A stretch of 64,000 bases of DNA from Escherichia phage NiC89. The notes below the pieces were generated by a model that saw only the letters and a program-made list of their open reading frames with translations, was not told where the DNA came from and made no database searches. Shown one piece after another: positions 1 through 64,000 of the stretch. Position numbers and translations under genes: made by a program. The stretch lies in the sequence record LC620505.1; one strand, written 5' to 3'. The stretch's first letter is position 1. Each line of letters begins with the position of its first letter.

Positions 1-1923
1 ATGAGTTATATTCAAAGACTTACAACAGGTGAAGTAGAAATGAACGTTAACGGTTCATTTGAATCATCTGGTGTTACTGCTGGAAATAGAGGAGTTCACA
101 CAACGGGCGAAATTTCATCTGGGGCTGTGAATGCGCTTCGTATTTGGAATGCAGATTATGGAGCTATTTTTAGACGTTCAGAAGGTAGTCTTCATATTAT
201 TCCAACTGCTTACGGTGAAGGTAAACACGGCGATATAGGTCCACTTCGCCCGTTTAGTATGGCTTTAGATACCGGTAAAGTTACTATTCCAGATTTACAA
301 TCAAGTTACAATACGTTTGCTGCTAACGGTTATATTAAATTTGTTGGTCATGGAGCGGGTGCTGGCGGTTATGACATTCAATATGCTCAAGCGGCTCCTA
401 TTTTCCAGGAAATTGATGATGATGCTGTAAGCAAATATTATCCTATTGTTAAACAGAAGTTTCTAAACGGTAAATCCGTTTGGTCTTTAGGTACTGAAAT
501 TAATTCAGGTACATTCGTTATTCATCATCTGAAAGAAGATGGTTCACAAGGCCATACGTCTCGTTTTAATCAAGACGGTACTGTTAACTTCCCAGATAAC
601 GTTCAGGTCGGCGGCGGTGAAGCTACTATTGCTCGCAATGGTAATATCTGGTCTGATATCTGGAAAACGTTTACTTCTGCCGGTGATACTACAAATATTC
701 GCGATGCTATTGCGACTCGTGTTTCGAAAGAAGGCGACACGATGACCGGCAAGTTGATTATTAGAAGAGATTCTGACGCTATTAACTTAGCTGCGCCTTC
801 AGCAACTGATGCAAGTTACCTTCTTTCTACTGGCGGTGGAGAAAATCAATGGTATATTGGTAAAGGCGGCGCTGATAATACCGTATCATTCTACAACTAT
901 AAAACCAATGGGGCTGTGCAAATTAACTCTATTGGTGAAATCGCGCTGATTCCACAAGGTGCTGCAACATTTAACTTTAACCGCGATCGCCTTCATATAA
1001 ACGGTACACAATGGACCGCACACCAGGCCGGCGATTGGGGAAATCAATGGCGCCAGGAAGCTCCTATATTTGTGGATTTTGGTAGTGTCGGCAATGACTG
1101 CTATTATCCTATTATTAAAGGAAAATCTGTTATTACGAATGAAGGATACACATCTGGTGTTGATTTTGGTATGCGACGCATTACTAATAACTGGGCGCAA
1201 GGTATTATTCGTGTAGGTAACCAGGAAAATGGTTCTGATCCGCAAGCTGTCTTCGAATTCCACCATAATGGAAACATGTACGTTCCTGACATGGTTAATG
1301 CTGGAGTAAGATTATCGGCTGGCGGTGGTGACCCGGTGTGGACAGGCGCATGTGTTGTTATTGGTGATAATGATACTGGATTAGTTCATGGTGGTGATGG
1401 GCGAATTAACATGGTTGCAAATGGAGTGCATATTGCTTCATGGTCGTCCGCTTACTATCTCCATGAAGGTCTTTGGGATACCACCGGTGCTTTGTGGACT
1501 GAACAAGGAAGAGCTATTATTTCTTTTGGTCATTTAGTCCAACAAAGCGATGCCTATTCCACATTTGTCCGCGATGTTTATGTCCGTTCTGATATTCGTG
1601 TTAAAAAAGACCTTGTTAAATTTGAAAATGCTTCTGAGAAGCTTTCTAAAATTAACGGTTACACTTATATGCAGAAGCGAGGCCTAGATGAAGAAGGTAA
1701 TCAGAAATGGGAACCTAACGCCGGTTTGATAGCTCAAGAAGTTCAAGCTATTTTGCCTGAATTAGTTGAAGGTGACCCTGATGGCGAAGCTTTACTTCGT
1801 TTGAACTATAACGGTGTAATTGGTTTAAATACAGCTGCAATCAATGAGCATACTGCAGAAATTGCGGAACTTAAATCAGAAATTGAAGAACTTAAAGCAT
1901 TAGTTAAATCATTGTTAAAATAA
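1..1923 (+). CDS. 37: Long tail fiber distal subunit gp37, C-terminal part; gene continues upstream of the window
   Basis: 640-aa ORF running from window edge; C-terminal ~105 aa carry an intramolecular-chaperone type motif ([10 protein letters not shown] ... [11 protein letters not shown] ... coiled-coil tail); followed directly by gene 38. The ATG at position 1 is probably not the true start. Confidence 0.75.
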
Positions 1924-1926
1924 TAA

Positions 1927-1944
1927 GAGGGGCTTCGGCCCCTT
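1927..1944 (+). terminator. GC-rich hairpin with TTCG loop (gaggggc-ttcg-gcccctt) after gene 37 stop
   Basis: Perfect stem with UUCG tetraloop on the sense strand, 4 nt after the TAA; overlaps the gene 38 ribosome-binding region. Confidence 0.45.
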
Positions 1945-1954
1945 GGAGGTTTAT

Positions 1955-2731
1955 ATGGCAGTAACAGGACCGTGGGTAGGATCATCTGCAGTAGTTAATA
2001 CAGGACAAAATTGGATGGTTGGCGCGGCCCAACGATTAAGAATGGGTGCTCCATTTTGGATGAGTAATATGATAGGTCGATCTGTTGAAGTAATTCATAC
2101 ACTTGGAGCAGATCATAACTTCAATGGTCAATGGTTCCGAGATAGATGTTTTGAGGCAGGTAGTGCACCTATAGTGTTTAATATCACTGGAGATTTAGTA
2201 TCATATTCTAAAGATGTTCCTTTATTCTTCATGTATGGAGATACACCGAATGAATATGTTCAGTTGAATATACACGGCGTAACGATGTATGGACGTGGCG
2301 GTAATGGTGGTAGCAATAGTCCTGGTTCAGCTGGGGGCCATTGTATTCAAAATGATATTGGTGGGAGACTAAGAATTAATAATGGTGGAGCTATTGCTGG
2401 AGGTGGCGGCGGTGGCGGCGGCGGATATTATTCTCCTTTTTCACAAATGAGATTGACTTTTGGAGGTGGCGGCGGGCGTCCGTTTGGCGCACCGGGCGGA
2501 TCTATTGATATGCAATCAGGAGCAACTGCTGGTACTATTTCTGCGCCAGGCGCAGGGTCTGTGAACGGTATCTATAGCGGCGGTGGCGGCGGCGAAGTTG
2601 GCTCCGCAGGAGGTAGATGTAATATTCGTGGTCAAGGATCTGAATACGATGGCGGAGCTGCTGGTTATGCCGTCATAGGGTCTACACCGACATGGCAAAA
2701 CGTTGGAGCAATATATGGTCCAAGAGTATAA
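1955..2731 (+). CDS. 38: gp38 receptor-recognising adhesin, T2-type, with glycine-rich motifs
   Basis: ORF track 1943..2731 (262 aa, TTG start); ATG at 1955 preceded by GGAGG. Four poly-Gly blocks ([38 protein letters not shown]) separating variable segments, as in T2-type gp38. Position after gene 37. Confidence 0.8.
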
Positions 2732-2761
2732 TTTGAATAAATATCCTTAAAAGGAGGGTCT

Positions 2762-3418
2762 ATGGCAGCACCTAGAATATCATTTTCGCCCTCTGATATT
2801 CTATTTGGTGTTCTAGATCGCTTGTTCAAAGATAACGCTACCGGGAAAGTTCTTGCTTCCCGGGTAGCTGTCGTAATTCTTTTGTTTATGATGGCGATTG
2901 TTTGGTATAGGGGAGATAGTTTCTTTGAGTACTATAAGCAATCAAAGTATGAAACATACAGTGAAATTATTGAAAAGGAAAGAAATGCACGCTTTGAATC
3001 TGTCGCCCTGGAACAACTCCAGATAGTTCACATATCATCTGAGGCAGACTTTAGTGCGGTGTATTCTTTCCGCCCTAAAAACTTAAACTATTTTGTCGAT
3101 ATTATAGCATATGAAGGAAAATTACCTTCAACAATAAGTGAAAAATCACTTGGAGGATATCCTGTTGATAAAACTATGGATGAATATGCAGTTCATTTAA
3201 ATGGACGTCATTATTATTCTGATTCAAAATTTGCTTTTTTACCAACTAAAAAGCCTACTCCCGAAATAAATTACATGTACAGTTGTCCATATTTTAATTT
3301 GGATAATATCTATGCTGGAACAATAACCATGTACTGGTATAGAAATGATCATATAAGTAATGACCGCCTTGAATCAATATGTGCTCAGGCGGCCAGAATA
3401 TTAGGAAGGGCTAAATAA
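2762..3418 (+). CDS. t: Holin T
   Basis: 218 aa, same length as T4 holin; N-terminal TM segment then large periplasmic domain; AAAAGGAGGG RBS; position after gene 38. Confidence 0.85.
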   Translation: MAAPRISFSPSDILFGVLDRLFKDNATGKVLASRVAVVILLFMMAIVWYRGDSFFEYYKQSKYETYSEIIEKERNARFESVALEQLQIVHISSEADFSAVYSFRPKNLNYFVDIIAYEGKLPSTISEKSLGGYPVDKTMDEYAVHLNGRHYYSDSKFAFLPTKKPTPEINYMYSCPYFNLDNIYAGTITMYWYRNDHISNDRLESICAQAARILGRAK

Positions 3419-3691
3419 TTATTTGTTTGTATACATTTCTAAATATCTATATACACCCTCAAAACCCTCGTTGAATTCGTCGATGAGGGTTTTCTTATCT
3501 TCTTGAGTTAATTCAGAAACAATTTTACGGAATGAATTCTGATTTAATTTTCTACCTTCATGCATTACTCCAATCTCATTCAGAAATGCAATAAAATTAG
3601 CACGATTCTCAACAATATCTTCTCTGGAAAATTTAATCAAAATAGACGCAACAGTAATAATTTCACGAACTGTATCAATATTTTTATTCAT
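3419..3691 (-). CDS. asiA: Anti-sigma70 factor AsiA
   Basis: 90 aa; sequence MNKNIDTVREIITVASILIKFSRED... matches remembered T4 AsiA; position between t and motA. Confidence 0.85.
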   Translation of the reverse strand: MNKNIDTVREIITVASILIKFSREDIVENRANFIAFLNEIGVMHEGRKLNQNSFRKIVSELTQEDKKTLIDEFNEGFEGVYRYLEMYTNK

Positions 3692-3703
3692 TAACTATAC
3701 CAC

Positions 3704-3856
3704 TCAATTAGTTGACTTTGTTATAATATCATCAGACACTTGATTTGTAAACTGGTCTGTGTTATTTTCTTCAAAAATTTTTTCTACGAATTCCTTGAAC
3801 GACTTACGTTCCTGAGCTACATTATGCTCGATTACTTTTTCAAGATTATGACTCAT
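3704..3856 (-). CDS. Hypothetical 50-aa protein (not in supplied ORF track)
   Basis: Hand-translated ORF MSHNLEKVIEHNVAQERKSF...; its ATG overlaps the stop of the upstream gene (ATGA). Confidence 0.35.
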   Translation of the reverse strand: MSHNLEKVIEHNVAQERKSFKEFVEKIFEENNTDQFTNQVSDDIITKSTN

Positions 3857-4131
3857 TCGAAATAATCTTCAATTTCATAATCATGGACATAAATCATTAT
3901 AGTTTTTAATACATCATCAATACTTTTTCCTGGAGCTGGAATTACGTAAAAATATCCTGCTTTTGAGAGGTCTTTATAAGTTCCAATCAAGAAATCATTA
4001 TTCTCAAGATGTAGTTCTTCAACTAATTCATTAACAATTGAGTGGTATAAATTTGGTAGAAACTTATATAGCTTTTCTAGAATATCAATTTTGATTGTGT
4101 ATTGAACCACAGACTGAGAATCAATAATCAT
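3853..4131 (-). CDS. arn: Putative Arn (anti-restriction, McrBC inhibitor) homologue
   Basis: 92 aa, same length as T4 Arn; acidic; position between asiA and motA. Identity rests on size and synteny only. Confidence 0.45.
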   Translation of the reverse strand: MIIDSQSVVQYTIKIDILEKLYKFLPNLYHSIVNELVEELHLENNDFLIGTYKDLSKAGYFYVIPAPGKSIDDVLKTIMIYVHDYEIEDYFE

Positions 4132-4214
4132 AGACCTTCCCCTTATGTTTCTGTTTGCGATTAGATTCTTTAAACGCTTTCTTCTTATCCTTATGAACAG
4201 AAGCTTTATTAAAA

Positions 4215-4433
4215 TTATGTTTTGCGACTAAATTGTTCATAGTGCTGAATTACCTCTCTTAAACATTTGCATGTGAATGAAAACTTTTTAGCTACACCGC
4301 ATTCAAATATATGTTCTCTTAAATCACGTGTATCAGTATATCCCATCTCAACAATAAAATGCCTTATTAGATTTTTATCTTTATCATTGAGAGAATTAAA
4401 ATAATCAGATTTTGAATTAATTTCCCTGGCCAA
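4215..4433 (-). CDS. Hypothetical protein (arn-motA block)
   Basis: 72-aa ORF in operon-like array, overlapping neighbour ends. Confidence 0.5.
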   Translation of the reverse strand: MAREINSKSDYFNSLNDKDKNLIRHFIVEMGYTDTRDLREHIFECGVAKKFSFTCKCLREVIQHYEQFSRKT

Positions 4434-4713
4434 ATTGAATCACCTTCAGTTGACGTTTTAATTCTTTTATCATTTCTTCGTTCATCGCAATATAAAGATC
4501 GCGTAAAGCAGGTTTTAGCATTCCATTTACCGGAGAACTAAATGGGCATACATAATCTTTTCCTACAAGCTTTTTGGTAAATTCCATATCACAAAATTTA
4601 AATGCTGGCTCATTCGCATAAATTCCCCAATTAGTTGACATCATTTTATTGGCATATTCCAGTGCCTGAATTTGATTCATAATTCCATCGATTTGAAACT
4701 TTTTAATATTCAT
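4417..4713 (-). CDS. Hypothetical protein (arn-motA block)
   Basis: 98-aa ORF, tightly packed with neighbours. Confidence 0.5.
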   Translation of the reverse strand: MNIKKFQIDGIMNQIQALEYANKMMSTNWGIYANEPAFKFCDMEFTKKLVGKDYVCPFSSPVNGMLKPALRDLYIAMNEEMIKELKRQLKVIQFGQGN

Positions 4714-5174
4714 TAGTAAAGGTCCTCAGAGTAAAGTTCTTTTTCACTGCCACCACGTTCAATACGTACTTGTCCAGCGTAAGTTGCAATAATCATTGCT
4801 TCTTCACGTGTCCAATAATTACTGTATTGGTCAATAAACCCTTGGTCATCATCACAAACTTGTTGAGTAACTAATTGAGGTTTAACTACATCTAAAACTT
4901 CTGCCATATCTTTAGAATAATGACGAGCACCAGGAATAACAAGAGTTCGTCCATCTTTTAATTTAAAACGGTTGGCTGCACAGACAATTCGTCGTTGATA
5001 CTTTTGGTTTTCATCCCAATACGCAGTCTGCCAACATATTTCAGGAACTTCATCTAAAACATTTTGTTCTGTATATTCACCGCCGTAAGAAGCTAATTTA
5101 GCAGCCAGACTTTCCGGAGTCTCACGCAACAAAGCTTTATCTAACAGAGCTAAACGTTCTTTAAAAGTTTTCAT
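4713..5174 (-). CDS. Hypothetical protein (arn-motA block)
   Basis: 153-aa ORF; start/stop overlap with neighbours. Confidence 0.55.
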
Positions 5175-5500
5175 TTAAACCATCCTTTAATACGTTGCCA
5201 CAAAGTTTTCTGTTGAGCTTTGTTAACACCAATTGAGCGAATAACTGGTTGAGATTCCTGGAATTCTTTATAATCGGCAAGGTAAATTTCGTAAGCTGCA
5301 TCTGTAAAGGAACTTATCGCTGCCATGAAATTATTGCGAATACCTATTGGAGCATCTTTACTTTCACGAATAATCATGTATTTACCAGTCTTAATCTTTA
5401 CAATAGTTCCAAGATAAGCTCCATGGTACCAAATATCCCAACCCTCTTGAGTAGGTTCTGCACAACGACGAAGTTCATTGACAATTTCTAACTTGTTCAT
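5171..5500 (-). CDS. Hypothetical protein (arn-motA block)
   Basis: 109-aa ORF immediately downstream of motA. Confidence 0.55.
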
Positions 5501-5510
5501 TATTTATTCC

Positions 5511-6146
5511 TCACAGTTCAGATGCTACAGTGATTACAGCTTCAATGTTTTCTGCCGAGCGTTTAATGTCAAGATACACATTACCGTTTTTAGCGATTTT
5601 ACATGACATTCCGATATCAGTAAATTTCTGAATATGATGTTCCATCATTTTGTATCCAAAAATTCGCATATTTCCATTGTTGTTAATTTCAAAATTACGA
5701 ATTCCGTGAGTACGTTTTTCTAAAATAGCGAGATAGTTACTACGATAAGTTTCAACCTTTTTAAGAACAAATCCATTTTCATCTAAAAGTTTTAACATGA
5801 AGTCTTTATCTTCTTCCATATCAGAAGTAATCTCACGAGCTTTACGAGTTGCTCGTTTTTTCAGTAGTTCCGGAGCATTTTCCTGTGCGTATAAAGTTGC
5901 TGCGTTTGAAATAATATCCTGAGCTTCACCAGTAATGATTAATCCATCACCAGATTTCTCCACCAGGCCTTTTTTAATCAATACCCCAATATTACTATTA
6001 ACTACTGCGTTACCTAAATCTGGATGCACCTCACGAACTTCTGCAGCTGTAATGAAATCTTTCTTAGCAATAGTAATTAAAATCGCAGCAGTTTTTTCAT
6101 TCAGAACATCGTTAGAAGCTTTGATGATGTAAGTTACTTTAGACAT
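5511..6146 (-). CDS. motA: Middle-transcription activator MotA
   Basis: 211 aa, same length as T4 MotA; sequence MSKVTYIIKASNDVLNEKTAAIL... recognised; early promoter just upstream. Confidence 0.85.
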   Translation of the reverse strand: MSKVTYIIKASNDVLNEKTAAILITIAKKDFITAAEVREVHPDLGNAVVNSNIGVLIKKGLVEKSGDGLIITGEAQDIISNAATLYAQENAPELLKKRATRKAREITSDMEEDKDFMLKLLDENGFVLKKVETYRSNYLAILEKRTHGIRNFEINNNGNMRIFGYKMMEHHIQKFTDIGMSCKIAKNGNVYLDIKRSAENIEAVITVASEL

Positions 6147-6187
6147 TTTCTAATCTCCGTAATTCTGTATCAGTAGTTGATAGTTGT

Positions 6188-6217
6188 ATAGTACCACAGT
6201 ATGCTTTGGTTGTAAAC
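6188..6217 (-). promoter_or_regulatory. T4-type early promoter upstream of motA
   Basis: On - strand: GTTTAC (6212-6217), 18-bp spacer, TGGTACTAT -10 (6188-6196); conserved leader ending in GGAG before motA ATG. Confidence 0.6.
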
Positions 6218-6251
6218 CGTTTTGTGAAAAAAAAAAAATTAAAATAAAAAA

Positions 6252-6271
6252 GGGAGAGCCGAGGCTCTCCC
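6252..6271 (-). terminator. Hairpin (gggagagc-cgag-gctctccc) followed by U-run on - strand transcript
   Basis: 8-bp GC-rich stem, then rc of aaaataaaaaa gives a U-tract; lies 3' of gene 52 and a small ORF. Confidence 0.5.
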
Positions 6272-6276
6272 TAAAA

Positions 6277-6426
6277 TTACTGCATGACTGTGATAACTGT
6301 CATGATAACACGTTGAATTCCGAACGCAAGAAGACCTCCTGCTACGGCTGGAACAACACCTAAACCCGTCAGTAAAATGCTACCGGATACTAATGCAGCG
6401 CTTGTAATACCTATGAATGGACTCAT
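6277..6426 (-). CDS. Small hydrophobic protein, 49 aa (not in ORF track)
   Basis: MSPFIGITSALVSGSILLTGLGVVPAVAGGLLAFGIQRVIMTVITVMQ; ATG overlaps gene 52 stop (ATGA). Confidence 0.35.
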   Translation of the reverse strand: MSPFIGITSAALVSGSILLTGLGVVPAVAGGLLAFGIQRVIMTVITVMQ

Positions 6427-7751
6427 TTGATTTCCTCTAAATCTTTGGTGTATTCTGTAACTACATTAGTAGTTTTCCAATATTCGTTTTCTTCTTTTTT
6501 AGCTTTAGCTTCTTCAGCAAGTTTCTTTGCTTCGTCGGAAGTCATATGAAAAATATTCATTCCAACTAATTTATCAACATAAGAAGAATACATCTCAATT
6601 TTAGAAAGTTCTTCGGTCAGTTCTTTGCGAGTTTTACCCTGTACAACGATTTCACCTGAAATTACTTTCTTAATGAAATGTGCCTTGGCAAAGGCTAAAC
6701 GAAATGCTGATTCAGTTTCTTTGATTTTGTTATCAATTCGTTTTTGGACATAAGTTTTACGAACTTCAACAAAGTCTTTAATTAAATCAACTACGTTATC
6801 GTAAACTTGCAGCTTTCCTTTCTCATTAATGACTGTAATATTTTGGGAACGACGCTCAATCAACCCGAAGTCTTTCATGATTTTTGCATGGCGTTCTTCT
6901 TCGTTATCACTCAAAGCGTATTCTTTGCGGAATTTAACTTTAAAGCCAAAGCCATGCTCACCACAAGCATCATCCCACGTAATGAAGCCTTTATCTTCAA
7001 GTGGGTCTAAGATTTTACTCACATAAGTTTCACGATCATACTTATACGGAATCTCAGTGATATGCATTTGAGTTCGTGAAGTAAACTTATATGTTCCACG
7101 AATTTCATATTGTCCATCAATTTCAACGACTTCACCGCGAAATTCTGGGAATTCTACCTTCGGTTTAGTTACTTTCTTTCCTTGAAGAACTTGTAATACA
7201 GCTTTCTTGACAGAAGAAACACTATGAGGAAGAATGTAAGTTGCATAACCAGTTGCAATACCGGAAACACCATTAAGAAGAACAGTAGGAATAATAGGCA
7301 AATAGAAAGTAGGCGGAATGTGTTCTTTATCTTGATGTACCGGAGCATATTCAGTATCTTTATATACGTTATAGAAATTTTTACTTACACGAGCAAAAAT
7401 ATAACGACTTGCTGCTGCTTTTTGGACGGTACGAGAACCAAAGTTTCCTTGACCATCTAACAGAGGAAAGTTATTATTCCAAGTGTTAGCCATCAAAGCA
7501 CCTGCGTCTTGTGCAGAGTTTTCGCCATGGTGATATCCAAGGTCCGCTACACCACCTGCAATAGAAGCGAGTTTGTGAAACTTATCTTTATTTCCTCGTG
7601 CCAAATCAAGAGCTCGAGCAATAACAAATCGTTGAACTGGCTTAAATCCATCAATCATATTTGGAATAGCACGATTTTCAACCGTGTACATAGCATAAGC
7701 CAATGCTTCATTATCAATGATACTTTTTAAATCGCGATTATTCAGTTGCAT
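6423..7751 (-). CDS. 52: DNA topoisomerase II medium subunit gp52 (GyrA-like)
   Basis: 442 aa, same length as T4 gp52; GyrA-type N-terminal motifs (AIPNMIDGFKPVQRFVI...). Confidence 0.9.
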   Translation of the reverse strand: MQLNNRDLKSIIDNEALAYAMYTVENRAIPNMIDGFKPVQRFVIARALDLARGNKDKFHKLASIAGGVADLGYHHGENSAQDAGALMANTWNNNFPLLDGQGNFGSRTVQKAAASRYIFARVSKNFYNVYKDTEYAPVHQDKEHIPPTFYLPIIPTVLLNGVSGIATGYATYILPHSVSSVKKAVLQVLQGKKVTKPKVEFPEFRGEVVEIDGQYEIRGTYKFTSRTQMHITEIPYKYDRETYVSKILDPLEDKGFITWDDACGEHGFGFKVKFRKEYALSDNEEERHAKIMKDFGLIERRSQNITVINEKGKLQVYDNVVDLIKDFVEVRKTYVQKRIDNKIKETESAFRLAFAKAHFIKKVISGEIVVQGKTRKELTEELSKIEMYSSYVDKLVGMNIFHMTSDEAKKLAEEAKAKKEENEYWKTTNVVTEYTKDLEEIK

Positions 7752-7755
7752 AAAT

Positions 7756-7896
7756 TTACCATACTAGTGAATGTAGTGCCATAATAACATCAGAAATGAA
7801 AAGCACGACTTGAATTAATCCGAACATTACTCCATAATATAGTGCTACTAATAAAGCAGCAAGGGCTAATGAATAGCCCAAGATTTTCTTAATCAT
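7756..7896 (-). CDS. Small membrane protein, 46 aa (52.1-like by position)
   Basis: Hand-translated MIKKILGYSLALAALLVALYYGVMFGLIQVVLF...; overlaps next ORF by ATGATTAA. Confidence 0.35.
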   Translation of the reverse strand: MIKKILGYSLALAALLVALYYGVMFGLIQVVLFISDVIMALHSLVW

Positions 7897-8041
7897 TTTT
7901 ATTTAATAGCCAAAACAATAATAAAATTGCTAATACGCCTTGAGCTGTTGCTTGTAAAAATACTGAAGTTTCTCCAGTTATTACTGTTCCGGCGAATAAA
8001 AAGGACCAGCAGAAAAAGGCTATACCATAAACAAATTTCAT
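7889..8041 (-). CDS. Small membrane protein, 50 aa (possible ac homologue by size and position)
   Basis: Hand-translated MKFVYGIAFFCWSFLFAGTVITGETSVFLQATAQGVLAILLLFWLLNKND. Confidence 0.35.
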   Translation of the reverse strand: MKFVYGIAFFCWSFLFAGTVITGETSVFLQATAQGVLAILLLFWLLNKND

Positions 8042-8051
8042 ATTTTCCTCA

Positions 8052-8129
8052 TTAGCGTCCGAAGACGCCTTTAGTTTTAAAATTATTACGATAGAACTGC
8101 ATCACATGTTCGTTATGGAAATTACTCAT
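8052..8129 (-). CDS. stp: Stp peptide (suppressor of three-prime phosphatase; PrrC anticodon-nuclease trigger)
   Basis: 25-aa [28 protein letters not shown] closely matches remembered T4 Stp; TAATG overlap with upstream gene; GCGTC-CGAA-GACGC hairpin in its 3' end. Confidence 0.6.
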
Positions 8130-8572
8130 TAATATGCCTGCAAAACGAATTTAAAGTTATCAGCCAACATACGGTTCATTTCTTCAAGTGTTTGATACTC
8201 AGAATGATGATTACGAGTAAACGCTAAAGCTAACTGACCTTTACCAAATCCCGTCGTCAGAGGTTTCATCTTAGAAGCAGGCAGATAAAATACTGTGTAT
8301 GCCATATTGTTATTTGCAATAGTACGCGCAAGCTGAGACCGGCGTTGACGAATATGACTTAGAACTGCGCTGAATCCTTGCTTAGAACGCTGATTACCAA
8401 CATAAAATCGTGCAGACACACATGAACCATCGAATTCACTTACTAAAAAGTAAAATCCAGGTTTAGACAAAATGTCTTTATGCGGAGTTCCCAAAAACCA
8501 CTCACCGCCCTTGATTGTACCAATAACAGTAGCGCCTGCATTATTCAGATCAGTAACAGTCATATATTTCAT
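8129..8572 (-). CDS. ndd: Ndd-like protein (nucleoid disruption), size and position only
   Basis: ORF track 163 aa; GAGGAA RBS favours internal Met giving 147 aa (T4 Ndd 151 aa); lies directly upstream of stp as in T4. Confidence 0.4.
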
Positions 8573-8632
8573 ATTAATTTCCTCTAAATTATTTTCTACT
8601 CCAAGGCCGCATGAATACACACGGCCATTAAA

Positions 8633-8848
8633 TTACTCGTCGCAGTCGACGCTCAATTCCCAGAATTCTTCTACGGTATAAGTTTCAGTATCATTTTCAA
8701 TACAGAAACGTTCATTACTATTATTTGCTAAAGTAGCATTAACTGTCGGTTTCTCGCTAGTGCTCTTAAGAGGTGAAATACGAATTAACTGATCACCGTT
8801 ATCTAAACAAAAAATTTCACCAACTTTTACATCTTTAAAACTTTTCAT
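8633..8848 (-). CDS. Hypothetical protein (ndd-denB block)
   Basis: 71-aa ORF. Confidence 0.45.
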   Translation of the reverse strand: MKSFKDVKVGEIFCLDNGDQLIRISPLKSTSEKPTVNATLANNSNERFCIENDTETYTVEEFWELSVDCDE

Positions 8849-8963
8849 AATTCACCTCAAGGAGTATAAAATCCGAATGCAGTTGTTGACCATCCCATCC
8901 AATATGGAAAATTTGCACCAATGTAAAACATAAGAATATAAAACCAAATGTTTAGTAAATTCA

Positions 8964-9182
8964 TTATTTTACACCATTCCAAATTGTTTCAACTACAGAT
9001 TTTAAACCGTTTTGATGAATATCCATTCCGACTACCGCCATCAAATAGATTCCAACTACAACTGAACCTAAGGCAAAAATCAGCATAAAAATGAATAAAG
9101 CCGGAAAAATATTATCGAAAAACCATTCAATAAATGTAAAAGCACTGCGTTTACGCTTCATATTTTCCTCACATAAATCCAA
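8964..9182 (-). CDS. Hypothetical membrane protein (ndd-denB block)
   Basis: 72-aa ORF with a long hydrophobic segment. Confidence 0.45.
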   Translation of the reverse strand: MDLCEENMKRKRSAFTFIEWFFDNIFPALFIFMLIFALGSVVVGIYLMAVVGMDIHQNGLKSVVETIWNGVK

Positions 9183-9282
9183 AGTAAACGTTTAATACAT
9201 CAATCATTAAAACGATTGGGAATATACTCAAAACTACTAGTATTATAACTACATTCCATATAGCTTTAACAATCTTTTTCAT
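9169..9282 (-). CDS. Small membrane peptide, 37 aa
   Basis: MKKIVKAIWNVVIILVVLSIFPIVLMIDVLNVYFGFM preceded by GGAGGAACAGAAA; the longer track ORF 9169..9417 runs through the promoter and is rejected. Confidence 0.4.
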   Translation of the reverse strand: MKKIVKAIWNVVIILVVLSIFPIVLMIDVLNVYFGFM

Positions 9283-9310
9283 TTTCTGTTCCTCCGTAGT
9301 TGATAGGGTA

Positions 9311-9340
9311 ATAGTACCACGGAAGAACAGTCTTGTAAAC
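9311..9340 (-). promoter_or_regulatory. T4-type early promoter
   Basis: GTTTAC (9335-9340), 18-bp spacer, TGGTACTAT (9311-9319); leader ACGGAGGAACAGAAAATG. Confidence 0.55.
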
Positions 9341-9525
9341 AACTTTTTTAAAAATATTCGTAATAAATGTGAATACCAACTACTACCGCTGAAACCTGCG
9401 CAACCCACCACGCGCAAGCAATAAGTACAGAATTCAAAATTTTCATAATAACCTCATTACAAAAGTAAATGTTAAACAAATTAATGGAATACTAATTAAC
9501 CAAACGAAACACCACCATAATGAAC

Positions 9526-9789
9526 TCATAGCTCAATCTCAGCGATTTTCATTTCATTACTATTAATAGCCGCTTTAAGACTATCTGAAAGAATTACATT
9601 CCAGTGGTCATTCATATGACCATTAACTAAGCGTGTAATTTCTTCAGGAGTTGAAAAATAAGGCTGATCAGACTCCCAATGCGATAATCCTAAGCGAGTA
9701 TAAATCATGCCTTCATCATCACTAGAATATTCAACTGACACAAACTCATCAGTTATTTTATGCTTAGCATAATAAAATTTAAATTTCAT
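9526..9789 (-). CDS. Hypothetical protein, 87 aa
   Basis: Track ORF MESKMKFKF...; true start taken at MKFKFYY after the conserved GGAGAGTAAAATG leader. Confidence 0.5.
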   Translation of the reverse strand: MKFKFYYAKHKITDEFVSVEYSSDDEGMIYTRLGLSHWESDQPYFSTPEEITRLVNGHMNDHWNVILSDSLKAAINSNEMKIAEIEL

Positions 9790-9823
9790 TTTACTCTCCA
9801 AATCCGTATCAGTTGATAGTTGT

Positions 9824-9853
9824 ATAGTACCACGGTCCTTGTGGTATGTAAAC
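9824..9853 (-). promoter_or_regulatory. T4-type early promoter
   Basis: GTTTAC (9848-9853), 18-bp spacer, TGGTACTAT; conserved downstream ACAACTATCAACTGATACGGATTTGGAG. Confidence 0.6.
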
Positions 9854-9870
9854 CGTTTTGTGAAAAATTT

Positions 9871-10428
9871 TTAAATGGAAAGATACCATCCGTTGTAGTT
9901 GCTTTTTCTTACAACCTTACGAAGGTCTTCTCTGCCACCGATGAACTTCGGAGTGTACTGGATGACACCTGGATGAATTTCTTTAGTGTTGAATATAATT
10001 ATACAGTCAGCGACTTGATGATTTAGAATGGGCCCTAAATTTATTCCAGAACCATATGGATACTCTCCGCTGCATCCCGTTGTTACCGAAATCCAACGCG
10101 AGTCAGTTTGATGTGTTTTGACTTCTACACGAAGCCCGCAATATTTTGGATGCGCTAAAACATCCCATGCATACGTGTACGGATCATCGACATTTTCTTG
10201 GCCTTTATTGACATATCCGCTTAGCCAATCTGCCACAAAAAACTCTGCGTACACAGCGATACGGCATCTTTCGATAACTTCTGCTTTATCCTGGTTCGGG
10301 TTTTGTTTTAAAGAGTATCTTGCTGTATCAGCAATTTTGACCTTCATTTCACTAGTCAAGTCACTGTTCGATAGGGTAAATGTCGGAATCTGAAATAGTC
10401 TCTGTAAACCCGGATTCGTTTTCTGCAT
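9871..10428 (-). CDS. denB: Endonuclease IV DenB (putative)
   Basis: 185 aa, same length as T4 DenB; position between ndd block and rIIB. Confidence 0.6.
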   Translation of the reverse strand: MQKTNPGLQRLFQIPTFTLSNSDLTSEMKVKIADTARYSLKQNPNQDKAEVIERCRIAVYAEFFVADWLSGYVNKGQENVDDPYTYAWDVLAHPKYCGLRVEVKTHQTDSRWISVTTGCSGEYPYGSGINLGPILNHQVADCIIIFNTKEIHPGVIQYTPKFIGGREDLRKVVRKSNYNGWYLSI

Positions 10429-10472
10429 TAAACTTTCCTTTTACGTCGGAATCATAATTTCTCTTAAAACAA

Positions 10473-10488
10473 AAGGGCCGAAGCCCTT
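10473..10488 (-). terminator. UUCG-loop hairpin (aagggc-cgaa-gccctt on + strand)
   Basis: GC stem with UUCG tetraloop on the - strand RNA, U-rich tail; immediately 3' of ORF 10492..10686. Confidence 0.5.
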
Positions 10489-10491
10489 ATT

Positions 10492-10686
10492 TTATTTGAA
10501 TTGTGCGATTCTTTTCTCTAGACACTCAGCATAAGATTTCATTGAGATGAACTGTGAAAGCAGCAGTTCTTGCTCAACTGCACTAACCGTTAGAAACTTT
10601 GTGCTTTCTAAAAATTTGCTCAGTGCATTAATTTTGAGCATTAATTGATCGTATTCTTCTTTTACTCGTGCTTGATAACCTAACAT
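10492..10686 (-). CDS. Hypothetical protein, 64 aa, predicted coiled coil
   Basis: ORF between rIIB and denB, flanked by hairpins. Confidence 0.5.
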   Translation of the reverse strand: MLGYQARVKEEYDQLMLKINALSKFLESTKFLTVSAVEQELLLSQFISMKSYAECLEKRIAQFK

Positions 10687-10701
10687 AAATTTCCTTTAGT
10701 C

Positions 10702-10717
10702 AAGGGCCGAAGCCCTT
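10702..10717 (-). terminator. UUCG-loop hairpin overlapping rIIB stop
   Basis: Same agggccgaagccctt core as at 10473. Confidence 0.45.
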
Positions 10718-11654
10718 ATTTAAATTGTTCAGTAACGTCTTCAACTACTTCGTATTGGCAGGTACGCATTTTAGCATCGTTGTAATCAATCGGAATTGAT
10801 ACTACATCACGTGGATGTACTTTAACTTTTACAACTCGGCTGGTTGAACTGCCAAAGTGACGAATATAAGATTTAGAACACACATGCAGACCACGAGAAC
10901 AAGTTTGTGTATCATCGTCATTCACACGAGTACGTGGCATTTTAACTACTTTACCAGGACTGTTATCAAAGGTGTTTGAGTGACAGTCAAAGTAGTTGTC
11001 ACGAACTACTTTCCAAGCATAGAAGTAACCATCTTCTGTAATTTCAATATCGTTTGCTACCAAGAAATCAAAGAGTCGAGATACCGCTTTCTGGCTTGGG
11101 TTTTCCAGCAGATTTTCCAAGAACGGAAAATAAAATTCAAAGTTTTCACCTTTTTCCATTGAATCGAGAATACGATCAACTAAACCAGACCGTAATTCGA
11201 TATTTTGATAGAACAAGCTTCCGCCTTCAATTCGAACATCGCCGGAAATATATTTTTCAACAGCGCGACGAACATTAATTTTTTGTGCCGCTTCTTCCAA
11301 CTTATCTGCTACAAGCAGATTAAGAATTTCCTGGAAGTTTGAATGAGTATTAGGAGTTGCGTTATAAGTTACACCGTCAACAGTAATTGAAATGAATTTT
11401 TTAGATGCATTCCAAATAATGTCAGATTTAGCAACTGGAGCAATAACTGCATCGCTATTAACTTTAATTGTAATATCACCGCTAATAGTAACTTTAGAGC
11501 GTTTAGCTTCTTCAGCATTTTTCAAAACACGACGAATTGTGTCAACCGATACACCTTGCCAATCAGCCAATTCCTGTTGGGTGTAATTACCGCTTGAATA
11601 CAATTTAACAATTTCAGCTTGTTCGTTTTTGGTCAGGCATTTAATATTGTACAT
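10716..11654 (-). CDS. rIIB: rIIB membrane-associated protein
   Basis: 312 aa, same length as T4 rIIB; adjacent to rIIA. Confidence 0.85.
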   Translation of the reverse strand: MYNIKCLTKNEQAEIVKLYSSGNYTQQELADWQGVSVDTIRRVLKNAEEAKRSKVTISGDITIKVNSDAVIAPVAKSDIIWNASKKFISITVDGVTYNATPNTHSNFQEILNLLVADKLEEAAQKINVRRAVEKYISGDVRIEGGSLFYQNIELRSGLVDRILDSMEKGENFEFYFPFLENLLENPSQKAVSRLFDFLVANDIEITEDGYFYAWKVVRDNYFDCHSNTFDNSPGKVVKMPRTRVNDDDTQTCSRGLHVCSKSYIRHFGSSTSRVVKVKVHPRDVVSIPIDYNDAKMRTCQYEVVEDVTEQFK

Positions 11655-11665
11655 AATTTTCCTTA

Positions 11666-13843
11666 TTAGGCCGCAAGGGCCTTCATAGTTTTAGCGATTT
11701 GGGAAACTTCATCATCACTCAAAGAGTTACGATAACCGATGAAGTCGGAAACAATACGGAATTTCTTGGTAAACTCGGCAACCATTTTATCACTATTTTT
11801 TGAAGCATTACGTGATAATTCATCAAAGAGATTAGTTACTGTCCAGATATCATGACCGATGGTATCTTTTCCACCATTGAAATACACACCGCGTAATGAA
11901 CTAACCATATTACCAAGTCGTGTATATTCTTCAGAAACTTCATCTGTACTGAAGTACTTCATCATAAAATCTAGTTCAGGATACTTGATAATTTTATCAA
12001 TATATCGTTGAGCTGAACTTGAATAACCTACATACTTATCATAATCTACATCATCAAAAGCATCTACATATAAATCACGCAAAGCTTCAAAAATACATTG
12101 GCACTGACCGAGTTCTTTTACCTTTTTCTGTAAAAGCGGACGAATAACATAAAATTCATTAATGCCAATAAGATTAGCCATACGAATCAAAATATTCATA
12201 GATGGATGACAAAGTGATGTAGTACCATCCATAGAGAAAATATCAGAACGATGCATATACGCTACATAACCAGTAATTTCATCTGCTTCTGACGTAAGTG
12301 TAAATAGTTCCTCTTTTTCCCATCGTCCATCTTTAATTTCAAATTTAAATGCTGTAGCAGCTTTAGGACGAGGAGCTTTACTTTTAACTACCTTTGGAAT
12401 ATAGCTTTTAACTAAAGCTTCAATTTCTGACAAATAATGAATGTTAACTTCATCACTTTCAAACATTGCCATAATATCAGGTAGTAAATCAATCTGCGAT
12501 TCTACTTCCGGATTAATAAACAGAAGACGCTCATTGTGATGAATATTTAAAGTGTTATTAAATTCACTATCATCTAACGCATGCGCTAATCCACGGACAA
12601 TATTAACACGATTTTTAATATTATCAATAACGATATTAATTTTTGTTGTATTAATACCAAACAGACGATAACTTGATGCAACGGCTGAAGTTTCATGGCT
12701 TTGCTTAATGCGTTTCAGTCGAGGGTCAAGATTTACTTCATACACAACTCCTGCATTGCATAACTTACTGTCAGGTTCAAACATGCTCTGCATCTTCTTA
12801 TATGACAGATTTTTAGTCGTGAATTTGACTGAATTACTAATCATATAATCTCGAGCAGAATACCCCATCTTCATCAATTCACGATATGTATGACGAGGAG
12901 ATGTAGATTCTTTAAATCGTTTTACATCTTCATTAAATGCTTTCTCACTGAGTTCTTTAACTCGTTCAATAATATTTTTACGAGTGCGATCATCTAATGA
13001 AAGAGCTTCGCGTGATGGAGCAATATCAAGTGAACCCATTGGAAACTTAATGTAATTCACTTCATTGCGAATGCTTAGCCAGTTACGCTCTCTAATAACG
13101 CCATCGATAGGATAAACAATACCGCCATAGATAGCATATAATCCACCACGATCAGGCCAGTATCTTTCTGGATTTACACCGTAATAGTCATCAAAATCCG
13201 GAAAATAATCAATTTCACGGTCAAGACCATTAATAATAGCTAAATCTTTGAACGGTCGCATGATATAAGAAACTTCATAAGCAAAGTTGCTAAAATCTTT
13301 TTCTTCAACTGGAACTACAATTTCAATACCAGTTTTATCATCTGGACCCATTTCTTTCACGAATGTAGGTTTAATTTGTGGACCATCGCCATCCATGTAA
13401 GCTACATAACCACGAATTTCACCTTTATGATACGAAGTAATACTAAATGTATCAGTATAACTAAACGGAGATTTAGAACCTAAACCAAATCCGCCAATGA
13501 AATCGTTAGATTCAGCCTTAGATGAACTGAAGTATGAATTATACAAACCAGGAGAATTATCATCACCCTGAATATCAAAATCACTCATACCCGGACCAAA
13601 ATCTCGGCAAACAAATCGTGGATCTAAACGTCCAGGAACTTGAATGATAAATTTTTCAGGATTTCCATTGAGAGCATGGGCATCAATCATGTTGGTAATC
13701 AATTCACGAACAACTGCGCGAATTTTGTTTGTATACAAATCAGATGACAGAATTTTAAATACTTTAGGAGATGCTGTGATGCTAAATGCTTTTGATTTAG
13801 AACCATTACCAAGAATTGTTTCTTTTTCAGTGGTGATAATCAT
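11666..13843 (-). CDS. rIIA: rIIA protein
   Basis: 725 aa, same length as T4 rIIA; N-terminal GHKL-ATPase-like motifs ([15 protein letters not shown]). Confidence 0.9.
11668..11682 (-). terminator. Short hairpin (aggcc-gcaag-ggcct) at rIIA stop
   Basis: 5-bp GC stem between rIIA and rIIB. Confidence 0.3.
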
Positions 13844-13907
13844 AATTTCCTCATTAATTCATATTACGCTTAATAACTTCAGCAACTTCTAGTAGTTCAT
13901 CTTTAGT

Positions 13908-14057
13908 TGCAGTGTCGGATTGAATTTTATCTCTAATATCCTTAAAGCGGTTTTAAACTCTTCGGCTTCTCCCATATCGAAAAAGCGTTGGATGATTCTA
14001 TATTCTCGATGAACTGCTTTATCAAAAAGTTCTAAATTTACTTTATATGATTTCATT
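13908..14057 (-). CDS. Small protein, 49 aa (rIIA.1-like by position; not in ORF track)
   Basis: Hand-translated MKSYKVNLELFDKAVHREYRIIQRFFDMGEAEEFKTALRILEIKFNPTLQLKMNY; between promoter at 14082 and rIIA. Confidence 0.35.
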
Positions 14058-14081
14058 TCAATATCCTCATTTGCCCAATTA

Positions 14082-14111
14082 ATTATACCACATCCTTGTG
14101 GTAAAGTAAAC
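14082..14111 (-). promoter_or_regulatory. T4-type early promoter
   Basis: GTTTAC (14106-14111), 18-bp spacer, TGGTATAAT. Confidence 0.6.
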
Positions 14112-15931
14112 TACTGGCTCATCCATTCTTTACGAAGGTCAGCGTTATCTCCCATGAGCATTTCAAAAAGCTCTTTCCAGTTCTCAGGAAGTTTAACAAC
14201 ATCATATACTGGGTTTTGAATCATCTCACGATATTCAGATTTTTCCAAAGAGCCAAGTCCCTTAATATAACGGATGCTATGTTTAGGTAGAGCATCTTTG
14301 GCACTCTCATATTCAGCGACTGTATAAAACCATTCTTGTTTTTTACCGACCTGAGCGATGATTACAGGAGTTTTGACGAAACGAATTCTTCCTTGTTCAA
14401 ACAGTTCTGGCCAATTACTAAAAAATCCGAGCAGAGAAGGATAAATGCTTCCTAAACCATCATGGTCAGCATCGGTCATAATAGCAATATTATGATAATT
14501 CAAGTTTTCAGCTTTTTCACCAAGAACTAATCCAGTGATTGCGCAAATATCAAATAGTTCTTTGTTTTTAAGCATATCTGCATATGACATACCCCAACTG
14601 TTGAGAACTTTACCACGCAATGGATAACCACCGTGAAGTTCTTTATCACGAACATCAATAAGATATCCGATAGCCGAATCACCCTCAGTCAAGAAAAGAG
14701 TAGTGTCAGCATCTTTACCGCAAAGATTCGCTTTGATATGTTTATGAACCTTAGCTTTAGAAGCCTTTTTAGCTGCTTTAGTTTCTGCTGCTTTTTCTGC
14801 TGCTAATTTACGTGCTAAAGCAGCTTCAATAATCGGCATTAAAATTGCTTCATTATTTAGAATAGCGCGTGAAATCTTTTTAGCATCAAGTTGAATATGA
14901 CTACGAATTTCACCAAAAGGAGAAGTAAGTCGTTCTTTAGTTTGAGAATCAAATCGCATGTTTTTCATATCACGGACAAACATAACGATAGTCAAACATT
15001 CTTTGACACGCGCTTTAGTTACATCAATTTTGAACTTACGTTTGATTTGTGGAATAAGGTCTTCACAAATATCATCCATAACACAGTCAATGTGATGGCC
15101 ACCATTCTTAGTGTGAATGTTATTCACATAAGTTAATTGACGAAAACCATCAGGTGAACGACCAACCGCAATAGAACAATTTTCTTGTTCTTGAACAATA
15201 GCATGTTCATCATACTGCCGTGCATATTTCTTAAAATTGCCCTGAACCTTTTTACCATTAAAAGTAAATTGAATATCAGGATAAACAACAGCAAGTGTCT
15301 GAAGACGATCTAGTGTAATGTCAAGATAAACTTGGGACAGCTCATTAGTTTCAAATGACATAAAATCAGGAATGAAAGTAACACGAGTTCCTTTCCATTT
15401 TCCTGGAATAGTTTCCCATGATTTATTTTCCATGCCATTTGAACAACGAACTACAATATTATTTTGACCATCGCCAGTTTCACCGACAAACATCACAGAA
15501 AAAATGTTAGTTAAACTAGAACCAACACCATTCATACCACCGGTGACACGTTCTTTATCATCACCAAAGTTACCACCTGCTTTTGGAATAGTCCACGCAG
15601 CAACAGGACCAGGAATTTCTTCACCAGTAGGTGTTTTAACCATCGCTTGTGGAATACCGCGACCGTTATCTTCAACTGTCACCTGATTATTTTTAATGGT
15701 AACATTAATTTTATTTGCGAACTTAAATTTAGTACGAATACCTTCATCGACTGAGTTATCGATAATTTCATCAATAAGCTTAACAAGACCAGGTACATAC
15801 TGAACACTTTCCCATTTACCAAACAGAAAGCGCTCATGCATTTCATTAGCAGAAGAGCCAATGTACATGCCACTACGCTTTTTGATATGTTCAATATCGC
15901 TCAGAATTTTAATTTCATTCTTAATCATCAC
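14111..15931 (-). CDS. 39: DNA topoisomerase II large subunit gp39 (GyrB-like), unsplit
   Basis: 606 aa; N-terminal GyrB ATPase motifs; C-terminal ~160 aa correspond to what is a separate gene 60 in T4, read here in one frame with no bypass. Confidence 0.9.
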   Translation of the reverse strand: MMIKNEIKILSDIEHIKKRSGMYIGSSANEMHERFLFGKWESVQYVPGLVKLIDEIIDNSVDEGIRTKFKFANKINVTIKNNQVTVEDNGRGIPQAMVKTPTGEEIPGPVAAWTIPKAGGNFGDDKERVTGGMNGVGSSLTNIFSVMFVGETGDGQNNIVVRCSNGMENKSWETIPGKWKGTRVTFIPDFMSFETNELSQVYLDITLDRLQTLAVVYPDIQFTFNGKKVQGNFKKYARQYDEHAIVQEQENCSIAVGRSPDGFRQLTYVNNIHTKNGGHHIDCVMDDICEDLIPQIKRKFKIDVTKARVKECLTIVMFVRDMKNMRFDSQTKERLTSPFGEIRSHIQLDAKKISRAILNNEAILMPIIEAALARKLAAEKAAETKAAKKASKAKVHKHIKANLCGKDADTTLFLTEGDSAIGYLIDVRDKELHGGYPLRGKVLNSWGMSYADMLKNKELFDICAITGLVLGEKAENLNYHNIAIMTDADHDGLGSIYPSLLGFFSNWPELFEQGRIRFVKTPVIIAQVGKKQEWFYTVAEYESAKDALPKHSIRYIKGLGSLEKSEYREMIQNPVYDVVKLPENWKELFEMLMGDNADLRKEWMSQ

Positions 15932-15956
15932 TTATCCTCGTTTGGTTTCGGGAATA

Positions 15957-15980
15957 TTATACTCCGGTAATCATAAAGCT
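15957..15980 (-). promoter_or_regulatory. Candidate middle promoter upstream of gene 39
   Basis: On - strand AGCTTTA (MotA-box-like, 6/7), 12-bp spacer, TATAAT. Confidence 0.35.
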
Positions 15981-15998
15981 AAAGGCCCGAAGGCCTTT
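15981..15998 (-). terminator. UUCG-loop hairpin (aaggcc-cgaa-ggcctt)
   Basis: Located at the stop of ORF 15998..16267. Confidence 0.45.
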
Positions 15999-16267
15999 TA
16001 TTTAAAACGAATAGTTGAATCCTTAAAGAACAGCCCAGAACATACTGTTCCTTCTACTTTCTGCCCGGTAGGTCCAATAGCACGAAATCCAGTATGTTGG
16101 AAATCATTTTCAGAGCAACCGAACCAGTTATATCCAGTGATTTCAATATTCGTAAAACCACTTGATGATAAAATTTTAGTTGCATTATCAGCATCAGTAC
16201 ATCCTACTAAAGATACTGCTAATACTAATGCTGCGATAGAACGATTAACATATTTCATAATTTTCAC
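15998..16267 (-). CDS. Putative lipoprotein, 89 aa
   Basis: Signal peptide with lipobox LVGC|T. Confidence 0.55.
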   Translation of the reverse strand: MKIMKYVNRSIAALVLAVSLVGCTDADNATKILSSSGFTNIEITGYNWFGCSENDFQHTGFRAIGPTGQKVEGTVCSGLFFKDSTIRFK

Positions 16268-16635
16268 TTAAATTTAATGGCTTGAAGGAGACTAATAATT
16301 CTCAAACGGCTTCTTTCATCTTTAACTGTAAAAGAAAGAGGGTCACCAGATTTCATAGTAATAGTGCATTCAAAATCAAAATCTTCTGTGACTTCTTCGA
16401 AGAAGTCAAATTCTTCATCATAAATTAGAACACTACTTTGCATACTATGAAGAGTTTTTCCATCATTTCCAGTTGCTGTACCAATCATCGTAACATTACG
16501 ACCTTTCATATCTTCAACGATAAATTCGCTTGTCGATATTACAACATTAATAGAACTATTTCTATGAATAGCAGAAAATAGAAATTTCTTTTCTTCGCCT
16601 TCGCGAATACGATACTTCTTACCAATTTTAAACAT
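16264..16635 (-). CDS. Hypothetical protein, 123 aa
   Basis: ORF with overlapping start/stop to neighbours. Confidence 0.55.
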   Translation of the reverse strand: MFKIGKKYRIREGEEKKFLFSAIHRNSSINVVISTSEFIVEDMKGRNVTMIGTATGNDGKTLHSMQSSVLIYDEEFDFFEEVTEDFDFECTITMKSGDPLSFTVKDERSRLRIISLLQAIKFK

Positions 16636-16637
16636 AA

Positions 16638-16814
16638 TTACCCTTTAAGTAAGTCGTAAAATCCACCATTCACATGCTTAGGAGCAGAAGGCCGACGAGT
16701 AGACAAACGATGACATTTAGGACAAACATCATTTTCTCGTTCAGAAATCTTTTTAATTTTTTCATATTCATGCCCGCAATCTTCGGATTGGCATTTATAA
16801 TCATACATTGGCAT
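16638..16814 (-). CDS. Zinc-ribbon small protein (FmdB-like CxxC...CxxC), 58 aa, not in ORF track
   Basis: Hand-translated MPMYDYKCQSEDCGHEYEKIKKISERENDVCPKCHRLSTRRP... Confidence 0.5.
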   Translation of the reverse strand: MPMYDYKCQSEDCGHEYEKIKKISERENDVCPKCHRLSTRRPSAPKHVNGGFYDLLKG

Positions 16815-16816
16815 AA

Positions 16817-17242
16817 TTATTCCTTAAAATGTGCTTTCAGCATCTGATACAAAGACCATGCCTGTTCATTATTTTCAATAGTAACTTTCATGACCGGGAA
16901 TTCTGTGAAATCTTCTATTTGTTCTTGCTCTTTCTCTTCCTGCTCTTGCTCTTCGGCTGCCTGGTATGGATTTTCCACTTCATCAAAGAACGCAGCTTCG
17001 CTCGTTGAAAGCCAGATAAAATCTTCATCCAAAATATCTTTACCAGAAGATAACGCCAATTTTCCACTAGATGTCACAATTTTAGTAGGACGACCAAGAT
17101 AGTCAATATCTGTAACTCTAAAAGGTTCCATACCAAGACGACGTGCATAAATTCCATTTTCAGTATGGTCCTTGATAAAATTTTCTTGAGCTTGTTTATT
17201 TTTAAATTGATACCATTTATTAACTTCAAATTTAGTAGCCAT
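16817..17242 (-). CDS. Hypothetical acidic protein, 141 aa
   Basis: ORF with [12 protein letters not shown] acidic linker. Confidence 0.55.
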
Positions 17243-17457
17243 TAATAAGTTTCCTTCCAGTAAGTTGTGCCATCTTCAGTAATTTCACGGAATACACCAT
17301 AAATCGGTTGTTTATCACCGACTTTCTCATACACATAAACCGAAGTCAAGTGAGTAAACTTAACGGTATGTTCCTTTTGAACCACTACCAAATCTGGATC
17401 AAATAATACATCTTCAAATTCGTCATTAGTGCAATTCTGAACAATTTTACGTTTCAT
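17242..17457 (-). CDS. Hypothetical protein, 71 aa
   Basis: ORF, ATGA-type overlap with neighbour. Confidence 0.5.
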
Positions 17458-17470
17458 TACAATTTCCTCA

Positions 17471-17740
17471 TTAATTGAACAGTGGAGCGATGCGTTTCAG
17501 AAGAATAGCAGCACCTTTAGCGAATTTTACATCATGAAAAACAGTTTCTTCTTCCGTTACAACACGAGCTTTAATGTTTTCACAATCCCAATTTTTGCGA
17601 ACAATCTTCAAAAGCTGCAGTAAATCTTTACATTCAGCAATATCGATAACACATCCACGAGAATCTTCCATTATCGCACGATAACCGTAAGCCATACCAT
17701 AATCGTTGAAAGATTGCTCGATGATAATTAAGTTTTCCAT
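17471..17740 (-). CDS. Hypothetical protein, 89 aa
   Basis: Track ORF begins MENKMENL; start taken at second Met after conserved leader. Confidence 0.5.
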   Translation of the reverse strand: MENLIIIEQSFNDYGMAYGYRAIMEDSRGCVIDIAECKDLLQLLKIVRKNWDCENIKARVVTEEETVFHDVKFAKGAAILLKRIAPLFN

Positions 17741-17764
17741 TTTATTCTCCAAGTTATTTTCTGT

Positions 17765-17807
17765 ATCAGTAGTTGATATTGATATAGTACCATAATCAAC
17801 TACTGAT
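17765..17807 (-). repeat. 13-bp perfect inverted repeat (ATCAGTAGTTGAT / ATCAACTACTGAT) flanking a TGGTACTAT -10-like core
   Basis: Seen directly; variant of the conserved early-promoter cassette but without a GTTTAC -35. Confidence 0.6.
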
Positions 17808-17837
17808 GTATATAGTTTTATGAAAAAATTTTAAACT

Positions 17838-18335
17838 TTATGCATAGCGAGCTTTGCTATAGTGTTTAATCCAACTTTCAGGAATGACTTTGTATGTTCC
17901 TAAAAATACCGCGTTGTACAGCTTAACACCGTCTTCTACCCACTGATCGGTAATGTATGCGCACATAGCACGAGTACGGTGTTTTTGAACAACCCCTTCC
18001 TCATCTTCAGTAAATTCGAATTCATAAGGAGCAACGAACTTAATAGCTTGACCGAGTTTCCACTTAAAGTCTACGCCTACATGCGAAGTATCAATCGTTT
18101 CAATTCCTTTAGCAGGAACAGCTTTCAAAAACGCAGATTCAAGAAATTTCGCACGAACATAGCCAAACTGAGGTTTAGACTTTCCATCTTTAGGAATGAT
18201 ACGCACTTTTACTTCAGAATCTTCATCTTTAACACCGTGTTTAAGCTGAATGCTTACAATTTCAACCAATTTTCCTGCTGCTTTAGAACGGGATTTATCA
18301 GATACACGAGCAATTTCACCAATATTAATAATCAT
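17838..18335 (-). CDS. Hypothetical protein, 165 aa; paralogue of 18412..18954
   Basis: Shares C-terminal motif CAYITDQWVEDGVKLYNAVFLG with neighbour (CGWVTDQWIEDGVELLNVVHAG). Confidence 0.55.
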   Translation of the reverse strand: MIINIGEIARVSDKSRSKAAGKLVEIVSIQLKHGVKDEDSEVKVRIIPKDGKSKPQFGYVRAKFLESAFLKAVPAKGIETIDTSHVGVDFKWKLGQAIKFVAPYEFEFTEDEEGVVQKHRTRAMCAYITDQWVEDGVKLYNAVFLGTYKVIPESWIKHYSKARYA

Positions 18336-18381
18336 AGTTATCTCTCACTTGTTAAAAAGATTTTATACTCCACGGGACCAG

Positions 18382-18409
18382 AGTATAACGGTCCCAAGAG
18401 TTTGTAAAC
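18382..18409 (-). promoter_or_regulatory. T4-type early promoter with embedded hairpin (gggacc...ggtccc)
   Basis: GTTTAC (18404-18409), ~16-bp spacer, TATACT; inverted repeat 18374-18395. Confidence 0.5.
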
Positions 18410-18411
18410 TA

Positions 18412-18954
18412 TTAATTTAAAATAGCTACCACCGCACTACGAGGTACTACACTAAAATCACCTGCATGAACAACGTTCAGAAGTTCAACACCATCTTCAA
18501 TCCACTGGTCTGTTACCCAACCACAAACCGAAATAAATGGGGTCTTGATAGCTACCGCACGAGTTAAAAGGTCAGTAGGATCGCATTCTTGAAAAAGGAT
18601 GAGCTCTGCTTCAAAAACTATAGTTTTAATTACTTCATCATTATCTAAACGTTGTACTCGAATCACGTAAGCTTTATTCTTATCATACCAGTTACTTTTT
18701 GAAAAGCTTTTAACCACAAACTCGCCTTCACCAAAAACATCAGTCAATGCTTTATAACCCAAATTTAGTTCAGTAGTTTTAATTTCAGTTTCAACTAGTT
18801 TGTAGATTTTGCCAATTTCGATGGTCCGAGCAGTCATAAATGTTTCCTTAATTTCTAATGGTTTAACGAGGGTGCCGTACATGCTTGCTATATCCATATC
18901 GAACGGTTTATCTACAGGATTCGGTGTGTATTCAGGATTATAATTAAATTTCAT
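18412..18954 (-). CDS. Hypothetical protein, 180 aa; paralogue of 17838..18335
   Basis: See paralogue motif. Confidence 0.55.
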   Translation of the reverse strand: MKFNYNPEYTPNPVDKPFDMDIASMYGTLVKPLEIKETFMTARTIEIGKIYKLVETEIKTTELNLGYKALTDVFGEGEFVVKSFSKSNWYDKNKAYVIRVQRLDNDEVIKTIVFEAELILFQECDPTDLLTRAVAIKTPFISVCGWVTDQWIEDGVELLNVVHAGDFSVVPRSAVVAILN

Positions 18955-18956
18955 AA

Positions 18957-19469
18957 TTATCTCATTTCAATAAAATCTACAAGTTCAGCATGGGATTTAC
19001 GGAACATTACTTGGTGCCCGCCAATGATAACTTCATCTTCAGGAACTTCATAAATCGCAATGTACATTCCACGATCTTTTAAGTCTTCACGCTCTTCTCG
19101 GGTGAACCATCTCATCATATCATATTCACTAGCGAAAGCAAAATGATATAATGCAATAAGCCACAATGGAATATAATTTTCAAATTGTGAATAATCTTTA
19201 TTCCATTTAGTTTTAATAGCATCATTAGCATTTTCAACTAATAACTTATCATCATGTGGAATAGGAATACTTTCATGGCTTTCATAATTATCGCTATGAT
19301 GGTGAAATGACGATGAATTAATACCGCAAAATTTTAGCCAAGTTCGAGTTTTCATAGAATCAAATCCACGATAAGGAGTTGATTGAACGCATAACTCTTG
19401 CCTAATTTTCACTATACCACTATCATCATTTAATGCGCTAAACGATGATTCAACACGATAAATTTTCAT
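18957..19469 (-). CDS. Hypothetical protein, 170 aa
   Basis: ORF downstream of early promoter at 19497. Confidence 0.55.
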   Translation of the reverse strand: MKIYRVESSFSALNDDSGIVKIRQELCVQSTPYRGFDSMKTRTWLKFCGINSSSFHHHSDNYESHESIPIPHDDKLLVENANDAIKTKWNKDYSQFENYIPLWLIALYHFAFASEYDMMRWFTREEREDLKDRGMYIAIYEVPEDEVIIGGHQVMFRKSHAELVDFIEMR

Positions 19470-19496
19470 TTTATTATCCTCAGTAGCTATGGTGTT

Positions 19497-19526
19497 ATAA
19501 TACCATAACTAACCGAGGAAGTAAAC
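19497..19526 (-). promoter_or_regulatory. T4-type early promoter
   Basis: GTTTAC (19521-19526), 18-bp spacer, TGGTATTAT. Confidence 0.55.
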
Positions 19527-19532
19527 AACTTT

Positions 19533-20216
19533 TTATCGTTTTGTTGGAAGAGATAGAGGATCACACTCTTCCTCTGACGGAGCATCTTCAAGACCCATAG
19601 CATATCGCAAAGCATACTTCATCATCAGGATGTCTTTCGCACAGTCATGAATAGAATCATGTGCAACGAATCCATCTAAAGTTCCCTTTGGAAGAGGACA
19701 AGTGGTCATATCACGAACGAGCAGAAGTGCTTCAATTCTGGTACGAATATCACGCTGATTCCAGAATTTACATGGTTCTAACTTAAATGTGTCAAGTTCA
19801 TTCTCGGAAACGCCGTTAAGACGCTGAATATCGCGAATGAGATCGACTAAAATTGGAAAATCAAACGACATTCCACGGCACCAGCCTTGAGATTTCCAAG
19901 GATCGATATTATGTGCATTGATGTAATCATTGAATTTTGCAATACCATCAATGGTGCTTACATCTTCATCGGATGGTGCAATATTTTTTCTAGCTTCAGG
20001 CGATTGATTTTTCCACCATTCAATAGTGCTTTTAGTAAAAAGACGGTGTCCTTTTTGGCTTTTTAAGTCAAATTTAATTTTAATGCCACGTGAAACTAGT
20101 TCATCGAATGTTTCAACAACTTCTGGGTTAGGGTCAAAAGCAATTACAGCCAAATCAATAACAGCTGCTTTTTCACCACTTCCCATCGTTTCAAAATCTA
20201 TAATAAAATCAAACAT
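19533..20216 (-). CDS. dexA: Exonuclease A (DexA), DEDD-type 3'-5' exonuclease
   Basis: 227 aa, same length as T4 DexA; N-terminal IIDFETMG (Exo I motif). Confidence 0.7.
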   Translation of the reverse strand: MFDFIIDFETMGSGEKAAVIDLAVIAFDPNPEVVETFDELVSRGIKIKFDLKSQKGHRLFTKSTIEWWKNQSPEARKNIAPSDEDVSTIDGIAKFNDYINAHNIDPWKSQGWCRGMSFDFPILVDLIRDIQRLNGVSENELDTFKLEPCKFWNQRDIRTRIEALLLVRDMTTCPLPKGTLDGFVAHDSIHDCAKDILMMKYALRYAMGLEDAPSEEECDPLSLPTKR

Positions 20217-20491
20217 TAAACTTTCCTCGCTAAATCGCGAATTTGACCTACAGTATAATCTTGGATATAAACTTTATTAATAGGCTCATCAATAAATTTT
20301 GCCATAGATTCAATATCTTTTTGTATCTCTTCAAGACTGTATACTATCTTTAAAGCTTTTTCGCGAATAGTAATATTTTCAGGACTAGAATTTTTCTCAA
20401 TGACAGCTTTAACATTTGTCATAAGAGATTTAAACTGATGCAAACTTAATTCAATCATTAATAACCGCCTTATAAAGATGGCTAATTTCAC
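20216..20491 (-). CDS. Hypothetical protein, 91 aa; paralogue of 20451..20711
   Basis: Shared pattern LEEIQKDIESMAKF...YIQDYTVGQIRDL vs LEEIERDLIALEFF...TISDYVLGEISHL. Confidence 0.45.
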   Translation of the reverse strand: MKLAIFIRRLLMIELSLHQFKSLMTNVKAVIEKNSSPENITIREKALKIVYSLEEIQKDIESMAKFIDEPINKVYIQDYTVGQIRDLARKV

Positions 20492-20711
20492 CTAAAACAT
20501 AATCACTGATTGTGACAGTTTTCACTTCACCACAAAAGAATTCTAACGCAATCAAATCTCGTTCAATTTCTTCCAATTGAAGCATTAACTTGCCTGATTC
20601 AATTTTCACGTTTTTGCGATTTTTACTATAAGCTATTTCATAAATTTCGCTTACTTTATCTTGAAGCAGATAAAACTGGTCTTTAGTTATTTCCACGAAT
20701 AGCTTCCTCAA
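20451..20711 (-). CDS. Hypothetical protein, 86 aa; paralogue of 20216..20491
   Basis: See above; the two ORFs overlap by 41 nt. Confidence 0.45.
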   Translation of the reverse strand: MRKLFVEITKDQFYLLQDKVSEIYEIAYSKNRKNVKIESGKLMLQLEEIERDLIALEFFCGEVKTVTISDYVLGEISHLYKAVIND

Positions 20712-20943
20712 ATTTAATTAGTAATTTACAGACACTTTCATCTAGTGTAATTACCGTATCTGTATTACTATGATATGATTGTTTTTCAATTCGTTTAATT
20801 GCTAATATAGTATCACTTATAAGATAAAGCTTATGAAGGAGCTCAGCTCCTGTTACCATAACATCGAGATTATCTTGCTTATTAGTATGCTTCCTTATAC
20901 CATCTATTAGACGATTTAAATATTTTGAATTGATGTTAATCAT
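20683..20943 (-). CDS. Hypothetical protein, 86 aa
   Basis: ORF immediately downstream of dda. Confidence 0.45.
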   Translation of the reverse strand: MININSKYLNRLIDGIRKHTNKQDNLDVMVTGAELLHKLYLISDTILAIKRIEKQSYHSNTDTVITLDESVCKLLIKFEEAIRGNN

Positions 20944-20949
20944 ATAGCC

Positions 20950-22269
20950 TCACACATAAAACACATCATAACGACCACGTGTTACACCAACATAAAGAAG
21001 TTGTTGAGCTAATTCAGCATCTGCATAATGAATACAAGGCGTATAAATGAAAGCACGGTCTACAGACATACCCTGAGCTTTATGGAATGTTGATGCAGGA
21101 AGTGCTTTCACTTTACTGAACTGTGATTTAGCATCCCAAAAATCACTCCACGGAGCTTTTCCGCCTTTGTTCCAATTTTTATAAGTTTCTGCCGTTTTAC
21201 CTAAAAATAGGTTAAACTTATATAGCTCTTCATCAGATGAAATTATTTTAATCTTTTCACGATAATATTCATCATCGCCGTAAGTTTCTACTGTTAAATC
21301 CCAATGACGAATTAGATATTCTCCAGGAACACCACGAGCTTTAACAAATGTTGATGTATACTCTGCTTCTATAATACGAACTAATTGTCCGTTATTAAAA
21401 ATAATTTCTGACACAGGCTTTCCATCAATTTTATATGTTTTAATTAATGGTTCCTGCATTACAATAATTTCACCGACAATAAAATCTTTATCAGTTTCAA
21501 AAATCTTTTTACGAATAATATTGTTTAACTTATCAACAGATTTATTCGTAAATGCCATTACGCGATTTTCAAACAAATCATCTAGCGATTTGACGATTGA
21601 AAAATAATTTACCATAAAATCGCGTAAAGCGGTATCACCAGTAAATCCACGTACTCCATGCCCGTCAACAACTTTATCATAAATCCACTTACCGTTACGA
21701 ACATCAGTAGCTACATCAATAATAGGAGCATTACTGCGTTTAACTTCAGTAAGTTCACACTGATAAAAATCTTTGTGTGTAAAGAATGGACTGATATAAG
21801 CAGTATTTTCTCCTGGGTCAACAGGTCTAATTTGCTTATTATCGCCTATTCCAATTATAGTACACCAAGGTGGAATAGTTGAAAGCAGAATTTTAAATAG
21901 CTTTCTATCATACATTGACACTTCGTCGCAGATTAATACCCTGCATTTAGCTAAATCTGGTACTTCCTTCTGTTCAAAAAGAACGTTTTCTTCATACGTA
22001 ACTGGGTTAATTTTAAGAATACTGTGAATAGTACTCGCTTCTTTCCCCGACAGTTTTGAAAGAATCTTTTTAGCTGCATGTGTAGGAGCTGCCAAAATGA
22101 TACCAGTTTCGCCCGTAGATATTAAAGCTTCAATGATGAACTTAGTAAGAGTAGTCTTACCAGTACCAGCAGGTCCATTAATAGTTACATGATGTTTCTT
22201 TTCTTTAATAGCCCTCATAACGATGTTAAAGGCATTTTTCTGGCCTTCTGTCAAATCATCAAATGTCAT
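20950..22269 (-). CDS. dda: Dda DNA helicase (SF1)
   Basis: 439 aa, same length as T4 Dda; Walker A GPAGTGKT; sequence MTFDDLTEGQKNAFNIV... recognised. Confidence 0.9.
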   Translation of the reverse strand: MTFDDLTEGQKNAFNIVMRAIKEKKHHVTINGPAGTGKTTLTKFIIEALISTGETGIILAAPTHAAKKILSKLSGKEASTIHSILKINPVTYEENVLFEQKEVPDLAKCRVLICDEVSMYDRKLFKILLSTIPPWCTIIGIGDNKQIRPVDPGENTAYISPFFTHKDFYQCELTEVKRSNAPIIDVATDVRNGKWIYDKVVDGHGVRGFTGDTALRDFMVNYFSIVKSLDDLFENRVMAFTNKSVDKLNNIIRKKIFETDKDFIVGEIIVMQEPLIKTYKIDGKPVSEIIFNNGQLVRIIEAEYTSTFVKARGVPGEYLIRHWDLTVETYGDDEYYREKIKIISSDEELYKFNLFLGKTAETYKNWNKGGKAPWSDFWDAKSQFSKVKALPASTFHKAQGMSVDRAFIYTPCIHYADAELAQQLLYVGVTRGRYDVFYV

Positions 22270-22577
22270 CGTAAATTCCCTGCAATTGGTATACTAACAA
22301 TACGCCCAGTATCTAAAATTCGCCGATATAATCTTTGTGTGTCTACATCAGGCTTAACGTGTTTAACTTCTATTTTATTAAACCAAAACTTGCGTGGAGT
22401 TTCAACTAATCTTGGAATTCCCATACCTAAAGCTAGTCGATACTGCTCTTTAAGAGTGGTAAATACTTTGTCAGCAATATTCCATTCAAAAAATACAGCA
22501 GGACGATGTTCATCAAGCGGAACTGGCGCCGTAAATCCGTCTTTGTCTCGGTAAACTATCGCATATACATAAACCAT
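22266..22577 (-). CDS. Hypothetical protein, 103 aa (dda.1-like by position)
   Basis: ORF with stop/start overlap to dda. Confidence 0.5.
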   Translation of the reverse strand: MVYVYAIVYRDKDGFTAPVPLDEHRPAVFFEWNIADKVFTTLKEQYRLALGMGIPRLVETPRKFWFNKIEVKHVKPDVDTQRLYRRILDTGRIVSIPIAGNLR

Positions 22578-22578
22578 A

Positions 22579-23334
22579 TTATCCTCGGATAAGTTTAAAA
22601 ATTGAACAATTTAGCGGGTATCCTCTTTTCAGTTTAAGTTTATCAATAAAAGACAAGTTTTGATACCGCTCTACACCTTGAATAATTTTATCACACATAT
22701 CATATTGCATTTCTGCTTCTGATAACTTTTTCACAATTTTCCAATCCGAACCTTTAAGAAGAACGTTCAGTTTAACAACTTCAGCGCCTTCTGCTATGCG
22801 AGAACCATCAATACGAGCTTTAAGTGCTATAATCGTTAGCTTAATGTCAGAGGTCTGTTTTGATTTAGAAAGCTGAGAAATGTGTTCAATTCGATTTTCA
22901 CGTTTTTTCTGTATAGCTTTAATTTGATTATAAGTCTTTTTGATTTTAGCCCATTTCTTTTCATCTAAATTTAGTTTATGAACTTTTTTCGCAGATGAAC
23001 GGCCAATTCGCAAAGCAAATAAATCACGCTTTTCAATCAACTCTTCTAAAGTATAATCAGAACGAAATGTATTATACTTTTTCTTTACTGCAATAACGTT
23101 CCCTTTAATGTATCCAATGTTATTATCAAAACGTTCTAATGATAATTTCTCTCCTTCAATACGATTATCAAAAGGTTCTCCTGAATAGGCACAAACTTTT
23201 TGATCTAAAATGTTCTTAATGTAATTGAAGTCTAAGTTAAAATCTTTAGAACGTCTTTTTGCAGATGCCTGAGTGTGCTCTAAACGACGTTTAATTTTAC
23301 GAATTTGATTATTAGACATATTATGCAGTTTCAT
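22579..23334 (-). CDS. Hypothetical basic protein, 251 aa, with degenerate HNH-like segment; possibly Srd by position
   Basis: CAYSGEPF...LSLERFDNNIGYIKGNVIAVKKKYN resembles a His-Me finger lacking the catalytic His; lies between dda.1 and modA, where T4 has srd. Confidence 0.35.
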   Translation of the reverse strand: MKLHNMSNNQIRKIKRRLEHTQASAKRRSKDFNLDFNYIKNILDQKVCAYSGEPFDNRIEGEKLSLERFDNNIGYIKGNVIAVKKKYNTFRSDYTLEELIEKRDLFALRIGRSSAKKVHKLNLDEKKWAKIKKTYNQIKAIQKKRENRIEHISQLSKSKQTSDIKLTIIALKARIDGSRIAEGAEVVKLNVLLKGSDWKIVKKLSEAEMQYDMCDKIIQGVERYQNLSFIDKLKLKRGYPLNCSIFKLIRG

Positions 23335-23369
23335 ATTTTTCTCACATCTTACGGACGGTTGACTACTAT

Positions 23370-23399
23370 ACTATAACATTTTTACCTTAGCTTGTAAAC
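23370..23399 (-). promoter_or_regulatory. T4-type early promoter
   Basis: GTTTAC (23394-23399), 18-bp spacer, TATAGT. Confidence 0.5.
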
Positions 23400-23414
23400 A
23401 ACTTTATGTAAAAA

Positions 23415-23439
23415 TGCTTTAAAACTTTCGTGGTATAAT
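23415..23439 (+). promoter_or_regulatory. Middle-promoter-like motif on + strand (MotA box TGCTTTA, 12 bp, TGGTATAAT)
   Basis: Direct read: aaTGCTTTAaaactttcgtggTATAAT, oriented antisense to modA/modB. Confidence 0.3.
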
Positions 23440-23456
23440 GAATCTAAGTCCTTCCA

Positions 23457-24059
23457 TTATAGATTAAATCCTTCAAAATCAAGAGTATAGATAGTGTATG
23501 TTGAATACTTTTTATACTCATATCTATCTGCAATTCTAAATACACTTCCAGCTGGTATCATTACTTCTTGTTCATCTGAAACTAATTCCATATTACGATA
23601 ACGATGACTATCCGGAAACTTAAAGTTTGGATTGTATTCTTTACAGCGTAGAGCTTTTATGGCATACTCCTGGAAATTGAATACCATAGGAGCTTTGAAT
23701 TCAAAAATAACCTGTGTGTTATACTCTAAACCGGAAGCAAAATGTAGAGCTATATTTTTATCATATGAAGCTGATACTACTTTATCAAATGTAATAATAT
23801 CAATTCCTTGATTTAACACCTGCTTAGTCTCAACTGGAACACCTCTCCAAAGAGGTTTATCGTTTGGAACCAAACGAGATTTGATTATTTCATTTAACCA
23901 AGTATGGTCATCTGGCTTATTAGTAATACAATGAATTAAAAGTTCAATTTCAGATAAATTAAACCCTTCAGAAAGTAATTCTTCACGAATAGAAGCACGC
24001 ACCGATGCATCCATTGATTTTATTTTAAAATCTTTTAGTTGCATTACTGAGTATTTCAT
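23457..24059 (-). CDS. modA: ADP-ribosyltransferase ModA
   Basis: 200 aa, same length as T4 ModA; R (LWRG), S-x-S (SAS) and E-x-E (EQEV) ART motifs. Confidence 0.7.
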   Translation of the reverse strand: MKYSVMQLKDFKIKSMDASVRASIREELLSEGFNLSEIELLIHCITNKPDDHTWLNEIIKSRLVPNDKPLWRGVPVETKQVLNQGIDIITFDKVVSASYDKNIALHFASGLEYNTQVIFEFKAPMVFNFQEYAIKALRCKEYNPNFKFPDSHRYRNMELVSDEQEVMIPAGSVFRIADRYEYKKYSTYTIYTLDFEGFNL

Positions 24060-24550
24060 TCAACTACCTCAATATCATAAACTTTAAATGTTCCAAATGA
24101 ATCGTGTAATTTTTCTTTTGAAATAGAAGTTATTTTGTACTTTCCAATTGGAATCATCCATTCTTGTTCATGCACAATCATCATTAAGTTATCAGTACGC
24201 TCTGAATCTAATCCATCAGTATCTTCATATGTATACTTAAACTCAGTATTAGGAGAAGAAAGTATAATATCGCTGATATGGTCAGAGTAATTAAAAGCTT
24301 TATCAGTTTTTAAACGAAGTATTGTTTCAGTGAAATATTCAGCATAAGAAAAAGAACACGCTGTATGCAAACTAGTAGTAAATGAATCTACCCTGTTCGT
24401 TGAAAACACTTCTCCAACTTGTAAATCTTTAATGAGTTCTTTTGTTGATTTTGATATACCACGATATAATTGATAAGGCGATTTAGTTAAATGCTTTTTA
24501 ATGATTTTATTCAACTGTCTGTGAAGAGCTTCATTCTTTTTAGCTTCCAT
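24056..24550 (-). CDS. modB: ADP-ribosyltransferase ModB, catalytic part; full gene needs a -1 shift from upstream frame starting at 24681
   Basis: 164-aa ORF with LYRG, TTS, HEQEW ART motifs; a 56-codon ORF from ATG 24681 is one frame off and joins at an A8 run, giving ~208 aa. Confidence 0.6.
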   Translation of the reverse strand: MEAKKNEALHRQLNKIIKKHLTKSPYQLYRGISKSTKELIKDLQVGEVFSTNRVDSFTTSLHTACSFSYAEYFTETILRLKTDKAFNYSDHISDIILSSPNTEFKYTYEDTDGLDSERTDNLMMIVHEQEWMIPIGKYKITSISKEKLHDSFGTFKVYDIEVVE

Positions 24551-24597
24551 ACATTGCCAAAGAACAGACTGCTCAAAGTCAGTAAATTTTTCACAAA

Positions 24598-24606
24598 CTT
24601 TTTTTT
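24598..24606 (-). other. A AAA AAG slippery heptamer within A8 run at the modB frame junction
   Basis: mRNA reads TAT AAA AAA AAG TTT in the upstream frame; a -1 shift continues into the ART domain frame. Confidence 0.5.
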
Positions 24607-24707
24607 ATACATATCATATTGAAAATCAACGCTTTCAGCTTTTATAGATAACTGTTCAACATCTGCAAGATTAATAATCATGATAGCCTCCGTATACTTC
24701 AGAAGCT

Positions 24708-24737
24708 ATCATATCATCGTTAGAAAGGAAAGTAAAC
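24708..24737 (-). promoter_or_regulatory. T4-type early promoter upstream of modB
   Basis: GTTTAC (24732-24737), 18-bp spacer, TATGAT. Confidence 0.45.
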
Positions 24738-24748
24738 AACTTTTTGAA

Positions 24749-24931
24749 TTATTTTGCCCAGGGAGCCCAAGGCGGAGGGTCAAGATGGTATGAAGCTAGT
24801 TCTTCTAGAAGAGCATCTGGGGCTTCAATTCCATAATTCTGTAATACTATACGGTACTCTTTCTTATAATCACTAGAATCATTCTGGATATTCGTAGAAT
24901 GATTATCTTCTAACATCTCAAATAAATCCAT
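24749..24931 (-). CDS. Hypothetical protein, 60 aa
   Basis: ORF. Confidence 0.45.
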   Translation of the reverse strand: MDLFEMLEDNHSTNIQNDSSDYKKEYRIVLQNYGIEAPDALLEELASYHLDPPPWAPWAK

Positions 24932-24932
24932 A

Positions 24933-25409
24933 CTAATTCCTAGCGATAAAAACCAAATTGACGATTAGCTTCAATAATCTTTCTTTCTTCTTCGGACATT
25001 CTCCAACGTAGTCCAACATCAAAAGAGCCCAGACCATCTTAACAAATGCATTTATATCTTTAATATCTTCAATAATGAATGTTTTACTTTTAGAAGATTG
25101 ACTCGCTAATTTAACTTTATCGTCTTCAAACATGTCAAAAAGACCATATTCATGAGCTCTTTTATAGCCTTTAATAGTTAAAGCTTCGGAAGAAGAAAAC
25201 GGTGAATCAGTATTCTGCAAAATATCTTCAGTATGCTTTATAATTAGAATAACATTTTCTGGATATTTTCTTTCTTTTATATCTTTAATTAAAAAATCCG
25301 GATTTTCTGCTAAAGGAATAATTAATGAGCATTTTTTATCAAGTGTATTTACTGATTTACCTTCTTTAGACATAAATTCTATTGAATAATGTTTTGCTAC
25401 TTCAATCAT
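24933..25409 (-). CDS. Hypothetical protein, 158 aa (mrh-like by size and position)
   Basis: ORF; T4 has mrh in this interval. Confidence 0.45.
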
Positions 25410-25566
25410 GTGATTTCCTCTTGCCTACTAATGGACCGTCAGGAATTTTGTTTTCCTGGATATACTTCTCATTTTCTTCCATCATTTTACTGCCAATTTT
25501 AAGAAGCAAATCCAAGGCTTCATTTGCTTTAGCCTTTGCCTCTTCTAACGTCATATCTTTGGTCAT
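25402..25566 (-). CDS. Hypothetical protein, 54 aa (not in ORF track)
   Basis: Hand-translated [42 protein letters not shown]...; ATGA overlaps on both sides. Confidence 0.35.
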
Positions 25567-25766
25567 GATTTATCACCATAGATGTCTCTCATCAATTTAA
25601 GCGCTGAACGTTCTAATTTCTTTTCTTTCTCAGCACTAATCATTGATTTCATCCATTCTTCTGATTCGTTCTGCATTTCTTTATTTGCCTGTTCAATCCA
25701 ACCATCGTCAATATACATTGAGTTTGGTCTATTGAACCATTCAAGAATCTTCTTGAGAGCTTTCAT
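25563..25766 (-). CDS. Hypothetical protein, 67 aa
   Basis: ORF. Confidence 0.45.
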
Positions 25767-26238
25767 TTATTTTACCTAAAACGATAGTATGGACACCGTC
25801 AAATTCATGAATTTTTAGCAAATTAGGATTTAAATTATTCCATAAAGAGGTAATAAAATATGATAGCGCACTTTCGTCCGTAATTATAAATTTATTTCCC
25901 TTATCAATTTTCCAGTCATATATTGAATCATATGAATAGAAGGATAACGGTTTATTATTATAGTATGCTTCAGCAACATCAATATAGTTAGATTTAGTAA
26001 ATGCTTGAATTGCCATAAATGGAGAATTTTGTACAGTTTCAATAATTCCGATCTTTTTAAGTTTTATTTCAACATCTTCTGGAACTGGCATTGAAATAAA
26101 ATCTTCTACTAGATACATGTCATTGTCATATCTTTTATCAATCATTACTGCTACGGTAATTGGAACATCCTTGACAAACGCCATACTAATACTATTGATA
26201 GACATTTCAAACAAAATTGCTTCCATAATTTTCCTCAA
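25741..26238 (-). CDS. Hypothetical protein, 165 aa
   Basis: ORF. Confidence 0.5.
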
Positions 26239-26576
26239 TCACAAGATGTAGATGAACAACTAGAATCACAAGAACTTCCACATGAATCACCTGCCCATAC
26301 GTGAACAGGAACATTTGTATCATATGAATCAGAACTAGACTGTGTATTCTGTGTGTTAGATGATGCAGTAGGTGTTGACCAGCGCCAAGGATTTTTATAA
26401 TATTCTTGGGCTTCTTCATAAGTCATAGTAACTGCTTCTACTGTTCCATCTCCCATATAAACATATTCAACTACAGTTAAAGGAAGATAGTCATTTGAAA
26501 TAGGAACTACACCTTCTCCCGGAGTTGTAGAGAAAAAATCTGTAAAGAAATTTTTAAACCAATTAAAGATAAACAT
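26235..26576 (-). CDS. Hypothetical protein, 113 aa, Cys/Ser-rich C-terminus
   Basis: ORF ending ...[18 protein letters not shown]. Confidence 0.5.
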
Positions 26577-26782
26577 TACAAAAAGCCTCTTTTGAATTCG
26601 ACCTGCTTCTCACCATAATCATATCGAATCTCTGCATTAAACTCAACAGAACCATCTGCGTACATCATAAATGAATGCACAACAACTTCTGTAGACCATG
26701 GTTGTAGTTCATATTTCTTCATTACATGCCGTGAAATGATAATATCTAAATCTTCATTTGGTTTAATCCAACGATTTAACAT
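26576..26782 (-). CDS. Hypothetical protein, 68 aa
   Basis: ORF downstream of early promoter 26809. Confidence 0.5.
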   Translation of the reverse strand: MLNRWIKPNEDLDIIISRHVMKKYELQPWSTEVVVHSFMMYADGSVEFNAEIRYDYGEKQVEFKRGFL

Positions 26783-26808
26783 AGTGCTCTCCTCTATAAG
26801 ATAATTTT

Positions 26809-26837
26809 ATTATACCATACTCATTTTGGAAAGTAAA
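26809..26837 (-). promoter_or_regulatory. T4-type early promoter
   Basis: GTTTAC (26832-26837), 17-bp spacer, TGGTATAAT. Confidence 0.55.
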
Positions 26838-26852
26838 CTGTAAAAACGAAAA

Positions 26853-26874
26853 AAGGAATCCCGAAGGATTCCTT
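26853..26874 (-). terminator. UUCG-loop hairpin (aaggaatcc-cgaa-ggattcctt) after soc
   Basis: 9-bp stem, 6 nt after soc stop. Confidence 0.5.
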
Positions 26875-26879
26875 AAATT

Positions 26880-27137
26880 TTAACCACCAATACCTGGAGT
26901 TGGCGTAACAGTCCAAAGACCTTCATTTGCAGTAATCCAATCAGCACGCTGATTTTCTTCATATACTGTTGAATATGCTGCTTTTTCTGAAGGAAATGTC
27001 TGATAATGAGCCCCAGAAATTTTGTGAACATCAGAATAAAGAGGGAAAGCTACAGAAATTTCTTTACCCTGAATTGTACCACCGTCAACTGCTTGGTCAA
27101 ATGTTTTAATATTAACATAACCGCGAGTACTAGCCAT
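26880..27137 (-). CDS. soc: Small outer capsid protein Soc
   Basis: 85 aa; sequence MASTRGYVNIKTF...ISVAFPLYSDVHKISGAHYQTFPSEKAAYSTVYEENQ matches remembered T4 Soc; late promoter upstream. Confidence 0.85.
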   Translation of the reverse strand: MASTRGYVNIKTFDQAVDGGTIQGKEISVAFPLYSDVHKISGAHYQTFPSEKAAYSTVYEENQRADWITANEGLWTVTPTPGIGG

Positions 27138-27153
27138 GTAATTCTCCTTTTAT

Positions 27154-27363
27154 TTAAATTACATGATTATTTATAATAAATTCTCGCGGAACGTTAAAAT
27201 ATCCGATTTTAGTTAATATAACAACATCACCGTTAATAATTACCGGAGAATAATCTTCTGGAGCATTAAATTTCCAATGGGCTCTAATATTATATCCATC
27301 AGAACCAAATGCTCGAGTAGCCGGTCTCCCGGCTTTTTGCCACGCATAGAAATCAAATTTCAT
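27154..27363 (-). CDS. Hypothetical protein, 69 aa (soc.1-like by position)
   Basis: ORF. Confidence 0.45.
   Translation of the reverse strand: MKFDFYAWQKAGRPATRAFGSDGYNIRAHWKFNAPEDYSPVIINGDVVILTKIGYFNVPREFIINNHVI
27168..27175 (-). promoter_or_regulatory. Late promoter TATAAATA upstream of soc
   Basis: Exact TATAAATA on - strand ~31 nt before soc ATG. Confidence 0.5.
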
Positions 27364-27554
27364 TTTGAATGCTCTATAATTAATTTTAAAGCTTCTTCAC
27401 TGACAAAAATTTCGTCAGGACCTTCTATAACTTCAACCATACGAAGTTGATTAGTTAAGAGCTCACATACGAGCTCCTTGTTATAATCTTTAAATAGCTG
27501 GTCAATACGTTTCTTATGGGCTTTCTTAAGCTGACGCTTATTTAAACGAGCCAT
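27360..27554 (-). CDS. Hypothetical protein, 64 aa (soc.2-like by position)
   Basis: ORF. Confidence 0.45.
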   Translation of the reverse strand: MARLNKRQLKKAHKKRIDQLFKDYNKELVCELLTNQLRMVEVIEGPDEIFVSEEALKLIIEHSK

Positions 27555-28072
27555 TAATAACCTCGGTCTTGACGAGCGAAGTTTTCAGCATTTTTCAGGT
27601 AATAAAGTTTAAAGATTTCTTCAGCTGACATTCCAAGAGCAATAAATTTATTCATGAAAAAATGAAATTGGTCAATAAGTTCAAATTTAATTTCAAGCTG
27701 ATCTTCGGGAGATAAATCTTGAATTTTCTTGGATTGCATTTCAGAATAACGTTTCTTCCAAGGTTTCCATACAGCAGAAGCTTCTTTTTCGCCATTACTC
27801 ATACCACCAAGAGAAGTATATAACTCGCGGGTTTCATCTGCGATATAATCGTCTTGGTTTCGCAACCAAGCAAGAACTTCTCCTGCAGTTTCAAGTGAAT
27901 CAGGATGACGATTTGTTTCTGGTTTATCATTAGCCAAACGAATCTGTAAATGCCGCTGCATATTAAGCATAACCTGCAGTGGGTCAATATTGTGCATAAT
28001 ATTCTCAGCATATGCACGATTTGCTTTATCAACACCTTCGATCAAATGAGCACATTCATTAAAGTAAGCCAT
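27554..28072 (-). CDS. 56: dCTP pyrophosphatase gp56 (MazG-like)
   Basis: Track ORF 203 aa; start taken at MAYFNE (172 aa; T4 gp56 171 aa) with AGGA RBS. Confidence 0.7.
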   Translation of the reverse strand: MAYFNECAHLIEGVDKANRAYAENIMHNIDPLQVMLNMQRHLQIRLANDKPETNRHPDSLETAGEVLAWLRNQDDYIADETRELYTSLGGMSNGEKEASAVWKPWKKRYSEMQSKKIQDLSPEDQLEIKFELIDQFHFFMNKFIALGMSAEEIFKLYYLKNAENFARQDRGY

Positions 28073-28096
28073 TATTTTTCCTTTCAATTCATGGGT

Positions 28097-28121
28097 TAGT
28101 AGATTAATTATACAATAAATA
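28097..28121 (-). promoter_or_regulatory. Middle promoter upstream of gene 56
   Basis: On - strand TTGCTTTA (MotA box), 11-bp spacer, TATAAT. Confidence 0.45.
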
Positions 28122-28143
28122 TATAAAGCAATAAGGAGGACAT

Positions 28144-28344
28144 ATGGTACAAAAATTAATGGCACTTGTTAATGCCATAAAAGGTAATAAAAAACGTATA
28201 GCTTTTACTATTTCTGCTATGGTAGGAATTTTACTCTGGAACTTTATTCTATCACCTATTGCAATTGCACATGGTATTAATATTCCAGTAGTTACTCTTG
28301 ATACATTTGTAGATTTAGCATTTGCTTTAGTTGGGTTAATTTAA
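28144..28344 (+). CDS. Candidate small membrane protein, 66 aa, convergent with gene 61
   Basis: TAAGGAGG then ATG; two hydrophobic segments; occupies the 56-61 interval where T4 carries 69/dam. Could be a chance ORF in AT-rich DNA. Confidence 0.3.
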   Translation: MVQKLMALVNAIKGNKKRIAFTISAMVGILLWNFILSPIAIAHGINIPVVTLDTFVDLAFALVGLI

Positions 28345-29369
28345 ATCTTAGCATATTTAGATAACCGCATTTTAGCCATCAACCCCTGGGCAATATTATT
28401 TTTCATATATTCCATAATTTGTTCAGGGGTTGCACCTTCCTTTCTAATCATATCATTAACATCTTTTGATTTCCAGGGAGATTTATCCCAAAACATAACC
28501 CTTTCTCCTGCATCAACTAATTTAGTCATTCGCTTGATAGTGTCAGGGTGACGAGGTTCATTATCTAAGACCCACACTCGTCTATCTTTAAATGGAACAA
28601 CTTCTAGGTCTAATTGACCACCCGTAATAGCTATACCATTTTCAATAAAAAGTGAATCTATAGGTCCTTCTAGAACATATACATCGCCATCTTTAACTCG
28701 TTCAACACCGTAAATTTTTGTTGCCTCAGGATAAGCTTTAATGGTGATATATTTTTGAGGAGCATCTTTCTTTAATGCACGTCCTTGAAAAGACTCAGCC
28801 TTTCCGTTAGCATTATAAATTGGAATAACAAGACGAGGCTCAGGTATTTCCTTTTTATATGTTCCCGGTACTATGCTATTAACCAATTTAGGCCATTCGG
28901 TTGTAAACCAAAGATATTTCCATTTATCCTTTGGAATACAACGAGCTTTTACATATTTTATAATTGGATGGTCTTCCGCCAGTTTATCTAATCTAACACA
29001 TGACGGAAGAGATTTAATTATTTTCTTCTCAGGTTGTTTAGGAAGTTCTTTAGGTTTTTCTACTGGACGACTTTTACCTTTTTCTTTTCTTATTTCAAAG
29101 ATATACTCACGATATAAATCAGGTTCAAACTCCTTTAAATATATTCCTATTGGTGCATGATAGTTACAGTTATAACAGTGAATATTTCCTTCATTATTAT
29201 CACCATAATACCATCCACGAGCTTTATTCTGGTCGGTTTTTGAATCTCCACAAACAGGGCATCTAAACCGCAATTTAAAAGTTGAACTATTATTTACTTG
29301 TGTGAATTTAGGTAAATGAGCTAATGCACGGTATGCAAACTCATTATCAATCCAAGGTATTGATGACAT
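28341..29369 (-). CDS. 61: DNA primase gp61
   Basis: 342 aa, same length as T4 gp61; N-terminal zinc ribbon CPVCGDS...CYNC. Confidence 0.9.
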   Translation of the reverse strand: MSSIPWIDNEFAYRALAHLPKFTQVNNSSTFKLRFRCPVCGDSKTDQNKARGWYYGDNNEGNIHCYNCNYHAPIGIYLKEFEPDLYREYIFEIRKEKGKSRPVEKPKELPKQPEKKIIKSLPSCVRLDKLAEDHPIIKYVKARCIPKDKWKYLWFTTEWPKLVNSIVPGTYKKEIPEPRLVIPIYNANGKAESFQGRALKKDAPQKYITIKAYPEATKIYGVERVKDGDVYVLEGPIDSLFIENGIAITGGQLDLEVVPFKDRRVWVLDNEPRHPDTIKRMTKLVDAGERVMFWDKSPWKSKDVNDMIRKEGATPEQIMEYMKNNIAQGLMAKMRLSKYAKI

Positions 29370-29371
29370 TT

Positions 29372-29536
29372 TTACTCTTCTTTTTCTTTAGATTCCTCTT
29401 TTTTCTTTTTAGGAATCTGTTCAGGACCTTTATTTACTACAGCGCCTGATGTTGTTCCAGTAGAGATATTTTCAGGACTACCACCTGAATCTCCAGCAAC
29501 CATATCTTCTTTGATAAATTCTTTATATGTTTTCAT
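29372..29536 (-). CDS. Hypothetical protein, 54 aa, Lys/Glu-rich tail (not in ORF track)
   Basis: Hand-translated MKTYKEFIKEDMVAGDSGGSPENISTGTTSGAVVNKGPEQIPKKKKEESKEKEE. Confidence 0.4.
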   Translation of the reverse strand: MKTYKEFIKEDMVAGDSGGSPENISTGTTSGAVVNKGPEQIPKKKKEESKEKEE

Positions 29537-29580
29537 ATTAACCTCTATTCATAAAAGCATTAAAAATTTGGTCATCAATC
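29535..29580 (-). repeat. Direct repeat copy A (~46 bp) spanning the 3' end of the 118-aa gene
   Basis: 43/46 identical to 29891-29936. Confidence 0.7.
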
Positions 29581-29894
29581 GATGGAATAGCAACTTTTTC
29601 TGCATCATTTAGCAAATCATTAATTTCATCAGATAGCATAACACATGTATCTTTATTTCCTGTAATTGTTACTGCGCAATTACGAACATTTTCTTTATTA
29701 AATTTTAGGTTAATATTTTCGTAATGAAAATCCTTTAATGCTGAATATATTTTTAAAATAAAATTGTCTTTTACTACAATAAACCCAACCTCACTATTAA
29801 AACGTGGCTCATGGAAACTGTAATAAACCTTTTCATCTATAAAATCGTATGAAATTTTTTCCATTTTTAAATATGAAAATTCAGAACTATACAT
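29538..29894 (-). CDS. Hypothetical protein, 118 aa; single-domain paralogue of the 213-aa neighbour
   Basis: Shares FIVVKDN core and identical C-terminal SIDDQIFNAFMN(R/K)G with 29896..30537. Confidence 0.6.
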   Translation of the reverse strand: MYSSEFSYLKMEKISYDFIDEKVYYSFHEPRFNSEVGFIVVKDNFILKIYSALKDFHYENINLKFNKENVRNCAVTITGNKDTCVMLSDEINDLLNDAEKVAIPSIDDQIFNAFMNRG

Positions 29895-29936
29895 ATTAAC
29901 CTTTATTCATAAAAGCATTAAAAATTTGATCGTCAA
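29891..29936 (-). repeat. Direct repeat copy B (~46 bp) spanning the 3' end of the 213-aa gene
   Basis: 43/46 identical to 29535-29580. Confidence 0.7.
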
Positions 29937-30537
29937 TAGAAACTTTTACTTTAGGCTGTTCTTCAAACGGTAATTCATATCCACATATTACAATTTTGTG
30001 ATCGATACCAAAATACACAGAAGCAATATGATTAATATTATTTTCAGTGAAATCTAAATCAACATCAATATCTTTTTGACCACAGCCCAAAGGATAAATA
30101 ATGCGAGTAATTCGATTATCTTTAACAAATATTCCACCGACATACTCTGTGCTGCGTTTAAAGTCTACACGCCGACGAAATGAAAAATATTCAGGCTCTC
30201 TATGAGCTCGGCTCATAGGACACAACGAGTAACTAGAATAAGAGATGTCAAATCCTACGCCTTCAATATGAGCCAACGTGTCATGATTAAACCAATTATA
30301 ATCGTACGCCAAGTCCATTAGATTATAATATGTAAAAGGCACCGGATTAACATCATATGTTGTACCTTTAAAATCTGCCCAGGCAACGATTTCATTATCT
30401 TTAACAATTACAAAAATTGTGCCAATAAGATATCCACGGTTATTTTCATCAGGCGTTATATTATAACATTGTGCATCAGGAAATTTACCGTATTTAAACG
30501 GTGGATTTTTGTGCATATAATAAATCATATTATTCAC
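29896..30537 (-). CDS. Hypothetical protein, 213 aa, two tandem KDN-motif domains (61.2-like by position)
   Basis: Internal duplication: IFVIVKDNEIV and GGIFVKDNRITRIIY. Confidence 0.6.
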   Translation of the reverse strand: MNNMIYYMHKNPPFKYGKFPDAQCYNITPDENNRGYLIGTIFVIVKDNEIVAWADFKGTTYDVNPVPFTYYNLMDLAYDYNWFNHDTLAHIEGVGFDISYSSYSLCPMSRAHREPEYFSFRRRVDFKRSTEYVGGIFVKDNRITRIIYPLGCGQKDIDVDLDFTENNINHIASVYFGIDHKIVICGYELPFEEQPKVKVSIDDQIFNAFMNKG

Positions 30538-30823
30538 CTGTGATTTCGGTTACGATATTTTTGTTATTAAAGTTTTTATCGCAATACAGAACATAATTAT
30601 ACTGCATTACACCACCAGACTTAAGCTGTTTTTGTACTTCAGCTTTCATTTCAGGACGATCGCGCTCAACGATATTCATAATATCCGCTTCAATTTGAGT
30701 TTCAACTTCAGTCTGATCCGCAGTCATAGACCATTCACACAAATCTTTATCATAACCTGCCATAGCAGGCTGAGCAGCACAAGAAGCTAAAGCAAAAATT
30801 GTAGCAAAAATAAATTTTTTCAT
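30530..30823 (-). CDS. sp: Spackle (Sp) periplasmic protein, superinfection exclusion
   Basis: 97 aa, same length as T4 Sp; cleavable signal peptide; position between 61.x genes and dmd. Confidence 0.7.
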   Translation of the reverse strand: MKKFIFATIFALASCAAQPAMAGYDKDLCEWSMTADQTEVETQIEADIMNIVERDRPEMKAEVQKQLKSGGVMQYNYVLYCDKNFNNKNIVTEITGE

Positions 30824-30883
30824 GATAATCTCCTCAGTAGTTTATGTTTATATAGTATCTCAATTTCCAACAAAAGTAAATAG

Positions 30884-31141
30884 TTATTTTAAAACTTCTG
30901 CATAATCACATGTTACAAACTGTTTCTCTAACTTAACGATCTTACGAAAATATCTTTTGCATTGACGAATCTGCCTCTTCGTAGGACGTACAGCAAACTT
31001 AATAAATTCCACTCGACCAAATGGAGGACTTTCTTCTGCTGGAATATCTAGCACCAATTCCCATGTATCTGCAATAAGTGCTTTGAATTGCGTATTTTTC
31101 CTGACGTTATATGGAGTAGGTTTAAATAAAACAATATGCAT
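30884..31141 (-). CDS. Basic 85-aa protein (61.4 position; possibly the ToxN-inhibitor TifA)
   Basis: Highly basic; immediately downstream of dmd. The TifA assignment is from my recollection that tifA lies beside dmd, not from sequence recognition. Confidence 0.4.
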   Translation of the reverse strand: MHIVLFKPTPYNVRKNTQFKALIADTWELVLDIPAEESPPFGRVEFIKFAVRPTKRQIRQCKRYFRKIVKLEKQFVTCDYAEVLK

Positions 31142-31142
31142 A

Positions 31143-31325
31143 TTATCCTCGGCAATCTACTTCACATACTTTCTTGTCATCAATGAAAGCTTTAACTAAT
31201 GCTTTATTAACTTCAGCATATTGAGTAGTAGCCCATTGAACGTCATCTTTCATCATTGTGGTTTCTTTAGTAAACATGCTTTCATTCTTAAACCACCCCA
31301 TAAAAACTACCTTTACCAATTCCAT
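31143..31325 (-). CDS. dmd: Dmd, antitoxin against RnlA/LsoA
   Basis: 60 aa; sequence MELVKVVFMGWFKNESMFTKETT... consistent with T4 Dmd; adjacent to gene 41. Confidence 0.8.
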   Translation of the reverse strand: MELVKVVFMGWFKNESMFTKETTMMKDDVQWATTQYAEVNKALVKAFIDDKKVCEVDCRG

Positions 31326-31354
31326 AACAATCTCCTCATTTAACCAACAAGACT

Positions 31355-31384
31355 ACTATACCATAGTCTTGTCAGCTTGTAAAC
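31355..31384 (-). promoter_or_regulatory. T4-type early promoter upstream of dmd
   Basis: GTTTAC (31379-31384), 18-bp spacer, TGGTATAGT. Confidence 0.55.
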
Positions 31385-32811
31385 TAAAATTTTAATTCAT
31401 TTGCCAAAGCATCTAACTGAGCTCGAGCTGATTCGTTTCTTTGATAGCGATTCTGTTCAGCCTGAATCTGTTGTGAACCTGCTACTTCACTCACTTCGGT
31501 TGGAGTAGAATCTTGTTCAATTTCTACCCATTTTTGATTTCCTTTTTGAACACCCATCAAAAACTTATTCCACTTATTCTTATCACCATATCGTGATTTG
31601 ATTTGCTTAATGAGTTGTTGTTCAGCAGCTGCTAGCTCCTCGGTTTCAATGACCGCAAGCATAAAATCAGCTGTTGCTGGAAGACCGGCAGATTCTGCAA
31701 TATCGCTCATGTTAACATCGGAAGAGTCCCAAGCTTGTTTACCGACCTGTGCTGCAGTCCAAAGAACAGTTTCGGTTTCAACAGCAAGAGCACGTAATTC
31801 CTCTGCAATAGCTTTAACAGTTGTGTAACTATTTTCTGAATAAACTCTGATGCGGCAAGATTTACAAATACCTAGATAGTCGACAATAATGATTGTTGGA
31901 ACAAAATTCTTTTTGAGCTTCAATTCATTCAAGAGAGACCTGAATGTATTAGCGTCTGCTCCACCAGTAGGGTACTGTTTAACGATTAAACGACCGAGAG
32001 TAGATTTCTCACGCCATTTTTCCATTTTTCCTTTATACTCGGCATAAGAAATATGTCCATCATCAATGTCATCAAGAGAAACATCGAGCATGTTAGCATC
32101 AATACGTTTAGCACAGACTTCTTCTGCCATTTCCATGGAGATATAAAGAACGTTATGACCAAGCTGCAAATAATCTGCTGCTAATGAACAAAGTCCTAAT
32201 GATTTACCAACGTTAACGCCAGCCATTAAAACGTTCAGTGTTCCAGTCTCAGCTCCGCCTTTAGTAATTTTATTTAGAATTTTGAGTCTAAATGGAACTT
32301 TACGAGCTTTATTCATATAAGATAGCCAACGTGCTTCATAGTCATCCATCCAATCATGGCCAACGTAGCTATCAAATGAAATTGATAATGCCTGGCGCAT
32401 GATGTCAGGAATAGCACCAACATCCGGCATTTTCTTATTTCGTTTTTCCGGAGGAAGCTCAGCATTAGTTTGAATTTCGATTATTTTAGACGTAGCATTA
32501 AACATCGCCCTTTGCTGAACATATTTTTCTGTTTCTTTTACTAACCAGCTGTGGTCTTCTGGAGAATCAGTCAGTTTTGAAATAAGTGTTTTTACACCAG
32601 AATATTCTGTTTCAGTAAATGAACTATTTTCTAATGCAACATTTAACGCATTAATAGATGGAACGCTATGATACTCGTTGACATGAGATTTAATTAATTT
32701 GAATGTATTTTTAGCTGGACCACTTTCAAAATATTCTGAATCCATATATGGCCAAACTTTTGAAAAATAAGCTTGATCAAATATGAGATGAGAAAGAATA
32801 ATTTCTACCAC
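31384..32811 (-). CDS. 41: Replicative DNA helicase gp41 (DnaB-like)
   Basis: 475 aa, same length as T4 gp41; Walker A GVNVGKS. Confidence 0.9.
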   Translation of the reverse strand: MVEIILSHLIFDQAYFSKVWPYMDSEYFESGPAKNTFKLIKSHVNEYHSVPSINALNVALENSSFTETEYSGVKTLISKLTDSPEDHSWLVKETEKYVQQRAMFNATSKIIEIQTNAELPPEKRNKKMPDVGAIPDIMRQALSISFDSYVGHDWMDDYEARWLSYMNKARKVPFRLKILNKITKGGAETGTLNVLMAGVNVGKSLGLCSLAADYLQLGHNVLYISMEMAEEVCAKRIDANMLDVSLDDIDDGHISYAEYKGKMEKWREKSTLGRLIVKQYPTGGADANTFRSLLNELKLKKNFVPTIIIVDYLGICKSCRIRVYSENSYTTVKAIAEELRALAVETETVLWTAAQVGKQAWDSSDVNMSDIAESAGLPATADFMLAVIETEELAAAEQQLIKQIKSRYGDKNKWNKFLMGVQKGNQKWVEIEQDSTPTEVSEVAGSQQIQAEQNRYQRNESARAQLDALANELKF

Positions 32812-32820
32812 ACTTACTCC

Positions 32821-33183
32821 TTAAAAGAATTTAAATTTTTTCTTTGACCTTTTATTAAATGCATCTTGTAGTTGCATTGTAATACATTTTTCTACATGAG
32901 GAGCTAACTCAGCTTTTCTTTCTTGGTCAAGAACAGCAAAGTCCATTACAACCTTTCCATCAACCCAATCCAGTTTAGTTACATACACTATATGTGTAGA
33001 ACCATCTTCTAGTTTAATGACAATCTCCTGGATAACATTTTCCATGGCAGATTTAATTATCTTAAGAGATTCATTAAAAAGACGTTCTTTTCTTTCTTCT
33101 TCCCCCTCCGAAGAGGGGGATTCATCGATAATTTCTAGATCTAAATCTAAATCATCTTTATTCATTAAATTCTTCCATATCAC
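32821..33183 (-). CDS. 40: gp40 (head vertex assembly protein), by size and position
   Basis: 120-aa ORF between 41 and uvsX. Confidence 0.5.
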   Translation of the reverse strand: MIWKNLMNKDDLDLDLEIIDESPSSEGEEERKERLFNESLKIIKSAMENVIQEIVIKLEDGSTHIVYVTKLDWVDGKVVMDFAVLDQERKAELAPHVEKCITMQLQDAFNKRSKKKFKFF

Positions 33184-34339
33184 TTAACTGCTCGAGGTCA
33201 GTTTCTAAATCAGCAGCTGATTTACTTTTACTTTCTGGGGATTTAAATTTTTCAACCTTTGAGTTAATCAATTCATCAACTTCAGCTTCAACAATTTCAT
33301 TACTATCAATAGCACCTAACTGATAAGCACGCTTAATAGCATCTCGGAATGGTTGATGCTTAAATAAAGGACCCCAGAATGTAGTGCAGTTGGTATCTTT
33401 TGCACGCCAAGATTTTTCTTCGCGAATCATCTCGCCGGTTTCTTCGTCAAGAAATTCACGAGCATACCAGCCATTTTTAGGTTTTACTACAAATCCTAAT
33501 TCTAGAGCCATATCTAACAATCCAGAATAAGGATCGATACCACCGTCAAATTTAACATCAATAAAGAATTTACTTTTTTCTTTAACGGTACGAGATTTTT
33601 CTACATTTAGAACAAATTGATACCCCTGAAGATCAGAACCATCTTTAATCTGACGTTTACCGATAATGAATACAGTATCAGCCGAATACATTACGCCTGT
33701 ACCACCTGTCATCACGGTTTTACTAAACATTTCAATTGTTTCAATTGTATGGTTAACCGCAACACATGGAATGTTTTTAATACTAAAATAAGGAGTAACA
33801 ATACGGAATAATGACTTCAGTGATTTAGCACGAGTCATATCTGCCACAGATTTTTCATTCAAGGCATCTTCAGTTTCTTTCTTAGAAGCCATATTACCGA
33901 TTGAGTCGATGAATACAATAACTTTTTCACCGCGTTCAATAGCTTCAAGCTGGTTCACCATATCAATTTTCAGCTGTTCAACTGACTGAATCGGCGTATG
34001 AATTACTCGTTCCGGGTCAACTCCCATGGATCGCAAATAAGCTGGAGTAATACCAAATTCGCTATCATAGAATAGACAAACCGCGTCAGGATATTTGTTC
34101 AAATATGCCGCAACCATAGTCAAAGACATATTTGATTTAAAGTGTTTAGAAGGCCCTGCGAAAATAGTTAAACCAGACTGCATACCGCCATCAATCGCAC
34201 CAGAAATAGCAATATTAAGCATTGGGATTTTTGTACGGATTACATCCTTTTCATTAAAGAATTTAGATGTAGTCAGTTCAGCAGTCATTTTAGAAGTGGA
34301 AGCTTTAATCAAACGGGATTTTAAATCTGCAATAGACAT
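33158..34339 (-). CDS. uvsX: UvsX recombinase (RecA-like)
   Basis: 393 aa; RecA-fold P-loop region; acidic C-terminus. Confidence 0.9.
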   Translation of the reverse strand: MSIADLKSRLIKASTSKMTAELTTSKFFNEKDVIRTKIPMLNIAISGAIDGGMQSGLTIFAGPSKHFKSNMSLTMVAAYLNKYPDAVCLFYDSEFGITPAYLRSMGVDPERVIHTPIQSVEQLKIDMVNQLEAIERGEKVIVFIDSIGNMASKKETEDALNEKSVADMTRAKSLKSLFRIVTPYFSIKNIPCVAVNHTIETIEMFSKTVMTGGTGVMYSADTVFIIGKRQIKDGSDLQGYQFVLNVEKSRTVKEKSKFFIDVKFDGGIDPYSGLLDMALELGFVVKPKNGWYAREFLDEETGEMIREEKSWRAKDTNCTTFWGPLFKHQPFRDAIKRAYQLGAIDSNEIVEAEVDELINSKVEKFKSPESKSKSAADLETDLEQLSDMEEFNE

Positions 34340-34352
34340 TCATTTTTTCCAT

Positions 34353-34377
34353 AGGCATCATTATATTTTCCTCACTG
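34353..34377 (-). promoter_or_regulatory. Candidate middle promoter upstream of uvsX
   Basis: On - strand TGCCTAA (MotA-box-like, 5/7), 11-bp spacer, TATAAT. Weak match. Confidence 0.3.
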
Positions 34378-34416
34378 GTTAAAGATAGAGTAATTATAAC
34401 ACAATAAATTTAGGCA

Positions 34417-35265
34417 TTAATCAACTGCTATTGGATGAATAGCATTAAACTTATGAAATGCTTCTGATTTTTCTTTACGTGAAACACACATGCGAAGAAC
34501 CTTTAATGGCTCGTCTTCTTCACCCAACGATTTTCGTTTTTCAATATTAGAAGTTTTCCAACGAGCTTGCTCTGGAAACTCTCTATTGATTTGCTCAAGC
34601 GCTCTATTATGTTTAGAATTACTACGAATTGAACTGCACCCGCCAGGAGCTTGTGCTTTTCCAGATACAACCAGATATTTGAACAAGGCCAAATGCGGAT
34701 AACCTTGATTAATTAAATTGAGAAATGCATACATATCTTCGCACAAATCAATTTTTCCATACCCAATTTGTTCTGTCGTAAGTTTTCCAAGGTCATACCA
34801 TGTATTCGTGAATCCGTATGAATTTTCACGATAATTACCCCAAGATGAAGTAATTTTAAAAATTGGTAGACGAGCATGACCATGATAATACCCACAATCC
34901 ATGGCATCCTCAACATATTGAATCAATTCATAGAACTGTTCACGAGTCAATTGATTGACTTTATCTACGCAACGACGATCATCTCTTTTTCGCATTGAAC
35001 TCATACGAATAGTAGTATCATCGTCAATCATCCAGATTCGTTGACCTGCATACATATCAGTAATTGCTTTACGAGTACCGGCAATTCCGTTTACATCATC
35101 AGGAATAGTTATAATTTTAGCTCTAGACCCATAGGCATCATAATAAGCTTTTTCTTCATGTTCACGCACTACAATATGAGGTTCATAATCAGTCGGAAAC
35201 ATATCAAGGGCAGAAACTGCCCCGACACGCTGATAACTTGGAATTACGAATTGAATCATTTCCAC
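34417..35265 (-). CDS. GT-A (DxD) glycosyltransferase in the beta-gt slot; candidate beta-glucosyl-HMC-alpha-glucosyltransferase
   Basis: 282 aa with IWMIDDDTTI motif; lies between uvsX and gene 42 where T4 has the 351-aa beta-gt. Confidence 0.5.
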   Translation of the reverse strand: MEMIQFVIPSYQRVGAVSALDMFPTDYEPHIVVREHEEKAYYDAYGSRAKIITIPDDVNGIAGTRKAITDMYAGQRIWMIDDDTTIRMSSMRKRDDRRCVDKVNQLTREQFYELIQYVEDAMDCGYYHGHARLPIFKITSSWGNYRENSYGFTNTWYDLGKLTTEQIGYGKIDLCEDMYAFLNLINQGYPHLALFKYLVVSGKAQAPGGCSSIRSNSKHNRALEQINREFPEQARWKTSNIEKRKSLGEEDEPLKVLRMCVSRKEKSEAFHKFNAIHPIAVD

Positions 35266-35996
35266 TCACCTTTATAGTCTTTTTTCACAATATGAGTTTC
35301 GCCAGTATTCCACCAATGATCAACCAAGTAAAAATGACGAGAATATACATGAAGACTTCCGACATTCCATATAATAGAACCTGCTTTATACTGACGAGTT
35401 GAATCGCCGGCATTCAAATCAGATACTAATTTATCTAATACGTATTTTTGCCATGCATAATCATTACGGAATCCGAAGACCACGTCATTTGAGCGCATGC
35501 TTACTACTGCATTAACTTTCTTATCACGAATCAGGTACTGTACTGTATTAGTACACATGAAATCTGACATACCATCTTTATTGTAGTCAAATTGCATGGA
35601 TGGACGAGTATAAATCATGATACCGCGTCGAGAATCAGGATTTTGACCAAGTTCAGCTAAACACATATCATACTGGGCATAGTTATCTTCTGACCAAATA
35701 GCCCAACCATAATTCGAGTTAATTTCACCTTTAGAAGATGCTACCTGCTGCCAAATCTTTGGTGTTTCGCCTGGAATATCTTTAACAAACAAGCTCTTAG
35801 ATTTATACCATTCAAGTTCACGCTGAATGTATTCATCATTAAGAGCGCCAAAAATAAACGGTTCATCTGCTACAAATGATGCGCCAATAATTTCAATAGT
35901 TTTAACACCAGTTTTATCGACTACGAAATCTTTTTCTTTTAATGCAAGCCCCAAATGAAGACGGATTTCTTCAACTGTCATAGAGTCACTAATCAT
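35256..35996 (-). CDS. 42: dCMP hydroxymethylase gp42
   Basis: 246 aa, same length as T4 gp42; thymidylate-synthase-like fold motifs. Confidence 0.9.
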   Translation of the reverse strand: MISDSMTVEEIRLHLGLALKEKDFVVDKTGVKTIEIIGASFVADEPFIFGALNDEYIQRELEWYKSKSLFVKDIPGETPKIWQQVASSKGEINSNYGWAIWSEDNYAQYDMCLAELGQNPDSRRGIMIYTRPSMQFDYNKDGMSDFMCTNTVQYLIRDKKVNAVVSMRSNDVVFGFRNDYAWQKYVLDKLVSDLNAGDSTRQYKAGSIIWNVGSLHVYSRHFYLVDHWWNTGETHIVKKDYKGEWK

Positions 35997-36003
35997 TTAA
36001 ACC

Positions 36004-36153
36004 TCAATTGATACATTCATATTTAACTTGTAACAGTAATAAACTCCAACCTATAATAAGTGGCGGAATCATAAGAGGAACTGTTACGCTATAGTATATA
36101 CTTATTATAATCATCAAGATTAAAAGCAATACTGCTAAAATTTTGCTTTTCAT
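36004..36153 (-). CDS. Small membrane protein, 49 aa (not in ORF track)
   Basis: Hand-translated MKSKILAVLLLILMIIISIYYSVTVPLMIPPLIIGWSLLLLQVKYECIN. Confidence 0.3.
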   Translation of the reverse strand: MKSKILAVLLLILMIIISIYYSVTVPLMIPPLIIGWSLLLLQVKYECIN

Positions 36154-36401
36154 TCCTTCTCTCTGATGATAATTACTTGATTTTGCTGTACAGATTTTTT
36201 AGTTTCACCTGCAATTGACCAAATAAAAGTAATAAACCAACCAATGATTGACCAGTTAAACAGTAAAGATGTGAAAAAGATTCCTACTGTCGATTTTGAC
36301 CCACGCATCAAGGCGATGAACCATGGAAGCATGTATATAATAATAGCCAACACGCCTGAAACTAAAACCATAAAAATTGAACCTGCTACTAAAGTTTCCA
36401 T
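36150..36401 (-). CDS. imm: Immunity protein Imm
   Basis: 83 aa, same length as T4 Imm; two TM segments; position between 42 and 43. Confidence 0.7.
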   Translation of the reverse strand: METLVAGSIFMVLVSGVLAIIIYMLPWFIALMRGSKSTVGIFFTSLLFNWSIIGWFITFIWSIAGETKKSVQQNQVIIIREKE

Positions 36402-36408
36402 GTTTTCC

Positions 36409-36789
36409 TCACTTAGTCAAATTTTTTACACATGAATTATAAGAATTCACTACATACTCCATCGGAGCATTTTTACCGGTACGCCATTGGTAATTATTAG
36501 CCCAATTAGCCCAAATTTCGGCGCAGTAGTTTTCAACTTTTTCTTCGCGTGTAATTACATCAGAATTACGATATGCTTGAGCAGATTCATCTGGGCGAAT
36601 AGCTTCGTCAAAATTTGCCTGCATTTGTTCTACTGTTTGCTTTGGAGCTTCTTTATAACACTTGACATTAGGATTATAAAATTTGCTTGAACAGTTTACA
36701 ATTTTTCCTACATCAGACTGATTTACTACCGGTCCTTGAGCTACACAACCAGTAAGACCTAATGCAATAACCAAAATAACGATTTTCAT
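36409..36789 (-). CDS. Putative lipoprotein, 126 aa
   Basis: Signal peptide with lipobox LTGC|V. Confidence 0.55.
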   Translation of the reverse strand: MKIVILVIALGLTGCVAQGPVVNQSDVGKIVNCSSKFYNPNVKCYKEAPKQTVEQMQANFDEAIRPDESAQAYRNSDVITREEKVENYCAEIWANWANNYQWRTGKNAPMEYVVNSYNSCVKNLTK

Positions 36790-36799
36790 AATAATTTCC

Positions 36800-37036
36800 T
36801 CAAATGCAAGTAGTAATTACTCCAGTAGTGCTTATGCAGATATTACCCATTTGCACACCTAAAGACCCATTTGTATTCACATGAAGATTATCATCAATTT
36901 TAACTGATATTTTACCATTAGTGTGAATAACGGTGCTAGATTCAATCACAGGTTGAGTATCATTTTCAACACTAACAAACGGAACTGCTGCTAATGCAAC
37001 TAAACAAACTGCTAAGCATCCCATAACAATTTTCAT
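36800..37036 (-). CDS. Secreted/membrane small protein, 78 aa
   Basis: Track ORF begins MENKMK; start taken at MKIVMG after conserved leader; N-terminal signal-like segment. Confidence 0.5.
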   Translation of the reverse strand: MKIVMGCLAVCLVALAAVPFVSVENDTQPVIESSTVIHTNGKISVKIDDNLHVNTNGSLGVQMGNICISTTGVITTCI

Positions 37037-37070
37037 TTTATTCTCCAAATCCGTATTAGTTGATAGTTGT

Positions 37071-37100
37071 ATAGTACCATGGAAGAACAGAGATGTAAAC
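37071..37100 (-). promoter_or_regulatory. T4-type early promoter
   Basis: GTTTAC (37095-37100), 18-bp spacer, TGGTACTAT; conserved leader. Confidence 0.6.
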
Positions 37101-37186
37101 AGTTTTGTGAAATTTTTTTAGGGAATTCTAAAGGTCCAGAATCATCTGTTTTTCATAAGTATAGATTTATATTACTTGTATGAAAA

Positions 37187-37204
37187 AGGGACCCGGAGGT
37201 CCCT
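37187..37204 (-). terminator. Hairpin (agggacc-cgga-ggtccct) after gene 43
   Basis: 7-bp stem with UCCG loop 13 nt after the gene 43 stop. Confidence 0.5.
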
Positions 37205-37216
37205 AAATTTATTCTA

Positions 37217-39913
37217 TCAGCCAAACAGGAAGTCTAACGAAGCTTTTTCTTCATAATCCATACCAGCCGATTCACACATACCCGCAAGCGGTTTAACAAA
37301 CGATTTTTGGAACAAAGTTGAGTAGTCAATCCAAGACAGTACGTCAGAACGAATTTCTTTTGGAAGTTCTGTGCCCGACGGCCAAGCAATGCACTTATCA
37401 CCAAATGGATTTCCTTCACGCAATGGAAGAACCATTACTTTATTTCCATCCAAAATTGGAGCTACACCTAAACCGCTAACAGCTCGACGATAAGTTAGCA
37501 CACCACGAATATGGAACGGACATTTAAATCCTGGCCAACCTTTATCATCATATTTCGCTATATCGTTCGCAGTTTTTACTTCAGCAATAACTTTATAGTC
37601 AAGTTGACGATATTCTTTCTCAAAGTTCTTATAATATTCTTGAACAGACTCTTCGCCTTCTTGAAGAATACGACGGATACTTTCTTCAAGAGCTTCTTGG
37701 ACCGCTTTAGGCGTTGAACTTTGCTGAGTTTCCATACCCATGATTTTTAGATGTGGTTCAGCAAAACGCTTATCTTCCATATCATATACGTTCAGAGCAT
37801 AACGCTTTTTCGCTTTCCAAAATCCACCAACGCCCTTTGAACCAAGCGGAGGGCAAGAAATAGCTTCACGGTCCATATGCATCAGATGCTCGCGGTTATT
37901 CATATAATCACATAACTCACGATATGCAACATCAATCATAGGTTCCATCTTTTTCTTACCGAACTGATTCATGAATTCAACTAAATCGTTCTGCTCTTTG
38001 AATCGGTCAAGACCAACTTTTTCAATAACTTTATCTACACAAACATATACCGAATCAGTATCACCTGCTGCAATGAAATCTTCGCCATTAGTTCCACATA
38101 CTTTATTCAGATACTCATTAATTTTACGAGCAATCCACTGAATACCAACTTGGCCGAAAATTGTGATAGCAGTAGCATTTCGCAAATCATAGTAACGGAA
38201 ATGAATATTACCAAGAGCACCATAAAGACTGTTAATAAGAATTTTACGGTTCAGCTGATTTGTGTTAGCAAGTGTAGCTGCTTTTTCACATTCTTCGATC
38301 AGACTATTAAGAACAGATTCAGTGTAATTCGATAATTCATTTAAGAAATCATCGCTGAACTTAACATATCGTTCAACTTCAGGTTTAGTTGAACAAGACC
38401 CTGCGCCTTTCATAATAATCTTTTTAATAGCTTCGGCATTCATTTCTTCAGCGAACATTTTCTTTTTCCAATCTTTACGCTGGAAAAATACTTTAGCAAT
38501 TTCCTTTGGAATGATACCTTCTTGGTGCTTATCATACATCCATCCATTCGGAGAACAAGAATATTCATCACTCGGTTTAGGAGCTGTTCCTGCGATATAT
38601 TCATGAATTGGATGAACTTTAAACTGGCCACGAATAGTTTCAGGACTAATGTTAACCTGACGAATAATGCTAGGATACAGAGACGTCAAGTCAAAACTCA
38701 TAATATATTGACGAGCAATTGGTTTAGGTTCAAACACAAATGCACCCGGAAAACTCTGTTTAACGTGTGAACCTTGTTGAGGAATAACCTTATGTTCACC
38801 TTTCAATGAGTTAAAAATAATAGCATCCCAGGTTTTAATAGGACTCATTACACCAGAAAAAGGCATTTTAGCGTAATAAGACATACTTAAAACTAGATCG
38901 ATAAACCCGCGAATTTTATCAATTGCTTGAACTGATTCTACGTCAATGATGTTATAACTAATGTATCGTTGATGATTAGTCTCACGAAGTTTATTAATAG
39001 GACCGTCGTATGGTAATTTACCTTTTTTGGTTTCATGCTGAGCAACTGATTCCAAAGAGAATGACGGCAAATTAGTAAATGCGAATTTCTTATACAAATC
39101 TAAATAATCAAGAATAGATACGCCATCAATAGAATAAATTTCTTTGCTACCGTACATATTTTGAATTAGTTTAGATTTTACTCGACCGATTGGAGAGAAG
39201 CGTTTCATACTGCGTTCACCAAGAACCATTTTAACGCGATTCATGATATACGGAACGTCAAATCCCTCAATATTCCAACCAGTAAAAATAGCAGGTCGTT
39301 TCTGTTCCCAGAGATTGATATATTCCATGAGCATATCACGCTCATTATCGAATGGCATATAAATTACTCGGTCAAGAATTTCTTGAGGAACTTCATCACC
39401 ACCTTCACAGTCAAGCTTAGCAGCTAACTTTACATCCCATTTTGATACTGAACCGTACATTGAATTCAAAAGGTCGAAAACATAAAAACGATCATCAATT
39501 GAATCGTAATGAGTGATAGCATCAATTTCATATTCAGCTTTCATTGGGTCAGGAAATTTATCACCAGTAACCTCAATGTCACAGTTAGCTACACGAACAA
39601 ATTTTCGGTCATAAACAATTTCTGAACCGTATGTATCACTGATATAAGCGAGTTTAAAATCGTTCATACCGAGAGCTTCGAGACCGATGTCTTCCATTCG
39701 TTTCATCCAATCTCGAGCATCTTTCATTGATGGAAATTTTTGAGGAGCGCAGTTTTTACCATAGATGTCTTTGTACTTTGACTCTTCCTTACAATGCCTA
39801 AACATAGTTGGAAGATATTCTACTTCACGAGTACGTTCCTTTCCGTTTTCATCAATATAACGTTCAACAATGTTATTTCCGACTGTTTCAATAGAGATAT
39901 AAAATTCTTTCAT
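37217..39913 (-). CDS. 43: DNA polymerase gp43 (family B)
   Basis: 898 aa, same length as T4 gp43; exonuclease and polymerase motifs (YGDTDS). Confidence 0.95.
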   Translation of the reverse strand: MKEFYISIETVGNNIVERYIDENGKERTREVEYLPTMFRHCKEESKYKDIYGKNCAPQKFPSMKDARDWMKRMEDIGLEALGMNDFKLAYISDTYGSEIVYDRKFVRVANCDIEVTGDKFPDPMKAEYEIDAITHYDSIDDRFYVFDLLNSMYGSVSKWDVKLAAKLDCEGGDEVPQEILDRVIYMPFDNERDMLMEYINLWEQKRPAIFTGWNIEGFDVPYIMNRVKMVLGERSMKRFSPIGRVKSKLIQNMYGSKEIYSIDGVSILDYLDLYKKFAFTNLPSFSLESVAQHETKKGKLPYDGPINKLRETNHQRYISYNIIDVESVQAIDKIRGFIDLVLSMSYYAKMPFSGVMSPIKTWDAIIFNSLKGEHKVIPQQGSHVKQSFPGAFVFEPKPIARQYIMSFDLTSLYPSIIRQVNISPETIRGQFKVHPIHEYIAGTAPKPSDEYSCSPNGWMYDKHQEGIIPKEIAKVFFQRKDWKKKMFAEEMNAEAIKKIIMKGAGSCSTKPEVERYVKFSDDFLNELSNYTESVLNSLIEECEKAATLANTNQLNRKILINSLYGALGNIHFRYYDLRNATAITIFGQVGIQWIARKINEYLNKVCGTNGEDFIAAGDTDSVYVCVDKVIEKVGLDRFKEQNDLVEFMNQFGKKKMEPMIDVAYRELCDYMNNREHLMHMDREAISCPPLGSKGVGGFWKAKKRYALNVYDMEDKRFAEPHLKIMGMETQQSSTPKAVQEALEESIRRILQEGEESVQEYYKNFEKEYRQLDYKVIAEVKTANDIAKYDDKGWPGFKCPFHIRGVLTYRRAVSGLGVAPILDGNKVMVLPLREGNPFGDKCIAWPSGTELPKEIRSDVLSWIDYSTLFQKSFVKPLAGMCESAGMDYEEKASLDFLFG

Positions 39914-39971
39914 AGATATTCCTTAGTTTATAGCCCGAGTTATTAGGCTCTTGATATATTATACTCCAAAT

Positions 39972-39989
39972 AAGGGGCCGAAGCCCCTT
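39972..39989 (-). terminator. UUCG-loop hairpin (aaggggc-cgaa-gcccctt)
   Basis: 7-bp stem between gene 43 upstream region and ORF 39992. Confidence 0.45.
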
Positions 39990-39991
39990 GC

Positions 39992-40213
39992 TTAAATTAG
40001 CGCTATTTGTCGAGTGAAAATTGTCAATCCATCTACATTAATTGACTTAACGACTGCAGTAAAATGTTTTTGTTCTGGGTGAACTAGTTTTTGAAATTCT
40101 ACTTGAAATTTTAGTTGGAGGTTTTCTGGTAAATCAAAAAGTGTTTCTGTCGCAGAAAGATTATATTTTTCTTTAAGAGACGCCATGTATTCTTGCGGAG
40201 TTATAGCAGTCAT
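39992..40213 (-). CDS. Hypothetical protein, ~73 aa
   Basis: Track ORF 87 aa overlaps regA; internal Met start assumed. Confidence 0.4.
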   Translation of the reverse strand: MTAITPQEYMASLKEKYNLSATETLFDLPENLQLKFQVEFQKLVHPEQKHFTAVVKSINVDGLTIFTRQIALI

Positions 40214-40214
40214 A

Positions 40215-40583
40215 TTAATTACCAATCGTATATTTAGGAACGAGTTTCCATTCATGTTTTTGTTTAAAAGAAATAACTCGGAAGTTATTAGTTAAATCTT
40301 TCATAAAAGTTCTTTGACCAGGAACGATTTCAATCAGTCCCCAATCTTCTAATAGCCATGCAATCGAATCACGACGAACTTCATCTTCTTCTGTCATTTC
40401 AACTTGGCGACCATCCATACGAAGCATTTCTTTAAAATGAACGATATAGTATAGTCCTTTTTTCTGAAGAATATGACAGGACTGATACAGAACTTTATCT
40501 TTATTATTAGCAATTCCCATACGAGTCAAAGTTTCTTTTACTTTCAGAAAATCTTCAGGTTTTTTAAGAGTAATTTCAATCAT
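40215..40583 (-). CDS. regA: Translational repressor RegA
   Basis: 122 aa, same length as T4 RegA; position between 43 and 62. Confidence 0.75.
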   Translation of the reverse strand: MIEITLKKPEDFLKVKETLTRMGIANNKDKVLYQSCHILQKKGLYYIVHFKEMLRMDGRQVEMTEEDEVRRDSIAWLLEDWGLIEIVPGQRTFMKDLTNNFRVISFKQKHEWKLVPKYTIGN

Positions 40584-40584
40584 T

Positions 40585-41148
40585 TTACCATTCCAATGCT
40601 AGTTTTTTGAGTTGTTTCTGTTCTTTTACGTTCTTAGTCACTTCTTTCAAAAAATCATCCGTGACTAAACCTTTTAGTTCTTTTAGTACTAAAGGTAGTT
40701 TTCCATTTTTAGTAAGAATTGATTTATAGTTAATTGCATCATTTGTATTAACTTGATACCGCTTAGCAAGTAACTTAATAATCAATACTTCGGTGGAATC
40801 TTCAACTAGTTTTGCCCATTTACCATATCTTTTACCACGAGGAACTGCAGCCATTAGATAATTAAAATGGGCTTCATCACTTAAGCCTGATCCAATTAAA
40901 TTCATAGCATATACAGCTGGCATGCACTCTGGAAATTGTGATAATGCATTTTCAACCATGAATTTTGAATAATCTTTTTGAGCAATAGAGCATTTAGTTT
41001 TATTATTAATAGCTCCAATTATTTCAAAAAATTCATTTTCAGCTTTTTCTTTAAAAGAATCAGCAGCGGATTGGACAGCTGTCCAATCTTTTGAATACCA
41101 AGCAACTTGATGCTCGTTTAATTGAATATCATCTTCAAATAAGCTCAT
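40585..41148 (-). CDS. 62: Clamp loader small subunit gp62
   Basis: Track ORF 194 aa; Met-8 start gives 187 aa as in T4. Confidence 0.8.
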
Positions 41149-41149
41149 A

Positions 41150-42109
41150 TCACTTCCACTGCATTTCACATGCTAATTGAATGAAAAGATAAGCTAGATG
41201 CAATTCAGTATTAGCTGCAATACCATGATACTGATTATTTTCGCCGACAATTTCGTACATACGAATAATACTCTGTGGAGTTACACGTGAATAGATTTCT
41301 TCGGCAAGTTTACCCACGAACCACGAATAATCGGCTGCATATTTTGGTGCTAAAGCTCTGAGTTGTTTAACATCTTTATTTTTGAGAGACTCAAGAACAT
41401 CATCAATAGCACCACGATCGTTAGTAACCAGTGATAAAATACCAGCATCCAAAACACCTTTAGATGAATAACTATCGAGCTCGCCAATAGTTTTACGAAA
41501 ATCAGGAAAATTCTTTTTAACCAAAGCTGCTACAACTTTCATATCAGCTATAGCAATTCCTTCATGTTTACAGATTTCAGTCAATCGACGAATCATCTGC
41601 TTCATCATTTCAATTTTATCTTCATCGGTCGGTTGACCGAATGTGATAACTCGACAGCGTGACTGAAGTGGTTTAATAATACCATCAATATTGTTAGCAG
41701 TAATAATAATACTACAGTTTGAACTATAAGCTTCCATAAAGGAACGAAGATGTCGCTGAGACTCTGCTAATCCTGAACGGTCAAATTCATCAATAACGAT
41801 TACTTTTTGACGACCGTCAAATGAAGCTGCGCTAGCAAAATTAGTCAAAGGACCGCGAACGAAATCAATTTTACAATCTGATCCATTCACAAACATCATA
41901 TCAGCATTTACATCATGGCACAATGCTTTTGCTACAGTTGTTTTACCTGTTCCCGGAGAAGGAGAATGAAGAATAATATGTGGAATCTTACCTTTACTTG
42001 TAATAGATTTAAAGGTTTCTTTATCAAAGGCGGGAAGAATACATTCATCGATAGTAGATGGACGATATTTCTGTTCAAGAATGTGTTCTTTTTCATTTAC
42101 GGTAATCAT
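41150..42109 (-). CDS. 44: Clamp loader ATPase gp44 (AAA+)
   Basis: Track ORF 324 aa; Met-6 start gives 319 aa; Walker [13 protein letters not shown] motif. Confidence 0.9.
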
Positions 42110-42143
42110 AATTTCCTCATTCAAGTTTTAGTGTAAATTATAA

Positions 42144-42157
42144 AGGGCCGAAGCCCT
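42144..42157 (-). terminator. UUCG-loop hairpin (agggc-cgaa-gccct) after gene 45
   Basis: Directly 3' of gene 45 stop. Confidence 0.45.
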
Positions 42158-42160
42158 CTA

Positions 42161-42847
42161 TTAAAAATCGTGGGTAGAATCAGCTTCAAGAGCTACTACA
42201 TAATTCGCGTGTTCACCTTCAAATTTAGCAGCACCTTGTTTACCTTTTGCCCAGAGCAGAAGTTTATAATTTCCTGGTTGCATTTTCATATTTGCCATAT
42301 TGATAATGAAATTAAATGTATTTTCACCATCATAATCACCAAGAGTCAAAGAATATTTAACACGGGTCAGAGCAGAATCTTCTACTTTATTAAAACCGTT
42401 AATTACGATTTTACCTTCTTTTACCGTGATAGCAATTGTATCAATCTGCAGACCACGAGATACACGCAACAGCTGTTGAAGGTCTTCAGCTTTAATTTCA
42501 GTAACAACAGATGCTACTGGGAATGGAATTGGTTTATTAGGAGCAACTACTGTACTCGGATCGGCTGCTGGCCAAAAAATTGTTGAACGGGCATCAGCAA
42601 TTTTAATATTTCCATCTTCTGACTGGGAAATTTCTGCATCATCATTAACTAAAGACAGAATACCGAGAAAACCATTCAAATCGTAAATTGCTACATCAAA
42701 ATCAATAACATCAGAAATATTTGCTTCCGCATAAGTTGTACCATTAACTGCGCGAGTCATAATAAATTGACCGGATTTAAGCATAATGCCAGAGTTAATA
42801 GTAGCGAAATTTTTAAGCAGAGCAGTAGTATCTTTAGACAGTTTCAT
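42161..42847 (-). CDS. 45: Sliding clamp gp45
   Basis: 228 aa, same length as T4 gp45. Confidence 0.9.
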   Translation of the reverse strand: MKLSKDTTALLKNFATINSGIMLKSGQFIMTRAVNGTTYAEANISDVIDFDVAIYDLNGFLGILSLVNDDAEISQSEDGNIKIADARSTIFWPAADPSTVVAPNKPIPFPVASVVTEIKAEDLQQLLRVSRGLQIDTIAITVKEGKIVINGFNKVEDSALTRVKYSLTLGDYDGENTFNFIINMANMKMQPGNYKLLLWAKGKQGAAKFEGEHANYVVALEADSTHDF

Positions 42848-42902
42848 ATAATTTCCTTCAATTCAAATGAGATTTAATTTTATAACTAATTTAATAAAGC
42901 AA

Positions 42903-43292
42903 TTAACGATTAAAATCAGCCGCAATTGTTTCCGCAACAATTTGAGCAGCAACAATTAGACGTTCATCTGCATTACCACAATAATCATCTTCAAGGCGTT
43001 CACCGCATGAAGTCATAATAAACTTAGCACCAGCATTTAGAGATTCTGTCGTATGTTTGCGCATTAGTTCAATCCATTTATCACTCACTTCACGATCGAT
43101 AGCTTCATAATACGCATGACGGGCAGGTGCAGATTTAATTTTGTTCTGAATAACTTCCATTGCGTTATCAGAAAGAGACAAAACCCATGCGCGACGAATT
43201 TTATTTTGGTTTTGTGGATTTGATTCAGAACGCACGTGTTTTGGCTGAATATCTTTTACATCAACAGTATAATTCACAGTAATTTTAGTCAT
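42903..43292 (-). CDS. rpbA: RNA polymerase-binding protein RpbA (by size and position)
   Basis: 129 aa, same as T4 RpbA; upstream of gene 45. Confidence 0.6.
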
Positions 43293-43301
43293 AATACACC
43301 T

Positions 43302-43490
43302 TTAGTCATAATAATCAGTAACAGTCCAAGCTTCATTTCTATTGGACATTATTTTTGTATATTCTGCTTTAAATGCATTCCTAAGCATAGATTCAGTAAC
43401 TATATGCTCTTCATTAGAAAAATTATTTCTCAGAATATATCGTTTTATTTCAGGAATAGTTAATAGATGCTGTCCAGTTGAATATTCCAT
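43302..43490 (-). CDS. Hypothetical protein, 62 aa
   Basis: ORF downstream of middle promoter. Confidence 0.45.
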   Translation of the reverse strand: MEYSTGQHLLTIPEIKRYILRNNFSNEEHIVTESMLRNAFKAEYTKIMSNRNEAWTVTDYYD

Positions 43491-43507
43491 GTTTTTCCTC
43501 CATAGAG

Positions 43508-43532
43508 ATTATACTCTAATAAATTAAAGCAT
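43508..43532 (-). promoter_or_regulatory. Middle promoter upstream of the 45.2-rpbA-45 unit
   Basis: On - strand ATGCTTTA (MotA box), 11-bp spacer, TATAAT. Confidence 0.45.
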
Positions 43533-43545
43533 AATCTCTTATAAA

Positions 43546-45228
43546 TTAAACCATTATAGTAAATCGACCAACTTTCTTCATTTGAAGATGCTGACCGTAT
43601 GCTTGCGGGTCATGGTCTCTATGTGAAATAACAAAAACATTAGTATTTTTTAAACTATCTAAAATAGTTGAAATAGCTTTTACACCTTCAACGTCGGTCG
43701 CTGAATCAAAAACTTCATCAAGAATTAGTGTGTTTATTTTAACACCTGAAACTTTTTCAGCAATATCACGCCAAGTAAATAAAAGAGCAATATCAATTCG
43801 TGCTTTTTCACCTTGACTGAATGAAGCATAACTAAAATCTTCACGACCACGTGATTTAATTGTCTCATTAAATTCTTCATCTAATGTAAACACATAATCC
43901 GCTTCCATTATTTTAAGATAATGGTTAATCCGCTTATTAAATAATGGAATGTACTTTTTAATAATAGCACCTTTAATACCAGAATCTTTGAGCATATCAG
44001 TCAAAATTCCTCGGTGGTATTTTTCCATTACTAAATTAGTTTTTGTCTTAACAATTTTATCAAGTTCTTCTTGAAGCAGTGCTATTTCATCAGCATGGTC
44101 AATAAACTCAGAAGATGCTTTTTCTATAGCCGCTTTAACCTTTTTAGCTTTATCTACCGTCGTGATTAGAGATTGCTTTTTATTGCGAATATCATTTGCC
44201 AACGACTGCTGGGTTTTAATATTATCTCGGTATTCATCAACAAGAACTTTTAAATTATCACGATGTGTTGAAAGCTGTTCAAACGAATGCGTGCATTCAG
44301 AAACTTTATCTTTAATTTTAGAAACAACTTTATCACCGGAACTTAATTGTGACAAACAGGTTGGACATAATCCACCTTCGTGATACATATTAATGACTTT
44401 ATTATACGAGTCAATTTTTGATTTAATTAAAACTGCTTCTTGACCGATTTTATTAAATGCATCAGTCGGGTCTTCATCTAAAACAATATTAACTAATCTT
44501 TCATTAGCTTCTTCTATTTCCGATTTTAGCGTTCTAGCTTCTTTTGCCAAATCATCATACATATTTTGAAGACGGGTAAGGTTGTCACCTGTTAATTTTT
44601 TCTGGCGTTCAACGTTATCATTATATATTTTAATTTGTTGGATAATACTATCTTTTTTAACATCAAGCACTTGGTTTTGTGAATTTAATTCACGTATTAG
44701 TGCTTTATTAAGCTTATCCATTTCAGCTAATGTTCCTACCTCAAGCAGGTCTTCCACAAGCTTTCTTCGCGCAGGGGTCGACAAACCCATGAAAGGGGTA
44801 TACCCTGCTGTACCAAGGACAACAATCTGCTTAAAACTGGCATATGACATTCCGATAAGCTGTTCAAATTCTGCTTGGAAATCTTTACTGCTGGCAGATT
44901 CATTAAGACGTGTACCGTTAACGGTGATTTCGAAAACGTTTGGTTTTTGTCCTCTTTTGATATAGTACTTTTTCTCATCATATTCCATCCACAGTTCAAC
45001 TAAAAGTTCTTTCTTATTTGTGCTGTTTATTAATTGACCTTTCTTTACATCACGAAATGGCTTGCCAAAAAGCCCAAATGTGATGGCTTCTAACATAGTA
45101 GACTTACCACCGCCATTTCGTCCAGTAATAAGAGTTTTTTGAACCTTATCTAATTGAATGTCAATAGGATTTCCACCTACTGACATTATATTTTGATACC
45201 TAACTCGGTTTAGTTTAAAATTTTTCAC
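43546..45228 (-). CDS. 46: Recombination nuclease subunit gp46 (Rad50/SbcC-like)
   Basis: 560 aa, same length as T4 gp46; Walker A GRNGGGKST, coiled-coil with CPTC hook, signature/D-loop at C-terminus. Confidence 0.9.
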   Translation of the reverse strand: MKNFKLNRVRYQNIMSVGGNPIDIQLDKVQKTLITGRNGGGKSTMLEAITFGLFGKPFRDVKKGQLINSTNKKELLVELWMEYDEKKYYIKRGQKPNVFEITVNGTRLNESASSKDFQAEFEQLIGMSYASFKQIVVLGTAGYTPFMGLSTPARRKLVEDLLEVGTLAEMDKLNKALIRELNSQNQVLDVKKDSIIQQIKIYNDNVERQKKLTGDNLTRLQNMYDDLAKEARTLKSEIEEANERLVNIVLDEDPTDAFNKIGQEAVLIKSKIDSYNKVINMYHEGGLCPTCLSQLSSGDKVVSKIKDKVSECTHSFEQLSTHRDNLKVLVDEYRDNIKTQQSLANDIRNKKQSLITTVDKAKKVKAAIEKASSEFIDHADEIALLQEELDKIVKTKTNLVMEKYHRGILTDMLKDSGIKGAIIKKYIPLFNKRINHYLKIMEADYVFTLDEEFNETIKSRGREDFSYASFSQGEKARIDIALLFTWRDIAEKVSGVKINTLILDEVFDSATDVEGVKAISTILDSLKNTNVFVISHRDHDPQAYGQHLQMKKVGRFTIMV

Positions 45229-45488
45229 AAAAGATTCCTTTTAATGTATCTTTTAGACCATTCTATCATATCATCATAATCTAAAAAGTATTCATCAAAT
45301 TCAACCATGCAAACAACACCTTGTGCTGTTTTTGATGTAATATAAATTATTCCAACATATCTGGAATCTTCTTCAGTATAATCAATATTTGCTATGAATT
45401 CATCATTAATGTCAAATGTCGAAAACTTCACAGTATGCATCCTTAATACAAGATACAGCCATATCTCGTAATGATTTAGGTGTGTCAT
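45225..45488 (-). CDS. Hypothetical protein (46.1-like)
   Basis: 87-aa ORF. Confidence 0.4.
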   Translation of the reverse strand: MTHLNHYEIWLYLVLRMHTVKFSTFDINDEFIANIDYTEEDSRYVGIIYITSKTAQGVVCMVEFDEYFLDYDDMIEWSKRYIKRNLL

Positions 45489-45675
45489 TATCTAAAATGT
45501 TGAAGTTAAAAGATACAGCCCAGTCAGTGCAGACCGTGACCTTTTTAATACAATTATCTTCAACCTCTAGCGGTTCAAACCAATATTCAATAATTTCTTT
45601 ATGCCCAATATCATCTTTTACTTCGCATTCAAAATGCTGACTCATCATAACATTTTTAAATTCATCAAAAGTCAT
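45412..45675 (-). CDS. Hypothetical protein (46.2-like)
   Basis: 87-aa ORF overlapping neighbour. Confidence 0.4.
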   Translation of the reverse strand: MTFDEFKNVMMSQHFECEVKDDIGHKEIIEYWFEPLEVEDNCIKKVTVCTDWAVSFNFNILDNDTPKSLRDMAVSCIKDAYCEVFDI

Positions 45676-46691
45676 TGTGTTGCCTCTACATATAACTGAT
45701 TTGCATATTGAATAAGTGCTTCACGGTCAGAATCAGTGATGTCTGGAATTGCATTAATGTATTCTTCCATCAACGTCTGAAGCGATTGAACTTCAACTTC
45801 TTCACTATCATCTGACCCGACAGAGTTATCAATCTTTGACACAACTCGTAATGAATGCACAACTTTTTCTAGTTCAGATTCGAACTTCGTCAGATTTTTG
45901 TCTACTTCAGTTACTATAACACGTACTGATAGATTTGTAAAATCTTTATAGTCAATTTTTCCTTTAAATGGATAATGAATTCTACGATGCCAGGTAGTGT
46001 TGTTTGGAATAAATTCCATTCGTTCTGTTTCTGTATCAAACATCCAGAACCCACGAGGGTCATTCTCGTCACCTGCAGTTAGTGTCCATGGTGTCCCAAT
46101 ATACTTGACGTTTGCAGCCTCAGAAATAGTATGGAAGTGACCAGACCACACTTCTTTATAAGTCTTAAGGAAATCAGGTTCAAGACCATGAGATTTCATT
46201 CCTTTATAAAAATAAAATCCGTTCAGTTCCCAGTGACCAACACAAAAAGAAGCAGATGAAGTTTTGATATGCTCAAGAATTTCACCAGTATTTTCTTCAC
46301 ACATCCAAGGAATTAAATCAATCAAACATCCATCAAAATCTACTGTAGTAGGCTTATCATACACTTTAACATTAGGATATTTAGCCAAAAGCTCAGTAGA
46401 GGCATTTGGAGTTAAAGTATTTTTAAAGTGCATATCATGGTTTCCTACAACAGTATGTAGGGTAATACCAGCATCATCAAGCATTTGAACTATTTCACGA
46501 GCAAACTCCATAGTTTTATGCGTGATTGCTTTTCGCACATCAAAAATATCGCCGTATTGAATCCAGGTAGTAATTCCATTTTTCTTAGAATATTCTATTG
46601 CTTGTTTAATTCCATCCAACTGAATGGATTGAACCCACTCATCATCGGCTTTAACGCCTAAATGCCAATCACCTAAATTTAAAATTTTCAT
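45672..46691 (-). CDS. 47: Recombination nuclease subunit gp47 (Mre11/SbcD-like)
   Basis: 339 aa, same length as T4 gp47; phosphoesterase motifs (LGDWH, GNHD). Confidence 0.9.
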   Translation of the reverse strand: MKILNLGDWHLGVKADDEWVQSIQLDGIKQAIEYSKKNGITTWIQYGDIFDVRKAITHKTMEFAREIVQMLDDAGITLHTVVGNHDMHFKNTLTPNASTELLAKYPNVKVYDKPTTVDFDGCLIDLIPWMCEENTGEILEHIKTSSASFCVGHWELNGFYFYKGMKSHGLEPDFLKTYKEVWSGHFHTISEAANVKYIGTPWTLTAGDENDPRGFWMFDTETERMEFIPNNTTWHRRIHYPFKGKIDYKDFTNLSVRVIVTEVDKNLTKFESELEKVVHSLRVVSKIDNSVGSDDSEEVEVQSLQTLMEEYINAIPDITDSDREALIQYANQLYVEATQ

Positions 46692-46812
46692 ATATCAAGA
46701 ACCGTCATTGAAATGCAAAACAAAATTATTGAAATAAACCCATCTGGTGTGCTAAAGAACCCAATCCAACATGCTCTAGTGAATAGATAAAATGCAAGAA
46801 AAAGTATCACAT

Positions 46813-46849
46813 ATCCAAGAAATATCATTATATCAAACTCCGTATAAAG
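46813..46849 (-). promoter_or_regulatory. Candidate middle promoter upstream of gene 47
   Basis: On - strand AGCTTTA, 12-bp spacer, TATAAT. Coordinates approximate. Confidence 0.35.
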
Positions 46850-46851
46850 CT

Positions 46852-46869
46852 AAAGGGCCGAAGCCCTTT
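46852..46869 (-). terminator. UUCG-loop hairpin (aaagggc-cgaa-gcccttt) at alpha-gt stop
   Basis: 7-bp stem. Confidence 0.45.
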
Positions 46870-48070
46870 ATTTTGTAATAATGTCAAACTGTTCTTTAAA
46901 GCAGAAGCTTGAATCTTGGTGCTGATACAAAAATTCATAAGCTTTTTCGCGTTCACGGTCATAAAGAGCTCGGTCAGATGACAGTTCTTTAATACGTTCA
47001 AATGTTGATTCCATGTCATTTTCATCAAACCAAACGATACCGCTATCATGAGAAATTAATGGAGTGTTATCAACACGGAATTTTAAATTTTCGCCAGTAG
47101 ATTTCCAAAATACCGGAATTGTTCCACATGCACCAAGCTCGAGATGAGTATATTCTAAAGAACGTTGTAGATATTTTTTATCCAACTTACTCAACTGATA
47201 ACCAAAACCGGATTTACTCATACGTTCAAGCATTTCGCTATTTACATAACGGTCAAGAATTTGCGTTGGCAAATTAGGAGCAATTTTAATTTGGTCTACT
47301 TGATGAAGACGATAATACTCGTATGGAATTCCTTTTTCTTTAATAGGAATGAACGCTGGAGAACGTTCCAGACCTTCCATAATAGTACTTAGTCCTGCAG
47401 GTTTAAGATGTTTTTCATGAAAATCAAACATCTGATAAAAACCTTTCCATGTAGTCGTGCGACCAATCCAACGGTTGATATTCATGTTAATTTCAGAAAC
47501 ATCTTTCCAGTAGGTTGACCGAACCTTCGCAATATCCATAGGAGGCTGAAAGTTATATACTGTCGGTGCTTCTTCAATATCATCAAACAGAGAAACAGTT
47601 TCTGGATACCATTCTTTCATCAGAACTTTATTAAAATCACCATTATCAGAATGGCTAAAAATAACATCAGCTCGACGAACAGTTTCTTCTAATCCCAAAT
47701 TTCGACGCAAAGAAAGAGAAGAATGGTCATGTTGATAAACTACAACACGAACAGAAGGTTTAATGTTATCAATAATTTTTTTATAGTTATTAATAGAGTC
47801 TTCTTCAACCGAAGTAGCAGGAACTGAATTGATAATTAGAATATCACAATCATTTACCAGCTTAAGTGTTTTATCGTATTCTTTTGCCAATAAAACCGGA
47901 ATTGAAAATGATTTATAATCATGCGCACAATTACGAGTAAATGATTTATCTTTAGCATAAACCAAAGTTACTTCATGACCATTTTTAATAAACCAATCAC
48001 GTTGCTCAAGAGAAAATTTAGTTACACCACAACCTTCAAGACCTCGAGCCATAAAAATACATACTTTCAT
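46868..48070 (-). CDS. a-gt: DNA alpha-glucosyltransferase
   Basis: 400 aa, same length as T4 alpha-gt; position after gene 47. Confidence 0.8.
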   Translation of the reverse strand: MKVCIFMARGLEGCGVTKFSLEQRDWFIKNGHEVTLVYAKDKSFTRNCAHDYKSFSIPVLLAKEYDKTLKLVNDCDILIINSVPATSVEEDSINNYKKIIDNIKPSVRVVVYQHDHSSLSLRRNLGLEETVRRADVIFSHSDNGDFNKVLMKEWYPETVSLFDDIEEAPTVYNFQPPMDIAKVRSTYWKDVSEINMNINRWIGRTTTWKGFYQMFDFHEKHLKPAGLSTIMEGLERSPAFIPIKEKGIPYEYYRLHQVDQIKIAPNLPTQILDRYVNSEMLERMSKSGFGYQLSKLDKKYLQRSLEYTHLELGACGTIPVFWKSTGENLKFRVDNTPLISHDSGIVWFDENDMESTFERIKELSSDRALYDREREKAYEFLYQHQDSSFCFKEQFDIITK

Positions 48071-48094
48071 TTAATATCCTCTTTGTTTTGGTTT

Positions 48095-48119
48095 ATTTTA
48101 CCAAAAATTTATAAAGCAA
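48095..48119 (-). promoter_or_regulatory. Middle promoter upstream of alpha-gt
   Basis: On - strand TTGCTTTA, 11-bp spacer, TAAAAT. Confidence 0.4.
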
Positions 48120-48121
48120 TA

Positions 48122-48139
48122 TAGGAGCCGAAGCTCCTA
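48122..48139 (-). terminator. UUCG-loop hairpin (taggagc-cgaa-gctccta)
   Basis: 7-bp stem. Confidence 0.45.
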
Positions 48140-48313
48140 TCCGCATAATACGCCATACAGAGGCTCGTTAGAACTTTTAAATTTTATGCGCTTATATGTT
48201 ATAGTTCCTTCTGCTTTAGCTTTATCATGAGACGCTTTAAAGAGTCTCATCATTTCCTCTTTAGAGGAACGAATTTTATTATAATCTATTTCAGAAGTCT
48301 GGGTGTTCATCTT

Positions 48314-48520
48314 TCATAGTTGCCACCATTTTTTGACTTGATAAGAATCAACCCACACTTTCATATTAGGGTCTGCTCTTACAATAGGAGGATTAACTTC
48401 TTTAATTGAACTATCATGGTATTCTTTTTCAGAAATTTTCACACAAAGATGACCATTCAAAGATTCAGTAAATCCTGCATTAATTTTAAGACGCTTGAAT
48501 TTTACGTGTGTAAGCATCAA
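48314..48520 (-). CDS. Hypothetical protein, 68 aa
   Basis: ORF. Confidence 0.4.
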   Translation of the reverse strand: MMLTHVKFKRLKINAGFTESLNGHLCVKISEKEYHDSSIKEVNPPIVRADPNMKVWVDSYQVKKWWQL

Positions 48521-48803
48521 TCATATCCTCAATCTGCGATCTAGTAGTCTTCCAAAGAATACTAATGAGTTCATCGTTATATGGCTGTTTTAGAATATCC
48601 CGACTTTTCTTGATAGCATATTCGTATTGAGCAAAATTATTATTTTCAGCTGCAATCTGAGCGTGCTTATAAAGACGATTCAGTTCGCGTTTGTTTTTAG
48701 ACAATAACTTATTTGCTTTTCTTTCTGCTTCAAGACGGTTCTTTTCTTCAATAGAAGAAATAAGCTTTTCCACTTCATCATTAATTTCGGGTTTATCAGT
48801 CAT
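48486..48803 (-). CDS. Hypothetical protein, 105 aa
   Basis: ORF. Confidence 0.45.
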   Translation of the reverse strand: MTDKPEINDEVEKLISSIEEKNRLEAERKANKLLSKNKRELNRLYKHAQIAAENNNFAQYEYAIKKSRDILKQPYNDELISILWKTTRSQIEDMIDAYTRKIQAS

Positions 48804-48804
48804 A

Positions 48805-49023
48805 TTATTTCTCTAATATAAAATAAAAATCATCATCTGTTAAATGATACCGATAGTTTAATTCTACACCATTAGATTTAAAAGCGGTATCATACGGATT
48901 TTCTGGATCAATATCAATGTCAAGAGCTAAAACTTCCCTGAGATACATTTTAAGTAAATAGGGAATAGCTTCAACTTCAGGTATTTCTTCCAAGAATCCG
49001 GAGAGGTTAATCGTTAGCCTCAT
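48805..49023 (-). CDS. Hypothetical protein, 72 aa
   Basis: ORF. Confidence 0.45.
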
Positions 49024-49564
49024 ATAAAAAATCCAAACTAGGAGAATCGTCTACAACACTTTTCTTTTCAGCCCCCGGTGTTCTATAGGTTGATTCTTCG
49101 TAATGCGTCATTTTATCATAGATGTCTTGAATAAAAGTTTCATCTACTAACGCAACCATATCGTCGTCACGGCTGTCATAGACATTGTGAACGAAATAAC
49201 TATATTTCTTTGCAACTTCCTTACGTTCTTTTTTAATACGCTGGACGAATGCATTAAAACAAGCTTGAGTTATATATGCATGTGGGTTTTTATATTTCGT
49301 TTCATCAAAATTGTGAAGCCCCTTAATAGAAGCTTCTATACCATCTGCAATCATTTCTTGTTTCCAAGACTGGGTGTATCCTGAAAAGTTGAAACGTTTA
49401 GATAAGCCTTCTGCAATAAGCATAATGGCTAATCCGATAGTATCATTCTGACGAACTACTTTATTTGGGTCTTTATTATTTGCTAATTCTGTTTTCCAAT
49501 CAATAATAGCTTGTAAAAGCTCTTTATTGTTTACGTAATTATATTTAGGCTTAGTTTCTGACAT
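49007..49564 (-). CDS. 55: Late sigma factor gp55
   Basis: Track ORF 187 aa; Met-3 start gives 185 aa as in T4. Confidence 0.8.
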
Positions 49565-49642
49565 TTTCACCTCTTAGCTCAATTCATAGATCTATTATAT
49601 CATAATATTTGAAGATCTATCTTAAAGCATAGAGGATATCAG

Positions 49643-49912
49643 TTATCTAAGTAAACAGTATGCTTGGAACACTTTCTCCATCATCTTTTTAAATTCATGA
49701 ATATCTATATAATGACTAGTTAGATCAGCATGATATAAAAAGTCTAAAAACTTTTCATGTGTACTAGCATATTCGCTTTCATTTAATTCAGAAACATGGC
49801 TTTCCCAATATCCAACACCAGTCTTATTTGGGAAAAATGAAATTTTCATGTATTGATCAACATAGAAAATGCCATAATTTTCAATAGTAATAGAAATATT
49901 AATAAATTTCAT
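49643..49912 (-). CDS. Hypothetical protein, 89 aa
   Basis: ORF. Confidence 0.45.
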   Translation of the reverse strand: MKFINISITIENYGIFYVDQYMKISFFPNKTGVGYWESHVSELNESEYASTHEKFLDFLYHADLTSHYIDIHEFKKMMEKVFQAYCLLR

Positions 49913-50124
49913 ACATTCATCAGCTTAGCCGCTCCAAGAGCTGCATCTAGTGAATCAAATTGGTCAACATATTCAATCAATTCGCCATAATTGGCATATA
50001 ACCACCATTGGCTAAATTCATACTCAAGGATGAATCCGTTTCCTTCAATTTGAGTTAAACCAATGCCATTTGTATTTACTTCATATCCAGCAAGACGTAA
50101 ATCGTTAATAAGAGCTTCGTTCAT
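49909..50124 (-). CDS. Hypothetical protein, 71 aa
   Basis: ORF. Confidence 0.45.
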   Translation of the reverse strand: MNEALINDLRLAGYEVNTNGIGLTQIEGNGFILEYEFSQWWLYANYGELIEYVDQFDSLDAALGAAKLMNV

Positions 50125-50126
50125 AA

Positions 50127-50453
50127 TTATACCTTAGTAATTTTCAGGTCTGCAAATTTTTTCTTGCGTTGATTTTTCATGCGACGAATAGTTTTATCGG
50201 AAATTTCATGCTTTTGATAAGCTTTAGATTCTACACCAAAAGCTTTAACATCAAATTCTGACAAGATATATTGAACCAATAATTCACGGACAGTATTGCG
50301 TCCAATCTTCTGATCATTCTGTTTCATCGTTTGATGAAGCTCTTTTTCCCATTTATCCAAAATTTGAGGAGTTACAATATCGCCTTTTTCTAGCAAAGAA
50401 ACTACTTTATCATATGCGTAAGAATTGATGGCGTTTTTAATTTGAATAGTCAT
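50127..50453 (-). CDS. Hypothetical protein, 108 aa
   Basis: ORF. Confidence 0.5.
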   Translation of the reverse strand: MTIQIKNAINSYAYDKVVSLLEKGDIVTPQILDKWEKELHQTMKQNDQKIGRNTVRELLVQYILSEFDVKAFGVESKAYQKHEISDKTIRRMKNQRKKKFADLKITKV

Positions 50454-50491
50454 ACATTATCCTCAATTGCATTAAAATTTTATTATCCAAA

Positions 50492-50507
50492 AAGGGCCGA
50501 AGCCCTT
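50492..50507 (-). terminator. UUCG-loop hairpin (aagggc-cgaa-gccctt)
   Basis: Same core as 10473, 10702, 42144, 46852. Confidence 0.45.
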
Positions 50508-50706
50508 AGCTAAACTTTTTGGCACCCTTCCAGCCTTCGTACATCATTGCGGCTGATATTAATATTGCTCCTGAGCAACTTGAATATTTGTGATTCCAAA
50601 ACCAGTTTAGAAAAACTTCGTCATCAATACCTTGTGCTATCATATTTTCAAAGAACTGACGACGAGCTTCGGCAATTCGCTGCGATAATTTAGATTCAGG
50701 ATTCAT
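50506..50706 (-). CDS. Hypothetical protein, 66 aa
   Basis: ORF. Confidence 0.45.
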   Translation of the reverse strand: MNPESKLSQRIAEARRQFFENMIAQGIDDEVFLNWFWNHKYSSCSGAILISAAMMYEGWKGAKKFS

Positions 50707-50845
50707 TTAAATTTCCCAATTACCATTTTCATCAATAAATTTAATCCAGTCATTTACTGACCACTTAGTTGTATCGCCTTTTGGAGTAACATTTAAAGTG
50801 TATAACCCCTGCTTAAAAAGCATTCGTTTGATATTCATATTTTCC

Positions 50846-51184
50846 TCAGCTATAACGATAACACTCGTTTGATTTACGTTTAGCAACTCGTTGAGAAGTA
50901 TTATAATCAAAATCATCGTCAATGTAAACTGATTTTTTCAACTTTCTTACTTCACCACGTAATTGGCGATTTAGCTCATCTTTAACTTCTGAATCAATAC
51001 CTTTCATTCTACGCCATTTATCTGAGCGAAAAATGTTTTCAACCATATCTTTATGACTTACACCATCAGGAGCTTTACGCTTTCCGAAATAGTCATAATC
51101 ACGCACTTTTAAGTCTTTACGACGATACGTTTTACCCATGGAGTTTAATTTCCTTAGCAACTGAACTAAATACAGCACGATCAC
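50846..51184 (-). CDS. Hypothetical basic protein, 112 aa
   Basis: ORF. Confidence 0.45.
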   Translation of the reverse strand: MIVLYLVQLLRKLNSMGKTYRRKDLKVRDYDYFGKRKAPDGVSHKDMVENIFRSDKWRRMKGIDSEVKDELNRQLRGEVRKLKKSVYIDDDFDYNTSQRVAKRKSNECYRYS

Positions 51185-51311
51185 AAATCAAACGTTTGTT
51201 CCATTTAAGCAAAGTATAATGAACATCTAAATCATCGACTGCTGTAACAATAACGATATGTCCGTTAACACGATAGTACTGGTCAATTTTAATCTCTTTA
51301 TCAATCATATC
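51141..51311 (-). CDS. Hypothetical protein, 56 aa (not in ORF track)
   Basis: Hand-translated MIDKEIKIDQYYRVNGHIVIVTAVDDLDVHYTLLKWNKRLI... Confidence 0.35.
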
Positions 51312-51338
51312 AATTCCTCAAAGGTAATTCATATGTTA

Positions 51339-51369
51339 ATAATACCACGGTTTGAACTTGTTGTAAACA
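51339..51369 (-). promoter_or_regulatory. T4-type early promoter
   Basis: GTTTAC (51364-51369), ~19-bp spacer, TGGTATTAT. Confidence 0.5.
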
Positions 51370-51449
51370 ACTTTGTGAAAAATATTTTAGGGAATGATAA
51401 GAAAGGAACGATAGCTTAGAATGGTAATATACAGAATGTAAGAAAGAAA

Positions 51450-51462
51450 GGCCCAGAGGGCC
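51450..51462 (-). terminator. Hairpin (ggccc-aga-gggcc)
   Basis: 5-bp GC stem just 3' of the nrdH-like stop. Confidence 0.35.
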
Positions 51463-51466
51463 CGTC

Positions 51467-51790
51467 TTAGTCTTCTATGATATCTCTATCATATCCAAGT
51501 GAAATGAGAGTTTCTTTGAATTGTTTAATGTTCTTTTGTCTAGAATCATTAATGAAAATGACAGGATACCGAATATTAAGAGATGTGAATCCGGCGCGTT
51601 TGGCAAGAGATACAATCAATGGGCGATCGTACTCAATCTTACCATTATTAGTAAGAACTTTATAGAAAGTAAAAGGAGCATTGAGCTCCTTTAGAAGTTT
51701 TGTAACTGATTGACATCCAGGACAACGACCTACTTCATCTGGAATTCCATAGACTTCAATCTTATTCTTTAAGTTCAAGTTTTGTTCCAC
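51467..51790 (-). CDS. nrdH: Glutaredoxin-like protein (NrdH-like), start uncertain
   Basis: Domain KIEVYGIPDEVGRCPGCQ...; no in-frame ATG near the domain start; in-frame GTG at 51788-51790 and TTG at 51776-51778; the only ATG (51919) adds a 50-aa hydrophobic extension overlapping the upstream ORF. Confidence 0.5.
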   Translation of the reverse strand: MEQNLNLKNKIEVYGIPDEVGRCPGCQSVTKLLKELNAPFTFYKVLTNNGKIEYDRPLIVSLAKRAGFTSLNIRYPVIFINDSRQKNIKQFKETLISLGYDRDIIED

Positions 51791-52073
51791 GAGAAATAAT
51801 TCCTTGGTAAGCCCAATAAGGAGGATTAACAGAATCCTCACCAGAGTTTTCTTCAGGAAAATAAACCTGGATAACGAAGCCGGATTCATCAAAGGTGAAA
51901 TAAGTAGTAGGCAGTTCACCTAACAAATCGGCACGAGCGTTGATTTCTTCGAGGTCTTGTTCACGTCCAGCCCAGAAGCTTGGGTTCAGACTACATTCAT
52001 AGAAATAATAGTCATTACCGAACATATCAAAACCATTCCAACTCTCTACTACATACCGCTCAAAACTAATCAT
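51762..52073 (-). CDS. Hypothetical protein, 103 aa
   Basis: ORF whose stop overlaps the glutaredoxin-like frame. Confidence 0.45.
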   Translation of the reverse strand: MISFERYVVESWNGFDMFGNDYYFYECSLNPSFWAGREQDLEEINARADLLGELPTTYFTFDESGFVIQVYFPEENSGEDSVNPPYWAYQGIISRGTKLELKE

Positions 52074-52075
52074 AA

Positions 52076-52291
52076 TTAAGCCTTTTTATCAAGAACAGCA
52101 TTCAGCTTGTTAGTAATTTTATCCAGACGCTCATTGAACTCACTAGAAGATAAGCCCTTTTCTGGAGAAATTAAACTAATAACGAAAAATACAACAATAA
52201 AAGGAATAAGGAAAATAGCTCCAACTGCCATAAACAAAAAGAACGTTACAGTTGTAAGAAAATCAGCTAAACCTTTACGAAATTTATACAT
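52076..52291 (-). CDS. Small membrane protein, 71 aa
   Basis: One TM segment; ORF. Confidence 0.45.
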   Translation of the reverse strand: MYKFRKGLADFLTTVTFFLFMAVGAIFLIPFIVVFFVISLISPEKGLSSSEFNERLDKITNKLNAVLDKKA

Positions 52292-52405
52292 ATTTACCCT
52301 TAATTAATTAACCAAGCATTGATAAGCACTAAACTATATTGCGAATAAAATTCTGGACCAAAATGAAAAATCATATCATTTATAGTATCCATAATGTAAT
52401 TCAAT

Positions 52406-52876
52406 TTAATCATGTGTCCACACCCCATCGGTATTTGACCAAAGTCGCTGATTATCTGATCCTCGCCACAGCTTTTTGGTCGGAAGATTTTTCTCATACT
52501 TCCCATCAATAATAACATCAACATATTTAAGCATTTCTAGTTGTTTAATATCTTCAAACTTATATCCTGTCCACAACCAAATGCTTTTATTGGGATAAAG
52601 ATTTTTAATAGTTTGAACCACAGAGTGAATCACGTCTCTGTTATCAGGATAAAGAGGGTCACCCCCGGTTATAGTTAATCCTTCTATATAATCATTATTC
52701 AAACATTCAATCAATTGTTCTAGTGTTTCACCAGTGAATGGAATACCATTTCTAGCATTCCATGTTGATTTATTATAACACCCTTCGCATTTATGCAAAC
52801 AACCTGTAACGAAAAGAACGACCCTGCATCCAGGGCCATTCACAAAATCGCAAGGATAAAATCTATCATAATTCAT
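52406..52876 (-). CDS. nrdG: Anaerobic ribonucleotide reductase activating protein NrdG (radical SAM)
   Basis: 156 aa; CxxxCxxC cluster (CLHKCEGC). Confidence 0.85.
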   Translation of the reverse strand: MNYDRFYPCDFVNGPGCRVVLFVTGCLHKCEGCYNKSTWNARNGIPFTGETLEQLIECLNNDYIEGLTITGGDPLYPDNRDVIHSVVQTIKNLYPNKSIWLWTGYKFEDIKQLEMLKYVDVIIDGKYEKNLPTKKLWRGSDNQRLWSNTDGVWTHD

Positions 52877-54690
52877 TGATGCTTAACCCTATGCATGATT
52901 TCTTTATTTTTACCGAGATTAAATCCGCGTTCGTTCGGATTTCCCAAATAACCGCATGTTCTTCTTATGGTATTCATCTTTTTGGGATCAGTTTCTCCAC
53001 AAATAGAACAAACAAATCCGTTTTCAGTAGGAGTCATTTCATGGGTACTTCCACATGTAAAACATTTATCTACTGGCATGTTAACACCAAAATAATCTAA
53101 ATGTTGTGCAGCATAATCCCATACAGCCTCAAGACCTTTTAAGTTATTTTTCATATCAGGAAGTTCAACATAAGAAATATGACCACCTGTCGCAATGAAA
53201 TGATATGGCGCTTCACGAGAAATCTTTTCAAACGGAGTAATATTTTCTTCTACTGAAACATGGAAACTATTAGTGTACCAACCTTTATCGGTAACATCCT
53301 TTACACTTCCATATTTTTCGGTATCAAGTTTACAGAAGCGATAACAAAGGTTTTCAGCAGGAGTAGAATACAAACTAAAAGCAAACCCAGTTCTTTCAGT
53401 CCACTGTTTAAGACGAGCATTCATTTTAGTTAAAATTTCCTGTCCAATATCACGACCGACAAGAATATTCAATTCGTGAATACCAATGTATCCTAGAGAC
53501 ACTGAACTTCTGCCATTTTTAAATAACTCAATTATATCGTCATCAGGTTTAAGACGAACCCCGAATGCACCTTCTTGGTAAAGAATAGGAGCAACAGTCG
53601 CTTTAACTCCTTTTAAGGAACTAATTCTACACATCAAAGCTTCAAAACATAAATCCATTCGTTCATTGAACAATTCGATAAATTTCTGTTCATTGAACTG
53701 TGTTCCAATATAAGAATCTAATGCGATACGAGGAAGATTCAGTGTTACAACACCAAGATTATTACGACCGTCAAGAATTTCATTACCGGTTGAATCTTTC
53801 CACACGCTCAAGAAACTACGACAACCCATTGGAGAAACAGGAATAGATGAGCCAGTGATAGCTTTATTGTTCTTAGCTGAAATAATATCAGGATACATTC
53901 TTTTGCTTGCGCACTCTAGAGCAAGCTGTTTAATATCATAGTTCGGGTCGTCTTTATAAAGATTAACACCTTCTTCAACGAACATAACAAGCTTAGGGAA
54001 AATAGGAGTTATCCCATCACGACCAAGACCTTTAATACGATTTTTCAGAATTGCTTTCTGAATCATTCGTTCAGTCCAGTCAGTTCCTGTACCAAATGTA
54101 ATTGTTACAAAAGGTGTTTGTCCGTTTGAACTAAAGAGAGTATTTACTTCATATTCATAAGCTTGGAATGCATCGTATACATCTTTTTCTGTTTTAGATT
54201 GAGCATAATTTAACGCATCAGCGATTTGCCATTTTTCTGCATCCTCAATATGTTTTGCATAGGTGCGTTTAACATAAGGAGAAAGTACTTTATCTACATT
54301 AGCAAAAGTCGTTCCGCCATATTGGTGAGAAGCAACCTGTGCAGTAATTTGTGCCATAATTGCAGTAGCAACACCGATTGATTTAGGAGTTTCAATCTGT
54401 GCATTACCTAGCTTAAATCCGTTCTCAAGCATTCCTTTTAAATCTACTAAACAACAATTAGTAAATGGAAGAGCAGGGGAATAATCAATATCGTGGAAAT
54501 GAATAATTCCGCTTTCATGCGCTTTCATAATAAAAGACGGGACCATATTTTTGGCAATGTGCTTAGACACAATACCAGCCATAAGGTCCCGTTGAGTTGG
54601 AAAAACACGAGAATCTTTATTAGCATTCTCGTTTAAAAGGTCTTTATTAGTTTTATGAATCAATCCTTCAATTTCTTTTTCAATTGTCAT
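52873..54690 (-). CDS. nrdD: Anaerobic ribonucleoside-triphosphate reductase NrdD, uninterrupted
   Basis: 605 aa; C-terminal glycyl-radical motif RRTCGYLG and Zn-ribbon cysteines; a single continuous ORF. Confidence 0.95.
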   Translation of the reverse strand: MTIEKEIEGLIHKTNKDLLNENANKDSRVFPTQRDLMAGIVSKHIAKNMVPSFIMKAHESGIIHFHDIDYSPALPFTNCCLVDLKGMLENGFKLGNAQIETPKSIGVATAIMAQITAQVASHQYGGTTFANVDKVLSPYVKRTYAKHIEDAEKWQIADALNYAQSKTEKDVYDAFQAYEYEVNTLFSSNGQTPFVTITFGTGTDWTERMIQKAILKNRIKGLGRDGITPIFPKLVMFVEEGVNLYKDDPNYDIKQLALECASKRMYPDIISAKNNKAITGSSIPVSPMGCRSFLSVWKDSTGNEILDGRNNLGVVTLNLPRIALDSYIGTQFNEQKFIELFNERMDLCFEALMCRISSLKGVKATVAPILYQEGAFGVRLKPDDDIIELFKNGRSSVSLGYIGIHELNILVGRDIGQEILTKMNARLKQWTERTGFAFSLYSTPAENLCYRFCKLDTEKYGSVKDVTDKGWYTNSFHVSVEENITPFEKISREAPYHFIATGGHISYVELPDMKNNLKGLEAVWDYAAQHLDYFGVNMPVDKCFTCGSTHEMTPTENGFVCSICGETDPKKMNTIRRTCGYLGNPNERGFNLGKNKEIMHRVKHQ

Positions 54691-55160
54691 TTTAAACTCT
54701 TTCTAAGCTGCTTCTTAAATGAAGCTATTAATTGTGTTTTGGTGTCAGATTCATTATATTCAAATCCTCTTTGAAGCATCTCGGCCATCATTTCCTCTTT
54801 TCCTAAACGAGAAAATTCCTTTGATTTATCTCCAACAAAGTTAGGGTGAATATTATTTTGAGTGTAATCAGATTTTAAATAAGTAAGTAAATTTTCTAAC
54901 CATTCAAGATAATCAACACCTTGCCCCTTTAAACCAGAACGATTAAATTTATGTTTCATTTGACCTTCTGCGGCATTGCAGAGATTACAAAGCAATCCAC
55001 GCACCTTTCCTGCTTTTGGTCCATTTAATTCATGGTCATGGTCAAGGTGATTAGCTTGAACATCAGGATTTAGTTCTCGTTGGCAAATTAAGCATTTACC
55101 ATTTTGTGCATCATAAAATTTCTGTTTTTCTTCTTTATATAATTTGCCAGTCAATAACAT
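54687..55160 (-). CDS. 49: Endonuclease VII (gp49), Holliday junction resolvase
   Basis: 157 aa, same length as T4 EndoVII; N-terminal sequence and Cys/His zinc site recognised. Confidence 0.8.
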   Translation of the reverse strand: MLLTGKLYKEEKQKFYDAQNGKCLICQRELNPDVQANHLDHDHELNGPKAGKVRGLLCNLCNAAEGQMKHKFNRSGLKGQGVDYLEWLENLLTYLKSDYTQNNIHPNFVGDKSKEFSRLGKEEMMAEMLQRGFEYNESDTKTQLIASFKKQLRKSLK

Positions 55161-55201
55161 AATAAACCCTTACCTTAAATAGATAAGGGTATTTATTATT
55201 T

Positions 55202-55378
55202 TCAAGTATTGTAAAAGGCTCGATGCAATCGCTTATACTGCCGAATCATCTTTTTAGTAGGACGAGAATAAGTTCCTACACAAGTGGTCATATTAGGGTC
55301 GGTAGGACTTCCTTTAATAAAAAGTTTCCAAACCTTACCGCCATTTAACTTTTCAGTATAAATCAATTCAGTTTTCAT
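55202..55378 (-). CDS. Hypothetical protein, 58 aa (not in ORF track)
   Basis: Hand-translated MKTELIYTEKLNGGKVWKLFIKGSPTDPNMTTCVGTYSRP... Confidence 0.35.
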   Translation of the reverse strand: MKTELIYTEKLNGGKVWKLFIKGSPTDPNMTTCVGTYSRPTKKMIRQYKRLHRAFYNT

Positions 55379-55842
55379 TAAAACGCTCGGTCAGAAAAAG
55401 ATTTTTGAGTTTCAAGCCATTCAATATATTCTGCGGCAGCTTGCATCAGGTTACCTTCATAGCCATCGTTATTTTCTTGTGCAGCTAATTTAGCTAATGC
55501 GTATGAAATACGTTCACCTTGAAAATCAGCTTTAGGCTTCTGAACAACTTGATTAGTTCGCTCTACAACTTCTTCAATTTCGCCATTTTCAACGGATTCA
55601 GTATTCCATAAGCACCAATACGTAATTGGCTTATCATAGATATTAATAATCTTTCCGTCGGAAAGTTCAATTTCAATAATTCCAGTATCAGGCTCTATAT
55701 CATCTTCACATTCTTTTGCAAGTTCACGAACTTTAAAGACAGTACCTGCGCTAAGTTCCGGCCAGTAATTACACAGCCCTGTATCAGCACGATTAATTCT
55801 AAACCACTTATCTACTGTAATCATGTCCCATCTCCATATCAA
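55378..55842 (-). CDS. Hypothetical protein, 154 aa (Pin-like by position only)
   Basis: ORF between gene 49 and nrdC. Confidence 0.45.
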   Translation of the reverse strand: MIWRWDMITVDKWFRINRADTGLCNYWPELSAGTVFKVRELAKECEDDIEPDTGIIEIELSDGKIINIYDKPITYWCLWNTESVENGEIEEVVERTNQVVQKPKADFQGERISYALAKLAAQENNDGYEGNLMQAAAEYIEWLETQKSFSDRAF

Positions 55843-55947
55843 TTAAGTCATTTATCGTTGGTTCATTATATACTGTTTCTTCATCAGTGTAAACCGGTTC
55901 TTCCGGCTCTGGCTCTACAGTTTCCCATCTAGCCGCCCACCAAGGTT

Positions 55948-56268
55948 TTATAGCGTAATCCATTCTCGTACTGTCTGAGTTACTACACGTTCATGGGGCT
56001 CTACTAGTTCAACAGTCGGAACTGCATAATACCAGTCAGAATGATAAGAACCTGACCGAGATTCATTTACAGCCACATGTACATTATGTTTTGGACTAAA
56101 GTAAACACACTGACGATATTGACATTTACCATCTTGCACCCAGTCTTCTATTTCGACAGGTTTAAGATAATCGGAAAAATCGAAATCATAGTTTTCCGAA
56201 AATGCATCATGGTCTTCAATGATTTCGCTCAGAACTGCATCAACATCTAATTTATTTTCAATAGTCAT
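55948..56268 (-). CDS. Hypothetical protein, 106 aa
   Basis: ORF. Confidence 0.45.
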   Translation of the reverse strand: MTIENKLDVDAVLSEIIEDHDAFSENYDFDFSDYLKPVEIEDWVQDGKCQYRQCVYFSPKHNVHVAVNESRSGSYHSDWYYAVPTVELVEPHERVVTQTVREWITL

Positions 56269-56451
56269 TTTTCACCAATTAATTTCGCAATTTATTAAGT
56301 TCTTCATCATCAATCCAGGATTCTAGTCCTGATGGCAGGTCACATTCAATTTCCCAAAGAAGTTCTTCAATTTTCTGAAGACGATCTAGTTCTTCGGCTG
56401 GAATAGTAACCATTGACGGAGCTCGTGATACATTAATATCGTAAATCATAT

Positions 56452-56667
56452 TTACCCCAATTTAGCCATGCAATCGCCGTATTTCCACTTAGAAATAGAC
56501 TTTTCGCCATTAGAATAATAAACTTCGAGTTTAGCACGATTATTTTTAATTTGAATAACCTTTGCTGTCATCAAAGTTCCATACCCATAATAAACTGCAA
56601 CCTCATCACCTACATATACCGCGCTTCCGCGGTAGTCATGGATATAATCAGTCCCTTCGAGCATCAT
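56452..56667 (-). CDS. Hypothetical protein, 71 aa
   Basis: ORF immediately downstream of nrdC. Confidence 0.45.
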   Translation of the reverse strand: MMLEGTDYIHDYRGSAVYVGDEVAVYYGYGTLMTAKVIQIKNNRAKLEVYYSNGEKSISKWKYGDCMAKLG

Positions 56668-56927
56668 TTAAAGTATTCCCGCAATTGGTCAAATCCACCA
56701 ATATGACTTCCATCAGGAGCAAATACCTGAGGCATTGTCAAGCCGATTTGAGTATCACGACCTAGTTTAGTCAGAAGCTCAGCAATTTTCTCATCATCAA
56801 AAACACCTTTTTCCGGCATAATGTTGATAAATTCAAACGGCTGTTTCTTCACGGTCAAAAGACGTTTTGCATTATCGCAATACACACATTTATGAATGTT
56901 GCTATCATAACCATATACTTTAAACAT
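56664..56927 (-). CDS. nrdC: Thioredoxin/glutaredoxin NrdC
   Basis: 87 aa, same length as T4 NrdC; CVYC active site. Confidence 0.75.
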   Translation of the reverse strand: MFKVYGYDSNIHKCVYCDNAKRLLTVKKQPFEFINIMPEKGVFDDEKIAELLTKLGRDTQIGLTMPQVFAPDGSHIGGFDQLREYFK

Positions 56928-56971
56928 ATTATTCCTTAATTCCTAGTACTTGTTTAAAAGTCTCGTCGTAA

Positions 56972-57172
56972 TCAAGACTTTGGCCCCGTTTGTTCTTTAT
57001 GTTTGTATATAATATCACTTACTTCTGATAGCATATTTTTGTATGAACGAGTTACAGCAGATTTAAGCACGCTGTATCTATCAGGAAATTTACCATGTTC
57101 ATTATAATAAGCTATTGCTAATTCACGGACTGCCTTTTCAGCAGCCTCCATATATTCTTTACGCTTGGTCAT
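56972..57172 (-). CDS. Hypothetical protein, 66 aa
   Basis: ORF. Confidence 0.45.
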
Positions 57173-57174
57173 TT

Positions 57175-57564
57175 TTAATCCAAAATATTATTAGGCATTG
57201 GTTGAACACTCACAAGTTCTTTAAAGAACTCAGTAGAGTCAGGCAATTTAACCATTTCCGGAGCATGCTTACTGAATTTATGTTTACATTGACGGCATTT
57301 ATATTCAAGCTCTGGTTTACGCCAGTTAATCAACTGAACTTGTTCAGTACCGCATTCAGGGCAATTAGGAACGTTTTTAGAAGCTCTTTCACGTCGTTCA
57401 ACCATAGCCATAATAGCATCCCATGCTGGAGGTTTAAAATCTAAATCGTCGCAGCCGTGAATCTTTCCACGCATTTCCATATCATCTTCCTCACCAGCCA
57501 TAATAATTTTAATTAAACTGGAATTACTTGAAGCTGCAATGTCTTCTAATAAACGCTTTTTCAT
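57175..57564 (-). CDS. Hypothetical zinc-finger protein, 129 aa
   Basis: CPECG...CRQCKHKF pair. Confidence 0.5.
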
Positions 57565-58490
57565 TTCAATACCTCAATAGCATTACGTAAACCATTTGCT
57601 TTGGCGGTTAAAGCCTTAAGAACTTTAGTATGCTCTTCAATTTGTTTTTCAACTTCAGTCAAACGGGCATTGAGATATTCACGTTCTTCACCCAGATTAT
57701 CAACCTTTTCTACTTTAGGCTCTTTTACAACTGTCTTATATGTATTAGGGTTCTTCAGTTTAATTAGAATGCGTGAACTGTATAACATTGAACCATTATC
57801 TTCGGTTTCGTCATACATTTCCACTACGTCCATAATTTTTAACATCATGCGGAGTTTATAAGACAACGAACGAATAGTTTTGTTGTGCTTATTAATTTCT
57901 TTAGCTGTCATGGTGCCGAGATTACGTGAGTAATAATAAGGAACCTGGATATTAATTAATACTGATGAACCACCTGGCTTGTGTGTTACTTCATCAGCAA
58001 TAACCCAGTCCTTAACATGAACTGTATTTGTACGATCATCGCCCGCGGTAAACAGTTTGCGAGCATGCTTAAAAAGCATATTCACTTGGGTATTGAATTG
58101 ACAAGCAAATTTATCAGCAAATTTAGTTTCAGGAATGGTAGATAACCAATCAGCCAAATGGGTCTTTTTAACATCGTTAACAATAGTAAATTGAACCAAA
58201 TCGGTTATAGATGTCTCAGATTTAATGAAGCTCGGCTTCATAAAGTTTTTAATGTTATCACGAGCTATAGTAGAAGATAACATACGAGAACGTTTAAACC
58301 ATTCAAGCAAATTGCCTAACGAATGAGAATAAGCGTTTTGAGTATCTTTACAGATATGATTTTCCTGGCCAACATATTGAAGGAAATCACGAAGAATATT
58401 ATTGATTACTGCTCTGTGTCCGATCTGATAATTACGGTGTTTAGTAATAAGACTGTCAAAATAATCAATATAATGTTTACGAGTTTTCAT
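57561..58490 (-). CDS. Coiled-coil protein, 309 aa; member 1 of tandem paralogue family
   Basis: N-terminus MKTRKHYIDYF; C-terminal ~45-aa coiled coil. Confidence 0.6.
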   Translation of the reverse strand: MKTRKHYIDYFDSLITKHRNYQIGHRAVINNILRDFLQYVGQENHICKDTQNAYSHSLGNLLEWFKRSRMLSSTIARDNIKNFMKPSFIKSETSITDLVQFTIVNDVKKTHLADWLSTIPETKFADKFACQFNTQVNMLFKHARKLFTAGDDRTNTVHVKDWVIADEVTHKPGGSSVLINIQVPYYYSRNLGTMTAKEINKHNKTIRSLSYKLRMMLKIMDVVEMYDETEDNGSMLYSSRILIKLKNPNTYKTVVKEPKVEKVDNLGEEREYLNARLTEVEKQIEEHTKVLKALTAKANGLRNAIEVLK

Positions 58491-58541
58491 GTTCTTCTCA
58501 CTTGTTAATGATTTATACTCCGAGCCATCCTTGGCTTTAAA

Positions 58542-59543
58542 TTACTTAATTAACTGTAAAGCTTGTTCAAGACGATCCAAGCGATTAACAGATTCTTCCC
58601 AAATCTTTTTAGCCTTCTCATATTCTTTCTGCGCTTTATTAGAAATTTCTAGAACTTCTTTATAAGCTTTTTCTAGTGCAACAACTTCTGGACGAATTTC
58701 TACCGGTTCAAGTGAATCGTCAAGATTATCCATTAGTTCCTCAAGGGTAGTTTCTTCTTTAGGAGTATTCGCAATTTCTTCGCATTTTTGTTGGTAAATT
58801 TCTTTATCAGTTAGTGAATAAGCACATTTCACTTCACGAAGACTAATTACAATTTTATATCCTTCCCAACCACCAATATTTTTGAAAGGATATGTATGAA
58901 TACTTTTTACAGTTTCCATACAATCCAAAGCCGTCTCTAATTGATGAGTTATAGTGCTAGCAATTGAGAAAAATTTATTAATATTCTTTTGGTTAGCTTC
59001 TGGTGTAAAAAATTCATAATTCACAAAAATAGCTACTTTATTTTTATCAAGCTCATATTCTTTTACGATAATCATATCAGAAGCCAAAGGATGAATTTGA
59101 CGATAATCGCCATAACATAATTTAGAAGCTGATTTTAGAATTTGTCCTTTAAAAAGTCTGAAATTACTAATCCAACGACGAGTAAAAATATTCTTAGGGT
59201 CTTCTTTGATATTAAGATGATAAGAATTAACATCACCGAACCAATTGTATCCTATTACACCTTTAGTTCGTTTAATTTCTTTCCCAAAATTACCAAGAAT
59301 ATCCCGATTAACTAAATATGAAAGAAGACGAGACCCTTTAAAGATTATCTTAATATCATCTTTATCTACACGGCTAGAAATTTCACGAACTTCATGAATA
59401 AATTTACTGGAAGAAACAATACTTGCATCAATACCGCTGAGCCATTGATTGATAATAGAAAGAACAGCGTTCTGACTAGACATGGGTTTAACTTTATCAT
59501 CAATAACCCTATTGAATGATTTGATATATTCGTTACGAGTCAT
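58542..59543 (-). CDS. Coiled-coil protein, ~333 aa; member 2 of tandem paralogue family
   Basis: Track ORF runs through promoter; start taken at MTRNEYIKSF after GAGGAG; C-terminal coiled coil. Confidence 0.6.
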   Translation of the reverse strand: MTRNEYIKSFNRVIDDKVKPMSSQNAVLSIINQWLSGIDASIVSSSKFIHEVREISSRVDKDDIKIIFKGSRLLSYLVNRDILGNFGKEIKRTKGVIGYNWFGDVNSYHLNIKEDPKNIFTRRWISNFRLFKGQILKSASKLCYGDYRQIHPLASDMIIVKEYELDKNKVAIFVNYEFFTPEANQKNINKFFSIASTITHQLETALDCMETVKSIHTYPFKNIGGWEGYKIVISLREVKCAYSLTDKEIYQQKCEEIANTPKEETTLEELMDNLDDSLEPVEIRPEVVALEKAYKEVLEISNKAQKEYEKAKKIWEESVNRLDRLEQALQLIK

Positions 59544-59571
59544 ATTAATCTCCTCAGTAGAAAGTAAGAAC

Positions 59572-59601
59572 ATTATACCACATCCTTGTGGCAAAGTAAA
59601 C
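59572..59601 (-). promoter_or_regulatory. T4-type early promoter
   Basis: GTTTAC (59596-59601), 18-bp spacer, TGGTATAAT; near-identical to the cassette at 14082. Confidence 0.6.
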
Positions 59602-60620
59602 TAGTTCAGTGCATTTAATGCATTGTTCAGTTTAGAACGTTGCTTTGTCAGATTTTGAACCCTTGACTGAGCTTGTTCTAACGCCTTTTCAGCTTCTAGC
59701 ACTTCATTGGTCGCTTTAACGAGTTCATCATCTACTGTCTTAAGAGACTTCTCAATCGCATCCGCGTGCCATTTTTCAACAGGTTTAAGACTCGGATTTT
59801 CAGTAGGAAGAAAATTCACTTTATTAAATTTCCATGCATCTTTATTACCTGAGCTATACATCCAAAATTTAGGATCGTTTGATGAGCAATTAGATAAATT
59901 TAAGTTATCTTGCACTTCCTGCTTTTTCTCTTGCGGGACTTCATCCTTTCTCAAAAAATCGTATTTAAATGAAACGATCATATCAAGTTCATACGTTGTT
60001 GTATGTTCCCAATTTCGCTCAAAATGAGGTAAAATCTTAGATTGAACAGCGGCAACAACATCCATATACTTAAATGCTTCTGTCAACTGTGATTTAAGGC
60101 ATTCACAAATTGAAAGAGAATTTTTTGTATTAGGTTTAAAGCTAATTCGTGCAGTTCTATTATTTTCTTTTAATGGTCTTACTTCCATCTGAAGAGTATA
60201 ACCATCAAATTTCAGGTTCTTTAAGTTAATGTCAGAACCTTTTAATCGACTAGCTGTCGACAAAATTTGCTTTAATTGTTTACGGAATAGAGCAATAAAT
60301 CTCCATTCAAGACGGTAATGATTTGGATTAAAAAATCCTGTTGATAAATCAACCTTACTCTGACCAACGCCTTGAACAAATAGAGGATTTTTATAATCAA
60401 TAGTTTTACAGAAATCGGTGAGCTGTTCACGAGCAGTCATTTGCGTAATATATCCAGCTTTATCAAAATGTCGCAACCATTCACTGCTATTCATATACTT
60501 AAAGTGAATGGAACTATTAACTCTATCAGGGTCTAAATTATTTTGGCACAAAAATGTCATAACATTACGGGTATAGCTGGCATTACGAACCATATCTTCA
60601 ATTTGAGAACGAGTTTTCAT
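59601..60620 (-). CDS. Coiled-coil protein, 339 aa; member 3 of tandem paralogue family
   Basis: N-terminus MKTRSQIEDMV; C-terminal coiled coil. Confidence 0.6.
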   Translation of the reverse strand: MKTRSQIEDMVRNASYTRNVMTFLCQNNLDPDRVNSSIHFKYMNSSEWLRHFDKAGYITQMTAREQLTDFCKTIDYKNPLFVQGVGQSKVDLSTGFFNPNHYRLEWRFIALFRKQLKQILSTASRLKGSDINLKNLKFDGYTLQMEVRPLKENNRTARISFKPNTKNSLSICECLKSQLTEAFKYMDVVAAVQSKILPHFERNWEHTTTYELDMIVSFKYDFLRKDEVPQEKKQEVQDNLNLSNCSSNDPKFWMYSSGNKDAWKFNKVNFLPTENPSLKPVEKWHADAIEKSLKTVDDELVKATNEVLEAEKALEQAQSRVQNLTKQRSKLNNALNALN

Positions 60621-60628
60621 GGTATTCC

Positions 60629-61516
60629 TTAAGATTTAAGTAAATCAACAATTTTAATTAACTTTTCACGCTCAGATTTAGCTTTACTACTCAATCCAGA
60701 TAGTCTAAAGATTTCATCGTCATATTGTTGAATAGAAATATTCAGCTCTTCAATTTGCTTATTAAAATAATCAATTTGCTCAGAATGTTTTTCGTTACTA
60801 CGAACTGGTACAGGTTTTGTAGGCAATTTAGTTGAACTGGATTCATCCGGGCGATAAATTAAAATACAACTTGAACCAATTGGACATTTTGCACCAGATG
60901 AATATTCTAATGTTCCAGATTCTTTTAAAACTTCAAAAGCTAAACAGAGATGATGACCCATATTGACATAATCAGTAGAGCGAGCTCTGATGTAATAATC
61001 ATCTCCACGAGTACTAAATTTAAAGCATTTAAGGTCTTCTGTATTATTGGTCTTAAAAATCATTTGTTTATCTAGACCTTTAGCTAATCGAGCGCCTAAT
61101 GCTAATAATCGTCGTTGATTTTCCCACAAATCTGCAATCATTTGGTCAAATGATAATTTTGGCATTAGTCGACCATAAAGGTCATATCCTTTATTATAAT
61201 TACGAAGAATTTCACTCGCATTAATACGAGACAATGCTCCAATTTTATTAAGGGCTTTCATGATGCGATTAGATAAACTCATTCCAGATCCGTTTGTTCG
61301 CTGTAAATGTTTTTCTAATCCAAATCCAATATCAACTTTAAATTTATCTAAAATTTCAGCATGAACATCTCTGTCAATAACATTCAAATCCAAAGTTGGG
61401 TTAAATCTATGAAAAAATTTATCTGGCTCTCCACGACGAAGTACAGTCCATTCATTCAATTTTTTATTAACTAAAGATTTAATTACTGTATTGACATTAT
61501 TAATTACTACTGACAT
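60629..61516 (-). CDS. Coiled-coil protein, ~295 aa; member 4 of tandem paralogue family
   Basis: Start at MSVVINN after GAGGAAAAT; C-terminal coiled coil. Confidence 0.55.
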   Translation of the reverse strand: MSVVINNVNTVIKSLVNKKLNEWTVLRRGEPDKFFHRFNPTLDLNVIDRDVHAEILDKFKVDIGFGLEKHLQRTNGSGMSLSNRIMKALNKIGALSRINASEILRNYNKGYDLYGRLMPKLSFDQMIADLWENQRRLLALGARLAKGLDKQMIFKTNNTEDLKCFKFSTRGDDYYIRARSTDYVNMGHHLCLAFEVLKESGTLEYSSGAKCPIGSSCILIYRPDESSSTKLPTKPVPVRSNEKHSEQIDYFNKQIEELNISIQQYDDEIFRLSGLSSKAKSEREKLIKIVDLLKS

Positions 61517-61523
61517 ATTTTCC

Positions 61524-61931
61524 TCACTCAATTTCAATTTTACTAAATACACAGAATATGATGGAAAAGACTATATAAGCACCGCATACAGATTGAACTA
61601 ATACCATTCCAAAGAACCAAACGATATTATCAAACAATGTCTGTTTTACGTCGAAAGGACGTAAACTTACAGTAATATTATCACCTTTTTCTATTGAAGA
61701 ATACATCTCTGGGGAAATATATTCACTAAATCTATAACCGTCTTTGAGTTCATATACGGCAATAAACGATAAACTAGACCCCTTTCCTTGAGTTCCTGTA
61801 AGGGTATTAACTACAGTAACATCATAATCTTTATAATGCATATAATCATTAATAGCATAATAACCATATGCAACTACTATACATAAACAACATATCAATA
61901 AATTCAATCTTTTAATTATCAACTGTTTCAT
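61524..61931 (-). CDS. Membrane protein, 135 aa (N- and C-terminal TM segments)
   Basis: Hydrophobic segments at both ends. Confidence 0.55.
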   Translation of the reverse strand: MKQLIIKRLNLLICCLCIVVAYGYYAINDYMHYKDYDVTVVNTLTGTQGKGSSLSFIAVYELKDGYRFSEYISPEMYSSIEKGDNITVSLRPFDVKQTLFDNIVWFFGMVLVQSVCGAYIVFSIIFCVFSKIEIE

Positions 61932-61986
61932 AATAATCTCAATTAAAAGGGCTTAGAACCATTATACCATCCTTGGTATAAAGCGG

Positions 61987-62514
61987 TTATGCGAGTACCG
62001 TCTTTAACCGTTCTTCAAACTTCCGAAGAGTATTTTGGCGTTCAGCTCTTTGCTTTTTGTAAGTTTCAATACGCTCTGAAATGAGAGTGTATCGTTCATT
62101 TACTGATTCTTTCATAAAATCAGGAATTTCACGAGAAGCTTTAATCTCATCAAATTTATCAATAACAGCTTGCTCTTCAGCAATTAAGTTATCATACATT
62201 AAAATATCTTTCTTGATGAACTCAATATCTTCTTGAGTTACACGAGATAATTTAGATGCTTTATCCTTTTTGTACTGTTCGTTAGTATCACGAGACCAGT
62301 GTAATGTACGATTTTTATTCGTATTTTTGTAAATTTCTACAATACCAATTTCATCAATAATAACGATCCAATTCCAACGGGATTTGTAAATTTGTCCTCC
62401 ATCAACAGTGATTTCACCTCCGATTGAGATGTCATTAAAGAACTTGCTTTGTGCTTCAGATTTAAATTTACCATCGTTGTAATTTACCAGGTTGAAAATA
62501 TCTTTAGCATTCAT
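61987..62514 (-). CDS. Hypothetical coiled-coil protein, ~175 aa
   Basis: Track ORF runs through promoter; start at MNAKDIF after conserved ACGGAGGAACACAAA leader. Confidence 0.55.
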   Translation of the reverse strand: MNAKDIFNLVNYNDGKFKSEAQSKFFNDISIGGEITVDGGQIYKSRWNWIVIIDEIGIVEIYKNTNKNRTLHWSRDTNEQYKKDKASKLSRVTQEDIEFIKKDILMYDNLIAEEQAVIDKFDEIKASREIPDFMKESVNERYTLISERIETYKKQRAERQNTLRKFEERLKTVLA

Positions 62515-62542
62515 TTTGTGTTCCTCCGTAGTTGATAGTTGT

Positions 62543-62572
62543 ATAGTACCACAGAGGAACAGTCTTGTAAAC
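62543..62572 (-). promoter_or_regulatory. T4-type early promoter
   Basis: GTTTAC (62567-62572), 18-bp spacer, TGGTACTAT; nearly identical to the cassette at 9311. Confidence 0.6.
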
Positions 62573-62574
62573 AA

Positions 62575-62889
62575 CTAAAAGAAACTTCTTTCACAATTTT
62601 TTCCACTAAACCATGCGCTGACCGCTTTCTTAGTCTCAGGAGCAGTGTTATCCATAAACCATTCAAAGGCAGCCTTTTTATGATTCTGGAGGGCTTCTCG
62701 GGCTTTAATCTGCTCACGGTCTATTAACACTAACATATGAGCCTTTCTTGTCACCAAGGGCTTCTTATGATTCTTGGAGTATTCCCAGTCATTTGTCCAA
62801 CGCATTGTCGTTGCGAACTGATGAACCGCGTCTTTAATTTTAGTTTCATAAATTTCACGAGCCTTTGAGTATAACATCACTACCTCCAT
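62575..62889 (-). CDS. Hypothetical protein, 104 aa
   Basis: ORF. Confidence 0.5.
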   Translation of the reverse strand: MEVVMLYSKAREIYETKIKDAVHQFATTMRWTNDWEYSKNHKKPLVTRKAHMLVLIDREQIKAREALQNHKKAAFEWFMDNTAPETKKAVSAWFSGKNCERSFF

Positions 62890-62978
62890 TCACCAGTTTA
62901 ATTCTAGTCATCTTTTTGATGGCAGTCCATATAATCTATTTCTGAACTGCCTTTTTGTCATAGAAGTCCTCTTATGAA

Positions 62979-63947
62979 TTATTTCAGAAGAGTAACCTCA
63001 GCGATTTCTTCCCAACCGTTTTTGTCGGTCATAATAAAGTCAGCAAGATAAAGAGCAGTACGCAGTGAAACATTGCGTAAACGATTAACATTGACTTTCA
63101 TCCATGATAATGCTTTATAAGTTTCTTCATCAGAAAGACCGCGCTTTTGCATCATGTCAGTTGAAAGAATAACATCTTCAACCCTGACCATAATTTCTTC
63201 ATTAGTGTGAACACCCAAATCTAAATAAACTGAGCGGGACACTAATGCTTGTAAATGTGGAGCAAGTTTAGTACCACGGTCTAATTCGCGGTCAATGTCA
63301 ACGTTTGTGATAAAAACAATCGTTCCTTTAAATTCAAACTCACGCTCAATGCCTTTTTCTTCTAAGTAAGAAGATGCAGTGCTCCAGCAGACTTTACGGG
63401 TCTCTCCAGTGTCCAGAGCGGCTTTTAGAAGATTAAGAATATCCATATCAGAGAAAACATCCACATCATCAATCAAAAGGACAGAATTCTCTTCACGATT
63501 ATTCCAAAGCTGCTCATAAAGACCGATACCGGAGATTTTACCGTTAATGCTTTTATATTCAATGTATCCAATATCATTTGCTTTATTTAAAGCTTTATCT
63601 AAAGAATACGTTTTACCAATACCTGCTGCACCAGAGATAATTAATGAACGAATGTTTCCGTTAATAATACCATTCGTCATCATTCCCATAACATTAAATC
63701 TTTTATTAATGCGGGTTTTCATATCTTCATACGATTCTTTAACTTCTTCAACTTTTACACCATCATATGAAATGTCTGATTTGTAAACCCAAACACCGCG
63801 ACGTTTACCGTCAATTTCAACAAAAACTTTACCATCTCCTTGTGCATCTACCGGAGCATTATCTGGGAACCATTCGCCTAAGAGCTCAAAAGTTCCAGAG
63901 ATTTCTTTACCGAAGTAGATACCCTTATTGATAGTTACAGTTTTCAT
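62979..63947 (-). CDS. P-loop NTPase, ~322 aa
   Basis: Walker A SGAAGIGKT, Walker B VLLIDDVD; start at MKTVTI after conserved GGAGAATAAA leader. Confidence 0.6.
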   Translation of the reverse strand: MKTVTINKGIYFGKEISGTFELLGEWFPDNAPVDAQGDGKVFVEIDGKRRGVWVYKSDISYDGVKVEEVKESYEDMKTRINKRFNVMGMMTNGIINGNIRSLIISGAAGIGKTYSLDKALNKANDIGYIEYKSINGKISGIGLYEQLWNNREENSVLLIDDVDVFSDMDILNLLKAALDTGETRKVCWSTASSYLEEKGIEREFEFKGTIVFITNVDIDRELDRGTKLAPHLQALVSRSVYLDLGVHTNEEIMVRVEDVILSTDMMQKRGLSDEETYKALSWMKVNVNRLRNVSLRTALYLADFIMTDKNGWEEIAEVTLLK

Positions 63948-63984
63948 TTTATTCTCCAAATCTGTATCAGTAGTTGATAGTTGT

Positions 63985-64000
63985 ATAGTACCATAAAGCT
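63985..64000 (-). promoter_or_regulatory. Early promoter cassette, -10 half only (truncated by window end)
   Basis: TGGTACTATACAACTATCAACTACTGATACAGATTTGGAG present; -35 lies beyond the window. Confidence 0.45.

Follow-up and report, generated by a model that had tools for sequence, protein, structure and literature searches.

A GTG codon preceded by a Shine-Dalgarno sequence is the probable start of nrdH in a T4-type Escherichia phage

The closest described counterpart of the gene analysed here is nrdH of bacteriophage T4 (gp55.7, NP_049686, 102 aa; UniProt Y04G). Its record is named 'NrdH glutaredoxin' and carries the database annotation 'has glutaredoxin activity'. The gene has nrdG and 55.8 on its upstream side and 55.6 on its downstream side, begins at a GTG that is preceded by AAGGA, and has a terminator hairpin after its stop codon. 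In the T4 reference (NC_000866) the GTG follows right after the 55.8 stop, in the context AAGGAATAGTT-GTG-AAA-CAA-AAT-AAG-ATT-GAA. A GTG start is already known for T4-type nrdH and is ordinary there, being present in the T4 reference and in most curated relatives. It is annotated in RB51, Ac3, ATK48, S143_2, IME340, fHoEco02, e11/2, pEK20 and RB69. The bacterial NrdH-redoxin (E. coli NrdH; NCBIfam GlrX_NrdH) is likewise a small redoxin with a glutaredoxin fold encoded beside ribonucleotide reductase genes. The active-site motif of the bacterial NrdH family is C[VM]QC.

The window is a 64,000-nt stretch of DNA from Escherichia phage NiC89 (record LC620505.1), a T4-type phage belonging to Tequatrovirus. 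Over 51300-52400 it shares 100% identity with Escherichia phage vB-Eco-KMB42, and the region has matches in 684 phage records. The features of the locus are as follows.

52873-54690, minus strand: nrdD, 605 aa
52406-52876, minus strand: nrdG
52076-52291, minus strand: 55.8
51762-52073, minus strand: ORF103 (RB51ncORF079c / RB69ORF082c family), 103 aa, with a 29-nt overlap with nrdH
51467-51919, minus strand: open frame of 150 codons that holds the glutaredoxin-type domain
51791-51919, minus strand: 43-codon 'hydrophobic extension', considered spurious, the nrdH frame running across the ORF103 coding sequence
51801-51805, minus strand: putative Shine-Dalgarno sequence AAGGA, 10 nt 5' of the GTG and within the 3' end of ORF103
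51788-51790, minus strand: proposed GTG initiation codon of nrdH, aligning with the GTG of the T4 reference
51467-51790, minus strand: nrdH (T4 gp55.7 orthologue), 107 aa plus stop with the proposed GTG start; glutaredoxin fold
51776-51778, minus strand: TTG codon, Leu5 of NrdH, a C-to-T variant
51713-51724, minus strand: redox-active CPGC of NrdH, identified by reading the sequence
51439-51463, minus strand: intrinsic-terminator-like hairpin GGGCCCTCTGGGCC followed by a T run, found by a terminator scan directly 3' of the nrdH stop

The genes are arranged nrdD-nrdG-55.8-(ORF103)-nrdH-55.6 on a single strand, as in the orthologue group of T4 nrdH (gp55.7). The window shares with T4 the neighbours of nrdH, the AAGGA-preceded GTG and the hairpin after the stop codon. 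A terminator is annotated at the position equivalent to this hairpin in ATK48 and e11/2. The encoded protein is 98% identical to that of T4 (AF158101) over query residues 8-107. It is a T4 gp55.7 (nrdH) orthologue, a small CPGC protein of glutaredoxin fold whose gene is downstream of those of the anaerobic ribonucleotide reductase, nrdD and nrdG. Compared with T4, the window has five extra N-terminal codons, giving MEQNLNLKN rather than MKQN ahead of KIEVYG, with a common x-Q-N opening. The spacing between the Shine-Dalgarno sequence and the GTG is 10 nt in the window and 6 nt in T4, and the start of nrdH in the window overlaps a 103-aa gene that T4 lacks. The arrangement in RB51 is identical, with RB51ncORF079c upstream of an nrdH (YP_002854031) of 107 aa starting at GTG. 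RB51 DNA is 99.7% identical to the window over 51700-52080.

A preliminary description of this locus, made from the sequence, reported a glutaredoxin domain with a CPGC motif, and both are present. The 107-aa product matches PF00462 with 23.9 bits against a cut-off of 22.9, as do 10 of 12 homologues, while the 150-aa open frame scores 22.5 bits, just under the cut-off. The C-P-G-C codons (51724-51713) correspond to residues 23-26, following beta-1, and C23 and C26 are invariant in the 12 homologues. The phrog_22 profile ('thioredoxin domain') also matches. On these sequence features we infer a redox function for the window NrdH. The annotation of the T4 record is the sole statement on glutaredoxin activity, as a literature search turned up no primary paper. 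An NCBIfam search with the protein gave no match to an NrdH model at E = 0.1 or better; the sole match was to the YruB family, at 16.2 bits against a cut-off of 88.6. The window motif is CPGC and not the C[VM]QC of bacterial NrdH-redoxin, and the window gene adjoins the class III genes nrdDG, whereas bacterial NrdH partners the class Ib NrdEF. The shared name nrdH comes from T4 gene nomenclature, and does not denote membership of the bacterial NrdH-redoxins. The closest solved structure by sequence (E = 4e-4) is that of the T4 glutaredoxin or 'thioredoxin' NrdC (PDB 1ABA, 1AAZ). NrdC is a distant paralogue encoded at another locus with an ATG start, and has CVYC where the window protein has CPGC, but the two share fold boundaries and the place of the CxxC. 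Residue 3 of 1ABA aligns with query residue 12, so that the fold starts at about K10; beta-1 of 1ABA begins 1-2 residues past its N-terminus.

Reading the nrdH frame codon by codon confirmed the earlier view that there is no ATG in a usable position. The ATG that had been placed at 51919 does not exist; codon 51919-51917 is GTG, the earliest start-like codon past the in-frame stop TAG (51922-51920). The sole in-frame ATG upstream of the glutaredoxin domain is at 51889-51887. The domain had been said to begin with KIEVYG at about 51755, after an extension of 50 aa. It does begin there in the protein, but KIEVYG starts at 51763, and the extension ahead of it would count 52 aa if begun at the GTG and 42 aa if begun at the ATG. 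The upstream 103-aa ORF ends at TAA 51764-51762, in a different frame from nrdH, as had been described.

We consider that nrdH starts at GTG 51790-51788 by ordinary Shine-Dalgarno-directed initiation, using the AAGGA located 10 nt upstream, and we give this a probability of roughly 0.9. This GTG was the first-named of the alternatives in the preliminary description, and is supported by homology with T4, by the best Shine-Dalgarno pairing and by conservation across genera. The context in the window is AAGGAATTATTTCTC-GTG-GAA-CAA-AAC-TTG-AAC-TTA-AAG-AAT-AAG-ATT-GAA. The duplex formed with the 3' end of 16S rRNA is calculated at −5.4 kcal/mol with a spacing of 9-10 nt, the best of seven candidate starts, and falls inside the range of −2.4 to −6.2 kcal/mol found for the neighbouring genes. 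The corresponding energies are −3.3 kcal/mol for TTG 51778, −0.9 kcal/mol for ATT 51760, and 0 or worse for GTG 51919 and ATG 51889. Of the spacings that work well, 10 nt is among the longest. Gating of initiation by RNA structure around the nrdH start was considered and rejected, as the predicted fold of 51740-51850 is unremarkable and indistinguishable from those of shuffled sequences (z = −1.09). Initiation at the GTG would give an NrdH of 107 aa, with MEQNLNLKN ahead of the domain that opens with KIEVYG. Homology, conservation, the substitution pattern and the strength of the Shine-Dalgarno pairing are direct observations, and from them we infer that GTG is the codon used in vivo. A full-text literature search found no experimental mapping of the nrdH start by N-terminal sequencing or by initiation-site ribosome profiling.

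The GTG is invariant in all 15 distinct sequences that carry ORF103. It lies in a stretch of 29 nt, CAAGGAATTATTTCTCGTGGAACAAAACT, that is also invariant in 15/15, and synonymous sites do not vary anywhere from CAAGGA to the end of the GTG. Just upstream of this stretch, 17 of 43 ORF103 codons (about 40%) vary at the third position in the same 15 sequences. In the proposed arrangement the Shine-Dalgarno sequence and the first nine codons of nrdH would be embedded in the 3' end of ORF103, in another frame, within the 29-nt overlap. Such a location of the nrdH start region would explain both why an ATG is unavailable and why the synonymous sites of ORF103 are frozen. The invariant 29 nt fit a double constraint, in which the same nucleotides would encode the end of ORF103 and provide the ribosome-binding site and first codons of nrdH. 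Conservation around the GTG could in part reflect constraint on the C-terminus of ORF103 rather than initiation of nrdH. Against this, the synonymous sites are frozen as well, and T4 and AV114 keep the GTG and the Shine-Dalgarno sequence without ORF103.

The combination of Shine-Dalgarno sequence and GTG recurs in Mosigvirus (AV114, ATK48 and S143_2), Gaprivervirus VR20, Dhakavirus WG01 and Enterobacter phage MY742. Its conservation takes in four named genera and one phage without a genus assignment. AAGGA or AAGGAG is kept in T4, AV114, VR20 and WG01. IMG/VR scans added 9 and 5 loci, all of them close relatives. Representative contexts are the following.

Mosigvirus AV114 (without ORF103): AAGGAATAATT-GTG
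Gaprivervirus VR20: AAGGAGTGATTTCCT-GTG
Dhakavirus WG01: AAGGAGTTATTTCCT-GTG
Enterobacter phage MY742: GAAGGTGGTATTACAC-GTG

The nrdH frame is open for no more than 2 codons ahead of the GTG in VR20 and 10 in WG01, and in both the sole in-frame ATG is downstream of the CPGC site. A start at that ATG would consequently drop the active site. In distant Straboviridae (Jiaodavirus, Gelderlandvirus, Pseudotevenvirus, Lazarusvirus and Krischvirus) an ATG is found 0-3 residues ahead of IEIYG. GenBank is inconsistent in its nrdH starts. VR20 and WG01 are annotated from the ATG past CPGC, KMB42 from its private TTG, and p000v has no nrdH CDS.

If the long open frame were real, translation from GTG 51919 or ATG 51889 would produce an NrdH of 140-150 aa with a hydrophobic, membrane-anchoring N-terminal extension. 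The frame is indeed open across the 43 codons in 15/15 close relatives, and hydrophobic residues make up 63% of the peptide. The pattern of substitution is that of ORF103, however. Among the 21 variable sites of 51919-51791 in the 15 sequences, 17 are third positions of ORF103, which are second positions in the nrdH frame. Read in the nrdH frame, 18 of the 19 variable codons change the amino acid; read in the ORF103 frame there are 18 variable codons, of which 15 have synonymous changes only and 3 are non-synonymous. The hydrophobicity is accounted for by the T-rich third positions of ORF103, 25 of 43 (58%) being T, because a T in the second position of a codon specifies F, L, I, M or V. Nor does the openness of the frame exceed chance expectation. 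When the ORF103 protein was held fixed and its synonymous codons resampled, an open stretch of 43 codons or more was obtained in the nrdH frame in 32% of 20,000 trials. Neither GTG 51919 nor ATG 51889 has a Shine-Dalgarno sequence (duplex 0 or worse), and the 43-aa extension has no PHROG match. The frame closes 2-27 codons 5' of the GTG in VR20, WG01, MY742 and AV114, and immediately in T4. Conservation of the hydrophobic extension at the protein level was looked for in homologues; an alignment of 12 of these from more than 10 genera has 0-9 residues before [KN]IE[IV]YG and the long hydrophobic segment in none. We therefore reject the long ORF from either codon on the substitution pattern, the missing Shine-Dalgarno sequence, the lack of conservation across genera and the chance expectation, and regard its translation as having virtually no prospect of being correct. 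The doubt about it in the preliminary description is supported. Judged by these sequence comparisons, the open frame 51791-51919 is best described as an untranslated off-frame reading of ORF103, and not as protein-coding in the nrdH frame. It provides an example of how an AT-rich gene read out of frame can mimic a hydrophobic leader peptide.

ORF103 itself matches phrog_2749 over its full length (E = 4.8e-49), and most variation within it is synonymous when read in its own frame, so that it represents a real gene family. Of 638 related phage records, about 420 have it in the interval separating 55.8 from nrdH; T4 lacks it. In VR20, WG01 and MY742 the gene preceding nrdH is related to ORF103 and has a similar motif, Y-Q-G-[IV]-I-S-[RC]-G, at its C-terminus. 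T4 has probably lost ORF103, as judged from its distribution.

Initiation at TTG 51778-51776 had also been suggested, and would give an NrdH of 103 aa (MNLKNKIEVYG...). The codon exists, and the KMB42 record, of identical sequence, annotates it as the start. It has a weak Shine-Dalgarno-like GGAA 6-7 nt ahead of it, with the −3.3 kcal/mol noted above. However, KMB42 is alone in annotating this start, and the codon is TCG in 14/14 other distinct sequences compared. A search with the 68-nt junction containing the TTG found 1 record of 417 that was 100% identical, namely KMB42. In NrdH the C-to-T change converts Ser5 to Leu5, but it leaves the ORF103 protein unaltered (CTC to CTT), which fits a neutral hitch-hiker. 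T4-type genomes lack codons corresponding to this region. Since it is found only in the window and KMB42 among the sequences compared, the TTG is not a conserved start. The RB51 codon at the TTG position is TCG (Ser5 in place of Leu5), and that single base allowed the automatic annotator to choose TTG in KMB42. As the start of nrdH the TTG is thus very improbable, although minor use in this phage, 12 nt downstream of the GTG, is possible.

Two further routes proposed earlier depend on translation of ORF103. Ribosomes terminating at TAA 51764-51762 might reinitiate, at ATT 51760 or by scanning back to the TTG or GTG, or a +1 shift might generate an ORF103-NrdH fusion. The ORF103 stop falls within the first codons of nrdH in the 29-nt overlap, which makes a degree of translational coupling physically plausible. 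But the position of the stop is not conserved among relatives, being TAA in 11 of the 15 sequences and TGA two codons further on in the other 4, and ORF103 is missing from T4-type and AV114-type genomes that nonetheless keep the Shine-Dalgarno sequence and GTG. In T4 the upstream stop comes before the GTG. ATT 51760 has essentially no Shine-Dalgarno pairing. Relative to ORF103, nrdH is in the +1 frame, so that a fusion would require a +1 shift. We saw neither a slippery nor a prfB-like site in ACAAAACTTGAACTTAAAGAATAAG, and 51762-51790 contains no X XXY YYZ heptamer and no CUU-UGA-type site. The local RNA fold, with z of about −1.1, also offers nothing in favor of either event. Together these routes seem to us slightly less credible even than a TTG start, and synthesis of NrdH is unlikely to need reinitiation at the ORF103 stop.

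The GTG is kept in several genera of Tevenvirinae, in contrast to the ATG of more distant Straboviridae. One might speculate that a weak GTG start whose Shine-Dalgarno sequence is buried in the 3' end of ORF103 has been retained across Tevenvirinae genera as a device that sets expression, with NrdH throttled or coupled to ORF103 and the TTG adding a shorter isoform in this phage. We think this doubtful, if somewhat less so than the alternatives above. The proposed start has little biological consequence, as a GTG is already annotated in the T4 reference. Its value is in annotation, where it would provide one consistent Shine-Dalgarno-GTG start for nrdH of Tequatrovirus, Mosigvirus, Gaprivervirus and Dhakavirus. 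At the other end of the gene, the RB69 reference nrdH (NC_004928 44089-44361) is annotated as 90 aa, and ends early (...IFLNDKKQRYCRV*) compared with all its relatives. The shortening has the look of a frameshift, or of a sequencing error, close to the C-terminus.

Some other aspects of the locus are worth recording. The nrdD gene of the window is uninterrupted and its stop overlaps the start of nrdG, whereas T4 has the I-TevII intron in nrdD and the homing-endonuclease gene mobC between nrdD and nrdG; the window has neither. The records of KMB42 and RB51 annotate a 37-aa ORF (RB32ORF074c family) overlapping the nrdG end. Its counterpart in the window (52300-52413, minus strand) sits within a longer mechanical ORF of 74 aa (52300-52524). 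The gap between nrdH and 55.6 (51309-51466) is 158 nt, with the terminator-like hairpin at 51463-51449. The same gap contains a promoter-like TTTACA-17-TATTAT with an extended −10 TG (51367-51339, minus strand). The sequence of these two elements suggests that a boundary between transcription units lies between nrdH and 55.6.

Follow-up and report, generated by a model that had tools for sequence, protein, structure and literature searches.

The question raised by this locus of phage NiC89 (LC620505.1; the window, the whole stretch of DNA analysed, is 64,000 nt) is whether four consecutive genes close to nrdC are related to each other, and what such a set of genes could do for the phage. The window comes from a Tequatrovirus, and the region is 98.6% identical to phage ECML-363 and 91.5% to T4T, in which nrdC.3 to nrdC.6 are annotated. 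The region 57561-61516 on the minus strand carries the orthologues of these T4 genes:

57561-58490, minus strand: nrdC.3 orthologue, ORF of 309 aa (PHROG 1435, E 1e-114)
58542-59543, minus strand: nrdC.4 orthologue, ORF of 333 aa from the ATG (PHROG 1435, E 3e-163; AF2 model, pLDDT 84)
59601-60620, minus strand: nrdC.5 orthologue (DUF7235), ORF of 339 aa (Pfam PF23882, E 2e-121, full length)
60629-61516, minus strand: nrdC.6 orthologue, ORF of 295 aa from the ATG (AF2 model, pLDDT 79)

The annotated lengths in T4T (308, 333, 340 and 296 aa) are in line with these. The sequence-only reading, which had delimited the same four minus-strand genes and sizes and expected nrdC.x counterparts in T4, was therefore borne out by the ORF list and the T4T annotation. 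It had also placed the array downstream of nrdC; as nrdC is at 56664-56927 on the minus strand, the array is in fact upstream (5') of it in the direction of transcription. The ORFs of nrdC.4 and nrdC.6 are open as far as a TTG at 59594 and a GTG at 61552, respectively, and the ATGs chosen for nrdC.4, nrdC.5 and nrdC.6 are preceded by the Shine-Dalgarno sequences GAGGAG, AAGGA and TGAGGA. The similar MKTR/MTR start noticed earlier in three members is present in nrdC.3 (MKTRKHY), nrdC.4 (MTRNEY) and nrdC.5 (MKTRSQI), while nrdC.6 differs (MSVVINN).

The four proteins are remote paralogues that share a common ancestry. The similarity is not visible to simple searches, as BLASTP among the four found none (best E ~2.5) and a phmmer search of 1.8 billion proteins with nrdC.3 as query did not reach nrdC.4, nrdC.5 or nrdC.6. 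With profiles, nrdC.3 and nrdC.4 were clearly related (hhalign E 2.7e-11, probability 97%; profile-to-sequence search 3e-17), and the heads of nrdC.4 and nrdC.5 scored 33.8 in hhalign, against 14.2 +/- 2.0 (maximum 18.9) for block-shuffled profiles. When the profiles were extended by adding relatives from other genera, nrdC.3 matched nrdC.5 end to end over 278 columns (E 1.8e-5), nrdC.5 matched nrdC.6 (E 2.9e-6), nrdC.3 matched nrdC.6 (E 1.3e-5) and a merged nrdC.3/.4/.5 profile matched the extended nrdC.6 profile (E 2.3e-6); these four comparisons were 9-16 sd above shuffled controls. Most family pairs were 9-24 sd above shuffles, the comparisons of nrdC.4 with extended nrdC.5 and nrdC.6 being weaker (~4-6 sd), and control comparisons with unrelated neighbours (nrdC.8 and a ~262-aa family) mostly scored 12-17. 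As the sequence link between nrdC.4 and nrdC.6 is weak (E 7e-3), their relationship rests on transitivity and on the structure models available for these two proteins. In their AF2 models, nrdC.4 and nrdC.6 have the same order of secondary structure from the head motif on, with the long tail helix last, and Foldseek searches of BFVD with both models matched the same T4-like proteins from PM2, IME523, fHyAci03, Mineola, CBH8 and Acj61 (E 1e-7 to 3e-3). The nrdC.4 model also matched a 308-aa protein of fPS-65, equal in length to the nrdC.3 orthologue annotated in the same phage.

Another explanation could be convergence, in which four unrelated early proteins each acquired a C-terminal helix by chance. 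The blank BLASTP and phmmer results agree with it, as does the separation of nrdC.5 (PF23882/PHROG 2351) and nrdC.6 (PHROG 2257; close homologues PF26899) into families of their own in Pfam and PHROGs. However, it is at odds with collinear profile matches so far above shuffles when unrelated neighbours stay at background, with the fold and Foldseek targets shared by the nrdC.4 and nrdC.6 models, and with the head motif, PV helix start and C-terminal motif common to all four. Convergence is largely refuted, and we give it a very small probability. The paralogy suggested in the sequence-only reading thus failed by BLASTP but held by profiles, structure models and shared motifs. The databases already record only the link between nrdC.3 and nrdC.4, both of which align with PHROG 1435 from end to end and have close homologues carrying Pfam PF26897 (Phage_T4_Y04OP); our analysis joins all four, together with relatives from other genera, into one superfamily.

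In all four proteins, a disordered linker joins an alpha+beta head of ~230-270 aa to a helix of ~50 aa at the C-terminus. The head of each protein is best explained as a helical N-terminal subdomain followed by an alpha/beta sandwich that bears the shared motif hydrophobic-hydrophobic-x-x-A-x-K/R-L-x-x-G-x-D:

58032-58112, minus strand: head motif of nrdC.3, residues 127-153, KFACQFNTQVNMLFKHARKLFTAGDDR (profile alignments)
59100-59177, minus strand: head motif of nrdC.4, residues 123-148, RWISNFRLFKGQILKSASKLCYGDYR (hhalign alignments)
60225-60308, minus strand: head motif of nrdC.5, residues 105-132, EWRFIALFRKQLKQILSTASRLKGSDIN (hhalign of nrdC.4 against nrdC.5)
61064-61141, minus strand: head motif of nrdC.6, residues 126-151, MIADLWENQRRLLALGARLAKGLDKQ (alignment invariants and merged-profile match)

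In the family alignment of nrdC.4, residues W124, F128, I135, K137, K141 and R148 of the motif are invariant, and in that of nrdC.6 the stretch from D129 to M152 forms the longest near-continuous invariant run in the family.

The tail helix opens with a PV motif, and its last residues, at the free C-terminus, are LxxA(L/I)xxLK. Both features are common to the four families and recur in most of the single-copy relatives that were inspected. Of the 137 ORFs in the window with 80 aa or more, only these four have the terminal motif at their C-terminus. The helices are as follows:

57564-57686, minus strand: nrdC.3 amphipathic helix, residues 269-309 (heptad scan p ~0.005; conservation; terminal motif)
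58545-58691, minus strand: nrdC.4 helix, 48 residues (285-333), ending LEQALQLIK (AF2 helix 285-332)
59604-59774, minus strand: nrdC.5 helix, residues 283-339, from PVEKW to LNNALNALN (heptad scan; tail alignment)
60632-60793, minus strand: nrdC.6 helices 242-271 and 277-294, ending KLIKIVDLLKS (AF2; invariant tail columns; heptad scan)

By column entropy, the tail ranks first or close to first in conservation inside each family: it is the best conserved region in nrdC.3, and in nrdC.4 it has the lowest entropy of the protein, with nearly invariant residues. In the heptad scan, the scores of nrdC.3, nrdC.5 and nrdC.6 were matched by no more than 0.5% of 200 shuffles (0/200 for nrdC.5), whereas the pattern in the nrdC.4 tail was not significant (14% of 200 shuffles reached its score). 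The architecture of a ~250-aa head and a C-terminal helix read earlier from the sequence stands, but the term coiled coil, if it is to mean an oligomer, is not established, since the scan beats the shuffles for three of the tails and not for that of nrdC.4.

Similar C-terminal helices could also hold the four proteins together in a single hetero-oligomeric complex with one joint target. This would agree with the conservation of the tails and their common terminal motif, and with the adjacent, co-oriented genes, the gaps between nrdC.7, nrdC.6 and nrdC.5 being just 7-8 nt. However, most other genera carry no more than one, two or three members. A fixed complex of four parts is therefore not the ancestral state, and outside their last ~10 residues the tails diverge strongly from family to family. 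In addition, nrdC.5 alone on a plasmid restored plating on cells bearing the Dsr1 defence (PMC9391042), although the mutant may have retained some of the other paralogues. We regard such a complex as improbable.

The array contains an early promoter, as the sequence-only reading had proposed, between its third and second members in gene order:

59572-59600, minus strand: T4-type early promoter, TTTACT-17 nt-TATAAT with extended -10 TG (sequence; consensus; fPS-65 annotation)
58491-58541, minus strand: spacer between nrdC.4 and nrdC.3 (sequence; cassette alignment)

The promoter adjoins the stop codon of nrdC.5, between nrdC.5 and nrdC.4, scores 10/12 and fits the T4/PST early-promoter consensus TTTACW-N17-TAYWAT (PMC4122927). 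A predicted early promoter is annotated at the equivalent position in phage fPS-65. It is predicted to drive nrdC.4 and nrdC.3. Within the nrdC.4/nrdC.3 spacer there is a small hairpin (GCCA-AGGA-TGGC) and, as a degenerate version of the promoter-cassette core, TATAAAT. In fitting the consensus of T4/PST promoters, and in recurring almost identically elsewhere in the window (31/32 positions, at 14066-14097), the promoter resembles the promoter-early stem-loop (PeSL) cassettes of T4-type phages (Arbiol 2010; Comeau 2014), but its putative upstream stem-loop (59607-59625) sits within the nrdC.5 coding sequence.

The family is confined to T4-like (Straboviridae) phages, and its copy number per genome ranges from one to four across genera. 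The dN/dS of nrdC.3, nrdC.4 and nrdC.5 was 0.16-0.35, against 0-0.08 for nrdC.6, nrdC.8, nrdC.10, gp49 and nrdC; the exception was the nearly identical nrdC.3 pair of T4T and fPS-65 (1.0 at dS 0.016), and neither nrdC.7 (0.15-0.30) nor nrdC.9 (0.03-0.11) fits the low group cleanly. NiC89 nrdC.3 is only 62% identical in amino acids to that of T4T and is a mosaic, with residues 1-85 of T4 type, ~85-270 of Mosigvirus type and a conserved tail. The most conserved member is nrdC.6 (98% identical to T4, dN/dS ~0.05-0.08), and its strong purifying selection is more in keeping with a conserved role of housekeeping type than with an arms race.

An accessory module of the array with nrdC.7 and the P-loop ATPase nrdC.10, as suggested earlier, is not supported: nrdC.10 was found in 1311 phage records, jumbo phages included, against 541-741 for the four genes, and purifying selection on it is strong (dN/dS 0-0.03).

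For one member a function is known, contrary to the earlier view that none could be assigned. T4 nrdC.5, termed an early gene by the authors, overcomes the sirtuin defence Dsr1, and a deletion mutant regained its plating on cells with Dsr1 when the gene was expressed (Srikant, Guegler & Laub 2022, eLife, PMC9391042). The trigger of Dsr1 is the major capsid protein, sensed via a TPR sensor (preprint PMC12803255). The gene at 59601-60620 is the orthologue, in the same place between nrdC.6 and nrdC.4, and its product is 92.6% identical to T4 NrdC.5 (Y05A); the activity data concern only the T4 allele against ECOR17 Dsr1, and the NiC89 allele differs from that of T4 at ~7% of residues. This published activity, together with the variable copy number, raised dN/dS and mosaic nrdC.3, agrees with the earlier suggestion of a host-interaction type of locus. 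A literature search found no report of direct NrdC.5-Dsr1 binding and no phenotype for nrdC.3, nrdC.4 or nrdC.6, and no similarity to known anti-defence proteins or solved structures was found.

By analogy, the proposed mode of action of NrdC.5 may resemble that of DSAD1, an SPbeta-type phage inhibitor of DSR2, which is reported to bind a SIR2-type NADase at its sensor region, in competition with the structural protein that acts as the trigger (PMC10973363, PMC11087589, PMC11263360). The accessory anti-defence genes of T4 (TifA, Dmd, AdfA, IPI/IPIII and Gp49.2) occupy hyperplastic regions and are likewise early, non-essential, strain-specific in effect, clustered and often lost or amplified by recombination (PMC9391042; PMC13096335). 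They are mostly small and single-copy, whereas the nrdC.3-.6 family consists of multi-domain proteins of ~300-340 aa with one to four paralogues per genome. Gp49.2, an anti-OLD factor, lies 1.3 kb from the array in the window.

It could be argued that the paralogues serve general host takeover, acting for example on the transcription, DNA or metabolism of the host, and that the effect of nrdC.5 on Dsr1 is indirect. Three of the four members have no recorded phenotype, the conservation of nrdC.6 is as expected for a fixed host target, and residues 30-86 of nrdC.3 weakly resemble the SAM-like DNA-binding N-domain of tyrosine recombinases (Pfam E 0.059; NCBIfam E 0.001). However, these recombinase matches are far under the curated cut-offs (18 vs 279 bits; 14 vs 22), the family is dispensable, variable in copy number and mosaic between genera, and nrdC.5 is needed only on a Dsr1-bearing host, where its expression alone suffices (PMC9391042). 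We consider general takeover unlikely, while still giving it some weight.

We lean, with modest confidence, towards these T4 orthologues and remote paralogues being a set of early inhibitors of host defence sensors, an anti-defence role that would extend from nrdC.5 to nrdC.3, nrdC.4 and nrdC.6. As non-essential, early-expressed genes, each would encode a stoichiometric protein inhibitor with its own host immune protein as target, produced before the sensors can be triggered by late structural proteins like that of the capsid. The inhibitors would bind their targets directly, with a division of labour in which the fast-evolving, recombining head may provide target specificity and the conserved tail a common handle for oligomerisation or docking. 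As nrdC.5 is known to disarm Dsr1, the four-gene set is probably a small anti-immunity battery.

The four consecutive minus-strand genes at 57561-61516, referred to here as the array, were confirmed as ORFs, as the sequence-only reading had observed, and their chosen start codons are preceded by Shine-Dalgarno sequences. The genes and the nearby nrdC are as follows:

57561-58490, minus strand, nrdC.3, ORF of 309 aa
58542-59543, minus strand, nrdC.4, ORF of 333 aa from ATG
59601-60620, minus strand, nrdC.5, ORF of 339 aa
60629-61516, minus strand, nrdC.6, ORF of 295 aa from ATG
56664-56927, minus strand, nrdC

The 3956 bases of the array matched 656 phage records, nearly all of them Tequatrovirus, the closest being phage ECML-363 (98.6%). 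The related phage T4T is 91.5% identical over 92% of the query, and its matched genes are annotated nrdC.3, nrdC.4, nrdC.5 and nrdC.6, so the T4 nrdC.x counterparts that had been expected do exist; these are long-annotated T4 genes and already known. Both this identity and the one-strand order nrdC.7-.6-.5-.4-.3-.2-.1-nrdC place the array in the Tequatrovirus nrdC.3-nrdC.6 set. The T4T lengths (308, 333, 340 and 296 aa) agree with those in the window, and protein identity to T4T is 62% for nrdC.3, 88% for nrdC.4, 93% for nrdC.5 and 98% for nrdC.6. As nrdC (56664-56927) shares the strand of the array, the direction of transcription puts the array upstream of nrdC, not downstream as had been claimed.

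Curated resources join two of the four proteins. Both nrdC.3 and nrdC.4 of the window match PHROG 1435 at full length, and PF26897 (Phage_T4_Y04OP) is a precomputed annotation on nrdC.4 homologues (80-99% identical) and on a hybrid protein with nrdC.3 as its C-terminal part. The other two are filed apart, nrdC.5 in DUF7235 (PF23882; 405.6 bits, cut-off 30, model positions 1-307 of 307) and PHROG 2351, and nrdC.6 in PHROG 2257 (E 8e-153) and, by precomputed annotation on homologues 95-99% identical, in PF26899 (Phage_T4_Y05B). Our own Pfam search, with a copy lacking the PF26897 and PF26899 models, gave a family name for nrdC.5 alone; PADLOC and NCBIfam searches gave sub-threshold noise only, and a PDB sequence search with all four proteins found no relative. 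A weak match of nrdC.3 residues 30-86 (58233-58403, minus strand; FLQYVGQENHICKDTQNAYSHSLGNLLEWF) to the SAM-like N-terminal (core-binding) domain of tyrosine recombinases was rejected because it fell far short of the thresholds in both Pfam (14.1 bits against a cut-off of 22.3, E 0.059) and NCBIfam (18.4 bits against 279, E 0.001).

The four proteins had been proposed to be paralogous, which plain sequence comparison does not see. BLASTP of nine neighbourhood proteins all against all found nothing significant (best E ~2.5), and phmmer with nrdC.3 against 1.84 billion representatives returned four matches, all nrdC.3, without reaching the other paralogues. The proposal was borne out by profiles and structure models. 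When family alignments made from database homologues were compared by hhalign, nrdC.3 and nrdC.4 aligned over 221 collinear columns of the N-terminal part (E 2.7e-11, probability 97%), and nrdC.4 and nrdC.5 over 243 collinear columns (E 2.9e-4). Coiled-coil composition could have been the source of the second similarity, and it was rejected because the score holds without the tails (the C-terminal helices): the heads, which are the N-terminal parts, still scored 33.8, 10 sd above shuffles, compared with 14.2 +/- 2.0 (maximum 18.9) for block-shuffled profiles and 14.0 for a reversed profile.

With these initial profiles hhalign found no link between nrdC.6 and the other three, and the syntenic regions of other T4-like genera were therefore fetched, with nrdC.10, a conserved gene nearby, serving as the anchor. 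This gave nrdC.6-like relatives in Mosigvirus (331 aa), Kanagawavirus CIP9 (338 aa), Mosugukvirus PM2 (309 aa) and Tegunavirus fHe-Yen9-01 (292 aa), and nrdC.5-like relatives in Dhakavirus MX01 (291 aa), Mosigvirus S143_2 (319 aa) and Gaprivervirus SP18. With profiles extended by these relatives, nrdC.3 aligned with nrdC.5 end to end (E 1.8e-5, 278 columns), nrdC.5 with nrdC.6 (E 2.9e-6), nrdC.3 with nrdC.6 (E 1.3e-5, 143 columns) and the merged nrdC.3/.4/.5 profile with nrdC.6 (E 2.3e-6), these four links being 9 to 16 sd above shuffled controls. The weakest pair was nrdC.4 and nrdC.6 (E 6.8e-3, 4.2 sd). The negative controls, nrdC.8 and a ~262-aa protein family of other genera, mostly scored 12-17 against all four, the exception being nrdC.8 against the extended nrdC.6 profile (26.4, in the helical tail region only). 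On profile scores, nrdC.8, which also has a helical tail, is unrelated to the array family, and the ~262-aa proteins were rejected as members too. Related-locus scans with the single PM2 and CIP9 proteins returned near-identical loci and nothing further. Profile similarity above the empirical controls was found for every family, and we propose that nrdC.3, nrdC.4, nrdC.5, nrdC.6 and their other-genus relatives form one superfamily, which is a modest new point.

The alignments centre on one head motif, which in nrdC.6 lies inside that family's longest near-continuous stretch of invariant columns:

nrdC.3, head motif MLFKHARKLFTAGDD
nrdC.4, head motif QILKSASKLCYGDYR
nrdC.5, head motif QILSTASRLKGSDIN
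nrdC.6, head motif RLLALGARLAKGLDK

In AlphaFold2 models of nrdC.4 (pLDDT 84) and nrdC.6 (pLDDT 79), the heads start with several helices. The predicted order of elements from the motif on is common to both: two helices and a short helix, which bear the motif, are followed by a beta hairpin and a long helix, and after a second hairpin comes a linker of low confidence that leads into the long terminal helix. In these monomer models the terminal helix is solvent-exposed, and it covers residues 285-332 of nrdC.4 and two pieces, 242-271 and 277-294, of nrdC.6. Foldseek searches of BFVD with the two models reached common third-party proteins of T4-like phages (PM2, IME523, fHyAci03, Mineola, CBH8 and Acj61) with E from 1e-7 to 3e-3. 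The nrdC.4 model also matched a 308-aa protein of the related phage fPS-65 (E 8e-7), which was taken as the nrdC.3 orthologue and is equal in length to the annotated nrdC.3 of that phage. The TM-scores of the BFVD matches were low (0.2-0.5) and the rmsd high, which we attribute to the freely placed tail helix. For nrdC.5 and nrdC.3, the sequence profiles point to the same fold.

The tail is the other common element. When the C-termini are right-aligned, a Pro-Val(-Glu) motif opens the tail in all four families, 51-60 residues before the end of the chain (Pro-Lys-Val-Glu in nrdC.3). The tail closes with hydrophobic-x-x-(A/I/V)-hydrophobic-x-x-(L/I)-(K/N/R), either right at the free C-terminus or one residue short of it, and both features recur in most of the other-genus relatives examined. 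Of 137 stop-to-stop ORFs in the window that reach 80 aa or more, the four array genes alone carry the terminal motif, a count that shows specificity and is no independent test, as the pattern was set after inspection. Column entropy in the tail is the lowest or near-lowest within each family. By our own crude scan, which is not COILS or MARCOIL, heptad periodicity over at least 28 residues was significant against shuffles for nrdC.3, nrdC.5 and nrdC.6 and not for nrdC.4. Many conserved positions of the nrdC.4 tail, such as W315, E316, E317, S318 and R321, are off a simple heptad core, and this conservation pattern therefore argues for a specific binding surface rather than a generic zipper. 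The conserved C-terminus of the array family, a putative handle, is a further modest new point.

A tblastn search of 50,697 phage genomes found nrdC.3 in 653 records, nrdC.4 in 553, nrdC.5 in 541 and nrdC.6 in 741, all of them T4-like coliphages and their close kin. Tequatrovirus has four copies of the family, Dhakavirus and Gaprivervirus three (nrdC.6, a nrdC.5-like gene and nrdC.4), Mosigvirus two or three, and PM2, CIP9 and KP1 one recognisable member each; the one recognisable member in Acinetobacter phage DLP1 was assigned on weak evidence. In Shigella phage SP18, a Gaprivervirus, the nrdC.5-like gene is split between the ORFs gp093 and gp092 (locus L016, 3456-4360), suggestive of a frameshift or of one copy of the family decaying. 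The nrdC.6 gene of Shigella phage Sf25 is a 378-aa variant (P0058; 97% identical over 87% of the query), ~80 aa above the usual length, and that of Sf22 was matched by tblastn in two pieces over 1227 bases, suggesting an insertion within the gene.

In comparisons of the window, T4T and fPS-65, dN/dS was 0.16-0.35 for nrdC.3, nrdC.4 and nrdC.5, except for the near-identical T4T/fPS-65 pair of nrdC.3 (1.0 at dS 0.016), and 0-0.08 for nrdC.6, nrdC.8, nrdC.10, gp49 and nrdC; nrdC.7 (0.15-0.30) and nrdC.9 (0.03-0.11) do not fit cleanly into the low group. The window nrdC.3, just 62% identical to T4 nrdC.3, is a mosaic. Residues 1-85 are T4-type (85-100% identical), residues about 85-270 are nearest to a Mosigvirus allele (mostly 72-88%, against 41-58% to T4), and the tail is conserved across all alleles. 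There is also an in-frame hybrid protein on a 167-kb phage contig (P0056), in which nrdC.5 146-270 is joined to nrdC.3 137-309 and nrdC.4 is deleted; its junction is at a short ...VN match, outside the homologous register. At the sequence level, the mosaic nrdC.3 and the hybrid ORF bear the marks of a recombining accessory locus, and the mosaicism of the heads is again a modest new point.

The array had also been grouped with nrdC.7 and the P-loop protein nrdC.10 in one early accessory module, which our analysis does not support, as the conservation of nrdC.10 extends well outside the phages that carry the array genes and strong purifying selection acts on it. It was found in 1311 of the 50,697 genomes by tblastn (35-100% identity; dN/dS 0-0.03), among them phages of Vibrio, Acinetobacter and Aeromonas as well as the jumbo phages 121Q and Atu_ph07, and it looks like a widely conserved, core-like gene. 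The label 'nucleotide reductase' given to nrdC.8 in the DRT1 paper is a naming artefact with no bearing on the array. nrdC.10 and further neighbours are at:

62979-63959, minus strand, nrdC.10, P-loop (GAAGIGKT) protein
57175-57564, minus strand, nrdC.2, 129 aa, zinc-ribbon signature CPECG...CRQC
56279-56667, minus strand, two small ORFs of 56 and 71 aa between 49.2 and nrdC
55948-56268, minus strand, orthologue of T4/T6 gene 49.2

T6 Gp49.2 was recently reported to inhibit the OLD defence nuclease (PMC13096335), and with the 49.2 orthologue, 1.3 kb from the array, the window therefore has two published anti-defence genes. The 56-/71-aa pair is also present in fPS-65, where one ORF carries an antitoxin annotation; in T4T its place is taken by gene 49.3, so this is a gene replacement within the same hyperplastic region. 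The nrdC.2 annotations of T4T (104 aa) and fPS-65 (98 aa) differ from the window in length, and this neighbour too is thus variable among close relatives.

An early promoter embedded between the second and third members of the array had been noticed, and it fits the T4/PST early-promoter consensus TTTACW-N17-TAYWAT (PMC4122927); fPS-65 has a predicted early promoter annotated at the same place. The promoter, the cassette copies and the related cores are:

59600-59572, minus strand, early promoter TTTACT-17 nt-TATAAT with upstream TG, directly after the nrdC.5 stop codon
14066-14097 and 59572-59603, minus strand, cassette copies of 32 nt each, 31/32 identical
61955-61975, minus strand, cassette core CCAAGGATGG upstream of nrdC.7, followed by TATAAT
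58515-58535, minus strand, degenerate CCAAGGATGG core upstream of nrdC.3, followed by TATAAAT

With the hairpin at 59607-59625 immediately upstream, the array promoter has the make-up of a PeSL cassette, an early promoter by a stem-loop that is repeated in the genome. The 32-nt sequence is TAG TTTACT TT(G/A)CCACAAGGATGTGG TATAAT, a stop codon precedes each copy, and the spacer can form a small hairpin, CCACA-AGGA-TGTGG. Judged by sequence, the two copies are a possible PeSL-type recombination substrate. The TATAAAT upstream of nrdC.3 resembles a T4 late promoter. As the array promoter is downstream of nrdC.5, transcription of this gene must start further upstream; fPS-65 has annotated promoters of this kind near nrdC.8 and nrdC.9. 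The spacing between nrdC.7, nrdC.6 and nrdC.5 is just 7-8 nt, and these three genes are probably co-transcribed from further upstream.

The array had been described as having no assignable function, which is outdated for nrdC.5. A T4 mutant that lost nrdC.5 in a deletion grew neither on E. coli ECOR17 nor on MG1655 carrying ECOR17 dsr1, which encodes the sirtuin defence protein Dsr1; growth was restored by nrdC.5 expressed alone, and the authors described nrdC.5 as early and as an anti-defence factor (PMC9391042). Our literature search for the function of nrdC.3-.6, or for newer work, found nothing besides Srikant et al. 2022. Dsr1, still termed poorly characterised in a 2026 paper, is reported to have a TPR sensor in common with Avs7 and to be triggered by a phage major capsid protein (2026 preprint, PMC12803255). 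Given 92.6% identity to its T4 orthologue, the window nrdC.5 would be expected to have the same anti-Dsr1 role. Because of their family membership, early expression, dispensability and evolutionary pattern, nrdC.3, nrdC.4 and nrdC.6 are predicted to be further counter-defence genes, also a modest new point; the high conservation of nrdC.6 fits the picture of an immune inhibitor least well.

The explanation we favour is that the array proteins act as early stoichiometric inhibitors of host immune sensors, in which specificity would come from the variable head and the conserved tail would serve as a shared handle. DSAD1, which blocks the sensor region of DSR2, offers an analogy for such inhibition. 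A more far-reaching possibility, which we consider unlikely, is a modular immune-inhibitor platform with swappable heads. The invariant free C-terminus LxxA(L/I)xxLK-COOH on its long helix would be the handle; Dsr1-like and Avs7-like receptors would receive it in their TPR-type sensor domains, akin to the docking of C-terminal peptides in TPR clamps. The heads would choose the receptor to be blocked, or occlude the binding site of the capsid protein, and each paralogue or mosaic allele, such as the window nrdC.3, would then neutralise a different member of a capsid-sensing receptor family.

To summarise, nrdC.5 is the one phage factor known to act against the Dsr1 sirtuin defence, and it is no orphan. 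It belongs to a family found across T4-like phages, whose genomes carry one to four copies; the C-terminal helix of the family is strictly conserved and its heads exchange rapidly. From this follow three more candidate anti-defence genes, nrdC.3, nrdC.4 and nrdC.6, in the best studied phage, a clear domain hypothesis in which the head may be the specificity module and the tail the common handle, and a route to finding the host targets. Should the paralogues hit different immune receptors, the array would offer a compact model of inhibitor diversification, in which phage inhibitors would diversify through duplication and domain swapping.
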